Part shown: one piece after another, positions 1-64,000 of the stretch | Layout: every line of letters starts with the position of its first letter | Numbering within the stretch: the first letter of the stretch is position 1 | Sequence record: OP079919.1 | Source of the DNA: Klebsiella phage KPN8 | Strand: one strand, 5' to 3' | DNA: 64,000 nt | Made by a program: the position numbers and the translations under genes | The notes under the pieces: model-generated | The model's database searches: none | What the model saw: the letters and a program-made list of their open reading frames with translations, nothing else | Told to the model about the DNA's origin: nothing

Positions 1-93
1 ATGCTCAACCTGTCCGTTAGGGCTTCTCCAGTGAAGTTCTCGGAACTATTGAATTTGATATCCATTATTTATTTCCAAAAAAGAGGAACGACT

Positions 94-1209
94 ATGATCA
101 CCGCTGTGCTGTCCTGGGCATCCGCTATTATTAGCTTAGCTAAGATGCTTAATCCTGACAACAAAAACTACGATGAGAGCAAAAAGGTCATTGATAAATT
201 GGGTAGTGTGGCCGGAATCGTCAGCACGAGTTCCGCAGCTAAGTCAGCGCAACGCGCCATTATCAACCCGATGGTTGTGGTGGAGCGGCCGCTCCTCCAC
301 CAAGAATATATGAATGAACTTTTAACGATCATACAATTACGCGACATCATGAACGTCCTGACCCACCTGAGTTTGCAGGGTGAAGTTGGCGGCGTTAAGA
401 TCGCTAAACTGATCGAAGGCATTAACCCGTCCCGTTCCGGTTTCCTTTCGCTGATGGGCGCCGAGTCTTTTGGTGGAACCAACATTCTTCCACCAGTGGC
501 TGGGACAGAAGCCGATCTGGTTACCGTTAAAGATAAAGACGGTGTGATGATCGACACTAAACTTCAAAATACCCTCAACGAATATTCCCCGCTCGCTCTG
601 GGTAAAGTCGTTGGCGCCGAAGTTATCATCGATGGTAAACGCAACACGTTTCCACTGGTATTCCGCCAGGTACCGGTTCCTGCGGATACCAAACAGCTTG
701 AGAACGTATTCCAGGTAGCCAAGCCTGAAGACGGCCTGCGCATGCGTATCATGATGCTCAAAACAGGCGAAATCACACCTGCCGAGTTCCTTACCGGTAG
801 CGATCTGGTTAAGAAAGAATTCGCCGTTCGTAAGAACGATTTGACCGGGTACTACGAAGAAGCGCAAAAACGTGCGACTCGTAATCGTGCTGAGGCTATT
901 CGCACTGGCGAAGCTTCCATGAACACAATGGCGAACGTCTTCGTTATGTCTTCCGATACCGCTCGTCAGATCGAACTCGAGATCGGCTTACGTTTTGCCA
1001 ACGCCTCTTCTCGTGACCGCATTTTCAGCAAAACCGTTGCTAACACCATTGTGGTGGTCAACGAAGGCCGCGGTATATTTACGTTCTACACTCATGGCCA
1101 GGATATGCCGGAAGTGTACACGCGTTCAGAAATCAAAGTGAAGGCTGCTAAAGATACCTCTTCTAACAGTCTGCAAGATTTGCTTAAACTCTTTAACGGT
1201 GGTGTATAA
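94..1209 (+). CDS. hypothetical abundant virion protein; reading frame stays open to position 1 so the 5' end could lie upstream of window
   Basis: long ORF; AAGAGGAA SD 6 nt before ATG at 94; strongly host-optimal codon usage (ctg, cgt, ggt, gct, aaa, gaa) typical of highly expressed late genes. Confidence 0.6.
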   Translation: MITAVLSWASAIISLAKMLNPDNKNYDESKKVIDKLGSVAGIVSTSSAAKSAQRAIINPMVVVERPLLHQEYMNELLTIIQLRDIMNVLTHLSLQGEVGGVKIAKLIEGINPSRSGFLSLMGAESFGGTNILPPVAGTEADLVTVKDKDGVMIDTKLQNTLNEYSPLALGKVVGAEVIIDGKRNTFPLVFRQVPVPADTKQLENVFQVAKPEDGLRMRIMMLKTGEITPAEFLTGSDLVKKEFAVRKNDLTGYYEEAQKRATRNRAEAIRTGEASMNTMANVFVMSSDTARQIELEIGLRFANASSRDRIFSKTVANTIVVVNEGRGIFTFYTHGQDMPEVYTRSEIKVKAAKDTSSNSLQDLLKLFNGGV

Positions 1210-2084
1210 TGGATCTGGTGAAATACGCTAAAGGCGTAAAGTCGCTTAAAAAGAAAGACGTCTACGATACAATCGCGTTACAGAAAGGCATGGTGAACAC
1301 GATCAAAAACATGCTCGCCCTCAACGCCAGTAACGACGTCGGATACGACCAGTACGCTCAGCGCTGGGCACTGACCAAAGGGATCCTCAAAGATGTTGGT
1401 CGTCGGGTAACGAATCCGACCATGACCGACATTTTTGTCGATTCGATTAAAGGGATCGAATTCATCCTGTCTCGTCTGGAACAACAGGCTAAAGGCATCG
1501 ACGATACCATTGACGGAACAACCCTGACCATCAAAGAAACCAATATCCTGATCATCCTGGATAACATTGGTTTTTGGACAGGTTACACTCTGGACCTGGT
1601 AGAAGTCCTGTCTTCTTTTGCTCTGGAAGGCAAAGAAGATGAGCGCGGAATTAATAAAGCCGACCTGACTTTCCTTAATAAGACTTGGTCTTATTATTCC
1701 GATCTCTCGGTTCAGTTCATGGCTGAGCCCGACCAGATCGTTCGTCGTTTAGAGAAACTCTCTGACGTGCCGGCGGATCAGGATAGCGTGGATATTGTTC
1801 AGAACGCCAAAGGTCGTGACGCTGTTAACGCGATGAGAGGGTTCGGGATTCATACCGTTCTGCCGGCCTACTGGATTCTCGATATTAAGAAAAATATCGA
1901 TCTCGGTCGTATCAAAGCTAATCAGAAGCGCATCGAAATTCACTCGATGAAACTTGAGCAGCTGATGAACAAACGTAATGGTAGCAACGATCCTCACTTG
2001 GATCGCCAGATTGAAATCTACCAAAACGACATCATCAAGGCTAAGGCTAAAATCGAAGATATCGTTGAAAGTTATCAGGTGTAA
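1209..2084 (+). CDS. hypothetical protein (virion module)
   Basis: 291 aa ORF, TAATG stop-start overlap with upstream gene (translational coupling). Confidence 0.75.
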   Translation: MDLVKYAKGVKSLKKKDVYDTIALQKGMVNTIKNMLALNASNDVGYDQYAQRWALTKGILKDVGRRVTNPTMTDIFVDSIKGIEFILSRLEQQAKGIDDTIDGTTLTIKETNILIILDNIGFWTGYTLDLVEVLSSFALEGKEDERGINKADLTFLNKTWSYYSDLSVQFMAEPDQIVRRLEKLSDVPADQDSVDIVQNAKGRDAVNAMRGFGIHTVLPAYWILDIKKNIDLGRIKANQKRIEIHSMKLEQLMNKRNGSNDPHLDRQIEIYQNDIIKAKAKIEDIVESYQV

Positions 2085-2095
2085 GGGAGTCCATT

Positions 2096-2611
2096 ATGCC
2101 GAATTACCGTTCGAGCAAATACGGTATGGTGAGTGCCGATCTTTTGGATCCCTCCCTTACCGCTGTTAACGATCTATTAAAACTCTATCTCAGAAATGCG
2201 GGCCAAGATTTCGAATTCGGCATTGCGCCTAAGAACATTCAGGAAGTGTTCCGGAATGTCAACACTCTGATGGCTAACGATTTCCGTGCTTGGCTGGCGG
2301 CTAACTACAACGATGGCGTTGGGCTACGGTCAGATATGGTCCGTCGGGTGCTGGGTTTTCTTTCTGGTGAGCTGACGGGTCAGCTGGTCGTAGAAGGTAT
2401 CCGGATGGACCAGATCAAGGTCAGACATCTGAAACGCATCGGTGGGGAGGCTAAACCTTATCTCCCCACCCCTACCAAAAGAAATGAAAAATGGCATGAT
2501 GCTCTGAACAATGTCTTGCCTAACGATTTCTACAGTTTGGTAGAGGGTATCGGCTTACAGGCATTGGTTTGTCTAATGCTGACTTTAAGTGGGGAAACAG
2601 GCGATGTCTGA
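2096..2611 (+). CDS. hypothetical protein (virion module)
   Basis: 171 aa ORF; SD AAGGGAG upstream of ATG. Confidence 0.75.
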   Translation: MPNYRSSKYGMVSADLLDPSLTAVNDLLKLYLRNAGQDFEFGIAPKNIQEVFRNVNTLMANDFRAWLAANYNDGVGLRSDMVRRVLGFLSGELTGQLVVEGIRMDQIKVRHLKRIGGEAKPYLPTPTKRNEKWHDALNNVLPNDFYSLVEGIGLQALVCLMLTLSGETGDV

Positions 2612-3899
2612 TATCGATAAGATTTCAAAAGAACTTTCGGAGATCTCTATCACTCACTCCTCTGAGTTAATCGAAGCTGCCGAAGAATCCAACCAGATGG
2701 CTGAATTTGCCGATCGACTTTCTGAGTCGGCTGACAGGGCTTTGGTTATAAAAGAAATGCTTCAGAACGTTAACCCTACCGCGGTAACCGTTTCTTTTGG
2801 CTCAGCCATCGATAAACAGTTAAACCGTATTGGGGTGATGGACGTCATTAATAAGACGTCAACTGACGTTTTAGGCGCAGAAGCGTTGGGAAGAACCCTG
2901 ATGCCTTCGGTCTATCTCCAAAGCCGTATAGCCGGCTGTGAGTCTTTTATCGGCGACGCCTTATCCAAGGCTAAGAAAATGCTGATAGCGGCGTCTGAGG
3001 GCATTAGGGACCGTTATATTCTCATTAAGGAATCTAATCGTTCTTTGGCGAGAAGAATTCTCTTAGTAGAAGAGAAGTTGAGTAAAGCCCCAGGTCCTTT
3101 AGTTCATGGTCAGTTTAAAATTAAACTTGATCGTAATCCTCGGCTTTTCCTGGTTGATGGCGTGGTTAAAGAGCAGTGGGGAGCACAACTTGAGCGAGTA
3201 GATAAATCCATTTCTGCGCTCATGTCGAACTACTACAAAAATAACCGCAGTTCTATCAACGAACTTCTTTCTTATTTCGGTGGGTTCTCCCATCTCGAAG
3301 AAGACCGTGCTATCGAACGTCTTTTGTCTATGCCGAGTATGATCAGCCACTACACCTTCAAGGAATGCTTATATCCCAACCGGGAGCTTTCTAAGGACGG
3401 TGTGAAGGTAATGCAGTCAGTGGAACTTATGGGCGGTCGTCGTTTCCTTAACGCGGTGTATGAGAAGAAACCAAAGCAGCTTGAGTCTCTGGAAGAACTC
3501 TCTCGGTACTTCACCCAGATCCTTGAAAACGAATACGTTAAGTTCGTTGCCACCGAAAAAGTTGAATTGAATAAAGATATTGAGATCTCCAGTCTCTCTA
3601 CTTTAGAAATCAAGGTTATTCTTAAACTCTGTTCAGGTATCCTTGATAAAACAGAAAGCCTGTTCAGCGAAGGCGATCAGTATTCGGTGGAAGGAAAGGA
3701 TTATTTGGAAATGATTAATGTCATTTCTGATAACAACTGGGATGACAAACTCAAGTCTACCGTCGTCAGGTATTTCGAACAGCTCGCTTTGAAATATAAT
3801 AAAGAGATGCTGAACAACCGTGTGGCGGTGGTGGAATACCTGACCCTGCTTATCAATGGACTGTTAAACATCGCTGAACGCAGCATAGACGGCGAATAG
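2604..3899 (+). CDS. hypothetical protein (virion module)
   Basis: ORF track starts at GTG 2589; ATG at 2604 preceded by GGGGA is the more likely start; 8 bp overlap with upstream gene. Confidence 0.7.
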   Translation: MSDIDKISKELSEISITHSSELIEAAEESNQMAEFADRLSESADRALVIKEMLQNVNPTAVTVSFGSAIDKQLNRIGVMDVINKTSTDVLGAEALGRTLMPSVYLQSRIAGCESFIGDALSKAKKMLIAASEGIRDRYILIKESNRSLARRILLVEEKLSKAPGPLVHGQFKIKLDRNPRLFLVDGVVKEQWGAQLERVDKSISALMSNYYKNNRSSINELLSYFGGFSHLEEDRAIERLLSMPSMISHYTFKECLYPNRELSKDGVKVMQSVELMGGRRFLNAVYEKKPKQLESLEELSRYFTQILENEYVKFVATEKVELNKDIEISSLSTLEIKVILKLCSGILDKTESLFSEGDQYSVEGKDYLEMINVISDNNWDDKLKSTVVRYFEQLALKYNKEMLNNRVAVVEYLTLLINGLLNIAERSIDGE

Positions 3900-3907
3900 G
3901 AGGTATC

Positions 3908-4882
3908 ATGTCGCTAGAGCGCATTATGCTTTCTAAAAAGGCACAGAACCAACATCAGGATTTGATGGATGTGTTGAATCAGTTTAACGTCGTTATGGGA
4001 AACGAAACCCTATTTGACGACGTTAAGCTTATCGGTACAAACGTTTTATCCCGGACTGCTGTGTTGGCTGGAAAAGGTATAACTGAGCTGAACAATCTCT
4101 TTACTGTTGGTACTCGTAAGGCCATGGTGAAGTTTGGGACTAATCGTCAGGCTATCTCTGTTTTATCCAGGGATGTCCCTAAACGAGAGCTCAAAGAAGA
4201 GGTTGTTCTTCCAGCATCTTTTGTCAACAATGTGACCTCAGAGGGTGACCTGGGTACAGTTATCGATGATACTCGAGCCCTCGGCCAAACTCTGGATTTG
4301 TTGGTCCGTCATCTCAATGATATCGACGGATACCTGAAACAGCAACTGGGTTACGTAAAGGACATTGGGAACGTTCGTACTAATGATCAGGGCGTGGCTT
4401 TGATTCAGAAATACGACAAACTATCCTATCCGGCATTACAACTACCTATTCACGCTAATTTTATAGCCTCTTCGCACCCCTTGCCCGGAGGGAAGATTTT
4501 AACTTACGATGATAAACGTCATGTTTATTCTATGTCTGGTAAAAAGCCCCACGGCGAAGCCCAACCTTATCCTGCTCAATTAGATACGGTTGGATGGTTA
4601 CGAGCGGTTAATGGTGTCAACGATCATTTACAGCGCTTAATCAAGTATATGTACGAGTACAATACTTTTGTTAAGAACTGGGCTAGTGCGGTGAAATCAG
4701 CGTACCCTCATCTCGAAAGAGAAGATAACCTGAGTGAGTCCGTTTCTAAGCAGCTCGAAAGAATGCTTGATGGTAACGTCAACATTATGCAATTGTATAG
4801 CGGATTACTCCCTCGTCTTATTGGATACACGGATAAGTATATCCAGGATGTGTTAGGGTCCGTCAACAAACTTCTTAATTAA
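3908..4882 (+). CDS. hypothetical protein (virion module)
   Basis: 324 aa ORF; strong SD TAGGAGGT 5 nt upstream of ATG. Confidence 0.8.
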   Translation: MSLERIMLSKKAQNQHQDLMDVLNQFNVVMGNETLFDDVKLIGTNVLSRTAVLAGKGITELNNLFTVGTRKAMVKFGTNRQAISVLSRDVPKRELKEEVVLPASFVNNVTSEGDLGTVIDDTRALGQTLDLLVRHLNDIDGYLKQQLGYVKDIGNVRTNDQGVALIQKYDKLSYPALQLPIHANFIASSHPLPGGKILTYDDKRHVYSMSGKKPHGEAQPYPAQLDTVGWLRAVNGVNDHLQRLIKYMYEYNTFVKNWASAVKSAYPHLEREDNLSESVSKQLERMLDGNVNIMQLYSGLLPRLIGYTDKYIQDVLGSVNKLLN

Positions 4883-4919
4883 TAAGTTTTACATCAAATC
4901 TCTCTAGAGGATTTAAAGA

Positions 4920-6185
4920 ATGAGTAAATTGTTACTGGATCTGCTGGCTCGTCAGGGCAACGAAAACCTGGAAATCGAACTGGGTAATGGCGATACCGCT
5001 GTGATCGTTCCTGAGTCGGCCGAAGAAATCGCTGAAATGGCTGCTGAAAACGTCCTCGCTGAAACTTCCGAAGAACTGGAAGAACACGCCGACGACGTTG
5101 AAGACCTGTGCGACAAAGTTGAAGAACTGGAAGAGCAGGTTGAAGAACTGCAAGAAGTCGTTGAAGGCGCCGAAGCCCTCCTGCAACCGGGTACCCAGTG
5201 GAACCCTGCTGCGTTCGCCCTGCTGTATACCCGTGGTGAAAAACTGAACGCCAAAATGAGCGATACCGCTGTCCCGGTTATGGGTGCGGAATCTCTGGCT
5301 GACGCGACTACCGCCGAACTGTCTGCTCGTGAAGGCCTGGAAGCCATGGGCGCCACCGTGAAAAAATGGGGCTCTCAGGCGATCGCTTTCATCAAGAAAA
5401 TCTGGGATAGCCTGATCGCTTTCATCAAAGGCCTGTTCTCCAAAGCCACCGCGGTTAAGAACAAAGCGAAAGCTGTTGCCGCTCGCCTGGAAAAAACCGA
5501 AAAACTGAAAGAAACCATCAAGCTGGGCAAATGGAACGCGTTTGTCGGTGTTGGCGAAGGTCAGCCTAAATCTGCAACCGGTCTGTCCACTCTGATCGGC
5601 GCTGCCGGTAAAGTGGTAGCGGGTTCTGAAGCTCTGCTGTCTTCTCCGGGTAACGCCGCTGCGCTGGCAGGTCCGGTTAAAGAACTGAGCTCCGCTGCAG
5701 CTGGCCTGGACTCTGTTTTCGGCCCGGCTAAGAAAGCTGGCGGCGACAAAGCTGTTGCCGCTCACCAGTGGCGTGGTCTGACCATCGCGGTCGGTTATTA
5801 CGCTGGTAAAGTCGAAACCTTCGAAGATGTTGCGAAAGCCGCTAAAGCCATCCGCATCTCCTGGAAAGTTTCCGGCGGTAAAACCTCTGGCGAACACAAA
5901 GTCACCGACGGCAAAGACGCGCTGAAAAAATACATCAGCGACGCCAACGCTCTGGTTGACTCCATCGCTTCTTCTAAAGTTGAAGCGCAGTATGGCGCGG
6001 CTAAACGCGATCGCATCATCGGCCTGCTGAAAGCAGCTGATACCAAAGACGGCGAAGACGTGGGTAAAGCAGTTAACGCAGTGAAAGCTGCTCAGACCGC
6101 TCTGTCCTCTGTAACGACTTCCGCGACCCGTCTGGGCCTGGCTATCGCTAACGGCGAACTCGACTACGTACGTGCTTGCCTGTAA
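4920..6185 (+). CDS. highly expressed acidic coiled-coil / Ala-Lys-rich protein (scaffold, decoration or internal head protein candidate)
   Basis: 421 aa; extreme host-optimal codon bias; N-terminal acidic heptad-like stretch EELEEHADDVEDLCDKVEELEEQVEELQEVVEGAE followed by A/K/G-rich low-complexity region; followed by strong terminator. Confidence 0.75.
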   Translation: MSKLLLDLLARQGNENLEIELGNGDTAVIVPESAEEIAEMAAENVLAETSEELEEHADDVEDLCDKVEELEEQVEELQEVVEGAEALLQPGTQWNPAAFALLYTRGEKLNAKMSDTAVPVMGAESLADATTAELSAREGLEAMGATVKKWGSQAIAFIKKIWDSLIAFIKGLFSKATAVKNKAKAVAARLEKTEKLKETIKLGKWNAFVGVGEGQPKSATGLSTLIGAAGKVVAGSEALLSSPGNAAALAGPVKELSSAAAGLDSVFGPAKKAGGDKAVAAHQWRGLTIAVGYYAGKVETFEDVAKAAKAIRISWKVSGGKTSGEHKVTDGKDALKKYISDANALVDSIASSKVEAQYGAAKRDRIIGLLKAADTKDGEDVGKAVNAVKAAQTALSSVTTSATRLGLAIANGELDYVRACL

Positions 6186-6212
6186 TCCCTCGGGATGGTT
6201 GTTTAAATCAAG

Positions 6213-6247
6213 AGAGGGGAGTCCTTAGGGGCTCCCCTCCCTATTTT
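6213..6247 (+). terminator. rho-independent terminator
   Basis: stem GAGGGGAG(6214-6221)/CTCCCCTC(6233-6240) followed by CCTATTTT. Confidence 0.7.
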
Positions 6248-6263
6248 GCATTTGAGAGGATTT

Positions 6264-7337
6264 ATGTCTACCCCTTACACTCAAAAAGGCATGTCCATGT
6301 CTCTCGCAGAAGAATACGAGGGAGATAAAAAGAAATTAGATCGTTACATTGAAGGTACTCCTGATAACGTAGGGCGGTATAAAAAAGTAGCGTCAGTTAT
6401 TGGTAAAGAGCCCGGCCATCTTACTGTCGATAAAGATACGGGAGACAATACCGCCGGCACAGAAGAGTTTGACATAGACGAAGCTGTTCTTAACTTCCCA
6501 GAAGATGAAAATGTTGCTGGGATGGAAGACTTCGTGGAATTTGCTAAGAAGGCGGTAGTTCGGTTAATGCGGATGATTAAGAATGCCGCTATCTTTATTT
6601 ATGAACTCGTCTTTAACAAGATTAGCCGCATTAAACACATTGCTCGTAAAGCAGAATATCAATTAAGAACACAGAGCCTAATACCCACTACCGCGCCTTA
6701 CCCCAAAGGGACGCGTAAGATATTCATAGGACCGGCTTTACAGCTCAATGCTAACTGGACCCTTAAAAGCATTCAACAGGTCCAACTGTTTTACACCAGA
6801 CTGATGAAAGCGCACGGTAATTTATTGGATGCGGCTAAATCGGGTAATTGGAGAAACAACCCTAATTTCATTTTTGAAACTGCCGCTACCTTCGCTAATG
6901 AAATTTGTCAGAATCATCACAGCGATTATTCTGAAACCCAAGTTCTCCCAGGCGGGAAAATATACAGGGTGAATTATTCCAAAGGCAGTGGAAATAATCG
7001 TCCCGGCGTTTCCCTTACCCAGAAACTCTCTATTCAACTCAAGGATAAGTCCTTTAAACCGGATAGAGCTATTGCCGACGATCTCATGACGGCCCTGCAA
7101 GGATTCGCAGATAAGATCGGTAACGATCACCGTAGTCAAACCAGCACTTCCAGAAAAATGGAAGCGGCGATAAGAGACCTGGAACGTTATTATGTCGATC
7201 CTGAGGCAAAACGCCATGCGGCGGCTTACTTCACTTGGTTGATCGATTTCCAGCGCTCGGTTCTCAGTACCGGTCTTCAATATGTTTTCGGAACTTTGTT
7301 CGGTTACGCTGAATTCATTTCGGCCAATGTTAAGTAG
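6264..7337 (+). CDS. hypothetical protein (virion module)
   Basis: ORF track uses TTG at 6246; ATG at 6264 with SD GAGAGGA 4 nt upstream is the likelier start. Confidence 0.7.
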   Translation: MSTPYTQKGMSMSLAEEYEGDKKKLDRYIEGTPDNVGRYKKVASVIGKEPGHLTVDKDTGDNTAGTEEFDIDEAVLNFPEDENVAGMEDFVEFAKKAVVRLMRMIKNAAIFIYELVFNKISRIKHIARKAEYQLRTQSLIPTTAPYPKGTRKIFIGPALQLNANWTLKSIQQVQLFYTRLMKAHGNLLDAAKSGNWRNNPNFIFETAATFANEICQNHHSDYSETQVLPGGKIYRVNYSKGSGNNRPGVSLTQKLSIQLKDKSFKPDRAIADDLMTALQGFADKIGNDHRSQTSTSRKMEAAIRDLERYYVDPEAKRHAAAYFTWLIDFQRSVLSTGLQYVFGTLFGYAEFISANVK

Positions 7338-7345
7338 AGGTAGTT

Positions 7346-7756
7346 ATGTCAGCGGGTGTTATTAGCAAGAACATGTGGGTGAGTCTACTCTCTAAAGCCC
7401 TCAACGCCGATGCAAGTGTATTAGAATCTCAGACGTTTGTTTTTTCGCCGAGTAGCTCCGACGAGTTAGTTAGAGTTAATGACGTCAGAAGCCCTGACTC
7501 ACCTGTCGTGATGAATAAGTTTGATTTCGGTGAACTCACCTACGGGAGAAAGTTCGACGTTCGGCACATTCTTCAGGATTCTGAAAACAAAACAGCCGAT
7601 GAGATTTTTGATTATTGGAAGAAATTGGTGCGACTAGATGACCTTGATCGCGGCGAGGTTGATTTGGTTAAAGACGGGTCGATCCTTTATATCTATTTCA
7701 AATCTTCATCTATCTGTTTCAAAGGAAGCGTTGAGGTGACGTATGCGGATCGGTAA
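7346..7756 (+). CDS. hypothetical protein
   Basis: 136 aa ORF; SD AGAGG upstream. Confidence 0.75.
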   Translation: MSAGVISKNMWVSLLSKALNADASVLESQTFVFSPSSSDELVRVNDVRSPDSPVVMNKFDFGELTYGRKFDVRHILQDSENKTADEIFDYWKKLVRLDDLDRGEVDLVKDGSILYIYFKSSSICFKGSVEVTYADR

Positions 7757-9083
7757 TTATTTATTTCAAAACATACGTACCGCTTTGACCCTATTGGGTA
7801 TTGTGTTTCAGATTCAAACGAGGAAACCTACTCAAGAAGAGTCAGATATTCTCGTTAACGGATTCAGGGAACTTGACGTTTCGCCTGCAGTTTATCAAGA
7901 AAACGCATTACTGGCCTTACAGCTAGTGATTAAACGTTATATAGAGGATCTGGAAGCGTCCTTCTATGAACTTAGTCAATTACACGGATTAGTCCCAAAA
8001 TCTCTTCATAACGTGTTAGGGGAGCTTATAGAGGGAATTAGGAAAACAAACAGCGACGACCTTGTGGAATATTTCGATGAGGGGTTGTTAAAAGAACAAT
8101 CCATTCGTAGTTTGTTTACGCCTATCCCTGAAGATGAACTCGTCAATTCCGAACATTACGAGACGCTCAAAAGCATTTATAACGAAACCGTTACCAATCT
8201 CCTCAACGAATTGGAAGAGACCATTGATCCTTCAATTCTTCCGGTAATAGAAGATGGCGTACGCGATCTTAATTTGATCGAATTTATTTTACAGTATTTC
8301 GAATTGTCTAATTACGACAATGTCTCGGAGGAAGAGATGAAATATAGTCAGGTTAAAGCCAAGCTTGATGAAATCGAAACTGCGGTCATTAGCGGGGCGG
8401 AAGAATTCAAAACCCTCATTAACGATTCTCCAGTATCGGGAATGGAAGCCGGGTTTGTCGATACCGTTAAAGCCGGGATTGCCAAAGTCGTTGACGCCAT
8501 CAAAACCGCACTGAAAACCCTTCTCGATTTCTTTGCTGGACGTAAGAAAGATGCCGCGACTCAGATCGCAGATATCAAAGAGAAGTTCAATAAGCAAATC
8601 GAAGATCTAAAGGCTGCCGGTAACGATAAGCTTGAGATCGATCAAGAGAATATCAAGAAAACCATTGATATGTTGGAGAAGGCTGATCTTAGCGAAGTCG
8701 CCAATCATTTCAAAGGGGTAAACGATGCAACAGGTGCTATCTCAGCATACACCGCGGCATTGTCCGATCTGGAAAAACTCTGCAAGCCAGATGATGCTGA
8801 TAAACAATTGGGGGATACGCAAAGTAAACTCAATGAGCTTTCCGGCACCCAGGTCAACGTGAACAACGACGCCCCAGCAGAAGAGAAGTCAACCCTGAAA
8901 GAGGTCGTTAGCGAGCGCACCAAAGCTCTACAAGAGAAGTTCGCAGAAGCCAAAGAGAGCGTGAAGAATTTTATCAAACCTCTGTCCGCCATGGAGCGTC
9001 TCAATAGCACTCTGGGTAAAGTCATCAAAAAGAAATCAGAGAAGGAAGAAAAAGTCTCTGGTAACGAAGCCTGGATGGAGTAA
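7743..9083 (+). CDS. hypothetical protein, Glu/Lys-rich with predicted coiled-coil segments
   Basis: 446 aa ORF; SD GAGGTGA; overlaps upstream gene by 14 bp. Confidence 0.75.
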   Translation: MRIGNYLFQNIRTALTLLGIVFQIQTRKPTQEESDILVNGFRELDVSPAVYQENALLALQLVIKRYIEDLEASFYELSQLHGLVPKSLHNVLGELIEGIRKTNSDDLVEYFDEGLLKEQSIRSLFTPIPEDELVNSEHYETLKSIYNETVTNLLNELEETIDPSILPVIEDGVRDLNLIEFILQYFELSNYDNVSEEEMKYSQVKAKLDEIETAVISGAEEFKTLINDSPVSGMEAGFVDTVKAGIAKVVDAIKTALKTLLDFFAGRKKDAATQIADIKEKFNKQIEDLKAAGNDKLEIDQENIKKTIDMLEKADLSEVANHFKGVNDATGAISAYTAALSDLEKLCKPDDADKQLGDTQSKLNELSGTQVNVNNDAPAEEKSTLKEVVSERTKALQEKFAEAKESVKNFIKPLSAMERLNSTLGKVIKKKSEKEEKVSGNEAWME

Positions 9084-9089
9084 AGAGAA

Positions 9090-9878
9090 ATGATTAATTC
9101 TGCTTTCACTCCCGGATTTTTAGCGGTGCTGGGTTCGCAATACACCCTTACTGACATCCAATCTGTTGACGACGCTACGAGTGAACTCAAAGCAACTTTA
9201 GGGGAAACTCCAAAAACCTTCAGATTCCCAAAAATGGATATTGGGGATATGTTCGTTGGTGCGCCTCTTATCAGCTTCGGTACCTCCGGTGAACTCATTA
9301 ACGACGTGATCGCCAGGGCCATGGACTATCATGAAGCTGGATTAGTTAGCGGTGTGGATTTCGATTTAGGCGAAGAGCAATTAGATTTCCAAGAAGGTAC
9401 AAGCGTTTACCTTAATGTTAAGATACTCTCTTCATCTTTAATGTACAAAGGGAGTTTCGGCCTGACGGTTTATCGTGCTGACTTGTCGCCACTCACCCAG
9501 CCTATTGAACGTGATCTGACATCAACGATTCCTGATTACTCTTCACTGGACTGGATGGTGTATCTCAGTACTCGGATTTTTAATGTCGAGTACGATATTG
9601 AAATCGGCGATGTCATTCCTGAGTCTTGGAAAACCCCGCTGTGGCCATTGCTTTACGCCATGGATCAGGCTTTCAATATCGACGATGTGTTAGACGCCAT
9701 TACGGGTTCCGAAGTGCTGGAAAAATACACGGATGAAATTTCCAACCTGTTGGTGATCAAGTTAGAGAGCGGAGAACTCACCCTTCGGTACACCTTTGAC
9801 AAGACACAGACCGTGACCTACATTACTGATTTTGAACTCCCTGGCGACCCAGCTATCACAGACGCGTTACTCCCTTAA
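9090..9878 (+). CDS. hypothetical protein
   Basis: 262 aa ORF directly following previous gene. Confidence 0.75.
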   Translation: MINSAFTPGFLAVLGSQYTLTDIQSVDDATSELKATLGETPKTFRFPKMDIGDMFVGAPLISFGTSGELINDVIARAMDYHEAGLVSGVDFDLGEEQLDFQEGTSVYLNVKILSSSLMYKGSFGLTVYRADLSPLTQPIERDLTSTIPDYSSLDWMVYLSTRIFNVEYDIEIGDVIPESWKTPLWPLLYAMDQAFNIDDVLDAITGSEVLEKYTDEISNLLVIKLESGELTLRYTFDKTQTVTYITDFELPGDPAITDALLP

Positions 9879-9883
9879 CAACG

Positions 9884-9930
9884 AGAATCTGGCCCCAGAA
9901 AGGCCAGATTCTATGACCTTATATTTTTAA
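9884..9930 (+). terminator. hairpin, weak terminator or RNA-processing site
   Basis: stem AGAATCTGGCC(9884-9894)/GGCCAGATTCT(9902-9912) with T-run only 10 nt downstream. Confidence 0.35.
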
Positions 9931-9947
9931 CAGAAGAGGACGTTATT

Positions 9948-11462
9948 GTGCTCAGAACGTTTGTAAAAGCAGGGGAAACGTACCGTAACGCTCTTTATCC
10001 TGCAATCATCGAATCCCTTCGTCGGGTTTTAGAATTCTACTCACTGACGGGTATTGACAAAGTGTATTTCAACGGGGACGCGGAAGTCTCCAAGCAACTT
10101 TTTTCTGACCTCGAGAGTGGAGTGCGGGCAGATAGACAAACCGATTTCAAATTAATCAATAAACTCTATATCGTTACTGAAGAACAGCCTTCTGTCTTTA
10201 ACAACGGTTACGGGAATGCCCAGAGAACGATAACCAACAGACCGGTGTGGAAAACGGACGACGATAAAGTTATGATCATCCCTACCTACGATGGAAGAGA
10301 GATCACTGTTGATATTAATGCTCACTTCAGGACAAGGCAAGAAGCCCGTAATTTCCGTAACAGTTTAGAGCAGGCTAGAAATCGTCAGGCTAACGACCTT
10401 AATTTCAACGCCCACGTCCATTACCCGCTGAACCTGGAAATTATCTACTTCCTTACCACCATTCACAAACGGTTAGTGAACGCAGGCCAGGTTACCGATG
10501 AGTTTGCCCCATGGTTCTTTAAGAATGCGTGCATGCCATTCACCACGATAACTAACCCGGCCGGGAATAACACTCAGGTCGTTTTACAACAAAGACGTGA
10601 TGAGATTGGGATATTCTTTGAAGAACCCACTATTGCGTTGACCCGTAAATCCAACGAATATCTGGGTCGGTACGAAGTTTCTTTCCGTTATAAGTTCTAT
10701 TGGAACGAACAGACCGATTGGGACTTGCGTTACCCTCTAATGATCTATCAACAGCCGTTAGATCAAATGTACATGCCTAAACCTCAGTTGGGTTACCGGA
10801 ATGGGTTTAACCCCCATGCTTTTGTAGAGTTAGGTATGATTAACTTGTTGCTGAAAAGCAGGACAAAACATTCACCTTACTATCAGCGAATTCCGGAATA
10901 CGACATGTGGGTTCCACCAGGACAACGTTGGTTAGACACGCAGTTAACAATCGCGATTACGGTTCGAGACGAGGCGAACGTCCCTCTTATTAATATCGTT
11001 AATGATATTCCTAATTGGACCTGGGATGACGACTTCTTGGAACACATGTTAAAGTATCGCGAAAACCTCTTCACCCGCCATGAAGACATTTTCCATATTC
11101 AGGTTTATTCTGACGATATCTTAGTCCTCCCAGAACAGCTCAGTATGGATGAGGAAGGGAACATACTTCTTAATCGTAAACCGACGATGGGTAACGTATA
11201 TCGGGTCGTTATTTTTGTCGACTGTAATTTAAAAGAATTCAGCGATCAAAATAACCAAAACATATTGGACGATGAAAATTATCTCTACGTAGTCATCCCT
11301 AAATTATTCCCTTGGTATAAGTGGGATAAGTTCCCGGTGAATACGTCTAACGACCTTGTCAGGATGATAGACGAATCGGGATTAGGCGATATGGGCGGGT
11401 TAAGAGAGCCAGTGCCAATGTATATGATGAATAACAGCCTAGCGGCCTATAGGGAGAATTAA
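9948..11462 (+). CDS. hypothetical protein (virion module), GTG start
   Basis: 504 aa ORF; no in-frame ATG for about 100 codons; GTG at 9948 preceded by AGAGGA at 7 nt. Confidence 0.65.
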   Translation: MLRTFVKAGETYRNALYPAIIESLRRVLEFYSLTGIDKVYFNGDAEVSKQLFSDLESGVRADRQTDFKLINKLYIVTEEQPSVFNNGYGNAQRTITNRPVWKTDDDKVMIIPTYDGREITVDINAHFRTRQEARNFRNSLEQARNRQANDLNFNAHVHYPLNLEIIYFLTTIHKRLVNAGQVTDEFAPWFFKNACMPFTTITNPAGNNTQVVLQQRRDEIGIFFEEPTIALTRKSNEYLGRYEVSFRYKFYWNEQTDWDLRYPLMIYQQPLDQMYMPKPQLGYRNGFNPHAFVELGMINLLLKSRTKHSPYYQRIPEYDMWVPPGQRWLDTQLTIAITVRDEANVPLINIVNDIPNWTWDDDFLEHMLKYRENLFTRHEDIFHIQVYSDDILVLPEQLSMDEEGNILLNRKPTMGNVYRVVIFVDCNLKEFSDQNNQNILDDENYLYVVIPKLFPWYKWDKFPVNTSNDLVRMIDESGLGDMGGLREPVPMYMMNNSLAAYREN

Positions 11463-11465
11463 GAA

Positions 11466-12761
11466 ATGGGTGTGTTCACTCCAGGTACCGGTGATAATCC
11501 CACCGTAACGACCGCTGAAGGACCTAAGATTTATGCTGATGACTATAAGTCCAGTATCGTCGATTCCGTCTATGTGCACGGGACGAGTTTACTGACTTTT
11601 GTTACAGGTACTCCAGTAAGGACACAATACTACCGCCAATATCTTGGCGCTGATGAAGTTCCTGTCGGACCACAGTTAGACGATATAAACACCTACCAGT
11701 CCTACACTCGAATCAACGACCTCATCATGAAATTCGAGGGTAAGCCGGCGTATTCATTTGACACCGATACCGCCGAATCAACAGAGACGGGTGGAGCTTA
11801 CGTCATTTTTGATCTGAACCCAATTCAGGGTGATGTTTTTATCCGGGATATTGGTGACGGTCGTGCGGGTATTTACGTCGTAGAAGGTCAGCCTGAACTT
11901 CGTAGTTACGCGGCGGATAAAGTCTATTTTATCCAGTTCAAACTCATCGGTTTGATGACCCAAGCTATCGAAGACAATTTTAATAGTAAAGTCGTCAGGG
12001 AATATTACTATTCCAAAGATTCCGCTCTAAACGGCGGGAACGCACTGCTATCTAAAGACCGTTTAGATGGCGTCAAGGAACTGATGCGGCTGTCCTTCGC
12101 CATTACGCAGCAGCTGCTACGTAAGAACTATTTTAACCCTGAAGAAACTATCACGTTTAAGAACGAAGAAGACGGCTTTGTTTATTACGATCCTTACTTG
12201 ACGAGATTCCTTACGTATGTTTTACCTTACCGAGAATTCCTCGGGGTCAAACCGATTAATCTCATCAATACTCAGGTGGGTGTTAAACACAACTATAACG
12301 ACCAGCTTACGGTTTACGACGCGCTTCTCCAAATGAATAAGGATCTGCTCGCCGTTGTACCTCGTAAGATGCACGTTTATTCCCGTCGTCAGTTCTTCGG
12401 AACCCGGACATACGGTTCTCCGTTGATGACGAAAATAGACCGTTTCTATCAGGTGGAGAAACTTGAGTTCGATGGCATTCAGAGACTCAATTTACCCGTT
12501 AACGGTTATATCCTTTATCCTGACCCGGAACCGGGTAGTGAAGAGGATTTCTATTTCAGCAATGGTTTCTTTGACGGCGTTCCGGCTAATGAATTTGAAC
12601 GTTTAACGCTGGACTTTTTCTTTAACAAAGTCAGAGATCGGGACGCGTTGCTGGCGTATGCCAAAACGGTATTAACGTTGCCTGATAAAGATCTGGCTTA
12701 TCAGGGCGGGGTTGTGGTGGCTATGATAGAACTATCCCGCAAAGTTTTAACTGGAGAATAA
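11466..12761 (+). CDS. hypothetical protein (virion module)
   Basis: 431 aa ORF; SD GGGAGA. Confidence 0.8.
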   Translation: MGVFTPGTGDNPTVTTAEGPKIYADDYKSSIVDSVYVHGTSLLTFVTGTPVRTQYYRQYLGADEVPVGPQLDDINTYQSYTRINDLIMKFEGKPAYSFDTDTAESTETGGAYVIFDLNPIQGDVFIRDIGDGRAGIYVVEGQPELRSYAADKVYFIQFKLIGLMTQAIEDNFNSKVVREYYYSKDSALNGGNALLSKDRLDGVKELMRLSFAITQQLLRKNYFNPEETITFKNEEDGFVYYDPYLTRFLTYVLPYREFLGVKPINLINTQVGVKHNYNDQLTVYDALLQMNKDLLAVVPRKMHVYSRRQFFGTRTYGSPLMTKIDRFYQVEKLEFDGIQRLNLPVNGYILYPDPEPGSEEDFYFSNGFFDGVPANEFERLTLDFFFNKVRDRDALLAYAKTVLTLPDKDLAYQGGVVVAMIELSRKVLTGE

Positions 12762-12763
12762 TC

Positions 12764-13426
12764 ATGATCGAGCTCTTTCGTTATAAAGAGATTAGGAAGT
12801 CACTTATTGCCCAACACGACATTATTGTTAATCGCAATTATCGTGTGTCTTTTCCTCGGCAATACTTAATGTCCTTGGATCAATTGGAGAACCGAGAAAT
12901 TGTTCGTATGACGAGTGTGATTGATCCGGATTCGCACACTCGGCCTTCTCCTATGACTGTGACGTTAGAGCGGGTTATCGATATTCTCAAACGACTTCCT
13001 GATAGTAGGATACTCGCGTTTAAACACAGCAGGGACGCTCTGGAGATTTACGAAACTATTCAGGGGTATCTCAACAATTGGATAGAGATCATTTTAGAGG
13101 CCCCCGAATTCTCCTACCCGACGATTCAAGAACTTTATGATTTGGAAAGTGTGGCCAAGTGGGCATTCCCGGTTTATCAACATGAAAAACGCATGATGTC
13201 GTTCAGGGAAAATAGGGATTTCAATAAGCAACAGTTCGCCCATCCTTTGCTAAGCCTGATTGGTGTGTTGAAGTCCGATGACGATGTTCCGTCATTTGTC
13301 TCATTTTTGGATAACCGTCTTCCGGAACACCTTAAAGCCTACCGTAACGAAGAACTCTTCACAGAAGACTTAAAAGAAGTTCTTTCTTTTGATAACTCTT
13401 TATTTGGAATTAAGGGTGGGTTATGA
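12764..13426 (+). CDS. hypothetical protein
   Basis: 220 aa ORF; SD GGAGA. Confidence 0.8.
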   Translation: MIELFRYKEIRKSLIAQHDIIVNRNYRVSFPRQYLMSLDQLENREIVRMTSVIDPDSHTRPSPMTVTLERVIDILKRLPDSRILAFKHSRDALEIYETIQGYLNNWIEIILEAPEFSYPTIQELYDLESVAKWAFPVYQHEKRMMSFRENRDFNKQQFAHPLLSLIGVLKSDDDVPSFVSFLDNRLPEHLKAYRNEELFTEDLKEVLSFDNSLFGIKGGL

Positions 13427-14769
13427 TACCCGTTAATATTAGTAACGTTTTAGAACAGGCGAAGCAGGTTGCTGCAACCAAACGACCGACCATCTCCACA
13501 CTCGAGTTAACCCTCATAACCCCGGAATTACATTACCCCGTTCCTAACGTTCAGAGACTCTCTAAGAGTTCTAATTTCTTGGAGGACGGGACGGATGTTT
13601 GGGTCATTAACTTCTTGATGCAACCAGGGGTTTTCCTAAAACAGATTCTCCCGTACAAAGACAACTTGCTCGTTGACTTAGTGGAGAGTACAGGAATCAA
13701 TAGAACCCTTCGTCGCCTCCGGGCGACAGTTCCAATGGATGTTAACCCTCAAACCAATTCGGATAACAGCGTCTATATCGATCCCGGTGTGTTAGATCAA
13801 AACATGGTAGTTCCCATCACACTTATCTTGATCGATACGGTATACGAGCAGTTACGTAACCAACCACTGCTCGACAACTATTTGATGGCCACGACCAAAG
13901 ACGTTTTGCATAATGTTTGGAGTCAGCAAGGTCACGCCATCCAATCCAACGGGGTTAATAAGTTTAAAGGGGTCGACATTGAAGAACCCACAGATAACCC
14001 CAGGGTTTATCGGCAGATCATGGTCAAGCATGGCACACGTTTGACTCGCTTTGCCGACTATCTTCAGAACGAAGAAGGTTTAGGTATTTATACGCGTGGA
14101 TGTGGGTCGTTTTATCGAGAAGGGATTTGGTACGTATTCCCTATTTGTAAACCGGAAAGATACGGTACGGTGAAGAAATCCTTAGATATTTATAAGTTCC
14201 CAGAGGATATCCTGCCGGTAACGGAACAGACGTACGGAACGACGGCGAACTCCACGTTAATACTTTCTACCGGGCCGTCTAAATTGCTAGACGGTACCGA
14301 TAACCTGAGGCAGAATTTTGGGGCCGGTCAGCAGATCATTTCTTCGGATGCAATCGCGGGAGAAGTTGGTTCGCACTACAACAACGGAGCGAGCGTCACG
14401 CTACGGGCAGAGAAAGTCACGGAGTACAGAACCACCCAACGTGCCTCAGGGCAGGAGCTTATTGACGTCAACGCCACTCCAACCAATAACGTTTTTAAAG
14501 AGATAACTAAAAACGCCATGAGGGACTGCAAGGTACTGGAATTGAATTGGACTAACTCCAATCCTTTTCTCGTTACCCCAGGCGCCCCGGTTAAGTATTA
14601 TTTCCTTAATGAACAAGGAACACTCACTATTCAGGAAGGAACCGTAATATCGGAGAAAACCACGTATTACTCCGATTCAACCAGGCCCCTTACCCCGTTT
14701 AGAAAGAACTCTATCTTAACCATACTCCTGCTCCCTATTCAAAATACCACGATAACCCCGAACAATTAA
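13423..14769 (+). CDS. hypothetical protein (virion module)
   Basis: 448 aa ORF; ATGA overlap with upstream gene. Confidence 0.8.
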   Translation: MIPVNISNVLEQAKQVAATKRPTISTLELTLITPELHYPVPNVQRLSKSSNFLEDGTDVWVINFLMQPGVFLKQILPYKDNLLVDLVESTGINRTLRRLRATVPMDVNPQTNSDNSVYIDPGVLDQNMVVPITLILIDTVYEQLRNQPLLDNYLMATTKDVLHNVWSQQGHAIQSNGVNKFKGVDIEEPTDNPRVYRQIMVKHGTRLTRFADYLQNEEGLGIYTRGCGSFYREGIWYVFPICKPERYGTVKKSLDIYKFPEDILPVTEQTYGTTANSTLILSTGPSKLLDGTDNLRQNFGAGQQIISSDAIAGEVGSHYNNGASVTLRAEKVTEYRTTQRASGQELIDVNATPTNNVFKEITKNAMRDCKVLELNWTNSNPFLVTPGAPVKYYFLNEQGTLTIQEGTVISEKTTYYSDSTRPLTPFRKNSILTILLLPIQNTTITPNN

Positions 14770-14856
14770 AATTCAACATGGAGTTTTTTATAGCACTATA
14801 TAACCGCAGTGTATGAAAAACAAAATGTTATTTTTAATTTAATAGAGGAAATCATC

Positions 14857-15315
14857 ATGAAACGTTTTATCTCTGCGGCTATTCTTTCCGTTATTGCTAT
14901 GAGCGCTACCGCAACTGAAAATACCAACATCTGGGGCTGCGTCACAAATACAGGCAAAGTCGCTAGAGTCGACTTGGTAGAAGGAGCGGGCGGCGTTCAG
15001 GCAGTCTACACGTTCGGTAAGGCCGGGAGCAATCCAGAGCTCTCCGTTGTCAAGAAACCTTCTGACGTTAAGTATACTGAGAAAGAGGCTTACGCCAACG
15101 GTATCTTGCAAACCACGTATTACCAACTGACTTTTAATAACGGACAGTTCAGTTATATCACTGAACAGTTTAACAAGATCGGACGTCTTTATGTGCTCAA
15201 GAACGATAAAGTTATTTCGACCATTGAGTGCGAAGACATTATCGATGCCGGTGTTCTCGATAGCGAAAACATGATCAAGATCTTTCCTTACCATGAAAAG
15301 GTAAAGGATGAATAA
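14857..15315 (+). CDS. small secreted (periplasmic) protein with cleavable Sec signal peptide
   Basis: ATG 14857 preceded by AGAGGAA; N-terminus MKRFISAAILSVIAMSATA-TEN looks like a signal peptide; two Cys (C29, C147 region); own AT-rich upstream region and own terminator. Confidence 0.65.
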   Translation: MKRFISAAILSVIAMSATATENTNIWGCVTNTGKVARVDLVEGAGGVQAVYTFGKAGSNPELSVVKKPSDVKYTEKEAYANGILQTTYYQLTFNNGQFSYITEQFNKIGRLYVLKNDKVISTIECEDIIDAGVLDSENMIKIFPYHEKVKDE

Positions 15316-15319
15316 ACCT

Positions 15320-15369
15320 CCTACCTCCACCCATAAGGGTGGAGGTAGGGCAACCTAATTTATTTTTTT
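15320..15369. terminator. bidirectional rho-independent terminator
   Basis: stem CCTACCTCCACCC/GGGTGGAGGTAGG with loop ATAA then T9 run; sits between convergent genes. Confidence 0.7.
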
Positions 15370-16911
15370 TTATCCTGCAAAATCAAAATCAGGAACTGAT
15401 TCGCCGTTTTCGTCTAACATGTGTTTAAAGGATTTCTTGCCAGTTGGTTTGGTATTAATATCGTGCACCAATCCTAATACCGGGTCTAACGGATGAATCC
15501 AGAATCTATCCGACATCTGAGGACCCTCCCCGCGGATTTTCCCTGCATAAAAGGTGTGGTACGCTTTATCGTCTATTGTTCTGGCAACGTGTATGGTTCC
15601 TTCGAAATCAACTTCGTTAGTAAGTTTAGTCGATCCTTCTGTCATAGACTTACCACCAACTTCTTTAGCGAAGTTGAGTTCTGCATCGTCGTCTGATTCA
15701 CGCAAGAACCGTTTGGCTTCAGGAGACAACTGATGTGGGGTATGGAAAGAAATACCGTGGTTTACGATAAATCCCCTTATGCGCTTGTAAAGGTCCTGAA
15801 GTTTATCAGAACGAGATTCCCCAGCTGTCCCTTTTAAGTTAGCCATAGCCAAGTAATCGTAAGCCCAAACTATGATCTCATGACCTTTCATCTGTAACTT
15901 ACGAATACGGTCAGTCATCTCATAATAGTTATCGTTGACGGGATCGACTCGGTTAATGATTAAGAACCAACCATTCTTCCTAAATCCGTCTGCGATGACT
16001 TGAGCGATGGTTTCCGGGGCTTCTTCTTTAAAGTCACCCTTATGACCGAATTGGTTAACCATGATAAGGCCGTACATACGCTCTATAATGATGTCTAACG
16101 CATCCTCAGCGGAATCCAGTACGATGGTAGGTATCTTAGACTTATCACGCAGCAGAGGTTTATTGTAGAGCCCTATGGAAGCAATGATGTGACTGAGGGT
16201 AAGAGACTTACCACGGTTCGTTAACGCGTTCCACAAATAAAACTTAGAACGTCTAACACCTTGGTCGGGCCCAAACGCTTTGTTCCATCCCTGCATCCCT
16301 AATTTCATTACCCCTTCACTCGAGGATTCTACTTTAGCCCTATTGATGATGTCGACCATCGAACCCAGGTTATCGGTATTGACCTCTTCTACCAAAGCGA
16401 CGTTCTTATCAGCCAATACGGCTTCCGTCAATTTGGTTTCAATCATGTCGGCTATTTTAGCCCACGTGGTTTTATCCGTTTTACTCGGATCACCAAAATA
16501 AAGTTCTTTAATTTCGTTCTTAAAATCTTTATTGAACTTATCATCCCCTACGGCTTTTTTGACTTCTTGAATATGACGATAAACAATTTGCCGTGTTCTT
16601 TCTTCGCTGGGGTAATCTTCTAATCCTGCTTCAATGGCTTTGGTTAACTCAGGCGCGTCTTTCATAAAGTCCATTACTCGTTGAGTGAGCAATGATTTTA
16701 TGATCGGCTCATCTTCGGGTTGAGCTAAAATCCAGTCGATGGTATCGCGAATAGCGGTTTCTATTTTTTTATCCTGCGTGAACAAATCACCTTTAGAAAT
16801 CGGTATTCCATTCAAAAGATCTTTCGCTTCCCCTAACAGAGTGACGTCTTTTATTTTTTTAATTTGGTACATCGCACTGAGAATCTTAACCAGGATCAGT
16901 AACGTGCTCAT
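15370..16911 (-). CDS. SF4 (DnaB-family, T4 gp41-like) replicative helicase-like ATPase
   Basis: Walker-A-like ALTNRGKSLTL (T4 gp41: AGVNVGKSLGL), H1a VLDSAE, H2 IIVWAYDYLAM (DnaB DYLQLM), H3 HTPHQLSPEAKR, H4 MTEGSTKLTNEVDFEGTIHV; motifs recognised by eye, not searched. Confidence 0.55.
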   Translation of the reverse strand: MSTLLILVKILSAMYQIKKIKDVTLLGEAKDLLNGIPISKGDLFTQDKKIETAIRDTIDWILAQPEDEPIIKSLLTQRVMDFMKDAPELTKAIEAGLEDYPSEERTRQIVYRHIQEVKKAVGDDKFNKDFKNEIKELYFGDPSKTDKTTWAKIADMIETKLTEAVLADKNVALVEEVNTDNLGSMVDIINRAKVESSSEGVMKLGMQGWNKAFGPDQGVRRSKFYLWNALTNRGKSLTLSHIIASIGLYNKPLLRDKSKIPTIVLDSAEDALDIIIERMYGLIMVNQFGHKGDFKEEAPETIAQVIADGFRKNGWFLIINRVDPVNDNYYEMTDRIRKLQMKGHEIIVWAYDYLAMANLKGTAGESRSDKLQDLYKRIRGFIVNHGISFHTPHQLSPEAKRFLRESDDDAELNFAKEVGGKSMTEGSTKLTNEVDFEGTIHVARTIDDKAYHTFYAGKIRGEGPQMSDRFWIHPLDPVLGLVHDINTKPTGKKSFKHMLDENGESVPDFDFAG

Positions 16912-16934
16912 TTAAAAACTCCAAGGTGATGATA

Positions 16935-17483
16935 ATGAATTTAATTTTTCAAGAGTCTCCTGACCGCCACCAGGTATGGTTATTAACTAATGATATGGTG
17001 AAAGCGGTTGAGAGATCTCGTATAAGATTCGATCAGTTAAATCGAATCCCAGAATATCGAGATCGTTTTGCGGAATCCGATATTATTGCTATTGCTGTTT
17101 TACAATACAGTATGAGCCTTAAATTGGGTCGTCCGCTCCAGGACGTGTTTGATCCAGACGCTTATGTGGGTGACGAGGGCCTGGTCCTCAAGAGTAAGAT
17201 TAGCAATGTATTAGCAGAACTCCCTCGTCTGACTGTAATAGCGGCGCTGAGTAATCCTGCTCGTTATTACATTAAGAAAGTGGGTAATGACATTATTTTA
17301 TGTCAAGGTGAGCTGGTTAAACCAGACACTAGCTGGACTGAGCTAAACGAATCTCTCTTCACTCACGCATTATTAAAAGGGATTTATAGCCAATACGGCT
17401 ACCATCAATTGCATTTCCGAGAATTGAACCGACCGCAACGAGATAGCTTTACGTTAGCCGACGTTCTCCGCGTATTGTCTTAA
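16935..17483 (+). CDS. hypothetical protein
   Basis: ORF open from GTG 16926; ATG 16935 has AAGGTGA at appropriate spacing; start uncertain. Confidence 0.55.
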   Translation: MNLIFQESPDRHQVWLLTNDMVKAVERSRIRFDQLNRIPEYRDRFAESDIIAIAVLQYSMSLKLGRPLQDVFDPDAYVGDEGLVLKSKISNVLAELPRLTVIAALSNPARYYIKKVGNDIILCQGELVKPDTSWTELNESLFTHALLKGIYSQYGYHQLHFRELNRPQRDSFTLADVLRVLS

Positions 17484-17504
17484 TCCCTGATGCATAAGGG
17501 GTTA

Positions 17505-17545
17505 AGTACATTTTATGTACTAGTGCCGTAAACAAATATTTGTTT
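17505..17545. promoter_or_regulatory. two perfect palindromes in leader of the major virion protein gene (putative operator or RNA structure)
   Basis: AGTACATTTTATGTACT (17505-17521) and AAACAAATATTTGTTT (17530-17545, perfect 16-mer) 27 nt upstream of ATG. Confidence 0.3.
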
Positions 17546-17571
17546 AAAGCTTTGAATAAAGGAAATTATCG

Positions 17572-19758
17572 ATGAAGCGTACAATTAACGTCCGCAAAGG
17601 CTCCACCGCTGTAAAACCCCTGAACCTCGCGATGAGCGACATGTTTAGTCAGGGCGGCTTTAAATCTTTTACTGGTGTTGAAAACCTGGATACTGCGACC
17701 GACCAGTTCAACGCCCTGTTTGCTGGCACCGAGTCACTGGCTAACGGTATTAGCCCAGAGTCTTCCAAACTGCTCAGCAACCTGACCAACTCTCAGCGTT
17801 TCGCGACCATCTCCAGCATCGCGTCGATGCAAAATGCATTCCCGACCATTGATCGTCGCCTGGCTGACTTCGCCGGTACCGAAGGTTTCTCAATGGCACA
17901 GTTTGCCGGTGAGTCCGCTAAAGTTAAAGGCGTGAACATCACTCTGAACGCCCTGTCTCACCGTCAGACTGACGCTGCTGAAGCGCTGTTCACCACCGTC
18001 ACCATCCCGTACGCTGAAGAGTACCTGGAGTTCTCCGTGCGTACTGCCGGCCTGGGTCGTTACATCTACGGTGCTGCTGCTGGCGAACGTGCTTCTGAGC
18101 TGGTACCGGTAATGAGCCTGATCCGCAAAGGTAAAGCCTTCATGGCCGATACCCTGCGCATGTATCCGGTTTATCCGACCGACTCGGCTGACCCGAACCG
18201 TAAATACTTCATGGCTGCGTCTATCGCCGCTGCTACCGAAGCGACCTACGATAGCGCCGATCCGCTGAACCGTCAAGCTCACCAGACCCAATACCTGAAA
18301 GTTCCAGTATCCATTCCGAACCTGGTTGGTCTGTCCGAAGCTCCGGGCCAGAACCCGTTCGAAACTTCTGATGAAGTTGAATCCAACTCCATCCAGATGA
18401 CTAACGTTGCACTGACCGCTAACGTCGGCGCTTCTGGTTCTGCTACCGCAGTTGTACTGCGTATGCCGACCGTGAACATGTCTCAGGCGCATTTCGGTAT
18501 CGCTGCAATGGGTGCTTCTTCTGACGATCGTCAGATGGACTTCCAGGTACAGGGTCTGCCGGCGTCTGCACTGTTCAACATGACCAGCGACACGGTCACT
18601 ACCGCTCTGGATGCACTGAAAGCGAATGGCGCTCAGCCGTTCTTCTCTCTGAGCATCACCGGTACTTACCAGCGTCAGACCAACACCCTGAAAATCCAGG
18701 GCGGCTCTTTCGAACTGGAATACATCAAAGATGCGGCTGGCAACAAACATCTGCCGACCACTTCCAGCGCGACCATCAAAGCTCTGTTCGGCCTGTTCGC
18801 TGATGGCGAAATCGCCGGTGTTGAACTGCGTTACAACCACACCAACATCAACCGTGTGAACTTCGGTTACCGTGTTGAAGTGTTTGACGCACGTAAAACT
18901 CTGACCACTCATCGTCAGACTCCGATCTCTGTTCGCTACCCGGTCAGCAAAGAAGATACCAATGAGGAATCTCTGAGCTACGCGATCGATCAGATGGCGA
19001 TTATCCTGAACGCACAGACCACCGCAAACGCGTTTACCAAAGCTGAAGAGCACGTCGAGTACGTGACCTCCATCAACGGTTCTGCGATCGTGGGTAACGA
19101 ACAGGCGTCCAACGTCCTGGCCGGTATGCACTATGCTAACGCTGCGGCGATCAACCGTACCCTGAAACTGGCTGACATCGTGTCTACCCAGGATAGCGTC
19201 GGTGTGGTCGACAACATCTCTGCGGCACTGTGCAACACCCTGAGCGAAATGGCAGCAGCGCTGGCCACTAACTCCGGTCTGGCTGCTATTGCCGAATACA
19301 CCCGTGAAAAACTGAAATGGCAGGTTGTTGCCCATCAGAACATGGGTCGTTACCTGATGCGTTCTGGCGACGCTCGTACCATGGGTGCGTATACCGACTT
19401 CGCGGTTGAACTGACTAACGTCGAAACCATGATCGGTAAATTCTACCTGGTACCGCAGTCCGAAACCGACGGCAACACCATCGACCCGCTGGGTGGCATG
19501 GGTGTCTGCGTTGATAAAGAGCACGTTGTTGTTCAGGGTGACGTAACCCGTACTGATCGTCAGTTCGGTATCCTGATGACCATGCCGATCTTCCAACACC
19601 ACTCTGTATGTCCGATCGTCGGCGTACTGACTGTTGAAGACGCGGTACTGGCTCTGAACGACGAAGGCCTGATCGACGCTCTGGCTAAACAGCGCGTTGT
19701 GGTTAACGGCGTTGTACAGTCTGAAGTCGACGCTGTAGACGACGGTCAGCTGCCGTAA
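17572..19758 (+). CDS. major virion structural protein, most likely major capsid protein (jumbo-phage size class); sheath is an alternative
   Basis: 728 aa; the most extreme host-optimal codon usage in the window (creates a 570 aa stop-free antisense ORF); SD AAGGAAA; own leader and GC-rich terminator. Confidence 0.5.
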   Translation: MKRTINVRKGSTAVKPLNLAMSDMFSQGGFKSFTGVENLDTATDQFNALFAGTESLANGISPESSKLLSNLTNSQRFATISSIASMQNAFPTIDRRLADFAGTEGFSMAQFAGESAKVKGVNITLNALSHRQTDAAEALFTTVTIPYAEEYLEFSVRTAGLGRYIYGAAAGERASELVPVMSLIRKGKAFMADTLRMYPVYPTDSADPNRKYFMAASIAAATEATYDSADPLNRQAHQTQYLKVPVSIPNLVGLSEAPGQNPFETSDEVESNSIQMTNVALTANVGASGSATAVVLRMPTVNMSQAHFGIAAMGASSDDRQMDFQVQGLPASALFNMTSDTVTTALDALKANGAQPFFSLSITGTYQRQTNTLKIQGGSFELEYIKDAAGNKHLPTTSSATIKALFGLFADGEIAGVELRYNHTNINRVNFGYRVEVFDARKTLTTHRQTPISVRYPVSKEDTNEESLSYAIDQMAIILNAQTTANAFTKAEEHVEYVTSINGSAIVGNEQASNVLAGMHYANAAAINRTLKLADIVSTQDSVGVVDNISAALCNTLSEMAAALATNSGLAAIAEYTREKLKWQVVAHQNMGRYLMRSGDARTMGAYTDFAVELTNVETMIGKFYLVPQSETDGNTIDPLGGMGVCVDKEHVVVQGDVTRTDRQFGILMTMPIFQHHSVCPIVGVLTVEDAVLALNDEGLIDALAKQRVVVNGVVQSEVDAVDDGQLP

Positions 19759-19783
19759 GCAACATTAGTACCGTGAAATAATA

Positions 19784-19815
19784 ACCCCCTACCCTTAACG
19801 GGGTAGGGGGTTATA
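19784..19815 (+). terminator. GC-rich hairpin terminator
   Basis: ACCCCCTACCC/GGGGTAGGGGGT with loop TTAAC, weak U tract (TTATAT). Confidence 0.5.
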
Positions 19816-19937
19816 TGCCCGATCCTTAAATTTTTTAAGAACTATATTATCTCTGGGTAAAGGGTTGGTATAAGGGACCGCGCATCCCATACCAGATGAA
19901 GCTCTAGTCTAAAAATAAACCTTAAGGAAATTAACAA

Positions 19938-20960
19938 ATGAGTCTTTCGTCTTACGGCACGCAAAATGCCTTATCTTATCAGTTATTTAATAACACGAGC
20001 AAGGAGCTCTTGCTACGTAATAATGGCGGAATGAACAATATTATATCCGCGTGCCCTAAAAGCGGATATAATAACACTATTGTTCTGCGGGTTACGCTTA
20101 CTGTACATAATGTTCACAATGTATTATTCGATTTGGAAGGCATGACCAACGCTTTGGATAGGGAGATCGCAACTGAATTCATCACTCAGTTAAATGCCCG
20201 TAAGAAGAACGACTTTGTTTATTTAGAAATTAACGATACCATTTGTATGACACACACCGTCACTCTAGGGCAACGTCACGCGAGTGGATTAAAAAATGAA
20301 ATTAAAAGTGACCTGCTCAATTTCACTTTAAGTCAAGAGGTCAATAAGTATAAAGATAGATTCGTTGGTAAGACCGCAACCGCGATCACCCAAGAGATAA
20401 AAAATGATTTAACTGAAGAAGAATCAGAAAACCTCATTGTGTGTATGAGGGTCAATGATCCTCTTTCCATTGTGAATAATCTCTGGACCACAGCGGGCGG
20501 TGAAGCGGTTTTGATACCGAAAACTACCAATGAAGACGAACCAGCAGGCCTGTATATTGTGAAAGGTCGTAACGCTTATAGCCGTGGAAGTGAATATCAT
20601 GATATCTCTAAGTGCAGTAAAGAATTCCTTAACGCACTAGGGGTTTATCACAGTAAACACGAAGCCGATATTGGCGGTAACAGTAAATTGTTACACGACC
20701 TTACATCTAAAGTATCAGAAATGAAGAAATCCACTGAGAAAGCTCAACGGGAACTAAACACCGCAGAAGTTAAAGCAACCACTCTAAATAATCGGTTGGA
20801 GCATGCAAAGATGGTGCAACTGTTCGATAAAGAACGGGCTAAGTTCAAGGAAGATATATCCAAAAGCGCGAATACCGGTAGTGGATGGGGGGACGCATTT
20901 AAATCTGCTGGGGGGTTCTTGTCGACGCTATTCTCGATATTTAAACTCCTTCCCATTTAA
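19938..20960 (+). CDS. AT-rich accessory (moron-like) protein with coiled-coil and C-terminal hydrophobic tail
   Basis: 340 aa; GC visibly lower (about 38 percent) than flanking genes; non-optimal codons; SD AAGGAAA; C-terminus SAGGFLSTLFSIFKLLPI; 180 nt upstream leader with hairpin. Confidence 0.65.
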   Translation: MSLSSYGTQNALSYQLFNNTSKELLLRNNGGMNNIISACPKSGYNNTIVLRVTLTVHNVHNVLFDLEGMTNALDREIATEFITQLNARKKNDFVYLEINDTICMTHTVTLGQRHASGLKNEIKSDLLNFTLSQEVNKYKDRFVGKTATAITQEIKNDLTEEESENLIVCMRVNDPLSIVNNLWTTAGGEAVLIPKTTNEDEPAGLYIVKGRNAYSRGSEYHDISKCSKEFLNALGVYHSKHEADIGGNSKLLHDLTSKVSEMKKSTEKAQRELNTAEVKATTLNNRLEHAKMVQLFDKERAKFKEDISKSANTGSGWGDAFKSAGGFLSTLFSIFKLLPI

Positions 20961-20971
20961 CAAGGTGCGAC

Positions 20972-22642
20972 ATGGATCCTAAGTTACTGAAAGCGGTATC
21001 GGCTACGATGCCTAAGTTTAATGAAACGATAGCTTCAGGTTTCCATCAACGAGAATTTGAGCAAATACATAAACGTTATGAATATCTTTTAAGAATGACG
21101 TTTGAACCCATTGAAAAGAAAGGAGTATGGTTTGTTGGCGTCAGGTCGGTACGACCTCATGAAATGTATAACGTCATCGCGAAGAACACACAGCAGAAAA
21201 CCTTTGAAACAAACAAAGAAAGTCTTTATCCGGTTAAGCTCGTCTTTAAATACGGGATGGATAAAAATACTGCCAGGGAGATGGATCCTGTTTACGTACT
21301 CCTTCCGTTCTGTGATCGGTATGGGGACGTTTGGATCAGGGGAAGTCAATACAGCCTACAGATCGTCCTGGCTGACCGAGGATTGAGTGTCACTAAAGAC
21401 GATCAGATCTTCGTAAGACTCCTGGGATATAAATTCAAAGTAGGAACTGAGCAATATGAGTATACTCAGATCCACAATGAAATAAATCCCGTCAGGGAAA
21501 CCAACCTTCCTATTAACCTTCCAGCCAACCGCTTCTACGTGGCCAGTGAAGCACGTCGTCCAAACCCAACTAAAACACCCACACCTTTATTGGCGTGGTA
21601 TGTGTTTGCGGAGTATGGTTTTAGCGAAACCATGCGTAAGTTCGGGGAATGCGATTACGCGATAGGTGATCGTGATGCGATCATTCAGCAATATAGTGAA
21701 GATAAAGGTTGGAAGCTGTTTGGCAGTAAAGGATTGGCGATTGGTAAAAGTATCACGCCATATGTGAATTGCGGGTTAGCTATAGCGGCTAAACCATTAA
21801 ACGAAAAACGAAGAGGGGAAATACCTAACGTTGCACAACAGTATATTGCGGCATTGCTTTATCTGTGTGATGTTGGCGGAGAATTTATTGATTTGGATAA
21901 ACTCGACGATAAATATTTTTGGCGTATGATGGTCGGACACGCCAGTATTAAAGCCGGAGGAAATCTCACCCATTTGGAAAAACAGATGGCGGATCACTTC
22001 GATTCCATGAACGAAGGTTTAGACCAAACAAGTATCCAACGATTCGCTGAGCAACGAATCGTGGTTAAAGATCGTTATGAATTGTTTAATTACATCATAG
22101 CGAACCGGGCTGAAATCGTTAAGACTTCCGATAAAGCCAATATGTTACATAAAGAAATTAGTTCTAGTGAGTTCACATTAGACAAACTGATTACTGCGGC
22201 TAACCGCTTTAAACACGATGTCAAAAACACAACAGAACTCAACTATGAACGTGTTAAGTCATTCATGTCATCTCATTTCAAATTACGCGATATCGAATCG
22301 GCTGCTTGGGAATCTAACATGATCCAAGAAGCTACGCCGACAGATTGCCCTATCGCCGATTATGGCTTTGGGGTGATGTCTCAGGCGAAAGTGTTCGGTC
22401 CTCGTAATAACGGGAGAAACAGTGACTTTAACCCTAACGATCCCGCTAACTGCATACATGGCTCTGTACCTTTTGTGATGAGTTTCCAACGGGTAACTAA
22501 ACCCGACCCAAACGCTTGCGGATTCTTAGCCCCCTGCGTGTATTTGATCAACGACAAATACTTGGGACTCAGACCAGAAGATGTGGAACTGTACGAAGCC
22601 ACTGTGAGCAGACTTACTAAGTCTGAGGTTAAAATTAAATGA
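20972..22642 (+). CDS. hypothetical protein (head module)
   Basis: 556 aa ORF; SD AAGGTG. Confidence 0.8.
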   Translation: MDPKLLKAVSATMPKFNETIASGFHQREFEQIHKRYEYLLRMTFEPIEKKGVWFVGVRSVRPHEMYNVIAKNTQQKTFETNKESLYPVKLVFKYGMDKNTAREMDPVYVLLPFCDRYGDVWIRGSQYSLQIVLADRGLSVTKDDQIFVRLLGYKFKVGTEQYEYTQIHNEINPVRETNLPINLPANRFYVASEARRPNPTKTPTPLLAWYVFAEYGFSETMRKFGECDYAIGDRDAIIQQYSEDKGWKLFGSKGLAIGKSITPYVNCGLAIAAKPLNEKRRGEIPNVAQQYIAALLYLCDVGGEFIDLDKLDDKYFWRMMVGHASIKAGGNLTHLEKQMADHFDSMNEGLDQTSIQRFAEQRIVVKDRYELFNYIIANRAEIVKTSDKANMLHKEISSSEFTLDKLITAANRFKHDVKNTTELNYERVKSFMSSHFKLRDIESAAWESNMIQEATPTDCPIADYGFGVMSQAKVFGPRNNGRNSDFNPNDPANCIHGSVPFVMSFQRVTKPDPNACGFLAPCVYLINDKYLGLRPEDVELYEATVSRLTKSEVKIK

Positions 22643-25032
22643 GCAGCATTCGCCCTACCAATCGCGGTAATGGAGTGAGTATTCCTAACGAAGATCCGAG
22701 CATGGGTAATGGTTTCGGTTCACTGGCTACAGGAATGCAACAAAATAGCATGTACGGTCAACCGCAACAAATGTTTGATCCGTCTGCGATGATGAAAATG
22801 ATTTCAACAGGAGGCATGAGCAATAACCCAGCCTCCGGCGGTTGGGATTGGTCGAACGTAGATAGGCCGAAGAACCCTAATGCTGCATTCTTGGATGAGT
22901 TTTTAGGACATCAGGAAGATGAACTCGAGCACGCGTTGAAAATGGAAGCGCAAGCTTACGCAACTAAATTCGCAGCGCGTATTATCAACGACATTAAAAC
23001 GAGAAACACAAGCGGGTATTATAAGTTCTTCCTTAACGCGTATAATATCTTTGCACTGGTCCCCGACGCCCCTCCTATGATGTGTCCTATCAGGGGGCGG
23101 TTCATAGAGGTTATCAAGAATACTCAGGCGGCGCAGTTGCGTATTGCGGGTCGTGGTGTGACATTCGGTGGTCGTGATTTCGCTTTACAGATCATGGCGC
23201 AGAATCCACTTGATCAACGTCTGGTAGAAAACCTCTTCAGTACTGGTATTGCGAACGCCATGTTTTTAGAAATGGTGGATTGGTTTGCTAAAACGGCTGA
23301 TGGCAGAGACGCATATAGCAAGCTAACTAATGAACTTAAGTTGACATTGACTAAATTACCTAAGTTCATTACTTACGCAGCGGAATGCTTCCAGTTCTTC
23401 AATATGGATAGCCCGTATAATGACCTGAGTCCAGTCCCTAAAACTTCCCCAAACCCAGATCAGAACATGAGTCAGTATGTGGTCAGATCGACGTCAGGGA
23501 GCGGAGCGGAGTGGTTAGGGTTCCAGCATTCTACAGAATCTCAACAGCAGAAGGAGATCAGGGAGATCAACGAATGGGTAGCGAATAATCTTCGCCAACG
23601 CCAAGAGTACCAATACCAACAAGCCCAGCAACAAACTCCCGATGCGGCATATTGGTGTGGTCAGCAGGCTCAGCAGCAGTATAGTTTTGGGGAACTTCAT
23701 ACTAAACGTGTTGATTTCGAAAACGTTAATCCCGATAACGTGGCAGATTTCTCTTTAGAGAACTTCAAACGTATCCCGGGGACAGATAAATACGTTGTCG
23801 ATGAAACCACTTGGAGTTATTTCTCCAAGGCGTTCAAACGAGCCTATCGCCCTTATGGTGAACTTTTTGCCGGAACATACGGAATAAGAGTCGTCAAGAT
23901 CAATTTCGAACTCAACGACGGTTGGGTAGACAATGTTCTGTTTATAGAAGGAGTGACTCCAACCATGGCTTTAGCCAACCCAGCGATACTACTCCCTCAT
24001 CTCGAGACAGACCAGCAAGGTAACGTGGTTATCGTCGATGAGGTAGTCCTACCGAAAGAGAAGGACGAAGAAACCGGTGTCGAGATGGTCCCATTACAGA
24101 AAGTTAAAGTGATGGAGCATGCGCCGACAGCAGTTGTTGTTCCAGAAGTCATTACCGGTGACAGTTTCGGGAATATCGAGACCGTAGTCGATACCATGTT
24201 TGAAACCGTTAAACCGTCAACATCAGGATTATTCGGTGTCGCGATCCCGGTAGAGAACTGGAAACGTTTCTTCGTAGAAGACAGTACGATTGTAGAAGAG
24301 ATCTACCTTCGTTTACCTTGGCTGATTAAAGGTAACGGTGGTGGTACTCCACCTACGTTCTTTGATTTCGTTTCCGAGATACAAAAGACGATGGATCATT
24401 ACATCGGCTGTGATGAACTTCGTGGATTTGTTGAAACTCATATCACTGACACGGTTAACCGTTGGTTGGTGGATACGAGAGGTTACGGCGGTAATCGTGA
24501 TGATCAATATCGCTTCAGAATTAATGGGATCTTCAGCAATCTCAGGAATCTGATTAATCACTTAGAGAACAACGACCCTGATACGTTCAGCGTTTTGGTT
24601 GATCCTAAACGGTTTAAGCGACTCTTCACTAAGTGTAAATTGTTTGCACCGCGTGAGACACGTTCAGCGCTCTTGAATGGCGCTCTGCCGAGTTCTCCAA
24701 CTCAGGCCGCGATAGCTAAGGAAAATGATAAGAAAGCTATGGTCGTCCTTACAGACGTCGTAGTGACCCGTATCGGCAATATCCTCGCACCTAATACACA
24801 AAAGACCGTTATCAACGTAAAACGTTCAGCGTTCCCAGAGATGTTCTCTTTAATCGAACGTTCATTTGGGAAAACCTCCGATCTGTTACCAGAAGGTGTT
24901 GAACAGGTACTGTCTTTTGTCAGTGACGATAGTCTTTGGACTTTCAACACATCAGGATTTGATTCCAACGTCGCTGTTATGCGTAAGGTACCCAGAACCC
25001 AAGGCATGCTTAATTTTAAATTAATTGAATAA
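22639..25032 (+). CDS. hypothetical large virion protein with Gln-rich low-complexity N-terminus
   Basis: 797 aa ORF; ATGA overlap with upstream gene; Q-rich segments (QQNSMYGQPQQMF; QRQEYQYQQAQQQT...QQAQQQY). Confidence 0.8.
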   Translation: MSSIRPTNRGNGVSIPNEDPSMGNGFGSLATGMQQNSMYGQPQQMFDPSAMMKMISTGGMSNNPASGGWDWSNVDRPKNPNAAFLDEFLGHQEDELEHALKMEAQAYATKFAARIINDIKTRNTSGYYKFFLNAYNIFALVPDAPPMMCPIRGRFIEVIKNTQAAQLRIAGRGVTFGGRDFALQIMAQNPLDQRLVENLFSTGIANAMFLEMVDWFAKTADGRDAYSKLTNELKLTLTKLPKFITYAAECFQFFNMDSPYNDLSPVPKTSPNPDQNMSQYVVRSTSGSGAEWLGFQHSTESQQQKEIREINEWVANNLRQRQEYQYQQAQQQTPDAAYWCGQQAQQQYSFGELHTKRVDFENVNPDNVADFSLENFKRIPGTDKYVVDETTWSYFSKAFKRAYRPYGELFAGTYGIRVVKINFELNDGWVDNVLFIEGVTPTMALANPAILLPHLETDQQGNVVIVDEVVLPKEKDEETGVEMVPLQKVKVMEHAPTAVVVPEVITGDSFGNIETVVDTMFETVKPSTSGLFGVAIPVENWKRFFVEDSTIVEEIYLRLPWLIKGNGGGTPPTFFDFVSEIQKTMDHYIGCDELRGFVETHITDTVNRWLVDTRGYGGNRDDQYRFRINGIFSNLRNLINHLENNDPDTFSVLVDPKRFKRLFTKCKLFAPRETRSALLNGALPSSPTQAAIAKENDKKAMVVLTDVVVTRIGNILAPNTQKTVINVKRSAFPEMFSLIERSFGKTSDLLPEGVEQVLSFVSDDSLWTFNTSGFDSNVAVMRKVPRTQGMLNFKLIE

Positions 25033-25076
25033 CCCCACCATCCTAGAACCATTTAATCGATTAAGTAGTTACTATC

Positions 25077-25105
25077 GGATATCCTTCCTTAACGGGAGGG
25101 TATCC
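25077..25105 (+). other. strand-specific RNA hairpin (12 bp stem including two G-U pairs) without U tract
   Basis: GGATATCCTTCC-TTAAC-GGGAGGGTATCC; pairs fully only in the plus-strand transcript. Confidence 0.3.
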
Positions 25106-25140
25106 CTTAATAACCATTTCCCACAAAAAAGGAATACGAA

Positions 25141-25776
25141 ATGAATCGTCCAATTTTTAAAATTAGTCAGCACGCGCAGTTGTCGATCCCGGCCCTCATC
25201 GATGTTACAGAAAATGAAGCGGAATGCTCGTCACTTGTTTACGGCCTCCATCCTTCCATGACCGGGGTATTCTCTGAACGCCAGAAGGATTCAATGGCAG
25301 AGAGTCTTTACCTAATGGGTCAGTACGCCGAAATCATTCCCAGGAATAAGCCGGAGTGTACGATTGATTATCATCCCATCACTAACGAGCATTACCTTAA
25401 ATCGTTTAAACATTATTACGAAGCATGGGTTGCTTTGGGTAGAGATGAAGTGGTGATGCAGGGAGCTACTGTTAGGGTTTCGTCGTTTTTATTATTAAGG
25501 ACTATGTTCAATGGGGTCATAGGAATTCTACCTTATCTCGACCCCAAAGGACATCGGATGCAAGCAAAGGAATACGCTAAATTAGACGATTTGGTTAAAC
25601 TGACCTACGGCGTGCCCGCTGGGTCATTCTCGGCGACCCCCGATTACCAGGTTGTTCCTAAAATAGAGGTGCGGGAACAGATCGTGATGAGCTTTACTGA
25701 CAAATACGGTAACGTCATCACCATCACCGGAATCGATAGAGAAAAGATGATCGAACAGATAGAAAAATTAAAGTAA
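25141..25776 (+). CDS. hypothetical protein
   Basis: 211 aa ORF; SD AAGGAA. Confidence 0.75.
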   Translation: MNRPIFKISQHAQLSIPALIDVTENEAECSSLVYGLHPSMTGVFSERQKDSMAESLYLMGQYAEIIPRNKPECTIDYHPITNEHYLKSFKHYYEAWVALGRDEVVMQGATVRVSSFLLLRTMFNGVIGILPYLDPKGHRMQAKEYAKLDDLVKLTYGVPAGSFSATPDYQVVPKIEVREQIVMSFTDKYGNVITITGIDREKMIEQIEKLK

Positions 25777-25782
25777 TCGTCT

Positions 25783-25835
25783 TCCCTACCACTCCTTAAC
25801 TGGGGTGGTAGGGAGTAAGAAAGCTCTAATTTTTT
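25783..25835 (+). terminator. hairpin terminator
   Basis: TCCCTACCAC/GTGGTAGGGA stem; T6 run about 15 nt downstream. Confidence 0.5.
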
Positions 25836-25918
25836 AACATGAAGATTTTTATAAGTCGATATCATTCAGGTGTATAAACAACAAGTATTTTAATTCTTAT
25901 TCACTAAAGAGGTCCAAA

Positions 25919-26491
25919 ATGGAAATTCGTAAAGATATGATCAATGAAATCGCCGCTCGTATCATCTCTGGTTGCAACGACGTGGAAGCCAGTGTCCGCG
26001 AAAAGCTGCTGCGTAATTTGGTTAATGGTGAGATCTGGCAGTTCGAGCTCAATGAAACTGAGCAAGCGGAACTGATCGCGATCGTAAGCAAAGAGTTCGG
26101 TATTTCCGATCTGGTCTACGTCGAACCGCAGAAAAACATTTCTGAAGAAGATGTCGCCAAAGTCGCTGCCAGTGTTAACGGGCATGTCGAACACAAATAT
26201 CTGAATCTGCGAAATGCGATGGCGGTCGGCGCAGTACTCGGTGCCGGTGCGGCCATCTTAAAAGAAGGTGCGAACGCAATTAATGCCGGTGCTGGTGTGG
26301 TCGGCGCTGCTGTTTCTTACGGCGTGGGTTATCTGGCTGACAAGAAACAGATCGGTATGGGTAATCAGTACGCTGATGTCGCGGCAGGCATTGTTGCCGG
26401 TGGCGTTATCGGTGGTGGCGCTGTATTTGGCGCGGGCTTTGTCGCCAAACGTTTCTTCAGCGATGAAGAAGTTGAAGTTGTTGCAGAGTAA
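25919..26491 (+). CDS. glycine-zipper (GxxxG repeat) protein, paralog 1 of 3
   Basis: 190 aa; SD AGAGG; C-terminal half made of GxxxG repeats; acidic tail DEEVEVVAE; host-optimal codons. Confidence 0.75.
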   Translation: MEIRKDMINEIAARIISGCNDVEASVREKLLRNLVNGEIWQFELNETEQAELIAIVSKEFGISDLVYVEPQKNISEEDVAKVAASVNGHVEHKYLNLRNAMAVGAVLGAGAAILKEGANAINAGAGVVGAAVSYGVGYLADKKQIGMGNQYADVAAGIVAGGVIGGGAVFGAGFVAKRFFSDEEVEVVAE

Positions 26492-26554
26492 TAAACGCAT
26501 CTGAAATATCCGATGCATCTTAAATTAAACTATCAATAGTAAGGAAATACGATC

Positions 26555-26947
26555 ATGAAAAAAGAAAACATTGAACTGACTGGCACCGAACTCGACGAAG
26601 CTAAAGCAATGCTGGCTGTTGATGCAGAAACTTCTCTGTTCGACGATATCTGTGAAAAACTCGGTGGCTACGTAGCTACCGACAAACAGAAAAGCCACGT
26701 GAAAGCCGCAGTGATCGGTGGCGTCATCGGCACCGCCCTGGGCATGGCGAGCAAACCATCTGTCGGCACGCTGATCGGTGGCGTGGTTGGTACCGCAGGC
26801 GGCGCTTATGTGGGTAGTCGTATCGCTGATGATCTGAGCAATCAGTTCATTGACAAACTGCTCACCGCTGACATTGGCTTCCTGTGCAGCACCATCGGGG
26901 CGTCCATCGGTAGTGCATTAACCCCGAGTAAAGTCGAAGCGAACTAA
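26555..26947 (+). CDS. glycine-zipper protein, paralog 2 of 3
   Basis: 130 aa; SD AAGGAAA; AAVIGGVIGTALGMASKPSVGTLIGGVVGTAGGAYVGS. Confidence 0.75.
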   Translation: MKKENIELTGTELDEAKAMLAVDAETSLFDDICEKLGGYVATDKQKSHVKAAVIGGVIGTALGMASKPSVGTLIGGVVGTAGGAYVGSRIADDLSNQFIDKLLTADIGFLCSTIGASIGSALTPSKVEAN

Positions 26948-27015
26948 ATCTTCTAGTCCGTTTAAACACTGTTAAATTTTAGGCAACTCAACATCAAAAC
27001 GTAAGAGGTATTATC

Positions 27016-27411
27016 ATGGATATGGCAAACAAACCTGCAGTTAACAAAGCTCCTCTGTCAGAAGAAGAAATTCTGAAAATGCTGGCCGGTCACAAATCCA
27101 CCGATGTCAACTATCGGGTCGGTCGAATCGCCGGTGTACTGGGCGCGGTCGTCGGCGGCGCACATCGCACCGTCACTCAAGGTATCAAACCATCAACTGT
27201 TGTCGGCACAGTCGTCGGCGGATTAGTTGGGTACAAAACTGGCAAACTCGCGGATGGCTTCAGTGACCTGACGGGAACGCATTCCCCGGTCGCGGATGTC
27301 GGCGCATTCACAGCAGGTTACGGCGTGACTCTGGGCATGAGCGCCCTGGCAGCCACCTTCGATCAGTACATCACTCCGCTGTACGAATCAGAAGAAGAAA
27401 CCGAAGAATAA
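27016..27411 (+). CDS. glycine-zipper protein, paralog 3 of 3
   Basis: 131 aa; SD AAGAGG; IAGVLGAVVGGAHRTV...VVGTVVGGLVGYKTG; acidic tail ESEEETEE. Confidence 0.75.
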   Translation: MDMANKPAVNKAPLSEEEILKMLAGHKSTDVNYRVGRIAGVLGAVVGGAHRTVTQGIKPSTVVGTVVGGLVGYKTGKLADGFSDLTGTHSPVADVGAFTAGYGVTLGMSALAATFDQYITPLYESEEETEE

Positions 27412-27420
27412 GAAAGTTAA

Positions 27421-27473
27421 CTCCTCTACCCGTAAGGGTAGAGGAGTTACTTAATTACTTATTTTTTTTTTAT
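27421..27473. terminator. bidirectional rho-independent terminator
   Basis: CTCCTCTACCC-GTAA-GGGTAGAGGAG followed by T12 run; between convergent genes. Confidence 0.7.
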
Positions 27474-30439
27474 TCTGGAAGGGTATCGTCAACTTGGAAG
27501 TCGTCTTTCTTATTGCCGTCTTCTTCTGTCTCTGTTTCTTCCTCGGTTTGGGTTTCTTCTTCCTCGGAAGCGTCTGTTCCCGTCTCTTCTTCCTCAGTCG
27601 TTCCACCTTCCCCAGGCAAATCTTCCTCTATTGAGAAATCGTCGTCTGTCTGAGTTCCCTCTTCAGGGGTACCCTCATCAGCAGGTGGGGCGCCGAACTC
27701 ATCCGCCGGAGGCTGTTCCGCAGGCATAATCTTTTCCAAACGTTTAGTCAGTCGATCAGTCTCTTTATTCCAGACCTTCATGAACTGTTCTAAGAACATT
27801 CCACTGTTGTCTACGTACTGAGATATGTTGTGGATTAACGAATAGACCCCGCCCTCTTTACCCTTGTTACCGATAAGATCGAACGGCATAGGGAGGTTGA
27901 ATCGATCATAAAGTTCAATTAGATAAGTACTGCGAATAATGGATTTGACTTTCTCAATATCCAACCCGCCGCTACCATCAGTTTTGTTCATGATCTGTTC
28001 AATCAGACCGGAAGTCCCTGACATTTCAACCCACGAGTTTACAAACTGATTGACCGTATCGATTTTATCTTTCAGTTTGGTTACTGATTCCTGAGTAGCC
28101 GGAGTCGGTAAGGTCACGGTGAGGTTGTTGATAAAGTCAGCCAGGATAACTTCAACGATGTGCTCGTTAGTTCCCTCTATCTCTTCGCCGTTATCAGGTT
28201 TCCACAACGACTTATTCTCGTTAATGGTATCGACCAAACGATTCAACATAACCTGGTTAACTAACAGGTCCTTGCGTTCGATCTCAGCAACAAAGTCACC
28301 CAATACCTTCTGCCAAATCAACGTTTGGTTGCGAAGCATTTCCTGCTCGGCCAATGCCTCGACCTGGAAGTTGGTTCCTTCTTCTTTATCGTCCAACCAA
28401 GTACGTTGGAGTTTAAAAGTGGAGGCGATGTTGTTGAGGAGGTTCTGTCTGGAGGTTTCGTCGATAGCTTTGAAGTTACCGCGTTCAACCGGCTCCAGGG
28501 TTATCTTGGGTCCGACCATCCACGGGTTACCGTTACTATTAACCTCAACGATCAGGGATTGAGTCTTCATTGCTTCAACAATGTCGGGTACTGAAACAGT
28601 ACCGGAGTTTACCACGTTGTGAAGCGTTGGGTTTACCCTGAAGAACTGAGCCCTGGCCATAGCAATGGTTCCATCCGGATCAACGTCGTCTTCTTCCAGA
28701 TCAACCACTAAACGCTGACGAGTTTGAGCCTGATCCAAGTTAGCCAGAATGTCAGCGGTATCCAACGCCGCCAGGCGACCGATATGGAGTTTAGCCTGGT
28801 TGGTTAAAGAAGAACCAATACCAAAGCTATTGTAGTCAAACGCGACGTAGGTGAAGTACTCTGCCGGAATGTAAAGAACCCGAACACCCTGCTGTTTGAA
28901 AGAACGAGCCAGGAAGATCTTCAGGTTAGCTTCGACCAATTCAACAGAAATATTTTTCCCACTCACGCCGGAAGCAATAGCCTGGATAAGGGATTTTTCT
29001 ATTTGATCCTTCGATAACAGGGTGAATTCTGACATATCGAAGTCACAATCGGCACCTTGCTGAACTTTCTTCAGGTTAGCGATAAGTGCGTTGGTTCCAC
29101 TCGTTTTATTAGGTGTGTCGATCTTATCTTTCTGACCCTTAGTGGACTGATAGAAGTTAAAGTCTCTTGTGCTTTTTAAGAACTCACCGTTGGACGGGTC
29201 AAGCAAGGCGAACCCACCAATGAGCTTAGTTCTATCACCTTCCATATGAACAGGAATAAAGGCTTCACTCGGAATATGGTACCGTAAGGGAATGCCATAA
29301 ACTGAGGTGTCGTAAACCCCTGGACTGCGAACACTGATGGTTTGACGATGTGGGTAACTGCGGTGCGGATAAAACTCATTCTGAAGAACTTCCAGTTGGC
29401 TTTCCGACAAGATCTGAGTTTTAGTATCAGCGTTAGGCGTCCCGTTCTTACGTTTAGCCTTAGAGTCGTCAGGTTCTTTATTCGACTTCTTAGGATCTTC
29501 CTTTTTCTTATCCTTGGTCGCCGCAGTCTCTTCTTCGCCTTCCTCACCTTTTTTCTCTAGACGAGATTTAATAAGGGAAGCGAGATCTTCTGTCCCGCCG
29601 ATGTCGTTAACGATCTTCTTCGTTAAAACCTGATTCACGGAACGAAGAGCCAGAACCGCCGGGTTGTCTGTCAAGGTAATCCCGAACCCTTCGCCTTCAT
29701 CATTCTCGATCAATTCGAATTCAGTTGAGGCATCTGGGGCGGAGTGACTAAACAAAGCCTCTAGCCCGTGAACGACGTTATTGAGCTGCTTAGGACCCCT
29801 CACCAATCCTTTGTTGATGGCGAGAAACTTACCGTCCACATTTTTAAATTGCTTCTCAATCTCTGGTTTTATCTGAGTGTTAATGTAACTTTCGTTACCT
29901 GTCACTCCGTCTTCCCCAAACTGTTGACCGTTGATAAGGTGATCCAGCGCAGGTCTAGAGATGTTCAAAAGCACGTAGGACCCTGTGCCGAATAACCCGT
30001 CTTTGATGAACTCCGGTAACAACTTCTCGATTTTATAGTCGCTGGTATAGTAGGTTTCCGTCTTACGGAGCAACTCTTCATGCAGCTTAGTATTTTTAAA
30101 TTGAGACCGCAAAGTATCGTGAGTAAGGATCCTTTCCTGTAATCCGTTCGGGTAGAGGAGAAGCGTCTTCCAGATTAATTCCGCCCGCGAAACATAAGGT
30201 GTGATTTCCCTTAAGTCAGTTGCCGCATTGATATTGTTGGCAATGATATCGCTGATCTTTTTTAATTTGGAAGGTTGGACTTTACGTTCTTTCTCATCCG
30301 TATTTCTGGTATGATCTCTCTCGTCCCGAACGAGGTTCCGAACGACGCTTTTTAACGAGGGGCTGATATTGTTTAAATTACCCCTGAGTTTGGTTTGATC
30401 GAGGTAATCATATCCTCGGGTTGAACGCGTTCTATTCAT
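27470..30439 (-). CDS. large virion protein with Lys-rich internal segment and poly-acidic C-terminal tail (portal protein candidate, low confidence)
   Basis: 989 aa; C-terminus TEEEETGTDASEEEETQTEEETETEEDGNKKDDFQVDDTLPE; internal KKGEEGEEETAATKDKKKEDPKKSNKEPDDSKAKRK; no Walker motif. Confidence 0.75.
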   Translation of the reverse strand: MNRTRSTRGYDYLDQTKLRGNLNNISPSLKSVVRNLVRDERDHTRNTDEKERKVQPSKLKKISDIIANNINAATDLREITPYVSRAELIWKTLLLYPNGLQERILTHDTLRSQFKNTKLHEELLRKTETYYTSDYKIEKLLPEFIKDGLFGTGSYVLLNISRPALDHLINGQQFGEDGVTGNESYINTQIKPEIEKQFKNVDGKFLAINKGLVRGPKQLNNVVHGLEALFSHSAPDASTEFELIENDEGEGFGITLTDNPAVLALRSVNQVLTKKIVNDIGGTEDLASLIKSRLEKKGEEGEEETAATKDKKKEDPKKSNKEPDDSKAKRKNGTPNADTKTQILSESQLEVLQNEFYPHRSYPHRQTISVRSPGVYDTSVYGIPLRYHIPSEAFIPVHMEGDRTKLIGGFALLDPSNGEFLKSTRDFNFYQSTKGQKDKIDTPNKTSGTNALIANLKKVQQGADCDFDMSEFTLLSKDQIEKSLIQAIASGVSGKNISVELVEANLKIFLARSFKQQGVRVLYIPAEYFTYVAFDYNSFGIGSSLTNQAKLHIGRLAALDTADILANLDQAQTRQRLVVDLEEDDVDPDGTIAMARAQFFRVNPTLHNVVNSGTVSVPDIVEAMKTQSLIVEVNSNGNPWMVGPKITLEPVERGNFKAIDETSRQNLLNNIASTFKLQRTWLDDKEEGTNFQVEALAEQEMLRNQTLIWQKVLGDFVAEIERKDLLVNQVMLNRLVDTINENKSLWKPDNGEEIEGTNEHIVEVILADFINNLTVTLPTPATQESVTKLKDKIDTVNQFVNSWVEMSGTSGLIEQIMNKTDGSGGLDIEKVKSIIRSTYLIELYDRFNLPMPFDLIGNKGKEGGVYSLIHNISQYVDNSGMFLEQFMKVWNKETDRLTKRLEKIMPAEQPPADEFGAPPADEGTPEEGTQTDDDFSIEEDLPGEGGTTEEEETGTDASEEEETQTEEETETEEDGNKKDDFQVDDTLPE

Positions 30440-30464
30440 AAATGTAGACTCTTAGAGAAGACTC

Positions 30465-32552
30465 ATGGAAAATATTGATTTTAATGCGTATGTGGCGGAT
30501 ACGATAAGTTTGGTCAGAACCATGGTCGTCAAATGTGAAGCCATAGCGACTATAGATAACTCGTTGCTGACCTCCGCTGGTTACCCCGTCAGTGACGATA
30601 AACGCACTTGGCGGTACTACCTTAACTTAAACGGCCAATATCACGCTGCTGATGTAAAGATGTACGTGTCCTCACTGGATACGGGTGAAGAGATTCTTTT
30701 TAGTAAAGAATCCTTAGAGGAACACCTTATTACTAAAAAGGCGTATCTTTCTTCCGGTTATTGGTATAACCGATTGGTAACTGATTATCCCGCGCAACGA
30801 GAGCTAATAAATGGGATATTGGATCCTATCGCGTTAGATGACGCCATTGGAGCCAAGAACTATAAAATCCTTCGGTATAACGAAGACTTAGTTTTGTGGA
30901 ATGAAGATCAGGTTATTCCGAGACTCCAGGATTGGATTGACGCGTTCTGCCATCAGCATTTCGGGACAGAATACTTTTACACAGATAACTTAATGCTCCC
31001 AGTAGTATTGGCTACGCTGTACGGATTAATGCCAGGGGCGTTAATGACGATCCGTGAAGAGGCCATAGGAACGAGGTACGTCCACGACTTCCATATCTGG
31101 GGGCGGTTAAATTCCTACGGTGATTTCACTCAGTATAAAAATGTGCTGAATGGGGTTCAGACTCTTTGGCTTTATCGCAATATTGAATGGTTGGCGGATA
31201 ATGCCGGGAAGAACTACACACTCGGTTTGCTCATTCAAAATCTGCTGACGGTAAGAGGGATACCTATCGCTGAGTTCGAGGTAACCTACAATACTGAAAA
31301 TCAAATTGAAGATCTGTCTCCAACGGTCGCCTTCATTAAGAACAACTTAAACTTACTCGATCGATATACCGACAAGCACAAAATTTATACTGCGGAAGAA
31401 ATCATCGATAAAGAATCTCTTTTGGCTAAAGATAATCCGGCTCAACAAGAAATATATCTGGATGACATCAAAGCCAAGGGTAAGTTCGCGTTATTCTCCA
31501 GCATCCCGTCCAAGTTACTGGAATCGGAAATGGAGGACTATACCACTCGTCACGCTATTACGCTGATGAACTCCGCATATCACCATTGGGTTTATCTTGT
31601 TAAGAACGGTTATTACAACGCCGTGATTGACGTCCCTAACCCTAAAGAGGCGACTACCTTCAGATTGACTGTTAAAGAAGGCTTGATACTCTGGACGTAT
31701 CTGACCAGAAGGATACGTGGCGAGGATCTCTCTTTAATGGAAGGTGTTTTTTATCAGAACGTATTAAAGATCACCCCACCCACTTATTCCGAGTTAAGGG
31801 AAAAGGGTTCAAATTCCTTTTTATACGATTACCAGATAAAAGATGCCATCGAACTTCACGTCCCGTACGAAAAGATAATTTCTACTGATGCTTTTTATCA
31901 AAAAGCAAAAGAGAATTATTTGCTGGCTTGGAAATACCAAAAGTTCTACGCTCAGTACCACGATCAGTTCCGTCAAGCGGTAGTTAAAAACGTAACGGAC
32001 TCTTTCTTTGAGCGGGGCAAATGGGATATCAAAAGTGAAGTAACCTCTTTTGATACCTGGCTGGCTAACAAGGAATTGGATTTCTCTAATTATACTGACG
32101 ATGAGTTATTAGGGCTGGCTTGGGATACGTTCTCGTTAGCAACTGGCTGGGATAGTTCAAACGTAACGTTACGCACGCTGCAATCTAGTCTTATTAAACT
32201 GATGCTGGAACTTTCTAGTTACACCATCCACGTTTACACGACTATTGACGACGGTAATAATACTATTGAAGCAGGTTCCCGTATAGATTTGGGGATCCGT
32301 AAGGATTCCTTCACCTCTACTATGGATAGTAGGGCGGTTCTGCTTCCGGCTATGTTGCACGTCGTACCTAATATCGACATGAAGGGCAAAACAACATCCA
32401 TCGTTGATTTTAATACTTACGGTGGTGTTGACACGGGGTCTGTTGGCGAAGCCACGTTGCCTCTCGATCCCGAGTTAGTAGAGAATACAACAAGGAAATC
32501 CTCTTCCTACGGATTACTCCCCATGTTCTTTACACTCACTAACTCGGAATGA
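30465..32552 (+). CDS. hypothetical large protein, divergent from upstream gene with only a 25 bp gap
   Basis: 695 aa ORF; SD AGAGAAG. Confidence 0.8.
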   Translation: MENIDFNAYVADTISLVRTMVVKCEAIATIDNSLLTSAGYPVSDDKRTWRYYLNLNGQYHAADVKMYVSSLDTGEEILFSKESLEEHLITKKAYLSSGYWYNRLVTDYPAQRELINGILDPIALDDAIGAKNYKILRYNEDLVLWNEDQVIPRLQDWIDAFCHQHFGTEYFYTDNLMLPVVLATLYGLMPGALMTIREEAIGTRYVHDFHIWGRLNSYGDFTQYKNVLNGVQTLWLYRNIEWLADNAGKNYTLGLLIQNLLTVRGIPIAEFEVTYNTENQIEDLSPTVAFIKNNLNLLDRYTDKHKIYTAEEIIDKESLLAKDNPAQQEIYLDDIKAKGKFALFSSIPSKLLESEMEDYTTRHAITLMNSAYHHWVYLVKNGYYNAVIDVPNPKEATTFRLTVKEGLILWTYLTRRIRGEDLSLMEGVFYQNVLKITPPTYSELREKGSNSFLYDYQIKDAIELHVPYEKIISTDAFYQKAKENYLLAWKYQKFYAQYHDQFRQAVVKNVTDSFFERGKWDIKSEVTSFDTWLANKELDFSNYTDDELLGLAWDTFSLATGWDSSNVTLRTLQSSLIKLMLELSSYTIHVYTTIDDGNNTIEAGSRIDLGIRKDSFTSTMDSRAVLLPAMLHVVPNIDMKGKTTSIVDFNTYGGVDTGSVGEATLPLDPELVENTTRKSSSYGLLPMFFTLTNSE

Positions 32553-32558
32553 TAAAAA

Positions 32559-32966
32559 ATGACTAATACACAGCAATGGCCTATCAATCTCGTTAAAAAC
32601 GAATACTTCAAAGACAACGGAATACGTGGAGAAAGATTACAGCAACTCATCTCCTTTATTCCGTTAGGCAGGACAGAAGAAGGCAATTATCTTTATGAGG
32701 TCACCAAATCAGGAAGCTGTCCGAATACTGAACAGTGGGAATTAGAACGATACGATCTTTCTTTTATCTCAAGAAAACATCTGATAAGTGATAGCGAAAC
32801 CGTAAATCATTTGAACATGCTAATCCCTTTTATTAGTAAGGCGACGGGTTATCACTTATTACCGGGTGACATCGGTGGCGTGACCTTTCATAAAACATAC
32901 TGGATTATCGACGTAGCGAAAGACTCGTTGAGATTCACCGGCTCTTTCTCAATCATGAAGAAATAA
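32559..32966 (+). CDS. hypothetical protein
   Basis: 135 aa ORF. Confidence 0.65.
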   Translation: MTNTQQWPINLVKNEYFKDNGIRGERLQQLISFIPLGRTEEGNYLYEVTKSGSCPNTEQWELERYDLSFISRKHLISDSETVNHLNMLIPFISKATGYHLLPGDIGGVTFHKTYWIIDVAKDSLRFTGSFSIMKK

Positions 32967-32977
32967 GGATTTATTCA

Positions 32978-33883
32978 ATGGCAACTGACACTCAACAATC
33001 TTCCAACTCCAGACTGCCCAGTCAGATTGTTACCGCAACAGCATTTGGTGTGAAGATCGCGATCGCCGCTATTACCAAACAAAACGTGGAAGTCGAACAA
33101 TACACCACGCTCAACGAAATACATTCCGTCCTGGCCGATGAAAGTTTGGGTGTAAAAGCTGGTTCTGACTTTACCCTGAAGTATTATGGGTTAGGTGTTA
33201 AGGGTTCTCAATTCATTGGTAACGACGCCAACGGCATCGCCCGTATGTTGGTTAACCAACATCAGCCGATCGACTGTAACGCGTTCTATCCCATTCCGCT
33301 TGTCGTAAGAGAGCTCTCCGACGACCTCACCGCGGATCAACGTGCTAACTACCGTATGCGTGTTGTTTTTACTAAAGATAGCGTGACTTACGTCGCTTAC
33401 TATCTGCGGGTTATCAGTTTTGCGGCGTTCAGTCCGTCGATTGTAAAAATCACGAAGGATCCTACAACGGGTAACGAAGATCCTGATGTTTACGTTCCGA
33501 CCTCTGACTATCAGCACCCGACTCCGATCACGCCTAATAGCGACGGTACCGTTCCGCTTTCCAATCAGTATGTTTCGGCAACGGGTAAACTGGATCTCAG
33601 TATCGATGCTTCAGGTCTGGCTGAACTTCGCAACGCCTGTTCAATTATGTTCGGCGATGAGTCTTACGCCGCTCCAAACGAATATTACGTTTGCACCGGT
33701 ATCGATACCCCGAGCTCTGGTCAGACGTCCGGTTCCATTAATGTTTCCTATACAGAAGCTGTCAGCGCAATCATCGCTTACTTCATTACGGAAACTCATC
33801 CTCGTGATGCTAATGCGAACGGCGCAATTGAAATGTTCTTTGATATCGGAGCAAGTGCCCCGTTGTTGCTGGCTTCTAGCTAA
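32978..33883 (+). CDS. abundant virion protein (tail tube or other major tail component candidate)
   Basis: 301 aa; host-optimal codon usage; SD AAGGA. Confidence 0.7.
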   Translation: MATDTQQSSNSRLPSQIVTATAFGVKIAIAAITKQNVEVEQYTTLNEIHSVLADESLGVKAGSDFTLKYYGLGVKGSQFIGNDANGIARMLVNQHQPIDCNAFYPIPLVVRELSDDLTADQRANYRMRVVFTKDSVTYVAYYLRVISFAAFSPSIVKITKDPTTGNEDPDVYVPTSDYQHPTPITPNSDGTVPLSNQYVSATGKLDLSIDASGLAELRNACSIMFGDESYAAPNEYYVCTGIDTPSSGQTSGSINVSYTEAVSAIIAYFITETHPRDANANGAIEMFFDIGASAPLLLASS

Positions 33884-33894
33884 GGAGAAACATC

Positions 33895-34542
33895 ATGCTC
33901 TTTAAAGAGTTATCTCCTACCGGGGGTGTTCTTCAACTCCCTAAGCTGGTCGTTGGTAAGTTATCCACGGATTACTTTGAGACGATTACCGATTTCTATG
34001 AAGTCGTTCTGGATCAAAGTGTTTACAAAGTTTCCCAGGTTTATCTCGGCAGTGATGGCAAGCCCAAACTCGAACTCGTTCCCAATGAAATCAATGTGTT
34101 TAACGACATACTTTATTTCACTGGTAAAGGGGTAACAGGATTAACTTCACAGGATGCCGTTACCACTATCGCTAACCCCATGCAGACCGTCGCTGATGCG
34201 TTTTTGGATCAGTCCCCTGTTTGGGTGCCGGCTATAGAAGAGCTGAGTTTCTTTTCTAATATCGAACTCAATACCCCACGTGACATCTTCACCGTGACCG
34301 ATCAATATCCTCGTAAACTTGCTAATTTGTTGAGCGGGGGAAGGAATCACGTGAAGTGGGGTGTGGGGTCTTTGAACGAGTATTCCACCGCGGGATTCTC
34401 TTTACTGTATTACGGTGATGTGAGTAACGCACCATCGTCTTACGCTTATCCGCCTGCTGCTAAAACAATCGCTATTGTTTCGCTTAATTCAGGCAATAAC
34501 AAAGGAATGGTAATGCTGTGCTCGGACAAAAAGATCGAATAA
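33895..34542 (+). CDS. hypothetical protein
   Basis: 215 aa; SD AAGGAGA. Confidence 0.75.
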   Translation: MLFKELSPTGGVLQLPKLVVGKLSTDYFETITDFYEVVLDQSVYKVSQVYLGSDGKPKLELVPNEINVFNDILYFTGKGVTGLTSQDAVTTIANPMQTVADAFLDQSPVWVPAIEELSFFSNIELNTPRDIFTVTDQYPRKLANLLSGGRNHVKWGVGSLNEYSTAGFSLLYYGDVSNAPSSYAYPPAAKTIAIVSLNSGNNKGMVMLCSDKKIE

Positions 34543-35117
34543 GAGAAAAAACGATTATTCGGATTATCGGGACCGACCCCAGTACAACGCACATGGGTAA
34601 TGCCGTTATTGACGTCAACATTACGGAAACTCAAAAATTCCAATTACGTTACGTCAATACGGTTATCGGCGACAAGGTCGATTTTTACGAGAAGCTGAAC
34701 TACGCTGAGAGACCTGTTACCAAACGCACATTGGGGATGTCAAGATCGTATAAGGATCTCTTAGAGATCTTTGAGCCTGACATCGCCATTTGCGAGGATA
34801 ACTTCTTAGGGGCTTCTGCGGATACGTATAAACGATTAGTTGAAACCGTCTCTATGTTGCGCGATACTGTTAAAGAGCACAGTAAATCGCTGTTCTTTAT
34901 GAGCGTTCTCCCTAATCTTGCTAAGGCCATTGTTGGAGCCAATTTTAAAGGTACTCAAAAAGAAGACGTGCTGAAGGGTTTAAAGAACTATCCGCACCTA
35001 GATCTTAACGGTATCGATCTTGACACCCTCGATGACCACAGCGTTGACAGTATCGTTATCGCATTGTATCTTTGTGAAATGGTCGCAAAAGACTATAAGG
35101 TATTTCCTCATGACTGA
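34518..35117 (+). CDS. RuvC-family Holliday junction resolvase-like nuclease
   Basis: GTG start with AAGGAA SD; RIIGTDPSTTHMGNAVI (E. coli RuvC IILGIDPGSRVTGYGVI), DIAICEDNFLG (RuvC FAIEQVFMA), DDHSVDSIVIAL (RuvC DAADALAIAITH). Confidence 0.55.
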   Translation: MLGQKDRIREKTIIRIIGTDPSTTHMGNAVIDVNITETQKFQLRYVNTVIGDKVDFYEKLNYAERPVTKRTLGMSRSYKDLLEIFEPDIAICEDNFLGASADTYKRLVETVSMLRDTVKEHSKSLFFMSVLPNLAKAIVGANFKGTQKEDVLKGLKNYPHLDLNGIDLDTLDDHSVDSIVIALYLCEMVAKDYKVFPHD

Positions 35118-35514
35118 ACAAAAAGCACAGGGGGAAGAGGCCGCAGAAGAAGATCCGCTGCTCGAAGTTGAGCATCCTCAGGGATTAGAAGGAAAGGTAT
35201 TCGGTAAATGGACCGTAAGGCTGCGCAATATCTGTGGTGTTGTCGCTTGCCTTTCGGTTTGTTATAACGCCATTAATTATACCGATACCATAAAGAAAGC
35301 CGTTCTAGCAGGATATGGTTATCCTGACAGGACCAGCTTGGGGATCGTTTTTATCGGGCCGATCGTCATCGCTCTCGTTTTCATGAACGCCAGCAAAATT
35401 TTGCAGGTCATCATGAAGATCCCTAGCGTAGCCGAAAAACTACGAAAAGGGACGATCGGGATCCTGACTCGTCCTGGAGATAATCCGCCGCCTCCGCCAC
35501 CTCCACAAAACTAA
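35110..35514 (+). CDS. membrane protein with acidic N-terminus, two predicted TM helices and poly-Pro C-terminus (holin/antiholin candidate)
   Basis: ATG 35110 overlaps RuvC-like stop; TM LGIVFIGPIVIALVFM; convergent with spanin pair. Confidence 0.4.
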   Translation: MTEQKAQGEEAAEEDPLLEVEHPQGLEGKVFGKWTVRLRNICGVVACLSVCYNAINYTDTIKKAVLAGYGYPDRTSLGIVFIGPIVIALVFMNASKILQVIMKIPSVAEKLRKGTIGILTRPGDNPPPPPPPQN

Positions 35515-35520
35515 GAAAGT

Positions 35521-35566
35521 TATACTCCTCCTACCCTAGGGTAGGAGGAGTATATTTATTTTATTA
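35521..35566. terminator. bidirectional terminator formed by a perfect 34 nt palindrome
   Basis: TATACTCCTCCTACCCTAGGGTAGGAGGAGTATA (35521-35554) then TTTATTTTATTATTATTTTT. Confidence 0.7.
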
Positions 35567-36100
35567 TTATTTTTGCTCGGTAGTCGTCGAGGAAGTGACT
35601 TTTGTTACAACAGATTTAGTTGCTGCTTTGGCTTTGGTCATTAGGAATTTAGGATCAAAGACATTGACCGTTCCTGAAGCCTGATCGACAATTTGATCAA
35701 TGTTACCGAGTAGGCCCTTGATGGCAACTTGCGAAGCATAAACCAAATCGTTGGCGTTATCTAAATCCCTCGTAGTCGTAATAAGTTTTAAACGAGTGAG
35801 CTTGTAGCATCTAACATAGTCAGTATTCTGATCCAAGCAATCATTTGCCTTAAGCCATTCATCGAGTACGATGAGTTGACTAATAGGCTCTACCGGATTA
35901 TCAGAAACGAGTTCCTTTGGGACGGTATGGGCGGCTTCTTTCAATTGCTGAAGATTGATTCCCATGCTACTGACTTGAGCGGCTTGAGCCTCCACCTGAA
36001 GTTTGGTGTTGGCTTCGCTGACTGTGGTCTTGTGGCTGCACCCCGTCACTAAGATCATCAGCGCCGTAACGGCTAAGCATTTCATTATACGTTTTTTCAC
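35567..36100 (-). CDS. outer-membrane lipoprotein, o-spanin candidate (embedded/overlapping architecture)
   Basis: GTG start with GAGGT SD; lipobox LVTGC in MKKRIMKCLAVTALMILVTGCS; 5' end overlaps 3' end of upstream TM gene in a different frame. Confidence 0.5.
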   Translation of the reverse strand: MKKRIMKCLAVTALMILVTGCSHKTTVSEANTKLQVEAQAAQVSSMGINLQQLKEAAHTVPKELVSDNPVEPISQLIVLDEWLKANDCLDQNTDYVRCYKLTRLKLITTTRDLDNANDLVYASQVAIKGLLGNIDQIVDQASGTVNVFDPKFLMTKAKAATKSVVTKVTSSTTTEQK

Positions 36101-36359
36101 GATCTTGACCTCGACGATCTAACATAAGAGCAAGTTGAGCGTTAAGTTTAGTTTGGCTGGCTGTGGAGATTTCGATAGCCTCCCGTAAACTCTTCATTTG
36201 GTCAGTGATTTTTGCCATCTGACCCACGGTTTCTTGATCGACTGTATCCTTAGGGAAAAACCGATTAACCCCAAGAATAATCATGATGACCAATAATAAT
36301 AAAATAACGATCCCATCTTTAACTACACTTCCGACATTATCTTTAGTAATAACCGACAT
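35967..36359 (-). CDS. type II inner-membrane protein, i-spanin candidate
   Basis: SD AGAGG 9 nt upstream; N-terminal TM GIVILLLLVIMIILGV then periplasmic helical region (QMAKITDQMKSLREAIEISTASQTKLNAQLALM); 134 nt out-of-frame overlap with lipoprotein gene. Confidence 0.5.
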   Translation of the reverse strand: MSVITKDNVGSVVKDGIVILLLLVIMIILGVNRFFPKDTVDQETVGQMAKITDQMKSLREAIEISTASQTKLNAQLALMLDRRGQDREKTYNEMLSRYGADDLSDGVQPQDHSQRSQHQTSGGGSSRSSQ

Positions 36360-36370
36360 GACGAATACCT

Positions 36371-37603
36371 CTAAACTAGAGCATGGATTTTGAACACAAA
36401 GCCAGTCACAAGGTCGTCGCTAAAGTAACGGTTACGGAAAGCATGATAGAGATCCCCCCCGTTATCGACGCCCGTGAGGCCATTAACGTAATCCGGGGTT
36501 AACCGGATATCGGTACTCCACAGCATTTGATTACCGCCTCTTTTAGAAATATAAGAGGGGAACAGGCCGTTGCTCAACATAAGAGGATGAGCGTAGGTGT
36601 CGTTAACCAAGAAGACTGTAGGGTAGCGATAGGTGATCAGTGGGGTTATCGTAATCCCGAAGTCTGGATTATCAAACACCACAAAGAAACTGTTTTGATT
36701 TAAAAGAAGCGCTTTAAACGTTTCCGCAGTATAAAGCTTATCTTTAGCAATGACTTTGCGTTCCTTAGGATAAAGGTTACTTAAGTCAACGTAATTAAGA
36801 GATTCGAAAATTCGCTCGGGCCATTTATAATGACGGTAGTCGATACGTAGTCTTTTCTCACCCGTTCTTGTAACCAGAGGAGAACCCGTGACTAATCTTC
36901 CAGCGATAACTAACCAAACCTTCTTATCTTTGATAGGAACGTCTAGTTCGACTTCTAAACCAGTGAATCCATCTTCGTCAATGAACTTTATCATATCTTC
37001 GGTAAATGGACGTGTTTCTAAAGTAGATACTTTAGAGAAGTCATAGATGTCGACGTGACTACTATCATTAATGCGGTAGTTCTTCCCACCGTTTAAAAGA
37101 TAGATTCCGTCTTCCCTATTGATCCCTCTAATGAAATGACCGTTGAGATTAAAAAGACATTTCGTGATAAGGTCGTCGTATTTGCGGGTTGTCACAATGG
37201 TAGTTAGTAACAGATCCGGCGCTTCACTAACACTAACCAGGGCTTGACGATCCACGGACAACAGATGATTAGCCGGAGCGATACGATAGCCGCTTAATTG
37301 AGCGTCACCACGTTGAACATAAACCAACTTCTCTCCCGGGAGTTCCGAAGAGAGAGTAAGCGGATCATTCTCTTTTGTCAGCAGCCAGGCTTCAATGGTC
37401 CCATCGAAAGTTTGAAATTCATACTGATAGTCAAAGGCGTTCAGACAAAGTTGTTTACCTACTAATTCGTCGAGAATAACTATTCGTAATTTACTGTAGG
37501 TTTTGAAGTACTGATTGGTCTTTAAAGTACTTAAATCTACAACGGCTTCTCCAGCGTGCCCTGTGAGAGCAACGCCTACGGCTCGTACATACTGATAAGA
37601 CAT
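36371..37603 (-). CDS. hypothetical protein (baseplate/tail module)
   Basis: ORF open to 37633; ATG at 37603 has GAGGG SD and is preferred. Confidence 0.7.
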   Translation of the reverse strand: MSYQYVRAVGVALTGHAGEAVVDLSTLKTNQYFKTYSKLRIVILDELVGKQLCLNAFDYQYEFQTFDGTIEAWLLTKENDPLTLSSELPGEKLVYVQRGDAQLSGYRIAPANHLLSVDRQALVSVSEAPDLLLTTIVTTRKYDDLITKCLFNLNGHFIRGINREDGIYLLNGGKNYRINDSSHVDIYDFSKVSTLETRPFTEDMIKFIDEDGFTGLEVELDVPIKDKKVWLVIAGRLVTGSPLVTRTGEKRLRIDYRHYKWPERIFESLNYVDLSNLYPKERKVIAKDKLYTAETFKALLLNQNSFFVVFDNPDFGITITPLITYRYPTVFLVNDTYAHPLMLSNGLFPSYISKRGGNQMLWSTDIRLTPDYVNGLTGVDNGGDLYHAFRNRYFSDDLVTGFVFKIHALV

Positions 37604-37704
37604 AGCGCCCTCTTCCGGAATTCTATGGTTCATTATTTAAATTCATTCATAGGATCGGGCCGCTTAGCGTGGCGAGGTCTTCTAACCGCCAAACAGGATT
37701 CGAT

Positions 37705-40476
37705 ATGTCAGAATATTTATATCCTTGGAATCCCTTCCAAGATGATGATGACGCCCGTATCACTGGAGAGCTCGCGAGTGTACCCGGGGGAACCCGTGTG
37801 CTGGTCGTTCCTAGAGCCGCTCCTTTCTTTTCCGAAAACTTAACTATTGTCAATTCGGATACTAATGCCCCGTTGGTATTAGGTGAAGACTACGTCTTCA
37901 GTTATCCGTTTATGGATTTTATCAAGAATTATTCCAAAAACGTTTATGGTGGGATAATTCTTCTCAAAGCAACCACTGCTTTGAACATCTCAATAAGTTA
38001 TGACACCATTGGCGGGCCGTTCGTTTTAGATGACGTTGCGTACGCTGAAGCTGTGGCCAATATCATCTCATCCGGGAGATTGGCAGATTGGAGTCAGGTC
38101 GTTAATCTCCCTTCTGGTTTCCCAGCCGATCCCCACGACCATCCAGAAAGCCAGACTTATAACTACAACGAGTTCATGGCTAACCTCACTCTGATGATTG
38201 AGGCGATGAACAATGAAACGAATAACCCAACTGTCCAGACACAGCTGACACAGCACAGTGCCGATAACTTAAGAATCGCGCATCCCAACGGCGAGCCAGA
38301 GGATGTGGGATTAAGCAATCTTCACGATTACCCGGTGGCTCAAGAAAGTGATTTCGACGGTAATTCCAACCAGTTATATATGGTTCTTGGTATTACGAAG
38401 AAACTCATCGATAAAATGTTAGCCGAGTTCTTGAACGGATCGTTGCCTGCTGATTTCGAAGAAACGGTTCAAGAAATCTACGATCAAATGAACTCTTACT
38501 TGCAGCAAACGGCTACGCTCGCCGGGCAAGTTGATAACAAGTTGTCGAACACCATCAACGGTTTGGAAACCTTCGATAATGGTGCGACGCTGAAGTCAAC
38601 CAAGGATATGTTATTCCATACCCCAACTAACAGTTGGTACTATTGGGGTGGGGCTTATCCTACTGGCGGTTACGTTGTCAGCGGCGGCGCTTCCCCTTAT
38701 GATGCTTCGGGCAATCTGATAGCCGGTTGGAAAGTAGCGGGTGCAGTTGAGCTTGAAACCAGACTCTCTTCGCAAACCATCGGCCTGGGTGGGGATATCG
38801 TAGGTTATACAGCAGTGGCTGGAGCGATAGCCCGTACTGTGAATGACCGACTCCGGGATGCGATTAGCGTAAGAGACTATTATCAAAGTAGCGATAATGG
38901 TAACTGGGCTTTGGCTTATAATCGAGCCAAAGCGGTCAACCCTAAGGTGTTTTTTCCACGTCAATCCAGTGTATACATGGTTAGCACCACTCTTGTGGTC
39001 GACTCCGGTGGTGCGATTCTTTCGGATGGCGCAATCATAGGGTCGCCTGTTTCGGCTAACGCCGGGGCTACGGCGATCATTACGGTAATCTCGGCAACAT
39101 CCGCGACAGACATAGAGTTAGCCGGATTTACTATCAATGGCGGGGTTAACGATACCCAAACCACGGCTAATGTAAAATCAGCGATCTCCTTAAACTCTTG
39201 TGTTGGGGTGAGGGTTGGTAACATTAAGGTGGTCAACTGTTCTGGACGAGGTATTCATTTCGATACCTGCACCGACATTACGGTGAGTGATTATCGTTTC
39301 CGTAAATTTAATTACGCCACTGCGTCCCTCAACACCTCTCTCGCCACCAATAGGAACGGAATTAAATTTGTCGATTGTTCCGATGTTTATGTTTCTGGGA
39401 CGGATATTGATTCCGATGACACCTGTATACGAATCAGCGCTAAATCTGCCGCAGTTAACAACGTGAATGTGAATGGTGTTAAAGGGGCCTCCACTACAAG
39501 TTCTTTGGTTGGGTTCGCCGAAGAACTTAATTCGGGATCCACTTATTATTCGCAGAACGTAACGGGCATCAGAATAAAGGACGTTCGTTTATTATACGGT
39601 AAAACCGCAAACGGCGTGGTTAGTGTTACTAAATTAGGGTCGACCTCCGTCCTAAAAGATTTTTCAATTGTTGGTGTGTCTGGGAAACCGACCACAGGAA
39701 ACGGAGTGACCGTTAACGGAGTGACAGGAGTTGAATTTGACGATATCAATGTGGAATCAGTAAACGGCCACGGAGTTCATATCGCGTCTTCGACACTCGT
39801 CAAAGGTACTGTCAAGGGAAGAACCGACGCCTCTGCCAGTTATGGGGTTAACCTCAACGCTGTAAGTTTTTCTGAGCTAATTGCTAATTCAGCCAATAGT
39901 TCGGGATACGGCATTAACTTAGATGGGGTGACTTATTCGGTTATCAAGCCATCGGCTTATAACTGCGGGGCCGGATTGTTCTCTACCTCGGCAGGTGGCG
40001 GATGTAGGATGGTGAACTGTACCAACGTGAACATGCCGGAAGGTAATCTCTACGGTACAACCACAGTATCCTATTATGGCTTGAACTACTCCACAGGCAA
40101 CACCGGATGTACGTTTGGCTTGGATCTGATGTTCTATGGTCTGGTTCCGTCTACCCGTCTCCCTACGGCGTATTACCTTAAGACCCCAGCGGTCAGCCTT
40201 AAGTTTAAGGAAGATTCTGCGGGAACATTGAGTACGTATTCCAATATCGGATGTACGTTAACCAGAAACGCCGTGGGCAACTACACTGTTGCTTTTTCAA
40301 GTAACATGAACTCAACTGGGTTCCAATGGGTTCTAGAAGCCTATCACAACGGCGCACGTAGGACGGTCCAATTGTCCTCAGCGGTGACTGTCGGTGGATT
40401 TAGTTTCTTAACTCAGGACGCGGCGGGAACAACGACTTACGCCGATCACGTCAGTCTGGTCGCCTGGAACACCTAA
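37705..40476 (+). CDS. tailspike with parallel beta-helix (pectate-lyase-like) domain, putative polysaccharide depolymerase
   Basis: N-terminal anchor module (VVPRAAPFF, EDYVFS, PHDHPESQ) shared with next genes; repeated beta-helix rungs NIKVVNCSGRGIHFDTCTDITVSDYRF, GIKFVDCSDVYVSGTDIDSDDTCIRIS, NVNVNGVKGAS. Confidence 0.65.
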   Translation: MSEYLYPWNPFQDDDDARITGELASVPGGTRVLVVPRAAPFFSENLTIVNSDTNAPLVLGEDYVFSYPFMDFIKNYSKNVYGGIILLKATTALNISISYDTIGGPFVLDDVAYAEAVANIISSGRLADWSQVVNLPSGFPADPHDHPESQTYNYNEFMANLTLMIEAMNNETNNPTVQTQLTQHSADNLRIAHPNGEPEDVGLSNLHDYPVAQESDFDGNSNQLYMVLGITKKLIDKMLAEFLNGSLPADFEETVQEIYDQMNSYLQQTATLAGQVDNKLSNTINGLETFDNGATLKSTKDMLFHTPTNSWYYWGGAYPTGGYVVSGGASPYDASGNLIAGWKVAGAVELETRLSSQTIGLGGDIVGYTAVAGAIARTVNDRLRDAISVRDYYQSSDNGNWALAYNRAKAVNPKVFFPRQSSVYMVSTTLVVDSGGAILSDGAIIGSPVSANAGATAIITVISATSATDIELAGFTINGGVNDTQTTANVKSAISLNSCVGVRVGNIKVVNCSGRGIHFDTCTDITVSDYRFRKFNYATASLNTSLATNRNGIKFVDCSDVYVSGTDIDSDDTCIRISAKSAAVNNVNVNGVKGASTTSSLVGFAEELNSGSTYYSQNVTGIRIKDVRLLYGKTANGVVSVTKLGSTSVLKDFSIVGVSGKPTTGNGVTVNGVTGVEFDDINVESVNGHGVHIASSTLVKGTVKGRTDASASYGVNLNAVSFSELIANSANSSGYGINLDGVTYSVIKPSAYNCGAGLFSTSAGGGCRMVNCTNVNMPEGNLYGTTTVSYYGLNYSTGNTGCTFGLDLMFYGLVPSTRLPTAYYLKTPAVSLKFKEDSAGTLSTYSNIGCTLTRNAVGNYTVAFSSNMNSTGFQWVLEAYHNGARRTVQLSSAVTVGGFSFLTQDAAGTTTYADHVSLVAWNT

Positions 40477-40485
40477 GGAAAAAAT

Positions 40486-40749
40486 ATGCCTGTTACAGCC
40501 GTACTTGCTGCCACTGTTAATCTCACTACTCTGAAAGATAAGAGCTTGGAAAATGAGGTTCTCCAAACCATTAAAGAAAGAATGGCTTACGAGAAACCAG
40601 ACATTGAACTGACCTTATCTAAAGACGACAGTGTTGTTAACAGTTACACCTTTGTTAGTGGCGACGCCCTAACCGTTTCCGATGATTTCAGTTTTGTTTT
40701 TAACGGGATCGTCGCGGACGTAATCAGTAACGTTAATCAAGCAACTTAA
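40486..40749 (+). CDS. small protein downstream of tailspike (possible assembly chaperone or accessory), 87 aa
   Basis: SD AAGGA; followed by strong terminator. Confidence 0.55.
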   Translation: MPVTAVLAATVNLTTLKDKSLENEVLQTIKERMAYEKPDIELTLSKDDSVVNSYTFVSGDALTVSDDFSFVFNGIVADVISNVNQAT

Positions 40750-40751
40750 TA

Positions 40752-40797
40752 AGGTAGGGGAGGGCTGACGCCCTCCCCTACCTAGTCGATTTTATGA
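40752..40797 (+). terminator. rho-independent terminator
   Basis: 14 bp stem AGGTAGGGGAGGGC/GCCCTCCCCTACCT, loop TGAC, then TTTT. Confidence 0.7.
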
Positions 40798-40851
40798 TTC
40801 AGGCTTAATATTCGTGGAGTGCGATACTCACTCCATCACGAGGTGAGATCA

Positions 40852-43800
40852 ATGAACTATCCTAATATTCCCGAATACCGTTTGGATATCACGGGGAAGA
40901 ACCCAGAAAACTTGATTCCTTTCGAGCATCTTCAAAGGGAAGATAATGATCGAAAAATGATCGTCGTCCCACGTCACGCTCCCTTCTTTATCGACAGCGT
41001 GATTTTGAGCTTCCCTGACGGCACCCCAATGGTTTACGGAACCCATTATGAATTCTTCAACATCATGGGTGAGCTTTCCAGAAGAACCGGTAAGGCGGTC
41101 GGTTGTTTTATTCGCATTCTGGATAAAACCATAACTCGGTTTAACGCTCGCTATCAAACAGTTGGTTCGGTGTCTCTCTTTGATAAGAGTTTCCTGGATC
41201 TCTATAATACCGTCATAGACGATGGCCGGGCCGTCTGGTTCGACGATATCGCTAACAAACCTATATTGTTTGATCCGGAACAACATGGTCATGACGTCAG
41301 GTACGGGGTGTACGCATTTAAAGACCTCGCAGATGCTTTCGAGCAGATGGTGGCGAACACCGTAGGCGGGGAAGGTTATCACGCCCCATACGAAGAATTC
41401 TTCGTTCAGCGTATCAACAACGCCATTAGTTACCTTTCACAAGTACAAAGTCGTTGCATCGCACTCATTAACGAACACGCCGGTAACAAGATCAACGTGC
41501 ATGGGATCGATAATGTTAAAGTGGGATTAGGTAACGTTGATAACATTGGGACTTATACTTCCGATAATTGGGGGGACGCCATCGATGATAAACATCGCAT
41601 AACCCCGGGGTATCTGAAAAAGTTAGCTGAAAACACCACTGTTGATCTTAGCAACTTAGTCCAGCCCGGTGTTCTCCCAATTGCACGCTACGGTGAAAAC
41701 TTTTACATCCCTCCGGTCATCGATGGATCTTTTAAAGGCGTCGGGACCCGCCAACCTTGGCGAGTGGCATGTTTAGAAAGAAACGGTTATTTAGTAGCAA
41801 TAGGTAATTACAAGGATGTCAATACGGACGTTTTGATGTACATGTATAACAAAACACCGTTTGTTTCTCCGGCCAATTCCAGTAATTGGATAAATACACG
41901 TTACGAATATAAACCCACTCGTGCCGTTGAAGATGACGTTAAACTCACCACAGTTATTAAAGGCGGTGATTACCGTTGGATGATCGTAGGTAACGACCAA
42001 ACCAACAAGTGGTATGTAGTTAACTGCAATTCCACATTCAATCCGGTTAGTCACGTTCTCACGCCAATCAGCAATGTGGACTTTTTCTCCAACATTAGCC
42101 ATATCAGAATGTCCGTTTGCGGAGAGAGCATTTATCTGTTCAAGATTACGGATACCCAAGCCGACGGACGTAAATATGTGACGATGAGGAAGATCGACGT
42201 AAGTTCTGTTGACGTTAACACGGAAAGTGTCGCTCTGACTACACCTTCGCTTATTTACACCGATTCATCTAATGCCAGCAAAACATCCACCACCGGGGTT
42301 TTCGATCCTTTCGTTGTTACCAAAGACGGGTCTAATAAAGTCACTAAAGTGTTGGGTAGCTTTAACCCAGTATTGGACTATATTGAAATGGAAAGGGATA
42401 TTCATATTGAAATGATTCCTGATCCAACTAACCCCACAGTAAGTTATATGCGTTGGTGGACCCCCTGTATGCATCATCTGGGGACTAAGGCAGTAACGAC
42501 GACTTACTCCCCGTCCTGGAAATTGCAGGAGAGTGGTGGGTTTACAACGATGACGTGGACAAAAGGACTGGGGTCCGCTACGATGAACATCACTGCGTGG
42601 GATTTAAATTACGCGCCGTGGATGGGTAATCAAAATACAGCGAATACCGACTTCTTCAAGCAAACCTCATCGTGGTTCCACTCACCGGCAATGGGTAACG
42701 GGTTTACTGGTTCGTCTTCAATACTGTCCAATGATGCAAGATTCTCATGCGCGTCGACTCACTGGAACTTCTTCCCGTTATTGACAGCAACGAGCATGTC
42801 GGACTTCTTTACGTCTAGTGACCCTTCCACATTTACGACTGCCGATCCGGCAATAACAAATATGGATGTTAATGAAGCCGGTGGTTATAACCTGAGAACT
42901 TTACAGTGTGGTATTACCAATACCACCGTGTACGGCTCAGCTCCCGCTTCCAGTTGCCACTCTACTTTACCCTTTACTGAGGCGAATAACTCGATAACAC
43001 ATTATGAACTTATTAAGTCAGAAGTTAATGACGATACCTTTGTTCATACGGCTAAATTGAGAACGGGTGATAGAACAACGGCTTCTGTATACGACGCCAA
43101 CACTTATTACCATATGAGTTACACCAACGACATTTATAAAACCAACATCCCTCCAAGGGGTGTACGTGTTTCTTACGTTGATGAAATGAATACGACTAAT
43201 AAGGGAGAGACGTTCTTCTCAGTGACTGGCGGGACGGTTTATAGTCTTGGTACCGGGCTTCAGGATAATCTGTTAACTCACTCTTTCACTACGACCAGAG
43301 ATTCTTCTACCAGGACGTTGTCGTTTAATCCATCTCTGTATGTTCAAATTACTAATGCTTTGGTTTTGTCTTTAGTAACAGCGAACTTCCCAAATGCGGC
43401 GGCTTACTATCAGAAAGCTTGGACTTTGTTATGGGTGCCAGGGAAAGAGAGTATTATAGCTCCTATGCTGATCGTAGAGTGGATGGGTACGGGTTCTGAT
43501 ACTAACGCTTATATCGGCGTGATGACGTTAAACGTGGTTAAAAACCCAACGCTGGCCGCTAACCAAACTGCGACTGTGAATGGTGTAAAAACCTGCGTAA
43601 TGAATGTAGGTGATTTGACAGTAGTCAACAAATATACTGTGGCGAACGGAACCTATTCTGGTGATCGTTCTTGGTTTGATGCGATTGGCAACCACTACAT
43701 CAACTCAGGATATTTTACTGTTTATCGCAATGCGTCTGGCGAAGTCTCTTTCTATTGGGGTTCTACCAACTCTAAGAACTACGGAAGTGCGACCAGTTAT

Positions 43801-44466
43801 GGTGTGGCTAAAACGGCATATCTCTCAGGTAAAATGTCGGGACCGACAGTTATTTCTGCTATTAATAACTACCCTGGCGGAAGAGATATGTTGGGATCCG
43901 TCGTCTACGCGTTAAAAGGTGTCGGTTTATTACTGATTTCCGATACGATGGCTACCGATATCTTTGTGGGCGGCGGCATTACTCCGGCTAAGCTGGCGGG
44001 TAGCACCTACCAGTCAGTTCTGGATGGATATGCTAACACAACGCTGTTAGGATCGTTCTACATCGTTGCCGACATCATCCCGGTCAATCAATGGACGTTG
44101 TTCTTCTCAGCGAGTAAGATCGTTTTGAAAGGAACCTATTTTGAGCTCCCCGTTGGTACTCTGACATTAACAGATTACTTCACCAATGTTCAAAATAAAA
44201 CGTTCTATTTGTTTTTAAAACTCACTGAAGGTAGCCCGGTATATGAGTTGTCATCAACTATGTTGTCGGAAACCTCGACGTGTATGTTGATAGCGACGGT
44301 CACTACCGATGCCTTCAGCATTGTTTCTGTAGATACACAAAAGGTCTTTTCAATGACCGGCTATCGCGTATCGTCTCAAGCTATCGGTTCGATCATACCT
44401 GGGTCGACCGGGGGGATCAACGAATTGGGCGAGACACCGTGGCTGTCGTCTACCTTGGTTGATTAA
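40852..44466 (+). CDS. tail fiber / receptor-binding protein 2 (1205 aa)
   Basis: SD GAGGTGA; N-terminal anchor module VVPRHAPFF, THYEF, EQHGHDVRYG and GLGNVDN motif as in neighbours; Ser/Thr/Asn-rich distal part. Confidence 0.7.
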   Translation: MNYPNIPEYRLDITGKNPENLIPFEHLQREDNDRKMIVVPRHAPFFIDSVILSFPDGTPMVYGTHYEFFNIMGELSRRTGKAVGCFIRILDKTITRFNARYQTVGSVSLFDKSFLDLYNTVIDDGRAVWFDDIANKPILFDPEQHGHDVRYGVYAFKDLADAFEQMVANTVGGEGYHAPYEEFFVQRINNAISYLSQVQSRCIALINEHAGNKINVHGIDNVKVGLGNVDNIGTYTSDNWGDAIDDKHRITPGYLKKLAENTTVDLSNLVQPGVLPIARYGENFYIPPVIDGSFKGVGTRQPWRVACLERNGYLVAIGNYKDVNTDVLMYMYNKTPFVSPANSSNWINTRYEYKPTRAVEDDVKLTTVIKGGDYRWMIVGNDQTNKWYVVNCNSTFNPVSHVLTPISNVDFFSNISHIRMSVCGESIYLFKITDTQADGRKYVTMRKIDVSSVDVNTESVALTTPSLIYTDSSNASKTSTTGVFDPFVVTKDGSNKVTKVLGSFNPVLDYIEMERDIHIEMIPDPTNPTVSYMRWWTPCMHHLGTKAVTTTYSPSWKLQESGGFTTMTWTKGLGSATMNITAWDLNYAPWMGNQNTANTDFFKQTSSWFHSPAMGNGFTGSSSILSNDARFSCASTHWNFFPLLTATSMSDFFTSSDPSTFTTADPAITNMDVNEAGGYNLRTLQCGITNTTVYGSAPASSCHSTLPFTEANNSITHYELIKSEVNDDTFVHTAKLRTGDRTTASVYDANTYYHMSYTNDIYKTNIPPRGVRVSYVDEMNTTNKGETFFSVTGGTVYSLGTGLQDNLLTHSFTTTRDSSTRTLSFNPSLYVQITNALVLSLVTANFPNAAAYYQKAWTLLWVPGKESIIAPMLIVEWMGTGSDTNAYIGVMTLNVVKNPTLAANQTATVNGVKTCVMNVGDLTVVNKYTVANGTYSGDRSWFDAIGNHYINSGYFTVYRNASGEVSFYWGSTNSKNYGSATSYGVAKTAYLSGKMSGPTVISAINNYPGGRDMLGSVVYALKGVGLLLISDTMATDIFVGGGITPAKLAGSTYQSVLDGYANTTLLGSFYIVADIIPVNQWTLFFSASKIVLKGTYFELPVGTLTLTDYFTNVQNKTFYLFLKLTEGSPVYELSSTMLSETSTCMLIATVTTDAFSIVSVDTQKVFSMTGYRVSSQAIGSIIPGSTGGINELGETPWLSSTLVD

Positions 44467-44472
44467 CCCTTT

Positions 44473-44503
44473 AAAAGGAGGGATCCCCCTCCTTTTATTT
44501 TTA
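44473..44503 (+). terminator. rho-independent terminator
   Basis: AAAAGGAGGGATCCCCCTCCTTTT hairpin then TTATTTTTAT. Confidence 0.75.
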
Positions 44504-44513
44504 TAGGTGTAAT

Positions 44514-47500
44514 ATGTCTGACTTTAAAATCCTATCTTTCGATCCCAGAGGGGATAACGCAGATAATCTGTTAACCGAGCAGGTGACGTTGGATGACACC
44601 ACCCTCGATTACATTAAACCGGATTACAGTCCATTTTATTCTAGTACCGTGGTTATTGCTGATAAAGACGGTCAGGTGAGAAGCGAAGGGACAGATTATG
44701 TTCTGGAAGGTTTAGTCGTCCCACTGGTAAAGACTTCCGGTAAGGACGTGAAGGCTTACATCAGAATCGTCAATACAGAACTCTATGCTAAGTCCCCACT
44801 AAGTATTCAGTATCACTCTTGCGGGATTAACCACTTTCCGAGAGATATGGTTAAGAACACCCCAACTGGGTCAGAAGGTAACAACCTCCCTGTCGATTGG
44901 AATACGCAAGTTTTAGGCAAACCCGATTCTTATCCTTTTAAACCGCATATTCATAACGTTGAGACTGAAATAGCGGCGTGGACTGACTTGGCCGATGAAA
45001 TAGAAGAGATTTATCAATATAGAAAAAATCACATCCTCGCCAAGTATCAGGAATTAAAAGGGTTAAGCGACGCGGTTTGGGCAGCGACCGATATCACCGC
45101 CAAGCAGCTCCGCGATAATGTGATGAACCACGATCGCGATCTTGATAACCCTCATGACGTTGATGCCGCTGACGTTTTACTTGGTAACGTGGATAACTTC
45201 GCTACGGCCACCGCCAATGACGAACTCCTGGGATTAGCCGACAAGTTCTCAACCCCCCTGGGGGCGCAGTCTATACTTAATAATTCATTACAAAGTACGG
45301 ACGGTTATCATCACATTGGTCGGCTCCCTCTTTCTTATTACGGAACTGATTTTTATATCCCCCCTCCGATAGAGGGAGACTTTAAAGGGATGTGGACTAA
45401 CTGTGAAACGGCCGGATTCTGTTTGGAAGATAACGGGACGTTAATGATGCTTGCCAATGCGTCCGATGGGAAGCACAACGGTCTGTTTTACACCACCATT
45501 GAAAATTGGGATAGCACCAATCCAAAAGTCAGATATACCGGTTATCCTTACCAATGGGGGAATTTGGATTACCGTAAACTCAACGCCATTGTTGAAGGCT
45601 CTGGTAAAGACGTGATGATCGTAGGGAACCGTGTTTCTCAGGATTGGTACATTACTCTGACCAAAGGGACCTTCGACCCAGCGAAACACAATCTGCACAA
45701 AATCTCTTTCGATACCACCCCTCCTGGGATGTGGGACAATTATGTCGTTAACGAAAGATTCCCTTGGTTCGATATCAGCAAGGTTTTTGTTGCAGGGAAC
45801 TATGTTTGGCTGATGTATCTCAACCATCAGTATTTTAGCAATGAGTTGAGGATGGCTAAGGATCTTTATTTTTATCGCATCCCTTTATCAGCCTTTGATA
45901 CTGATGGTCCGTTGGTATTCCAGGCGGTAACTCTGACAAGCGCGCATAACGTTTTCGGGACATTATTCTCTAACGTTAAACCGCTTAGAATGACGGATCC
46001 TGTTAAGAAGTCCAACGGGTATTATAACAATAGTTGGTGCAGAACTTCCCTGGATCTCGTCTCGTCTTACCAGTGGATAAAATCAGTCATCATCCCGACA
46101 GATTACGACGCAACGTCCAACAAGAAGCTGATTTATTTAGAAACTAGAATGCATAACTATTATTATAATGGTTCTGTTTATAACTTCTATACTCCGGCGC
46201 TGCAGTTCATTTATATCTTTGATCCCGATAATAACACATTTTTACTCCATCCTGATAGCGGAAGAAACTACCTAATTGATTTGGGGAACACTTCCAATAA
46301 TCCCCAGAGGGTAGAGGGGAGAATGGGTAATGGAGATAACTGGGTTAACATCGGTAGGAGTCAAAGGCCTAGTATCTGTGCGATGAACGGCTACATTGTA
46401 AAATCGGAGATAAATCAGACTTACACCACCTTTAAATTAAAAACTGATTTACTCAGTTGGTTCAAAGACCCTTATTCTGGAGCAACAGGTGGAACAAATG
46501 CATTAACCTACATCAAGAAGTCTTATCCGATGGTAGAGCCTCCTGGAGCCGTCCAATCGAGTTATTTTGATGGCGCGGAGATCTATGGGGTTTATGGCCC
46601 TGATCCGACTAAGGTTAATAATGGCTCGATTAGAATGGGTTTATATCTCAGAACTGGGTTAGGTGATTATTCGAACCATCCGGAGATGCGCTGGGATAAC
46701 ACCAATCTCATGATACGTCTTCCTAGTAACCAGGATTTCAAAATTGCAGGTGGGGGGAACTATGCGAGATGCAGTGTCACCGGTGATGCGGCCGCTTTAA
46801 CCGCCGCCGGGACAACGATAGGTTGGACCGGATTCAGTGTTTATGAGGACCGGGGCATTTTCGATAAATTCACCAACTGGCCCGCTCAGCCAAGTAATCA
46901 GGTGGTTTTACCCGGGAACATCACCTGGGATACAAGTATTCCTGGGGTCGCGACAGCCCAGGTGAATTCTACGGTGAAATACCCAACCACCATTGTTAAC
47001 CAGATTAAAGCGGTGTTGACTAATGGTATCGGGGCGACGAAATATTCATCGTTCACGCTTTACGATTTCACCTATTCCCCGTTTGCGGACGTCTATTCGG
47101 TAGCCACCCTTTTCTATACGAAGCCTGGATCTGCTGGATTGTGGACAAGGTTTATTTTGTTTAAACCTACGGTAACAACGTCCGGTACCGTAAAAACGGT
47201 GACGGGTTATTCGGTTCTGTACAACTCCGGTGAAGTGGTCAACGATGGCTCGAGGTTCTTCGCAAACATAGATATGACTTATTTTAGGGGATATGACACC
47301 TATCCCATAGTAGAAGTTTATGTCAATAAAACCACCGGGATCCATTACTACAACATTTATCCGGGCGTTTGTTTCTATCCGTCAGGAAGTACGACAGCAT
47401 ACGCGGTTTCTTATATCGTCCAATCCCGTATACAGCTGCAGAGAGCGACCTCTAACAACGCTATTACTGTTACCGAAAACACAACAAGACCTACTTGGTA

Positions 47501-48026
47501 TAGTGACGAATTTTACATTACCATGATTCCTAAAGTAGGGAGAGTGACCATTTACGGCATTGATGTGTTAACCGAGATGGCGAATACTGGATCGATCGCA
47601 ACAGTAAACGGGACGCGATATGTGACCGCTCACACTTATCCAGCGGATAACTGGTATGTGTACTTTACCAACGCGATTAACGTAACGATAGAAGGCGGCA
47701 GTTATCTCATGCCGACTGGCAGTATATCGCTTTACGACATTGTAAGTAATCCCGTTGATAAGACGTTCTACGTTTATATCAGGTTGAACGGAACCAAAGC
47801 GGAATATTTCGTTACTACCAAAAAGCTTTACGTTTCTAGCAAAATGTTGTTTGTTGCGACGATAACGACTAACGATAAAGGGATCAGCAGCATCGATCTT
47901 CTCCAACCGATGATGGTGGGAGATTTGGTACTCTCTAACGTTCGTCGTGGTCAAGCAATTCCTGTTGTGGACGGGTCGCTGGGTCAAGAAGCAACTGTGG
48001 TATGGAAACGCAGCCAAGATAATTAA
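44514..48026 (+). CDS. tail fiber / receptor-binding protein 3 (1170 aa)
   Basis: SD AGGTG; N-terminal module with PFY, TDYVLEGL, KPHIHNVETE, LLGNVDN, LPLSYYGTDFYIPPPIEGDFKG (next gene: LPIARYGENFYIPPVIDGSFKG). Confidence 0.7.
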   Translation: MSDFKILSFDPRGDNADNLLTEQVTLDDTTLDYIKPDYSPFYSSTVVIADKDGQVRSEGTDYVLEGLVVPLVKTSGKDVKAYIRIVNTELYAKSPLSIQYHSCGINHFPRDMVKNTPTGSEGNNLPVDWNTQVLGKPDSYPFKPHIHNVETEIAAWTDLADEIEEIYQYRKNHILAKYQELKGLSDAVWAATDITAKQLRDNVMNHDRDLDNPHDVDAADVLLGNVDNFATATANDELLGLADKFSTPLGAQSILNNSLQSTDGYHHIGRLPLSYYGTDFYIPPPIEGDFKGMWTNCETAGFCLEDNGTLMMLANASDGKHNGLFYTTIENWDSTNPKVRYTGYPYQWGNLDYRKLNAIVEGSGKDVMIVGNRVSQDWYITLTKGTFDPAKHNLHKISFDTTPPGMWDNYVVNERFPWFDISKVFVAGNYVWLMYLNHQYFSNELRMAKDLYFYRIPLSAFDTDGPLVFQAVTLTSAHNVFGTLFSNVKPLRMTDPVKKSNGYYNNSWCRTSLDLVSSYQWIKSVIIPTDYDATSNKKLIYLETRMHNYYYNGSVYNFYTPALQFIYIFDPDNNTFLLHPDSGRNYLIDLGNTSNNPQRVEGRMGNGDNWVNIGRSQRPSICAMNGYIVKSEINQTYTTFKLKTDLLSWFKDPYSGATGGTNALTYIKKSYPMVEPPGAVQSSYFDGAEIYGVYGPDPTKVNNGSIRMGLYLRTGLGDYSNHPEMRWDNTNLMIRLPSNQDFKIAGGGNYARCSVTGDAAALTAAGTTIGWTGFSVYEDRGIFDKFTNWPAQPSNQVVLPGNITWDTSIPGVATAQVNSTVKYPTTIVNQIKAVLTNGIGATKYSSFTLYDFTYSPFADVYSVATLFYTKPGSAGLWTRFILFKPTVTTSGTVKTVTGYSVLYNSGEVVNDGSRFFANIDMTYFRGYDTYPIVEVYVNKTTGIHYYNIYPGVCFYPSGSTTAYAVSYIVQSRIQLQRATSNNAITVTENTTRPTWYSDEFYITMIPKVGRVTIYGIDVLTEMANTGSIATVNGTRYVTAHTYPADNWYVYFTNAINVTIEGGSYLMPTGSISLYDIVSNPVDKTFYVYIRLNGTKAEYFVTTKKLYVSSKMLFVATITTNDKGISSIDLLQPMMVGDLVLSNVRRGQAIPVVDGSLGQEATVVWKRSQDN

Positions 48027-48038
48027 TCGTTTTCACAC

Positions 48039-48057
48039 GGGGGAGTAACCCTCCCCC
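48039..48057 (+). other. GC hairpin without U tract between fiber genes (attenuator or processing site rather than full terminator)
   Basis: GGGGGAG-TAACC-CTCCCCC immediately followed by the SD of the next gene. Confidence 0.3.
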
Positions 48058-48071
48058 TAAGAGGTCAGATA

Positions 48072-51000
48072 ATGATCATTTTAGATGAAACCATTCCTCC
48101 TAATGGTCAAGAGGATGAGCGCTTCGGTCTTTTACTTTACGCGTTAACCGACTACGGGATTAAAAGGGAGTTACAGCACGTCGCCAGTGTGGCTGTGTTG
48201 ACCGATAAAGTTGCCGAAGCGAATGCTAAGATGACATCGGTCAGCTCAGCGGTAAACGATGCTCTTGACGCCCACATTGCGACAAAAGGCCCTATCCATG
48301 GGGAGACCAAGGAAACGATAGGTCTGGGTCTTGTTGACAATTTACGGACAGCCACGTTAGAAGAACATGTTGACGGCAGTGACGATCTGTTCTGTACTCC
48401 CGCCGGGGTAAAGTACGCGGCTCAGTTTTTGGTTGAACCTGATTACACCGGGTTTATTCCACAGACAGTTCTTCCTATTGCCTATTTCAAAAGACTGACT
48501 GGAGATCTGAGTATTAACTCAATCTCTTTCAGTCCATGGACTCAGAGCAATAAGAAAGGTAACCTGTACATCACAGACGGTGCTTATTACGTCAGTCTGT
48601 TAAGTAAGAATGGCGGTGGAGTCAACTACCTGAGTGATCTTTTAACATCAAGGGATTTGATGTACTTCACACCTAGTGGTGGGACGACGGTACCTAAACT
48701 GGCGTACGGTTGGAACGCTAAGACGGGATACCAAACTCTGAGTGATGGTTCGAAGCAACTTACCTTTTTCGATTACACTCATAATGGCACCGGTGGGGAG
48801 TTCGCTCTTAATTTTTCGGGGTCTGTAACAGGTGACTATCTGTCGACCTTATTCGATCCTTTACTCGACACGTCTTCTTTAATAGGCGGGCTACGCTTAA
48901 CTCAGGCTGGATTAAATGTCAGTCTGACGACCATTACCCAGCCGGATGAGTCGGTCGCAACGCTACTGGTGGATAACACCACTGGGTTCAGTTTTAACGC
49001 TATAGGACCAAAGGGAACGGTCAGAACAGGAACCATTAACAACCTCATTCCTTTAGCTGACTTCATTACTGTAACGGACGCTACGGCGGTTACAATTGAC
49101 CCGACCTACACAGCCATTGACCAAACCCACGGCTATGGGAATATGGAATGGGAAGTTAAGGGAAAATCTGCGATTCTTTACACAGATGCTATCCTGAGGA
49201 CAACATTCCAGGGAGTCGTTAAGAAGATCGTCGCCAGAATAGCGTTAAGGTTGACGATAAGTGGGTCCACTTACACGATCGCTCCCTTGTCTCAAGTGAG
49301 TATGGCGACAATAACTGCTGGCGCTATTGCTGTATCTGGGAACATCCTTTTTGAAGAAGAAATTGATAGCGCTTTACACCCCGTTTACGGAAAAGGTCCG
49401 TTCTTAAGCGAGGGTGGACACGCCACATCAATGGCTTCCAACCAAAGCTTCTTCTTAAGGGCGTTTACTCACGATCTAACCAGCCTCGTTGACCTGGCTA
49501 AAAACTACCATGAAACCCTTTCTCTCTCCGGAGAGTATACAAAGGAATATCCGGGTAGTTTTGCTGCCCCGATAGGGGTGAACATTAAACGCTTCATACC
49601 GTTTAATAGCACTGCTTCGGGGTTAAAGGTTTTGACCTATCCGATGGCCAATACCTCAGAAGATTACTACGGAGTATTAAGTTGGGATAGTCCTCAGATT
49701 CTCCAGTCGTCTAAGAACAAGCCGCTGTATTATCGGTTCAAGCAGGCGAGCTCTTTAACCAACTTTACATTAAGCTCTACCATACCGGCCAGACTGATTG
49801 TTAACTCCGGTGCTGATGGCAGTGTTACTGTGAGGGGGCTGAGTTTCTTACGCAGTGATTATACTGCCGGTACGGGTAAACTGGTCATTACGGAGAATGA
49901 GGTTAAAGCGTCTGAAACTTGGGCGTTGGATGCGGATTCCATTACCACGATGGAATCTATCTTGTCAACATTCTCCACCAGAAGTCACACAGCGTACTCT
50001 TCTGCCGGCGTGGCGTACGACGCAACCAAACAGTCAATGAGCTGGTCTGTTGGGATTTTGACGACCTCTGACGACATTACCGCAGTAACAAGATGTGTTG
50101 TGTTATTATCGGATGGTTGCGGTTATGTGGGGTGTCAAATCGTTCCTACGACACCTAATAGCGGAACAAGAACGTTTACCATCAACAGAGCGTCATTGGG
50201 TACGCTGACATCCATGACTTTTGGGATGGCTGCCGTTCCTGATTTTAGTGCGGCCGAATATCTGACCCCGCCGGCGTACAACGACATAATGGTATTAACT
50301 CGTTCCGATAATTCGTTAGAGATCGCATTTAATAACGCGTTTAAAACGAAATACGGGATGGCGTCATTCTTATATTCCGGAACAACGCTGACACTGGATA
50401 AAATAGAAAATCCAAGAGTCAGTGTAGGGAATTTTCCCATCATCGGGAAACGTGGCTGTTGCCCTATCAGTATTCCTTACTACGGTATTTTCAGGATGAC
50501 GGATAACGAAGAGGAGTTCTTCAACGCCAACCTCAATCGTTATCTTAACCAATATGGCGATTTAACGGACGACGTAGTCACTATGGGGGGGTCGGATTAT
50601 CACCTAATCAGAATCCCTGCCGGGACCAAAGTGTTCTTGGATGGTCGAGAATTCCAAATGATCTCCGGTTTAGTCGTCTATGCTCAGGTAGGAGTGACGT
50701 CGTATATTTATCTCACAGCGGCGGCTGATAACGTGATGGCCGAGGCCAGAACCGTAAAATCAGAACCTGCTGTTGATGAAATCATTTACGCGGTAATGGA
50801 TGAAGCAGGGAATCTCGTTATCAACGACACGTACACCGTCATTGATGGGTTCGCGGTATCCTACACTCGTCAGGGTAGCTCTATCCCGTACACGACGGGT
50901 TACCCTATGGATCTTGGCGAAACACTCTTCTTTAAAACAACCTTTGGGGATCCTGATCTTGATGTAATCATGAACGCCACCATGCCAGAGTTTGGCGGGA

Positions 51001-51287
51001 TGGAGTACATGCCTGATCTTGATGAGGAGATCAACGACATCATTCCTTCTTGGGATAATCTCGAAGATCAAGCCATGGACCTCATGATGAACCAGATTCT
51101 CCCAGAGGATATTGGAACATTAGAGGAAAATATCGATGAGTGCATCAACGAAATTCAACCTGAGTACGTCGAAGACTACAGAGATTCCAACGACATCATT
51201 GTTAACCAATTGATGCCGGAAATCGGTATGTCTCGATTTGTATTGACGGATTATATCGTTAACCAGATCTTACCTGATTCGGAATAA
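48072..51287 (+). CDS. tail fiber / receptor-binding protein 4 (1071 aa) with acidic C-terminal NQ(I/L)(L/M)PE repeats
   Basis: SD AAGAGG; shares HxH...GLGLVDN...LPIAYF motif with neighbours but lacks VVPRxAPFF module. Confidence 0.65.
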   Translation: MIILDETIPPNGQEDERFGLLLYALTDYGIKRELQHVASVAVLTDKVAEANAKMTSVSSAVNDALDAHIATKGPIHGETKETIGLGLVDNLRTATLEEHVDGSDDLFCTPAGVKYAAQFLVEPDYTGFIPQTVLPIAYFKRLTGDLSINSISFSPWTQSNKKGNLYITDGAYYVSLLSKNGGGVNYLSDLLTSRDLMYFTPSGGTTVPKLAYGWNAKTGYQTLSDGSKQLTFFDYTHNGTGGEFALNFSGSVTGDYLSTLFDPLLDTSSLIGGLRLTQAGLNVSLTTITQPDESVATLLVDNTTGFSFNAIGPKGTVRTGTINNLIPLADFITVTDATAVTIDPTYTAIDQTHGYGNMEWEVKGKSAILYTDAILRTTFQGVVKKIVARIALRLTISGSTYTIAPLSQVSMATITAGAIAVSGNILFEEEIDSALHPVYGKGPFLSEGGHATSMASNQSFFLRAFTHDLTSLVDLAKNYHETLSLSGEYTKEYPGSFAAPIGVNIKRFIPFNSTASGLKVLTYPMANTSEDYYGVLSWDSPQILQSSKNKPLYYRFKQASSLTNFTLSSTIPARLIVNSGADGSVTVRGLSFLRSDYTAGTGKLVITENEVKASETWALDADSITTMESILSTFSTRSHTAYSSAGVAYDATKQSMSWSVGILTTSDDITAVTRCVVLLSDGCGYVGCQIVPTTPNSGTRTFTINRASLGTLTSMTFGMAAVPDFSAAEYLTPPAYNDIMVLTRSDNSLEIAFNNAFKTKYGMASFLYSGTTLTLDKIENPRVSVGNFPIIGKRGCCPISIPYYGIFRMTDNEEEFFNANLNRYLNQYGDLTDDVVTMGGSDYHLIRIPAGTKVFLDGREFQMISGLVVYAQVGVTSYIYLTAAADNVMAEARTVKSEPAVDEIIYAVMDEAGNLVINDTYTVIDGFAVSYTRQGSSIPYTTGYPMDLGETLFFKTTFGDPDLDVIMNATMPEFGGMEYMPDLDEEINDIIPSWDNLEDQAMDLMMNQILPEDIGTLEENIDECINEIQPEYVEDYRDSNDIIVNQLMPEIGMSRFVLTDYIVNQILPDSE

Positions 51288-51294
51288 CGTTTAT

Positions 51295-51333
51295 AGTGGA
51301 GAGGGGCTCGCGCCCCTCTCCACTATATTTATT
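51295..51333. terminator. bidirectional terminator
   Basis: GTGGAGAGGGG...CCCCTCTCCAC stem then TATATTTATTGTT; between convergent genes. Confidence 0.65.
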
Positions 51334-51334
51334 G

Positions 51335-52321
51335 TTAACCACCGCCAACTGGCATACCACCTGTACCGCTGCCACCTGAATTGCTATGACGATGCCTCAA
51401 TAGGGATACCGCACCGCCTCCTGCGGTAACGTCGCCTTTGGCATTTATAGATTCTTCTGCGTTAATGGTTCCTGAACACCGCATGGTTCCATCACCGCCT
51501 TCACCCGCAATTGTGGTAATGTTACCCGCCACACCCAGGTTACCAATAACTGATGTGTTAGCCTTTATATTCACCCCTTCTGGAGCAACGACGTTGACAT
51601 CTTGCGCACTAACCAGCATTTGTTTGCAGATTATGCTTAATAGTTTATCGGCACTAATTCCAAATGTGTCCGCGCACTTAATTAAGATGTTCATCTTAGC
51701 CAGTGTAATTTCTGACCCATCCTGATTTCGTACGCTCGTGGTGTGTGACATCGAATCAGTAGCGATAATGTTGCCTTCGCCATCCCCTAGTAGAACAGTA
51801 CCTGCCTGAGCATCTACCTGGAACTGATATTTGGTCTTCTCTCCATTAGCTTGGGATGTCATAAACCCAACCTTACCCGTATGAGTAGAGATCTCAAACG
51901 TGTAATAGTTATCCAGAGAGAATTCAGCATTCTCGTCTAAATTAGGATTGGCGGAAAATCCCCAAACCACTGTCTCCAGTCGTTTAGTCTTCGTATCGAC
52001 CCCATGGAGTGTCCAGAGTAATTGATCTGAATCTCCATACCGATATATGGCAACTGGTGTCCCTTCTCTGACATCCGGAGCTGTCATTCGGTTACCGCCG
52101 TCACCCATCCACTTAGCCGTCACTGAGTTAGATCCCAAAACCTGAGAAGTTTTGTTAGTTCCGTCGGCTGTTTGCGATGTTTGAACAGAGGTTTGGGCTG
52201 TGGCTACTTCCCTACCATCAGCCATCATGTTATACGATGGAAGGGAAACGGTAATTTCTTTTGAGTCAGTTTGTTTAGTCGATGTTACCGTTCCGACACC
52301 TAAACAATTCAGTAAATTCAT
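51335..52321 (-). CDS. baseplate central spike (P2 gpV-like) with beta-helix and His-rich apex
   Basis: VxGxxxV beta-helical repeats near C-terminus (VNVVAPEGVNIKANTSVIGNLGVAGNITTIAGEGGDG) and apex LLRHRHSNSGGSGTGG resembling P2 gpV HTHKHPGDSGGTTG. Confidence 0.5.
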   Translation of the reverse strand: MNLLNCLGVGTVTSTKQTDSKEITVSLPSYNMMADGREVATAQTSVQTSQTADGTNKTSQVLGSNSVTAKWMGDGGNRMTAPDVREGTPVAIYRYGDSDQLLWTLHGVDTKTKRLETVVWGFSANPNLDENAEFSLDNYYTFEISTHTGKVGFMTSQANGEKTKYQFQVDAQAGTVLLGDGEGNIIATDSMSHTTSVRNQDGSEITLAKMNILIKCADTFGISADKLLSIICKQMLVSAQDVNVVAPEGVNIKANTSVIGNLGVAGNITTIAGEGGDGTMRCSGTINAEESINAKGDVTAGGGAVSLLRHRHSNSGGSGTGGMPVGGG

Positions 52322-52371
52322 ACCCTGTCCCTTTATTTATAAGACTTTGTCATTTAAAAAATGGTTACTAT

Positions 52372-54846
52372 ATGATCGTTAAGCTGATATTAAAAGGTTA
52401 CATTCCTTTGAACACCAAAGGAGTAGAATATTTTGAAACGGATCAATTGGGCTTAATGAATATCCTGATTGGACGCAATGGACATGGGAAGAGTTCCATA
52501 CTCAACGAGGCTTCACCGATGCCTCCTGAAAACGCCGACTATGTAGAAGACGGATATAAATACGTCGAAATAATTAATAAGGGAAAACGGTATTATTTGG
52601 AATCTTTCACGGGATCAAAAAGCAAACACTCGTTTAAAGATTCAGAAGGTAACGAACTCAACTCAGGTGGTACCCAAGCGGTACAAAAAGAACTGGTTAA
52701 ACAGTATTTCGACCTCACCCCGCTGTACTTTAAAGTTCTTACCGCAATCAACGAAAACTATCGTTTCACAGCATTAGGGGTGGCGGAAAGAAAGTTCCTC
52801 TTAATGGACCTCTACCCTAACGATACCAAATACGCGCTGATTGTCTATAACAAAATCAAATCAGCGTATAGCGATACTGTAGGGGCGTTAAAGAACCAAA
52901 GTCAGAGATTGATTGAGGAACAGCAACGCGTAAGTGCCTTAGGAGGAAAAACCAAAGAAGAACTCCTCCACGACATCTCTCAGCTCGATAAACGTATTAA
53001 CGAAATTGTTTACCTGCAAGGAGAACTCAACGGAACGCCTAACGTTAGCGGGGATCTTCGTTTAGAAATTGAGGATTTCAATAGTAAAGTAAAATCCTTG
53101 CTCGTGATGGGGATGACTACAGGGACACTGTCACGTCAACAGTTAATAGCGAGCATCGAGAGTTTAAAAGCTTCGTTGGTTTATCACGAAACCCAGCAGA
53201 AGATGTATCAGACGCAACTGAATGATATTTCCTCTGCGATGAGTGGACTGGAGTTGAAAGACCACGACCCTAAACAATTTGAAACGCAGCTGTTGGATCT
53301 CGAGTATCGTCATGCTGTACTCGAAACGGTATTGAACGACTCGGAAGAACTCATCAAACGAGAACCGTTTATTTCCGAACACCGGGAACGGTTGATTAAT
53401 CTTGCTCCTGGTTTCAGAACCTTGATAGATCGGATAAACTTAATCCCCCTTTGTTCTAATCCAGAGTTAACCACGAGTCAGTACCAAAACTGGTTAGACA
53501 AGTCTGAACAGATTTTTAACGAAGGTAAACAATCCAGAGTTGAGTTGGAACACGTCCAACATCAACTCAAACATTATCGTGATGCTTCAGAAGTCCAGTG
53601 TCCTGAATGCTCTTCTCAGTTTAAACCTGGGTTCGATAAGACCTACGAATCTAAATTGATTAAACAGGAAGATGGATTAAAATCGACCATTGCTCACCTA
53701 ACGAGTAAGTATAAACAATACAAACAAACCCTCGCTTTGGATCAAGAATGGTTCAGCCAAATGAGGGCTTTGGAACAGTACGTAGAAAGCAGTCATGAAG
53801 CGAAATTCTTACTTCATCTGTTAAGCGAATATAAGGTCGGTTATGAGCCAGCCGATAGACTCATAAACGTCATTAAAACGCTCGCTACGACGCTGGATTA
53901 TAAGAAACAACATGATGCCTTGACCGAAGAAATAAACGTCTTAAAAACCCGTATAAACGTGTTTAAAACGAATAATATGGAAGAGGCTCTGGCCGCGTAC
54001 TCACTCAGCGAAGAAAGGCTGGGTGATAGTAATCGTGCAATTCGTCGCTGTATGACGTTGATGAGGGAGCATCAGAAGACCTTAAAGGATTATGACGCTT
54101 ACGAAATAACGATTGACGCGATCAGAGAAGGGCAAGCAAGAATCCTCGACTTATTACGGGATGAGGGTAAAGTAAGTTTGCATAGAAGACTCAACGAAGT
54201 AATGTCAAGTCTTCTCCCTCAGAAAGATGAAGTCATGTCTCTGATGATCAGACAGGAGTCGTTAAAGACTCTGGTCGAGTCTATCGAAGATAACATTGCG
54301 GGTCTTAAGAAAAGACAATCTGATCTTAAGATCTTGATGGACGGACTCTGCCCTAAGAAAGGATACATCGGGGAATTGATGAAGGACTTTATTACCGCAA
54401 TTTGTGCGAACATGAACGCGGTAATACGGGACATATGGAGTACACCTCTCTTTGTTAAACCGTGTGTTAATAAGAAAGGTGAAATGGATTATAACTTCCC
54501 AGTTATTAATGGCGACTCTAGCAGAACAGCTTCTGACGTGGCTAAATGTAGCGGGGGAGAAAAGGAGATTATTAACTTCGCATTTCGGTTAGTTGTCTCA
54601 CGGTACGTGAAATACGACAGTCCTCTTTTCTTGGACGAGGTTGGCGTTAACATGGACGAATACCACCGTGGTCGCTTCTTTGATTATGTCAAACGACTGA
54701 TGGCGACGGGTAAGATCGATCAATGTTTTATGATCAGTCATTACTCTTCACAATACGGACTTATGGACAACGCCAACATTATTGCTTTAAATACAGAAGG
54801 TTTAACGGTTCCCCCTAACGTCAATCTCAGTACAACGATAAGGTAA
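52372..54846 (+). CDS. Rad50/SbcC-family recombination ATPase (T4 gp46-like) with zinc hook
   Basis: ATG 52372 chosen inside the longer ORF; N-terminal LIGRNGHGKSSILNEA (T4 gp46 ITGRNGGGKSTMLEA); mid-protein CPEC hook (T4 CPTC); C-terminal signature SGGEKEIINFAF and D-loop LFLDEVG; long coiled-coil between. Confidence 0.75.
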   Translation: MIVKLILKGYIPLNTKGVEYFETDQLGLMNILIGRNGHGKSSILNEASPMPPENADYVEDGYKYVEIINKGKRYYLESFTGSKSKHSFKDSEGNELNSGGTQAVQKELVKQYFDLTPLYFKVLTAINENYRFTALGVAERKFLLMDLYPNDTKYALIVYNKIKSAYSDTVGALKNQSQRLIEEQQRVSALGGKTKEELLHDISQLDKRINEIVYLQGELNGTPNVSGDLRLEIEDFNSKVKSLLVMGMTTGTLSRQQLIASIESLKASLVYHETQQKMYQTQLNDISSAMSGLELKDHDPKQFETQLLDLEYRHAVLETVLNDSEELIKREPFISEHRERLINLAPGFRTLIDRINLIPLCSNPELTTSQYQNWLDKSEQIFNEGKQSRVELEHVQHQLKHYRDASEVQCPECSSQFKPGFDKTYESKLIKQEDGLKSTIAHLTSKYKQYKQTLALDQEWFSQMRALEQYVESSHEAKFLLHLLSEYKVGYEPADRLINVIKTLATTLDYKKQHDALTEEINVLKTRINVFKTNNMEEALAAYSLSEERLGDSNRAIRRCMTLMREHQKTLKDYDAYEITIDAIREGQARILDLLRDEGKVSLHRRLNEVMSSLLPQKDEVMSLMIRQESLKTLVESIEDNIAGLKKRQSDLKILMDGLCPKKGYIGELMKDFITAICANMNAVIRDIWSTPLFVKPCVNKKGEMDYNFPVINGDSSRTASDVAKCSGGEKEIINFAFRLVVSRYVKYDSPLFLDEVGVNMDEYHRGRFFDYVKRLMATGKIDQCFMISHYSSQYGLMDNANIIALNTEGLTVPPNVNLSTTIR

Positions 54847-54850
54847 TGCC

Positions 54851-55135
54851 ATGTTGACCTTTACTACCACGGTGCGTAATAAAGCCGACAAGCTCGCAGC
54901 GGAACTCGATAAGGTTATCAGTAACTCATCGACGAACCCTCGTAAAGCGACTTGGTTATTGCGTTACGCCAATGTCATTAACTACGCAAACGTCAATGGA
55001 TTAACATTAGTTGAATTCAATACCAGGGCCGAAACTATTCGCAAATGGATAGCGACGGGGCATGTTTTCTTTGAGGGTAACAAAGCCATCTCTCTTGAAG
55101 AAATCGGTATGGATTTCAATACCGGTCGCCGGTAA
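54851..55135 (+). CDS. hypothetical small protein (94 aa)
   Basis: SD AAGGTAA; followed by strong terminator. Confidence 0.6.
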   Translation: MLTFTTTVRNKADKLAAELDKVISNSSTNPRKATWLLRYANVINYANVNGLTLVEFNTRAETIRKWIATGHVFFEGNKAISLEEIGMDFNTGRR

Positions 55136-55167
55136 AATAAGACAGATCTATATTATCTTAGAGAACC

Positions 55168-55210
55168 GTGAAGGGTGTCTCATTTTCTCTTACACCCTTC
55201 ACTTTTTACT
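55168..55210 (+). terminator. rho-independent terminator
   Basis: GTGAAGGGTGT/ACACCCTTCAC 11 bp stem then TTTTTACT. Confidence 0.75.
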
Positions 55211-55225
55211 ACGAGGAAATAAAAA

Positions 55226-55894
55226 ATGAAGACCGCATTTGGTTTAATGTTCATTCTTATCATGGGGATAAGTAGCGCATTCGCATCAGTGAGTACATCT
55301 CAGTCGGATTATCACTATTTTAATAAACAGAAAACTTACATTTTCGAAGCATCCAAACTTACGGGGATCTCCCCTGAATTAGTTACCGCAATAGGTTCCA
55401 TAGAAAGTGGCCTGGGGCGTAATAAAGTTAATCGGTATTCTAAAGTCAAAGGTGTGATGCAAACCACCAAGCGGACTTATAACTCTAACCTCAAGAAACA
55501 CCACGAAAGACTTGGGTTATCTCCTAACGCTTCTATCAAAAACGATAGAGCAAATATCTTAGTTGCTACCGCAGCATTAGCAGATAACAAACGTTACTTA
55601 GAGAAAGTCACGAATAAAAAAATCACAGATGGGGATGTGTTCATTTCCCATCTGGTAGGTTTAGGTGGCGCAGCTAAAATAATCAAAGGCAAACCCAACG
55701 CCCCCATAAGCCGTTATATCGCACTTCATAAAGGTAACATGCGACTCTATACTGACAAAGGACGGGTATTGACCGTGGCGCAGTTTAGGAGGAGTATGGA
55801 TCGGCTGGTAAAGAAAGAAAGCGCGAAGTATGCCGTGGTTATCAATCAGAACAAGTTGGATCGTTTGATAACAGCTGTCGCGTATAATCAATAA
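55226..55894 (+). CDS. lytic transglycosylase (SLT domain) with N-terminal signal/SAR-like segment; endolysin candidate
   Basis: MKTAFGLMFILIMGISSAFASVS weakly hydrophobic Gly/Ser/Ala-rich N-terminus; catalytic region AIGSIESGLGRN...KGVMQTTKRTY (ES...GLMQ family 1 motif). Confidence 0.6.
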   Translation: MKTAFGLMFILIMGISSAFASVSTSQSDYHYFNKQKTYIFEASKLTGISPELVTAIGSIESGLGRNKVNRYSKVKGVMQTTKRTYNSNLKKHHERLGLSPNASIKNDRANILVATAALADNKRYLEKVTNKKITDGDVFISHLVGLGGAAKIIKGKPNAPISRYIALHKGNMRLYTDKGRVLTVAQFRRSMDRLVKKESAKYAVVINQNKLDRLITAVAYNQ

Positions 55895-55935
55895 ATTTCC
55901 ACCGATCGAATCCTTTATATAGGAGGATGTTTACT

Positions 55936-55970
55936 GTGGGTTGAGCGTGGTAACTTAACCCACTCTTTTT
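55936..55970 (+). terminator. putative terminator
   Basis: GTGGGTT/AACCCAC stem with large loop, then TCTTTTT. Confidence 0.45.
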
Positions 55971-55984
55971 AAAGAGGCAGTATT

Positions 55985-56242
55985 GTGAACAAGACAATGC
56001 AATTTTCCCTTAACGACAAAGGGGTTTTAGTACAAGACGACAACGGTAACATTCCCGTTCAAATTATTGAAAATCAGACTGAGGACGGGCGTAAAACAGC
56101 CGCTATCGTATTCGGTGGAGAAACCCAAGGTTTCGCTTGTTTCGATTCTAATCAGAATAAACCGATAAGCGTAATCCCCTCCAAACCGTTTCAAGATCCA
56201 AATCTCGATGAATCGCTGTACAATATTTGTAAAGCCATCTGA
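55985..56242 (+). CDS. hypothetical small protein (about 85 aa), start GTG 55985 or ATG 55997
   Basis: AGAGG 7 nt upstream of GTG. Confidence 0.5.
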   Translation: MNKTMQFSLNDKGVLVQDDNGNIPVQIIENQTEDGRKTAAIVFGGETQGFACFDSNQNKPISVIPSKPFQDPNLDESLYNICKAI

Positions 56243-56247
56243 TTTAA

Positions 56248-56270
56248 TAGGGGAGGTTCTTCCTCCCCTA
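56248..56270 (+). terminator. hairpin, putative terminator
   Basis: TAGGGGAGG-TTCTT-CCTCCCCTA. Confidence 0.4.
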
Positions 56271-56301
56271 TCCCTTATACCGCATTTTCGGAATTCTAAG
56301 A

Positions 56302-56712
56302 ATGAATAAAAATGAAATTATTGACCTCCGTTTTGGTCGCAGCGAATTCAAAGTCAATGGGTATTTCGTAGCCTTTACCGCCGGGATGACTAAGCAATTC
56401 GGCAGGGCTGTTAAAATAGAATTTAGAATTAAAAACACCGCCTCTCGTTTTAGATTGGTCGCTCACGCATTGACGGTTATTGAAGAAAGCGATCTTATTC
56501 TTTTGCATGGCGGAGATTCAAATATTATGGAATTTGTGCTCGATGCCTGCGAGCAAAGCAAGGGCATAGTTGAATACGGCGGTGAGCAGTTCGAAGCCTT
56601 TAATGTTTTGGAACGCGCTATCAAAGAAGACCCCGTTAATTGGGAACGGATGTTAAGTAAAGTGCAGTCGTCCCTGTTAACTAATAGTCCTTTGAGACAA
56701 CATTATCACTGA
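56302..56712 (+). CDS. hypothetical protein
   Basis: 136 aa ORF, weak SD. Confidence 0.6.
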   Translation: MNKNEIIDLRFGRSEFKVNGYFVAFTAGMTKQFGRAVKIEFRIKNTASRFRLVAHALTVIEESDLILLHGGDSNIMEFVLDACEQSKGIVEYGGEQFEAFNVLERAIKEDPVNWERMLSKVQSSLLTNSPLRQHYH

Positions 56713-56731
56713 CTTTAGATGGGAGTGCGCT

Positions 56732-57202
56732 ATGGATACGACGGTTGCTTCAGAGATACCATTAGATCAAACCCCTCAGTACGCAGACGATGTAGAGTGC
56801 ACGGATGCGTATATTTTTGAAACCGACGAAGACGGAGTAGGTTTAGAACTTGCTTTGTTCTCTCCCCTGCCCGATAGCTTTACTCCCGTATTAAGAATGG
56901 CTTTGGTTAAATTGGATACCGCTATGCCTATTGACGGTATAGAGGGTTTATACCGGGATCTTGACCAGACATTTGTCAGTAATTACATGACCGGGTATCT
57001 GGAAGATGACTTCGAACGCTTCTTTATCCATTTAGCAGAGCATCTGGAAAGATATGGCGGGGATACTCACCCGGCGATGATTGCGACGATTGAACAGATA
57101 GCCTGCATGACTGAAATCTACGACCTAAAAGATTTCAGAGAATTCATTTACGGTGTAACCGTTATGGTTAAACTCTTTAATCCAGAACCCACCATCCACT
57201 AA
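56732..57202 (+). CDS. hypothetical acidic protein
   Basis: 156 aa ORF; SD GGGAG. Confidence 0.7.
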   Translation: MDTTVASEIPLDQTPQYADDVECTDAYIFETDEDGVGLELALFSPLPDSFTPVLRMALVKLDTAMPIDGIEGLYRDLDQTFVSNYMTGYLEDDFERFFIHLAEHLERYGGDTHPAMIATIEQIACMTEIYDLKDFREFIYGVTVMVKLFNPEPTIH

Positions 57203-57210
57203 AGGTTTTT

Positions 57211-57837
57211 ATGGACACCAAATCCCCGGATTTTTATTTTGATTTAGACGACACCCTGACCGGCACCAACCCTTATTTATATCGCCGCGCTAAAACGTTT
57301 ACTAAGCTGAATGGAGAACATGACGTTCACGACGTTCTCGTTCAATCAGAAAAGAATGGATTAACGACCCTACAACTACCTAAACCAATAGGTGATTACA
57401 TTTTTACCAACTTCCTGGAAGACGGTAACTTTATGTTATCTGTTAACCGGTCTCCGTTATTAGAAGGGAATCTGGAAGCTTTTATTTGCTTGCTCAAAAC
57501 AATAAAAGCTAAAGGTGGAAAGGTAGGTGTTTGTACCCATCGCGGGTTTCATCCCAAAGCTAAATCTTACTCCGAATATTGGCTAGATGCTAATATCGGA
57601 ATGAAGCATTTTGACGAAGTCCACGTCCTCGACCCCAAGGTTCATCCTGATAAGTTGAAGTACCTCGAGACCCAGTCAGAATCCTTTAAGTTGGTTGACG
57701 ATAACCCGCTACATGATCTGAATAAGGTTCATGCTAGAGATAGTCGAATTCTGCATTATAACGGCATTTCCGATTACTCCGGTTATCGCCTTCAGCGCAA
57801 GGTTAAATCCGTTTCTGATATCATGCAACTGCTTTAA
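57211..57837 (+). CDS. HAD-superfamily hydrolase (possible 5'(3')-deoxyribonucleotidase-like phosphatase)
   Basis: motif I FDLDDTLTGT, motif II VCTHRG, later K and VDDNP (motif IV). Confidence 0.5.
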   Translation: MDTKSPDFYFDLDDTLTGTNPYLYRRAKTFTKLNGEHDVHDVLVQSEKNGLTTLQLPKPIGDYIFTNFLEDGNFMLSVNRSPLLEGNLEAFICLLKTIKAKGGKVGVCTHRGFHPKAKSYSEYWLDANIGMKHFDEVHVLDPKVHPDKLKYLETQSESFKLVDDNPLHDLNKVHARDSRILHYNGISDYSGYRLQRKVKSVSDIMQLL

Positions 57838-57850
57838 ATTTAAACGATAC

Positions 57851-57896
57851 CTACTATCTCTTGGGAAACCAAGAGATAGTAAAACCACTATTTTTG
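57851..57896 (+). terminator. hairpin, putative terminator
   Basis: ACTATCTCTTGG-GAAA-CCAAGAGATAGT 12 bp stem; T5 run 10 nt downstream. Confidence 0.45.
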
Positions 57897-57915
57897 CATT
57901 TAGGAAATTTTTACC

Positions 57916-59820
57916 ATGAGAGAGCAACTAGCTGAACAAATCAGGTATCATAATAAACGTTATTTTTTAGATAACGATCCGGAAATATCCGACGATCAAT
58001 ACGACGAATTAAAACGGCAATACGACGCGTTGGGTGGTAATAAAAGTGCTTCCCCCATCTTGTTAGACATGGAGGGGAGTGCTCTGCACAAGGTAGGGTT
58101 AGACATCCCCATGCTATCTTTATCTAAGAAATTGAACTTATCGGAATACGAAGCCTGGGAATCCGATTACGAAGATAAGGATAAATATCATTCTTACAAA
58201 CTGGACGGTCTGGCGATTGAAGCCTGTTATGAGTTTGGCTTGTTAACTAAGCTCCGTACACGAGGAGATGGGTTAACTGGCGAAGATATCTTAGATAATG
58301 CCGGGGTCTTCTCACCAGATCAGCTCCCTTTAGAAAATCCAGCTTTAAAGGATTTCCACCGAGTTTGGTTACGAGGGGAAGGGTACGTCAGACTGGACGA
58401 TCTGGTTGTTATCAATGAGATCAACGCCAAGAGTTATCCCAATTGTCGTAGTGCGGCATCGGGTCTTATTCGTAGAAATCCAAAAGACAACGTGGATCTG
58501 GCAGGTAAGATCTCTTATAACGTTTATTGGTGTAGTGACCGTTTCGGTTTAGAGACTTACTCCGCCGTTATGGATAAACTCCGTGACTTCGGTTTCAGTA
58601 CTGCGCCGGAATGTCAGTATGAAGACATCGTCAATAATAACCGCCCTCCCCTTCTTCCTACCGACGGAATCGTTTCCGTTATTGATAGTTTTTCTGATCA
58701 AGACGAATTGGGTTCGACTAATGAATACCCTCGCTGGGGCGTTGCTTATAAGTTCCCTCCAGAGCAAGCGGAAACCATTGCTGAAAACGTTTCGTGGGAA
58801 ACGGGTAGAACCGGTCGGGTCACCCCTGTTCTCACCTATAAGGCGGTCACATTAGGTGGCAACACAAATACGGAATGTTCTTTGTTTAATTATCGTCACT
58901 TTATCAAAACGGGTGTGCGTAAAGGAAGCCGGATTATCATTGCTCGTAACGGTGACGTCATTCCTTATTTCGTTAAGGTTGTGGAAGCCGGATTAGGGGA
59001 TGAGTTTAAAACCCCTAAAGTCTGTCCGTCATGTTCGTCTATCCTGATGTATGAAGGGAAAGACGAGAAGAACATCTTCTTAACCTGTAAAAATACCGCG
59101 GATTGTCCAGCGCAGCATATCCAGAGATTCATTAATTTTGTCAGTCGTAAGGGATTGGATATCAAAGGTTACGGCGATAAGATGATGGAGAAGCACGTCG
59201 GGGAAGGGAAAGTCAGTACGCTTTCTGACATTCTTAACTTAGGAGAAATCCTTTCAGGGGAGGGTTTGGATAGGAATACGGAGAAAGTTATTGAGAAACT
59301 TAATAACTTAGGAAGTTACCCGGCGTATAAAGTGCTGGGGGCTTTAGGGATTCCTGGTGTCGCGGAAGGAACAGCTAAACTCATCACTGCTCGAGTCAGT
59401 AGCGTAGAAGATCTGATTGCTCTACTCAAGGACGTTAATCGTTTACTGGAGATTGAGGGCGTTGGGGTGAGTACCGTAAATGAGATCCAGTCGTTTTTAG
59501 GCAATCCCGTTCTCCTTACGGATACTGAAAACGTGCTGAATAAACTAACACTAACGTTTGAAAAAGGGCAAGAGCACGATATCAAAGTGTGTGTTACTGG
59601 CGGGTTGTCTATTCCACGCAGTGCAGCAGAAGAGTTGTTCAATCTTTCTGGGATTGAGTTACTGGACGGGGTAACTAAAAAGATGGATGTTCTCGTCTTC
59701 GCACCTGGAGGGAGTCAGGGTAAGAAAGATAAAGCTATCGCCATGAATAAAGTGGTTATAGAAGCAACCGACGTTCACACTGTAGAACAAATTATCGATC
59801 AAATATTAACAGCCATTTAG
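57916..59820 (+). CDS. ligA: NAD+-dependent DNA ligase (LigA family)
   Basis: adenylation motif SYKLDGLAIEACYEFGLLTKLRTRGDGLTGEDI (E. coli LigA [33 protein letters not shown]); N-terminal Ia-like domain; Cys4 zinc finger CPSCSS...C; C-terminal BRCT-like region. Confidence 0.85.
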   Translation: MREQLAEQIRYHNKRYFLDNDPEISDDQYDELKRQYDALGGNKSASPILLDMEGSALHKVGLDIPMLSLSKKLNLSEYEAWESDYEDKDKYHSYKLDGLAIEACYEFGLLTKLRTRGDGLTGEDILDNAGVFSPDQLPLENPALKDFHRVWLRGEGYVRLDDLVVINEINAKSYPNCRSAASGLIRRNPKDNVDLAGKISYNVYWCSDRFGLETYSAVMDKLRDFGFSTAPECQYEDIVNNNRPPLLPTDGIVSVIDSFSDQDELGSTNEYPRWGVAYKFPPEQAETIAENVSWETGRTGRVTPVLTYKAVTLGGNTNTECSLFNYRHFIKTGVRKGSRIIIARNGDVIPYFVKVVEAGLGDEFKTPKVCPSCSSILMYEGKDEKNIFLTCKNTADCPAQHIQRFINFVSRKGLDIKGYGDKMMEKHVGEGKVSTLSDILNLGEILSGEGLDRNTEKVIEKLNNLGSYPAYKVLGALGIPGVAEGTAKLITARVSSVEDLIALLKDVNRLLEIEGVGVSTVNEIQSFLGNPVLLTDTENVLNKLTLTFEKGQEHDIKVCVTGGLSIPRSAAEELFNLSGIELLDGVTKKMDVLVFAPGGSQGKKDKAIAMNKVVIEATDVHTVEQIIDQILTAI

Positions 59821-59830
59821 GAGAAAAGCA

Positions 59831-60157
59831 ATGCGAATTATTAAAATCGTAACTGTTTTTGTAGATGCGACTATGGAGGAGATCAAAGCGATCGTGAAAC
59901 AACACGTCGATCGTAATTTATACGAAGATCATATCCTCGAATACAAAGAAGGTTCGGCCGTTTTCTTGGTTGCCGAAAACCAAGCTGGATTGGTTGCGAC
60001 CTCTTTGCAAGGCGCTTTCGATAATTCGGAATACATGCCTCGCTCTACGTTAACGGATACTGACAAGGGATTGATCGTATTGCGTTACACCAAACTCACT
60101 GGGGACCTGCGCGCTTCTAACGGTACTCGTAATCAAGCCAAAGCCATGTTTAACTAA
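59831..60157 (+). CDS. hypothetical protein
   Basis: 108 aa; SD AGGAGA. Confidence 0.65.
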   Translation: MRIIKIVTVFVDATMEEIKAIVKQHVDRNLYEDHILEYKEGSAVFLVAENQAGLVATSLQGAFDNSEYMPRSTLTDTDKGLIVLRYTKLTGDLRASNGTRNQAKAMFN

Positions 60158-60172
60158 TTGGATATCGACAAA

Positions 60173-61450
60173 ATGACCAAAGAAACTAAAGTAGAGAACA
60201 AATCCGACGTTACCCTTTCTGCAGATAAACAAAAAGAGGCGAATGGATTTAAAATTCGAGAGAAGCGAGCGCAGGTCGCTAGTCCTAAACGCGATTATAG
60301 TTTGGTAATCGATGGGGAGGATAAAACTTCGGAGCTGGCTGAGGTTGAAGAACCCAAACTCACCGAAATCAAACTCATCCTTGGGGTTGGCGGCGGACGT
60401 TATAAAAATGAAGGTAGCTTAAAAAATCTTTTTGAAAAAGAAGGCGTTGAATTAAAAGAATTTACCTTTAAACATAACGGTAAAGATCTCAGTGTCATTT
60501 TAAGTAAGGGATCGCGCGTAACGCTGAATCTTAATTCTAAAAATCGGATGTACTTCCTCGATGAAGAATACGATAACCGCGAAACGTTCGTCAGAGACTA
60601 TCGATTGCAAGGACTCTTCCATCCGTCTTTTGCTTGGGGTGAACGCAAAGATTTTGACAGTATGTTAGTGGTTCTTAATTCCGTCGTCGAATTGAAATAC
60701 GTCAGAGGCGTCAATCTTGTTATCAACCAAGATATCTCTGAGGGGTCGCTGACTTCTTCTTACATCTATAACAATTGCCAGCGTGAATACATCAAGCTCA
60801 AAAACCCCACCGTCTACTATTCCGAAATAGAAGAAGGAAATCTGGGCGATCATTCATACATCGGAAGAAGTGTGCTGCGCGATAGTTCTGTGAGGGGTAA
60901 ACATATCTCGATCACTAACTCAGCTTTGGTGGAGACAAGGATTGACTCTGAAGCCGGATTGAATGCTTCTCAAATACGTCTGAACCGTTCTAATATCAAC
61001 TGTTTGAAAGGAAAGGTTAACTTTGACGGAGGTTCTTTTAAAGAATACTCCGACCTGAATATTGGGACGGTAAATGACATTTTTATCAAACGCAAAGTTG
61101 ACGTGCTGGAATACTCCATTGGTGATATCACCCTGGTGGGGGTTCGTAAAGGTACCGGCTACCCCCGTTCTATCGATGACGAGAATGGTGTTGAAATGAT
61201 CATTTCGATGCCTTATCGCTACGTCGATAATGCTTCAGAAATCATTGTTAGAGATAAAGATACTCGCAGCGAAATCTCAGCTAAGGTCGCTAAGCTCATT
61301 TTCAATAGAGACGTCGATAAGATCATTTATCAGGGTCCGTTCCAGAGTAACACCGTGGAGTCGACCATCGTAGAATCTTTCTCCGACGCCATTATGTCCC
61401 GTCTTCGTCTGCTGACGATGATTGATGCGGCTTTACACGTAGGAATTTAA
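60173..61450 (+). CDS. hypothetical protein (start ATG 60173 or TTG 60158; no convincing SD for either)
   Basis: about 425 aa ORF. Confidence 0.6.
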   Translation: MTKETKVENKSDVTLSADKQKEANGFKIREKRAQVASPKRDYSLVIDGEDKTSELAEVEEPKLTEIKLILGVGGGRYKNEGSLKNLFEKEGVELKEFTFKHNGKDLSVILSKGSRVTLNLNSKNRMYFLDEEYDNRETFVRDYRLQGLFHPSFAWGERKDFDSMLVVLNSVVELKYVRGVNLVINQDISEGSLTSSYIYNNCQREYIKLKNPTVYYSEIEEGNLGDHSYIGRSVLRDSSVRGKHISITNSALVETRIDSEAGLNASQIRLNRSNINCLKGKVNFDGGSFKEYSDLNIGTVNDIFIKRKVDVLEYSIGDITLVGVRKGTGYPRSIDDENGVEMIISMPYRYVDNASEIIVRDKDTRSEISAKVAKLIFNRDVDKIIYQGPFQSNTVESTIVESFSDAIMSRLRLLTMIDAALHVGI

Positions 61451-61453
61451 ATC

Positions 61454-62059
61454 ATGTTAAAAATTCGTTTCGAAGAATTAAAGACGTTTAACAAACTCAT
61501 TGTTAACGACTTTACCATTAAGGTCGATAAAGGTCACGAGAACCTCCCAGCCGAGCTTTACGAAGGTAAGACGCTCATCGCTACCATACCGACAACAAAA
61601 TCGTCCTCAGGCGTTCCTATTAAGCCTATGGGGTTATTCCCGTTCGTTACTTTAATGGCCATGGGTGGGGCTATTATCAGTCAACAGAAAGAAGGGGTCT
61701 TTGATAAACTCCAGGGTTTATCCGAAGAGATCTTTTCTCAAGTAATCCATCGACAAACGATGGGAGAGCAGTTCTGCGACGATCCTAAGAATCACAAGTA
61801 CCTTCGTGTGTGCTTGGATAATGGGGCGTGGTCAACTGAGAAGGAAATCCAACCCGGTATTTTTGTGAATAACGAGTTTTACGTGTCGTCCAACGTTAAT
61901 TCGAAAAATCAACGTTTTATGAAGGTTATTTCCATAACCGACGTCGCCTCCCCTAATCGTAAAAATATCGTTAGGCAGGAACTCCGTCAGGTTTACGTCT
62001 TCACCGTACCGTTTGGGGAATTCGGATTTAAACACGAATTGGTCCAATCGATTAAATAA
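61454..62059 (+). CDS. hypothetical protein
   Basis: 201 aa; SD AGGAA. Confidence 0.7.
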   Translation: MLKIRFEELKTFNKLIVNDFTIKVDKGHENLPAELYEGKTLIATIPTTKSSSGVPIKPMGLFPFVTLMAMGGAIISQQKEGVFDKLQGLSEEIFSQVIHRQTMGEQFCDDPKNHKYLRVCLDNGAWSTEKEIQPGIFVNNEFYVSSNVNSKNQRFMKVISITDVASPNRKNIVRQELRQVYVFTVPFGEFGFKHELVQSIK

Positions 62060-62066
62060 CGTTGAG

Positions 62067-62092
62067 AGGGGAGATTAAGTTCTCCCCTATTT
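62067..62092 (+). terminator. hairpin, weak terminator
   Basis: AGGGGAGA-TTAAG-TTCTCCCCT then ATTT. Confidence 0.4.
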
Positions 62093-62111
62093 AACCAACG
62101 AGGATAAGATT

Positions 62112-62633
62112 TTGGATCAAATTACTATTTACACCGATGGTAGTTGTCTTGAAAATAGTTCTGCCGGAGGACCGGGTGGGTGGGCGTACATTATCGTCGG
62201 TAAGGATGAAAAATATTCGATAGAACAAAACAAAGGTTATTTTAAAACCACAAATAACCGAATGGAAATGATGGCGTGTTTAGAAGCGTTATTGGAGTTC
62301 GATTACCCGAAAAGAATTATCATTCATACCGATAGCCAATATCTCATCGACGGGATGACTAAATGGATCTACGGTTGGAGAAAAAGGAATTGGGTGACGG
62401 GTTACGGGGAAGCGGTTAAAAATAAAGACCTTTGGCAGGCGTTGATTGACGCAAGCAAATTTCATAAGGTCACCTACGTGAAAGTTAAAGCGCACAACGG
62501 CGATAAGTATAATGAACGTTGCGATGTTCTCGCTAAAGAAGCAGCGAGAAACCCAGAGCTTGATGACGTAGGATTTGTTCCCGTACACAACCCACCCAAA
62601 ATTAAATATCCTTATTACTTTAGGAAAAGATAA
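62112..62633 (+). CDS. rnhA: ribonuclease HI
   Basis: TTG start with GAGGA SD; ITIYTDGSCLENSSAGGPGGWAYII, TTNNRMEMMACLEALL, IIIHTDSQYLIDGMTKWIYGWRKRNW, VKAHNGDKYNERCDVLAKEAA: near-colinear with E. coli RnhA catalytic motifs (D, E, D, H, D). Confidence 0.85.
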   Translation: MDQITIYTDGSCLENSSAGGPGGWAYIIVGKDEKYSIEQNKGYFKTTNNRMEMMACLEALLEFDYPKRIIIHTDSQYLIDGMTKWIYGWRKRNWVTGYGEAVKNKDLWQALIDASKFHKVTYVKVKAHNGDKYNERCDVLAKEAARNPELDDVGFVPVHNPPKIKYPYYFRKR

Positions 62634-62635
62634 TC

Positions 62636-63976
62636 ATGGTTTCAATTGATGATGTGCAGAAAAAACTCACCGCTTATTTTGACGACCGTTTAATCGGACA
62701 ACCTGAATTAGTAGAGGGTATCGTAACCAATATCAAACTACGAGAAATCTACCATAACAATTTAGCCTTTGCTAAAGAAACTGGGATTTATATCCCCCCT
62801 TTAAATATGCTGGTTAGGGGGAAATCCGGTAACGGTAAAAGTCATTCAATTAACTTTATCTGCCGATCTTTGGGATTACCTTTCGTCAGCGTCAACGCCA
62901 CGGATTTTACTTCTTCCGGTTATGTTGGGGCTTCGCTGTCAGATATTCCTAAAATGCTGATCGATGAAGCAGAAAGGATTCTTAAAGAAAACGATCAAAA
63001 TAAAGTAGGGTTCGACACATCCACTCCAGCACGGGATGATAAGGATATTGAGGAAGCCGACAATCGTTTTAAAGCGATAGAAAAAGAGTTGGTCGATTTG
63101 GGTATCGGAGTTGATAAATTAGGACCTAAGAGACCCGCCTTTGCCCACTCCATACGTTTGTATGAAAAGGCAAACGCCCACAAAATCAGAGTTTGTTTCC
63201 GTAACAAAATGCCTAAGAAACTTTATGCTGAATTGACGGAAGGAAAAGACTTTACCGGGAAAGAGAAGACGAAGATTAATAGTTTGTTAAATAAACTTTG
63301 TTTACCTCATAAGCCCTACGTCTTTAAATTCGACACAAGTTTCATCGATAAATTCAAGTTAGGGAAAACAAGGGATTCCGACCCTGAGGCTAAAGAGTAT
63401 GCCCAAAATAAGGGCATCGTCATGATCGATGAGATCGATAAAATCCTTATGGGTAAGAACGGACAATACAACGTTGGTACTCATGGGATCATTAGGGAGA
63501 TTTTAGCGTATCTGTCCGGATCGAACATTATGTGCGGAGGGGATATGTTTGATACGTCAAACATCATCTTTATCTGTGCTGGTGCTTTTGACATGGTTGA
63601 CTTTAAAGATATCCCCACCGAACTCTTAGGTCGGCTCCCTACACGTTTAACTGTTAAGGACCCTACTGAAGATAGCCTTTACCGGATGCTGACTTCCCAG
63701 GTAGTCGATCCGTGGGGTATGGTAAAACTCATTCTTCGTAACAAAGGATGTGAGAATTTTATCATTAGTGATGAAATTTCTAGGTATATCGCCAAACGTG
63801 TTATTGAGGACGAAAAGATCAAACCCATTGGGGTCAGACGTTTAATGGCCGTGATTAGCGAAATAGCTAAAATCTATTATCTCATGGACGAGATAGATAA
63901 AGAGATAACTTTATCAGAGTTCGTAGCGGATAAAGCACTTAAAACGATTAGAGACGGTTTATTAGAATCGGTTTAA
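62636..63976 (+). CDS. hslU: HslU-like AAA+ unfoldase (ClpX/HslU family) with I-domain-sized insertion
   Basis: LIGQ, Walker A GKSGNGKS, pore loop SGYVGAS, about 140 aa insertion, Walker B GIVMIDEIDKI, NIIFICAGAF (HslU ILFIASGAF), LLGRLPTRL (HslU LQGRLPIRV), sensor-2 region IGVRRL (HslU IGARRL). Confidence 0.8.
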   Translation: MVSIDDVQKKLTAYFDDRLIGQPELVEGIVTNIKLREIYHNNLAFAKETGIYIPPLNMLVRGKSGNGKSHSINFICRSLGLPFVSVNATDFTSSGYVGASLSDIPKMLIDEAERILKENDQNKVGFDTSTPARDDKDIEEADNRFKAIEKELVDLGIGVDKLGPKRPAFAHSIRLYEKANAHKIRVCFRNKMPKKLYAELTEGKDFTGKEKTKINSLLNKLCLPHKPYVFKFDTSFIDKFKLGKTRDSDPEAKEYAQNKGIVMIDEIDKILMGKNGQYNVGTHGIIREILAYLSGSNIMCGGDMFDTSNIIFICAGAFDMVDFKDIPTELLGRLPTRLTVKDPTEDSLYRMLTSQVVDPWGMVKLILRNKGCENFIISDEISRYIAKRVIEDEKIKPIGVRRLMAVISEIAKIYYLMDEIDKEITLSEFVADKALKTIRDGLLESV

Positions 63977-64000
63977 ACTTATATCCTGGGCGGATCCGCC

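What the first reader, a model, noticed from the sequence alone, without database searches (positions are those of the whole stretch)
25919..27411. Tandem trio of highly expressed glycine-zipper paralogs forming their own transcription unit
Three adjacent genes (190, 130 and 131 aa) each carry their own SD. They are bracketed by a hairpin terminator upstream (25783..25835) and a strong bidirectional terminator downstream (27421..27473). All three are dominated by GxxxG/AxxxG repeat segments, for example GAVLGAGAAILKEGANAINAGAGVVGAAVSYGVGY, AAVIGGVIGTALGMASKPSVGTLIGGVVGTAGGAYVGS and IAGVLGAVVGGAHRTV...VVGTVVGGLVGYKTG. Two of them end in acidic tails (DEEVEVVAE, ESEEETEE). They are clearly paralogs, and their codon usage is among the most host-optimal in the window, which implies abundant products. 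Glycine-zipper segments of this kind occur in membrane-active proteins: SlyB and 17 kDa-antigen-like outer-membrane proteins, pinholin transmembrane domains, and class II bacteriocins. None of the three has a signal peptide. They may be an uncharacterised membrane-targeting module, for example injected channel or pilot proteins, a superinfection-exclusion or membrane-depolarising system, or antiholin-like regulators. I cannot place them in any known phage protein family from the sequence alone.
Basis: partly seen in the sequence, partly recalled or inferred. Interest (0 to 1): 0.62.

Follow-up and report, generated by a model that had tools for sequence, protein, structure and literature searches.

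The report
Early glycine-rich three-gene phage operon
Three small glycine/alanine-rich paralogous genes beside the portal gene of a Klebsiella jumbo phage form an insulated operon that appears to use the same early promoter type as the phage-nucleus shell gene; they look highly expressed and possibly membrane-inserting, but their function is unknown.

Summary
Three ORFs (190, 130 and 131 aa) lie at the stated coordinates, each with a Shine-Dalgarno site. Strong hairpins bracket them and none lies between them. They rank 3rd-5th of 49 window genes for codon bias. The window is a Miamivirus, a chimallin-encoding jumbo phage, and the genes correspond to Miami gp041-043, annotated hypothetical.

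Paralogy is real but only visible with profiles: P1~P3 and P2~P3 each score about 92-95% by hhalign, above shuffle controls. The family is tiny, with 23 relatives among 1.84 billion representatives. It always sits between an ~800-aa protein gene and the convergent portal gene, in 1-3 copies per genome. Only P2 passes a Pfam glycine-zipper threshold.

The main new finding is a conserved element upstream of P1 (25846-25884) that belongs to the phiKZ-type early (virion-RNA-polymerase) promoter class. It is conserved upstream of the family gene in 10 lineages and published as a predicted promoter for N1M2 ORF104. In a Miamivirus genome the same motif precedes chimallin and a non-virion RNAP subunit.

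I therefore read the trio as an abundant early operon embedded among head genes. It most likely encodes membrane-inserting proteins, but membrane association and function remain untested.

The parts
25783..25815 (+). Stem-loop (13-14 bp stem) ending the upstream unit (797-aa and 211-aa genes). It insulates the trio from upstream transcription.
   Evidence: RNA fold dG -28.1 kcal/mol, z -5.16, 0 of 200 shuffles as stable. An equivalent hairpin sits at the same place in RisingSun, L013, VP4B, ZPAH34 and L020.
25846..25884 (+). phiKZ-type early (virion RNA polymerase) promoter-class element: TTTT-TATAAGTCGATATCATTCAGGTGTATAAACAACA. The predicted transcription start lies roughly 25880-25890.
   Evidence: It is the only match with 1 mismatch in the 64-kb window; two weaker 3-mismatch hits exist elsewhere. 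It is conserved upstream of the family gene in 10 lineages. It matches the published N1M2 promoter consensus, and N1M2 lists the site upstream of its family member ORF104. In Miamivirus phiKp_32 the same motif precedes chimallin, an nvRNAP beta subunit, the GroEL-like chaperonin and an HTH protein. No transcription start site has been mapped for this phage.
25907..25912 (+). Shine-Dalgarno site AAGAGG of P1.
   Evidence: Read directly from the sequence.
25919..26491 (+). P1, 190 aa (Miami gp041). It has a lineage-specific helical N-domain (about residues 1-95), then three Gly/Ala-rich apolar segments (99-114, 117-140, 154-176) and the tail KRFFSDEEVEVVAE.
   Evidence: ORF; composition and hydropathy. 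It is 98-99% conserved in six Miamivirus records and has a 43%-identical ortholog, P0033. hhalign to the P3 subfamily gives 95% probability, E 3.4e-8.
26555..26947 (+). P2, 130 aa (Miami gp042). It has a charged N-region and three Gly-rich apolar segments (51-66, 68-88, 107-125). The acidic tail is degenerate here (…SKVEAN).
   Evidence: Pfam Gly-zipper_Omp scores 27.9 bits against a cut-off of 25 over residues 52-90. hhalign to the P3 subfamily gives 92% probability, E 6.9e-7. Its ortholog in L020 ends in PMFTKEEA.
27016..27411 (+). P3, 131 aa (Miami gp043). It is the 'hub' paralog, with three apolar segments (38-50, 59-73, 95-115) and the tail LYESEEETEE.
   Evidence: ORF; links to both P1 and P2 by hhalign. 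It resembles the single-copy RisingSun gp87. Its ortholog in L020 ends in KTFFKEDDATE.
27419..27449 (.). Shared convergent (bidirectional) terminator hairpin between P3 and the portal gene (27470-30439, minus strand).
   Evidence: Terminator scan; fold z -5.1 on the + strand and -6.0 on the - strand. It is annotated as a terminator in the Miami record.

Best explanation
The region is an insulated three-gene early operon of a nucleus-forming (chimallin-encoding) jumbo phage.

How it is expressed (inferred): a phiKZ-type early promoter at about 25846-25884 would be read by the injected virion RNA polymerase. Transcription would start about 35-40 nt before P1, run through P1, P2 and P3, and stop at the hairpin shared with the convergent portal gene. 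A hairpin upstream blocks read-through from the preceding genes. Codon usage at the level of chimallin and the capsid protein implies very high protein output.

What it encodes (shown): three diverged paralogs of a small family restricted to this phage clade. Each has a polar or charged N-region, three uniformly apolar Gly/Ala-rich helices, and usually a C-terminal [F/M]-F-x-x-E-E acidic tail.

What the proteins do (inferred, not shown): they are made in the cytoplasm without signal peptides. They insert as helical hairpins or oligomers, packed through small-residue faces, into a lipid bilayer that is accessible from the cytoplasm. That bilayer would be the host inner membrane and/or the membrane of the early phage infection (EPI) vesicle. 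There they would change membrane properties early in infection, for example excluding superinfecting genomes or altering permeability or organisation. The acidic tail would serve as a binding or topology determinant.

My confidence in the separate steps is: own transcription unit about 0.9; paralogs about 0.85; early-promoter class about 0.8; abundant about 0.75; membrane-inserted about 0.5. The specific membrane role is unknown.
For: Transcription unit: bracketing hairpins with none between the genes, and a single promoter-class motif upstream of P1 only.

Promoter class:
- The motif is conserved upstream of the family gene in 10 lineages even though the proteins are barely alignable.
- It matches the N1M2/OBP/201phi2-1/EL/phiKZ early-promoter family in PMC7058600, and N1M2 Supplementary Table 4 lists pORF104, a family member.
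- This motif class lies about 10 bp upstream of mapped transcription starts and is assigned to early genes in 201phi2-1 (PMC11512511).
- In phiKZ it marks vRNAP promoters, including chimallin PHIKZ054 (PMC8244752).
- In Miamivirus phiKp_32 the motif precedes chimallin (phrog_4795, E 8e-100), nvRNAP beta (E 1.5e-124), the chaperonin and an HTH protein. All plus-strand hits with 2 or fewer mismatches lie 30-110 nt upstream of gene starts.

Abundance:
- The trio ranks 3rd-5th of 49 genes for codon bias.
- RisingSun's single-copy member has Fop 0.85, equal to its capsid and internal head proteins. Sureiya's member tops its neighbourhood.
- Chimallin has Fop 0.81, the highest of 49 genes in its segment.

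Paralogy and family: hhalign with shuffle controls; conserved position in all lineages; the tandem trio is retained at 43% identity.

Membrane leaning:
- Three uncharged segments of 13-26 residues occur in every member.
- They have low hydrophobic moment with mean hydrophobicity 0.5-0.8.
- P2 passes Gly-zipper_Omp, and its weaker hits are all to small membrane-protein families.
- RisingSun gp87 was not detected in clarified crude-lysate mass spectrometry despite capsid-level codon bias.
Against: - No transcription start or timing data exist for any phage carrying this family. The 'early' assignment rests on motif class and on the genes it accompanies.
- The same motif class also precedes an SLT transglycosylase, and N1M2's authors note it before a putative virion protein. 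It therefore does not by itself exclude virion incorporation.
- Hydrophobicity is marginal. P2 and P3 have maximum KD19 of 1.33 and 1.29, and all simple Hessa 19-mer sums are positive (+1 to +7 kcal/mol).
- In the pEt-SU/Sureiya-type members the third segment contains Asp, Asn and Gln.
- AlphaFold models are unconfident (pLDDT 45 and 43).
- The strictly conserved position next to the portal gene, inside a head-gene block, hints at a morphogenetic role.
- The family is absent from phiKZ, EL, RAY and Goslar-type phages, so it is not a core chimallivirus function.
Confidence: 0.4

Rival explanations
1. The proteins are non-virion head-assembly factors: a scaffold-like protein, or a membrane-bound initiator or chaperone of portal and prohead assembly. 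This would be functionally like T4 gp40 or the small prohead-core proteins encoded next to the T4 portal gene (my own knowledge). They would be made in capsid-scale amounts and then discarded or degraded.
For: The position directly beside the portal gene and within the capsid, internal-head-protein and portal block is invariant in every lineage. Codon bias is equal to the capsid and internal head proteins. RisingSun gp87 is absent from the lysate proteome, as expected for a discarded factor. The conserved acidic C-tail could be a docking peptide.
Against: The promoter belongs to the class found upstream of chimallin and nvRNAP genes, not upstream of the capsid gene. Scaffolds are normally charged coiled coils, not Gly/Ala-rich apolar helices. 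The family is missing from many chimalliviruses that build the same capsid. No homology to any head-assembly family was found.
Confidence: 0.2
2. The proteins are soluble or shell-associated early proteins. The apolar Gly/Ala helices would form the core of a helical bundle or oligomer that works with the chimallin shell or another early cytoplasmic structure, with no lipid involvement.
For: They share a promoter class and codon bias with chimallin. Hydrophobicity is marginal, and polar or charged residues occur inside the third segment of the long subfamily. Net charge is acidic, -5 to -10.
Against: Three consecutive uncharged segments with very low hydrophobic moment are atypical for soluble bundles. 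P2 matches membrane Gly-zipper families. No similarity to known shell-associated proteins was detected, although no dedicated comparison was made.
Confidence: 0.15
3. The proteins are virion-internal, ejected proteins stored near the portal. On injection they would enter the envelope to form or line the DNA conduit, or to help make the EPI vesicle.
For: Portal adjacency. Weak PHROG matches of P2 to hydrophobic stretches of tape-measure and large virion proteins (E 3.5e-4 to 0.03). The early-type motif also precedes a transglycosylase that is likely virion-associated.
Against: An early promoter and very high expression are unnecessary for low-copy ejection proteins. RisingSun gp87 was not found in the lysate proteome, though this is weak evidence because the portal was missed too. 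No consistent prohead-protease motif was seen by eye. The family has a restricted distribution.
Confidence: 0.12
4. The proteins are lysis-timing proteins: a holin, pinholin or antiholin set.
For: They are small proteins with Gly-zipper-like apolar helices and no signal peptide.
Against: No endolysin or spanin gene is adjacent. The SLT gene is 28 kb away. An early promoter class and capsid-level codon bias are the opposite of what is expected for holins. The segments are too weakly hydrophobic or too short for typical holin transmembrane domains.
Confidence: 0.05

Closest known systems
Glycine-zipper membrane domains (Pfam Gly-zipper_Omp PF13488, Gly-zipper_YMGG PF13441, Rick_17kDa_Anti PF05433; SlyB/Pcp-type lipoproteins)
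   Same: Paired short Gly-rich apolar helices with GxxxG/AxxxG spacing. P2 residues 52-90 pass the PF13488 gathering score (27.9 vs 25 bits).
   Different: The bacterial proteins are lipoproteins exported with a signal peptide to the outer membrane (my own knowledge). The phage proteins have no signal peptide or lipobox. They have three segments rather than two, plus a charged N-region and an acidic tail. P1, P3 and six other family candidates fail every Gly-zipper threshold.
Early small membrane proteins of lytic phages that block superinfection (T4 Imm and Sp; my own knowledge)
   Same: Small size, early expression, no enzymatic domain, proposed action at the inner membrane.
   Different: No sequence similarity. 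The T4 proteins have classical hydrophobic transmembrane helices and are not known to be expressed at capsid-like levels. An exclusion function is untested here.
phiKZ-type early (virion RNAP) regulon, e.g. chimallin PHIKZ054, nvRNAP subunits and the N1M2 '31-site' promoter set
   Same: Same promoter motif class and geometry (a T-run, a K-ATAT-y-A-y-y box, then GTG). It is shared with chimallin and nvRNAP beta in Miamivirus. The N1M2 family member is in the published list.
   Different: This concerns regulation, not protein function. No transcription starts have been mapped in Miamivirus, and the operon is embedded in a block of head genes rather than in the early-gene region.
GlsB/YeaQ/YmgE (Transgly_assoc PF04226), DUF456 and DUF1269 small Gly-rich inner-membrane proteins
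   Same: Small proteins with several Gly-rich apolar helices. P2 gives weak sub-threshold hits to them (E 0.002-0.03).
   Different: All are below gathering thresholds. The bacterial proteins are markedly more hydrophobic (my own knowledge) and lack the N-region and the acidic tail.

Membership tests
Pfam Gly-zipper_Omp (PF13488) | HMM score at or above the gathering threshold (25 bits) | tested here: inconclusive
   P2 scores 27.9 bits and meets it. P1 has no hit and P3 no hit at E<=1. Of 9 family candidates only 1 matches.
SlyB/Pcp/17-kDa-antigen type glycine-zipper lipoproteins (PF05433) | HMM score at or above threshold (24.2 bits), and a lipoprotein signal peptide with a lipobox cysteine | tested here: not met
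   P2 scores 15.2 bits and P3 13.7 bits, both below the cut-off. The N-termini MEIRKD…, MKKENIE… and MDMANKP… have no hydrophobic h-region or lipobox (by inspection).
phiKZ-type early (vRNAP) transcription units | Early-promoter motif (T-rich element plus extended -10-like ATATTAy box) at the right distance upstream of the first gene | tested here: met
   The site at 25850-25874 has 1 mismatch to the clade consensus, with 0.8 hits expected by chance in the window at up to 3 mismatches. It is conserved in 10 lineages. It shares the motif class with chimallin and nvRNAP beta. The published N1M2 site is pORF104.
phiKZ-type early (vRNAP) transcription units | Mapped transcription start, and transcript accumulation in the first minutes of infection | not testable with these tools
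   No transcriptome for any phage carrying the family was found in the literature searches.
Virion structural or internal head proteins | Detection in purified virions by mass spectrometry, or homology to a known virion protein family | tested here: inconclusive
   No family-level homology to any virion protein family: only weak local PHROG hits of P2 (E 3.5e-4 to 0.03) to hydrophobic stretches of tape-measure and large virion proteins, and nothing in Pfam or the PDB. RisingSun gp87 is absent from the 31 proteins detected in crude lysate, but the portal was also missed.
Holins / pinholins | At least one bona fide transmembrane domain, and genetic linkage to an endolysin or spanin | tested here: not met
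   No lysis gene is adjacent. Segments are marginal by Kyte-Doolittle and Hessa measures. The promoter class and codon bias are inconsistent with a holin.
Class II bacteriocins / microcin V | Double-glycine leader, and an HMM score above threshold | tested here: not met
   PF10439 gives E 0.21 and PF17508 gives E 0.23, both far below their cut-offs.

The most novel reading that the evidence does not exclude
The trio, and its single- or double-copy relatives, are abundant early proteins that insert from the cytoplasm into the membrane of the early phage infection (EPI) vesicle. There they would form exchange channels, or open the vesicle so that the genome can be handed to the nascent chimallin shell. 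Neither of these steps has a known factor. The proteins are co-regulated with chimallin, and the acidic C-tail would end up in the vesicle lumen or act as a docking peptide.
Probability: 0.12. Interest if true: 0.85.

Novelty: new variant of a known kind. Interest (0 to 1): 0.57.

Why it matters
Chimalliviruses start infection inside a lipid vesicle and then move their genome into a protein-shelled nucleus. The 2025 review (PMC12908238) lists as open questions how the vesicle forms, what its channels are, and how the genome is transferred.

A clade-conserved operon that carries the chimallin-type early promoter, is probably very highly expressed, and encodes putative membrane-inserting proteins gives a concrete candidate set for early membrane-directed functions. 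It can be tested directly by knock-down and localisation.

Even if the role turns out to be exclusion or assembly, two things are useful in their own right. The first is that an early-type transcription unit is kept fixed beside the portal gene across genera. The second is that the gene has expanded from 1 to 2 to 3 diverging copies. Both inform annotation of jumbo phages that are being developed for Klebsiella therapy.

Tried and rejected
- tblastn of each protein against 50,697 phage records found only the six Miamivirus records. tblastn with an intermediate member (P0006) found only pEt-SU.
- A word-indexed search of 5.8 billion proteins with P1 gave only near-identical copies.
- The PDB profile search found nothing meaningful; the best hit was halorhodopsin at E 0.49.
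- NCBIfam gave only sub-threshold Gly-zipper lipoprotein hits for P2.
- AlphaFold2 on P1 (13-sequence alignment) and on P3 (11 sequences) gave pLDDT 45 and 43. I therefore ran no fold searches, because matches to such models would be meaningless.
- A profile built only from distant 'long' members scored P1, P2 and P3 at 6.5, 3.7 and 10.1 bits, and only P3 exceeded all shuffles. Homology of the trio to the pEt-SU/Sureiya-type proteins therefore rests on position, architecture, the tail motif and a modest hhalign score (30.6 against a shuffle maximum of 20.4).
- The sigma-70 promoter scan was at chance level.
- I looked for an equivalent gene in phiKZ (gp125, gp126, gp130), EL (ORF102) and RAY (gp5) and found none.
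- I looked by eye for a conserved prohead-protease (S/A/G-x-E) site and found nothing consistent.
- Literature searches for glycine-zipper proteins in jumbo phages and for Miamivirus proteomics returned nothing relevant.
- IMG/VR and JGI scans with P0033 found nothing.
- PADLOC was not run.
Full report
1. OBSERVATION

Each has an AAGAGG- or AAGGA-type ribosome-binding site.

The upstream hairpin (25783-25815; dG -28 kcal/mol, z -5.2) and the downstream hairpin (27419-27449; z -5.1 and -6.0 on the two strands) are both real. The two intergenic spacers have no significant structure.

Small-xxx-small motifs exceed composition-matched shuffles about three- to four-fold in P2 and P3, but only weakly in P1.

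For codon bias I used a set of E. coli-type optimal codons taken from my own knowledge of the Ikemura and Sharp-Li lists. By that measure the trio ranks 3rd-5th of 49 window genes, behind only the major capsid protein and a 421-aa protein. CTG accounts for 0.64-0.80 of Leu codons, against about 0.15 elsewhere. The ranking survives removal of Gly, Ala and Val codons.

2. CONTEXT

The window is 92-97% identical to six Miamivirus records: Klebsiella phages Miami, phiKp_32 and YC1, Raoultella VB_ZK_P1, and 'Stenotrophomonas' BUCTxx100. Miami is one of the chimallin-encoding phages analysed by Prichard et al.. The trio corresponds to Miami gp041-043, all annotated hypothetical.

The minus-strand 989-aa neighbour is the homolog of phiKZ gp129, the portal protein. 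The gene order is: capsid protein, a 340-aa protein, an nvRNAP-like 'polymerase', an ~800-aa protein, small gene(s), then the convergent portal gene. This order is conserved in VP4B, pEt-SU, Sureiya, ZPAH34, AH04, RisingSun, RAY and three metagenomic contigs.

3. THE FAMILY AND THE PARALOGY CLAIM

Pairwise BLASTP among the three proteins is marginal (E 0.002, 0.024 and non-significant). Profile-profile comparison using divergent orthologs gives stronger results:

| Comparison | Probability | E-value | Score | Column-shuffle null | Block-shuffle maximum |
|---|---|---|---|---|---|
| P1 ~ P3 | 95% | 3.4e-8 | 52.7 | 12.3±1.5 | 30.7 |
| P2 ~ P3 | 92% | 6.9e-7 | 42.7 | 11.1±1.7 | 22.4 |

P1 ~ P2 is not directly detectable. 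The three are therefore paralogs linked through P3.

At the same genomic position other lineages carry:
- one short copy: RisingSun gp87 (123 aa) and L013 (120 aa);
- two copies: VP4B gp150 and gp151;
- one longer copy of 175-240 aa: pEt-SU gp070, Sureiya 02150, N1M2 gp104, AH04_130 and ZPAH34.

All share one layout: a polar or charged N-region, three uncharged Gly/Ala/Ser/Thr-rich segments, and usually a C-terminal [F/M]-F-x-x-E-E acidic tail.

Sequence evidence that links the trio to the long forms is modest. hhalign gives 30.6 against a shuffle maximum of 20.4, and an hmmsearch with a long-only profile scores 4-10 bits. I therefore treat that link as supported mainly by position, architecture and the tail motif.

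A lineage whose P1 ortholog is only 43% identical (L020) keeps the whole arrangement: hairpin, promoter, then P1-, P2- and P3-like genes. In that lineage all three proteins end in the acidic tail.

The family is very small. An exhaustive HMMER scan of 1.84 billion representatives found 23 proteins. Two profile searches of 5.8 billion proteins found 17 and 8. The profile does not attract generic glycine-zipper proteins. EL, RAY and phiKZ lack a counterpart at the syntenic position.

4. KNOWN-FAMILY TESTS

Only P2 (residues 52-90) passes a curated threshold: Pfam Gly-zipper_Omp, 27.9 bits against a cut-off of 25. Everything else is sub-threshold, and P1 has no hit at all. The PDB profile search was empty. 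AlphaFold2 models of P1 and P3 were all-helical but unreliable (pLDDT 45 and 43), so I attempted no fold search.

5. EXPRESSION SIGNALS: THE MAIN NEW RESULT

Aligning the DNA upstream of the family gene from nine lineages revealed a conserved element, approximately TTTCAG-nn-CTATAT-n-AyT-nn-rGTGtATAA-nnn-AAyAAgTATTT. The proteins downstream are barely alignable.

In the window this element lies at 25846-25884. It is the only good match in the 64 kb: 1 mismatch to a 25-nt degenerate consensus, with two weaker 3-mismatch hits elsewhere.

The motif has been described before:
- Lewis et al. 2020 (PMC7058600) report TBYAWWWWWTTTCARRYAKATATTATYWAAGTGWA at 31 N1M2 sites. They equate it with the OBP early promoter and with the 201phi2-1, EL and phiKZ (TATATTAC) motifs.
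- Their Supplementary Table 4 lists 'pORF 104', which is the N1M2 family member.
- ONT-cappable-seq in 201phi2-1 places this AT-rich motif about 10 bp upstream of transcription starts and assigns it to early genes (PMC11512511).
- dRNA-seq in phiKZ defines the vRNAP early motif as an extended -10 box plus a T-rich element. It reports 5'UTRs of 31-40 nt and finds the motif at the primary start site of PHIKZ054, which is chimallin (PMC8244752).

I then scanned the complete genome of Miamivirus phiKp_32. The motif lies 30-110 nt upstream of:
- chimallin (phrog_4795, E 8e-100);
- an nvRNAP beta subunit (phrog_3295, E 1.5e-124);
- the GroEL-like chaperonin;
- an HTH protein and a LysM protein;
- several small hypothetical genes.

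The P1 and chimallin sites even share the downstream block ATAAACAACA.

Chimallin is also the most codon-biased gene in its 50-kb segment (Fop 0.81 against a median of 0.49). The RisingSun single-copy family member equals that phage's capsid and internal head proteins (Fop 0.85). In Miamivirus the strongly biased gene set is therefore the capsid protein, the major internal head protein, chimallin and this operon.

6. BIOPHYSICS

Every family member has three uncharged runs of 13-26 residues that are 55-60% Gly, Ala, Ser or Thr. The numbers are:
- Mean Eisenberg hydrophobicity is 0.51-0.79 and the hydrophobic moment is 0.02-0.24, so the segments are apolar and not amphipathic.
- Kyte-Doolittle 19-residue maxima run from 1.1 to 2.2. 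P1 reaches 1.88, while P2 and P3 reach only about 1.3.
- Simple Hessa sums are all positive. The scale values are from my memory and position dependence is ignored.

Membrane insertion is therefore plausible, perhaps as re-entrant hairpins or oligomers, but it is not predicted with confidence.

RisingSun gp87 was not among the 31 proteins detected in a crude lysate (PMC6034870). That is compatible with a membrane-bound or short-lived protein. The evidence is weak, because the portal protein was missed as well.

7. INTERPRETATION

Shown:
- an insulated tricistronic unit;
- diverged paralogs of a small clade-restricted family;
- a conserved promoter element of the chimallin/nvRNAP class;
- conserved, very strong codon bias.

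Inferred: early, high-level expression by the virion RNA polymerase.

Hypothesised: insertion into the inner membrane and/or the EPI-vesicle membrane, with an early membrane-directed function such as exclusion, permeability change, or vesicle-to-nucleus hand-off.

Rivals: a discarded head or portal assembly factor, for which the invariant portal adjacency is the best argument; a soluble or shell-associated early protein; ejected virion proteins; and lysis regulators, which I consider least likely.

One caveat applies to all of this. The same motif class also precedes an SLT transglycosylase, so promoter class alone does not exclude virion incorporation.

8. NOVELTY AND VERDICT

The genes are annotated only as hypothetical. 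The family has no Pfam or PHROG identity beyond one glycine-zipper match. I found no paper that discusses it. The only trace in the literature is one line in the N1M2 promoter table.

I rate it a new variant of a known kind: small glycine-zipper-type, putatively membrane-active phage proteins, but with an unusual regulatory and genomic setting. Interest is moderate to high, because it yields a specific, testable candidate for early membrane biology in nucleus-forming phages. The function itself remains unproven.

Noticed in passing
window 4920-6185 (+): This 421-aa gene has the highest codon bias in the window (Fop 0.84). It sits at the position of RisingSun gp68, the 'phiKZ-like internal head protein', which was the second most abundant protein in the RisingSun lysate mass spectrometry. 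NCBIfam gives only weak coiled-coil (SMC-like) hits.
   Followed up: partly
window 55141-55165 (+), upstream of 55226-55894: A second copy of the early-promoter-class motif (3 mismatches) lies about 60 nt upstream of a 222-aa SLT-domain transglycosylase (Pfam SLT, E 9e-7). An early-type promoter in front of a probable virion or lysis enzyme is unexpected.
   Followed up: partly
window 14789-14813 (+), upstream of the small ORF ending at 15315: A third, weaker match (3 mismatches) to the early-promoter-class motif lies in the intergenic gap after 13423-14769, just before a gene of about 150-168 aa with unknown function.
   Followed up: no
L019 1327-2463 (BUCTxx100); L016 19897-21033 and 47036-48172 (phiKp_32): A 378-aa TnpB-like 'mobile element protein' is inserted between the 797-aa and 211-aa genes in BUCTxx100 but not in the window. 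phiKp_32 carries two annotated IS200/IS605 tnpB copies elsewhere. TnpB elements therefore appear to be mobile within Miamivirus genomes.
   Followed up: partly
record OR529409.1: 'Stenotrophomonas phage BUCTxx100' is 96.7% identical over this region to Klebsiella phages Miami, phiKp_32 and YC1, and is the closest record to the window. The host label looks inconsistent with its relatives.
   Followed up: no
L006 9536-9640 (-) and proteins P0004, P0009, P0010, P0018, P0029, P0031, P0035: Sureiya/N1M2-type family members are annotated with a conserved N-terminal extension, MSRNIKYLGSNCKPV…. It starts about 35 nt after the promoter motif and lies about 100 nt before a second in-frame ATG that has its own AAGGAA ribosome-binding site. 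It is unclear whether this is real coding sequence or a conserved 5' leader.
   Followed up: partly
L003 9214-10209 (-) (phage EL ORF100): Near the portal, EL encodes a 331-aa protein whose N-terminal half is a run of roughly 8-residue Gly-rich repeats (…GDHGTAIAGKNSVATAANNGHAVSGDYGTAIV…). These are reminiscent of beta-helical repeat proteins and are unrelated to the trio.
   Followed up: no
window 25141-25776 (+): The 211-aa gene just upstream of the trio has no family match in Pfam, PHROGs or NCBIfam. It has low codon bias (Fop 0.48, CTG/Leu 0.06) and no detectable similarity to phiKZ gp125, which is the same size and occupies the same position.
   Followed up: partly
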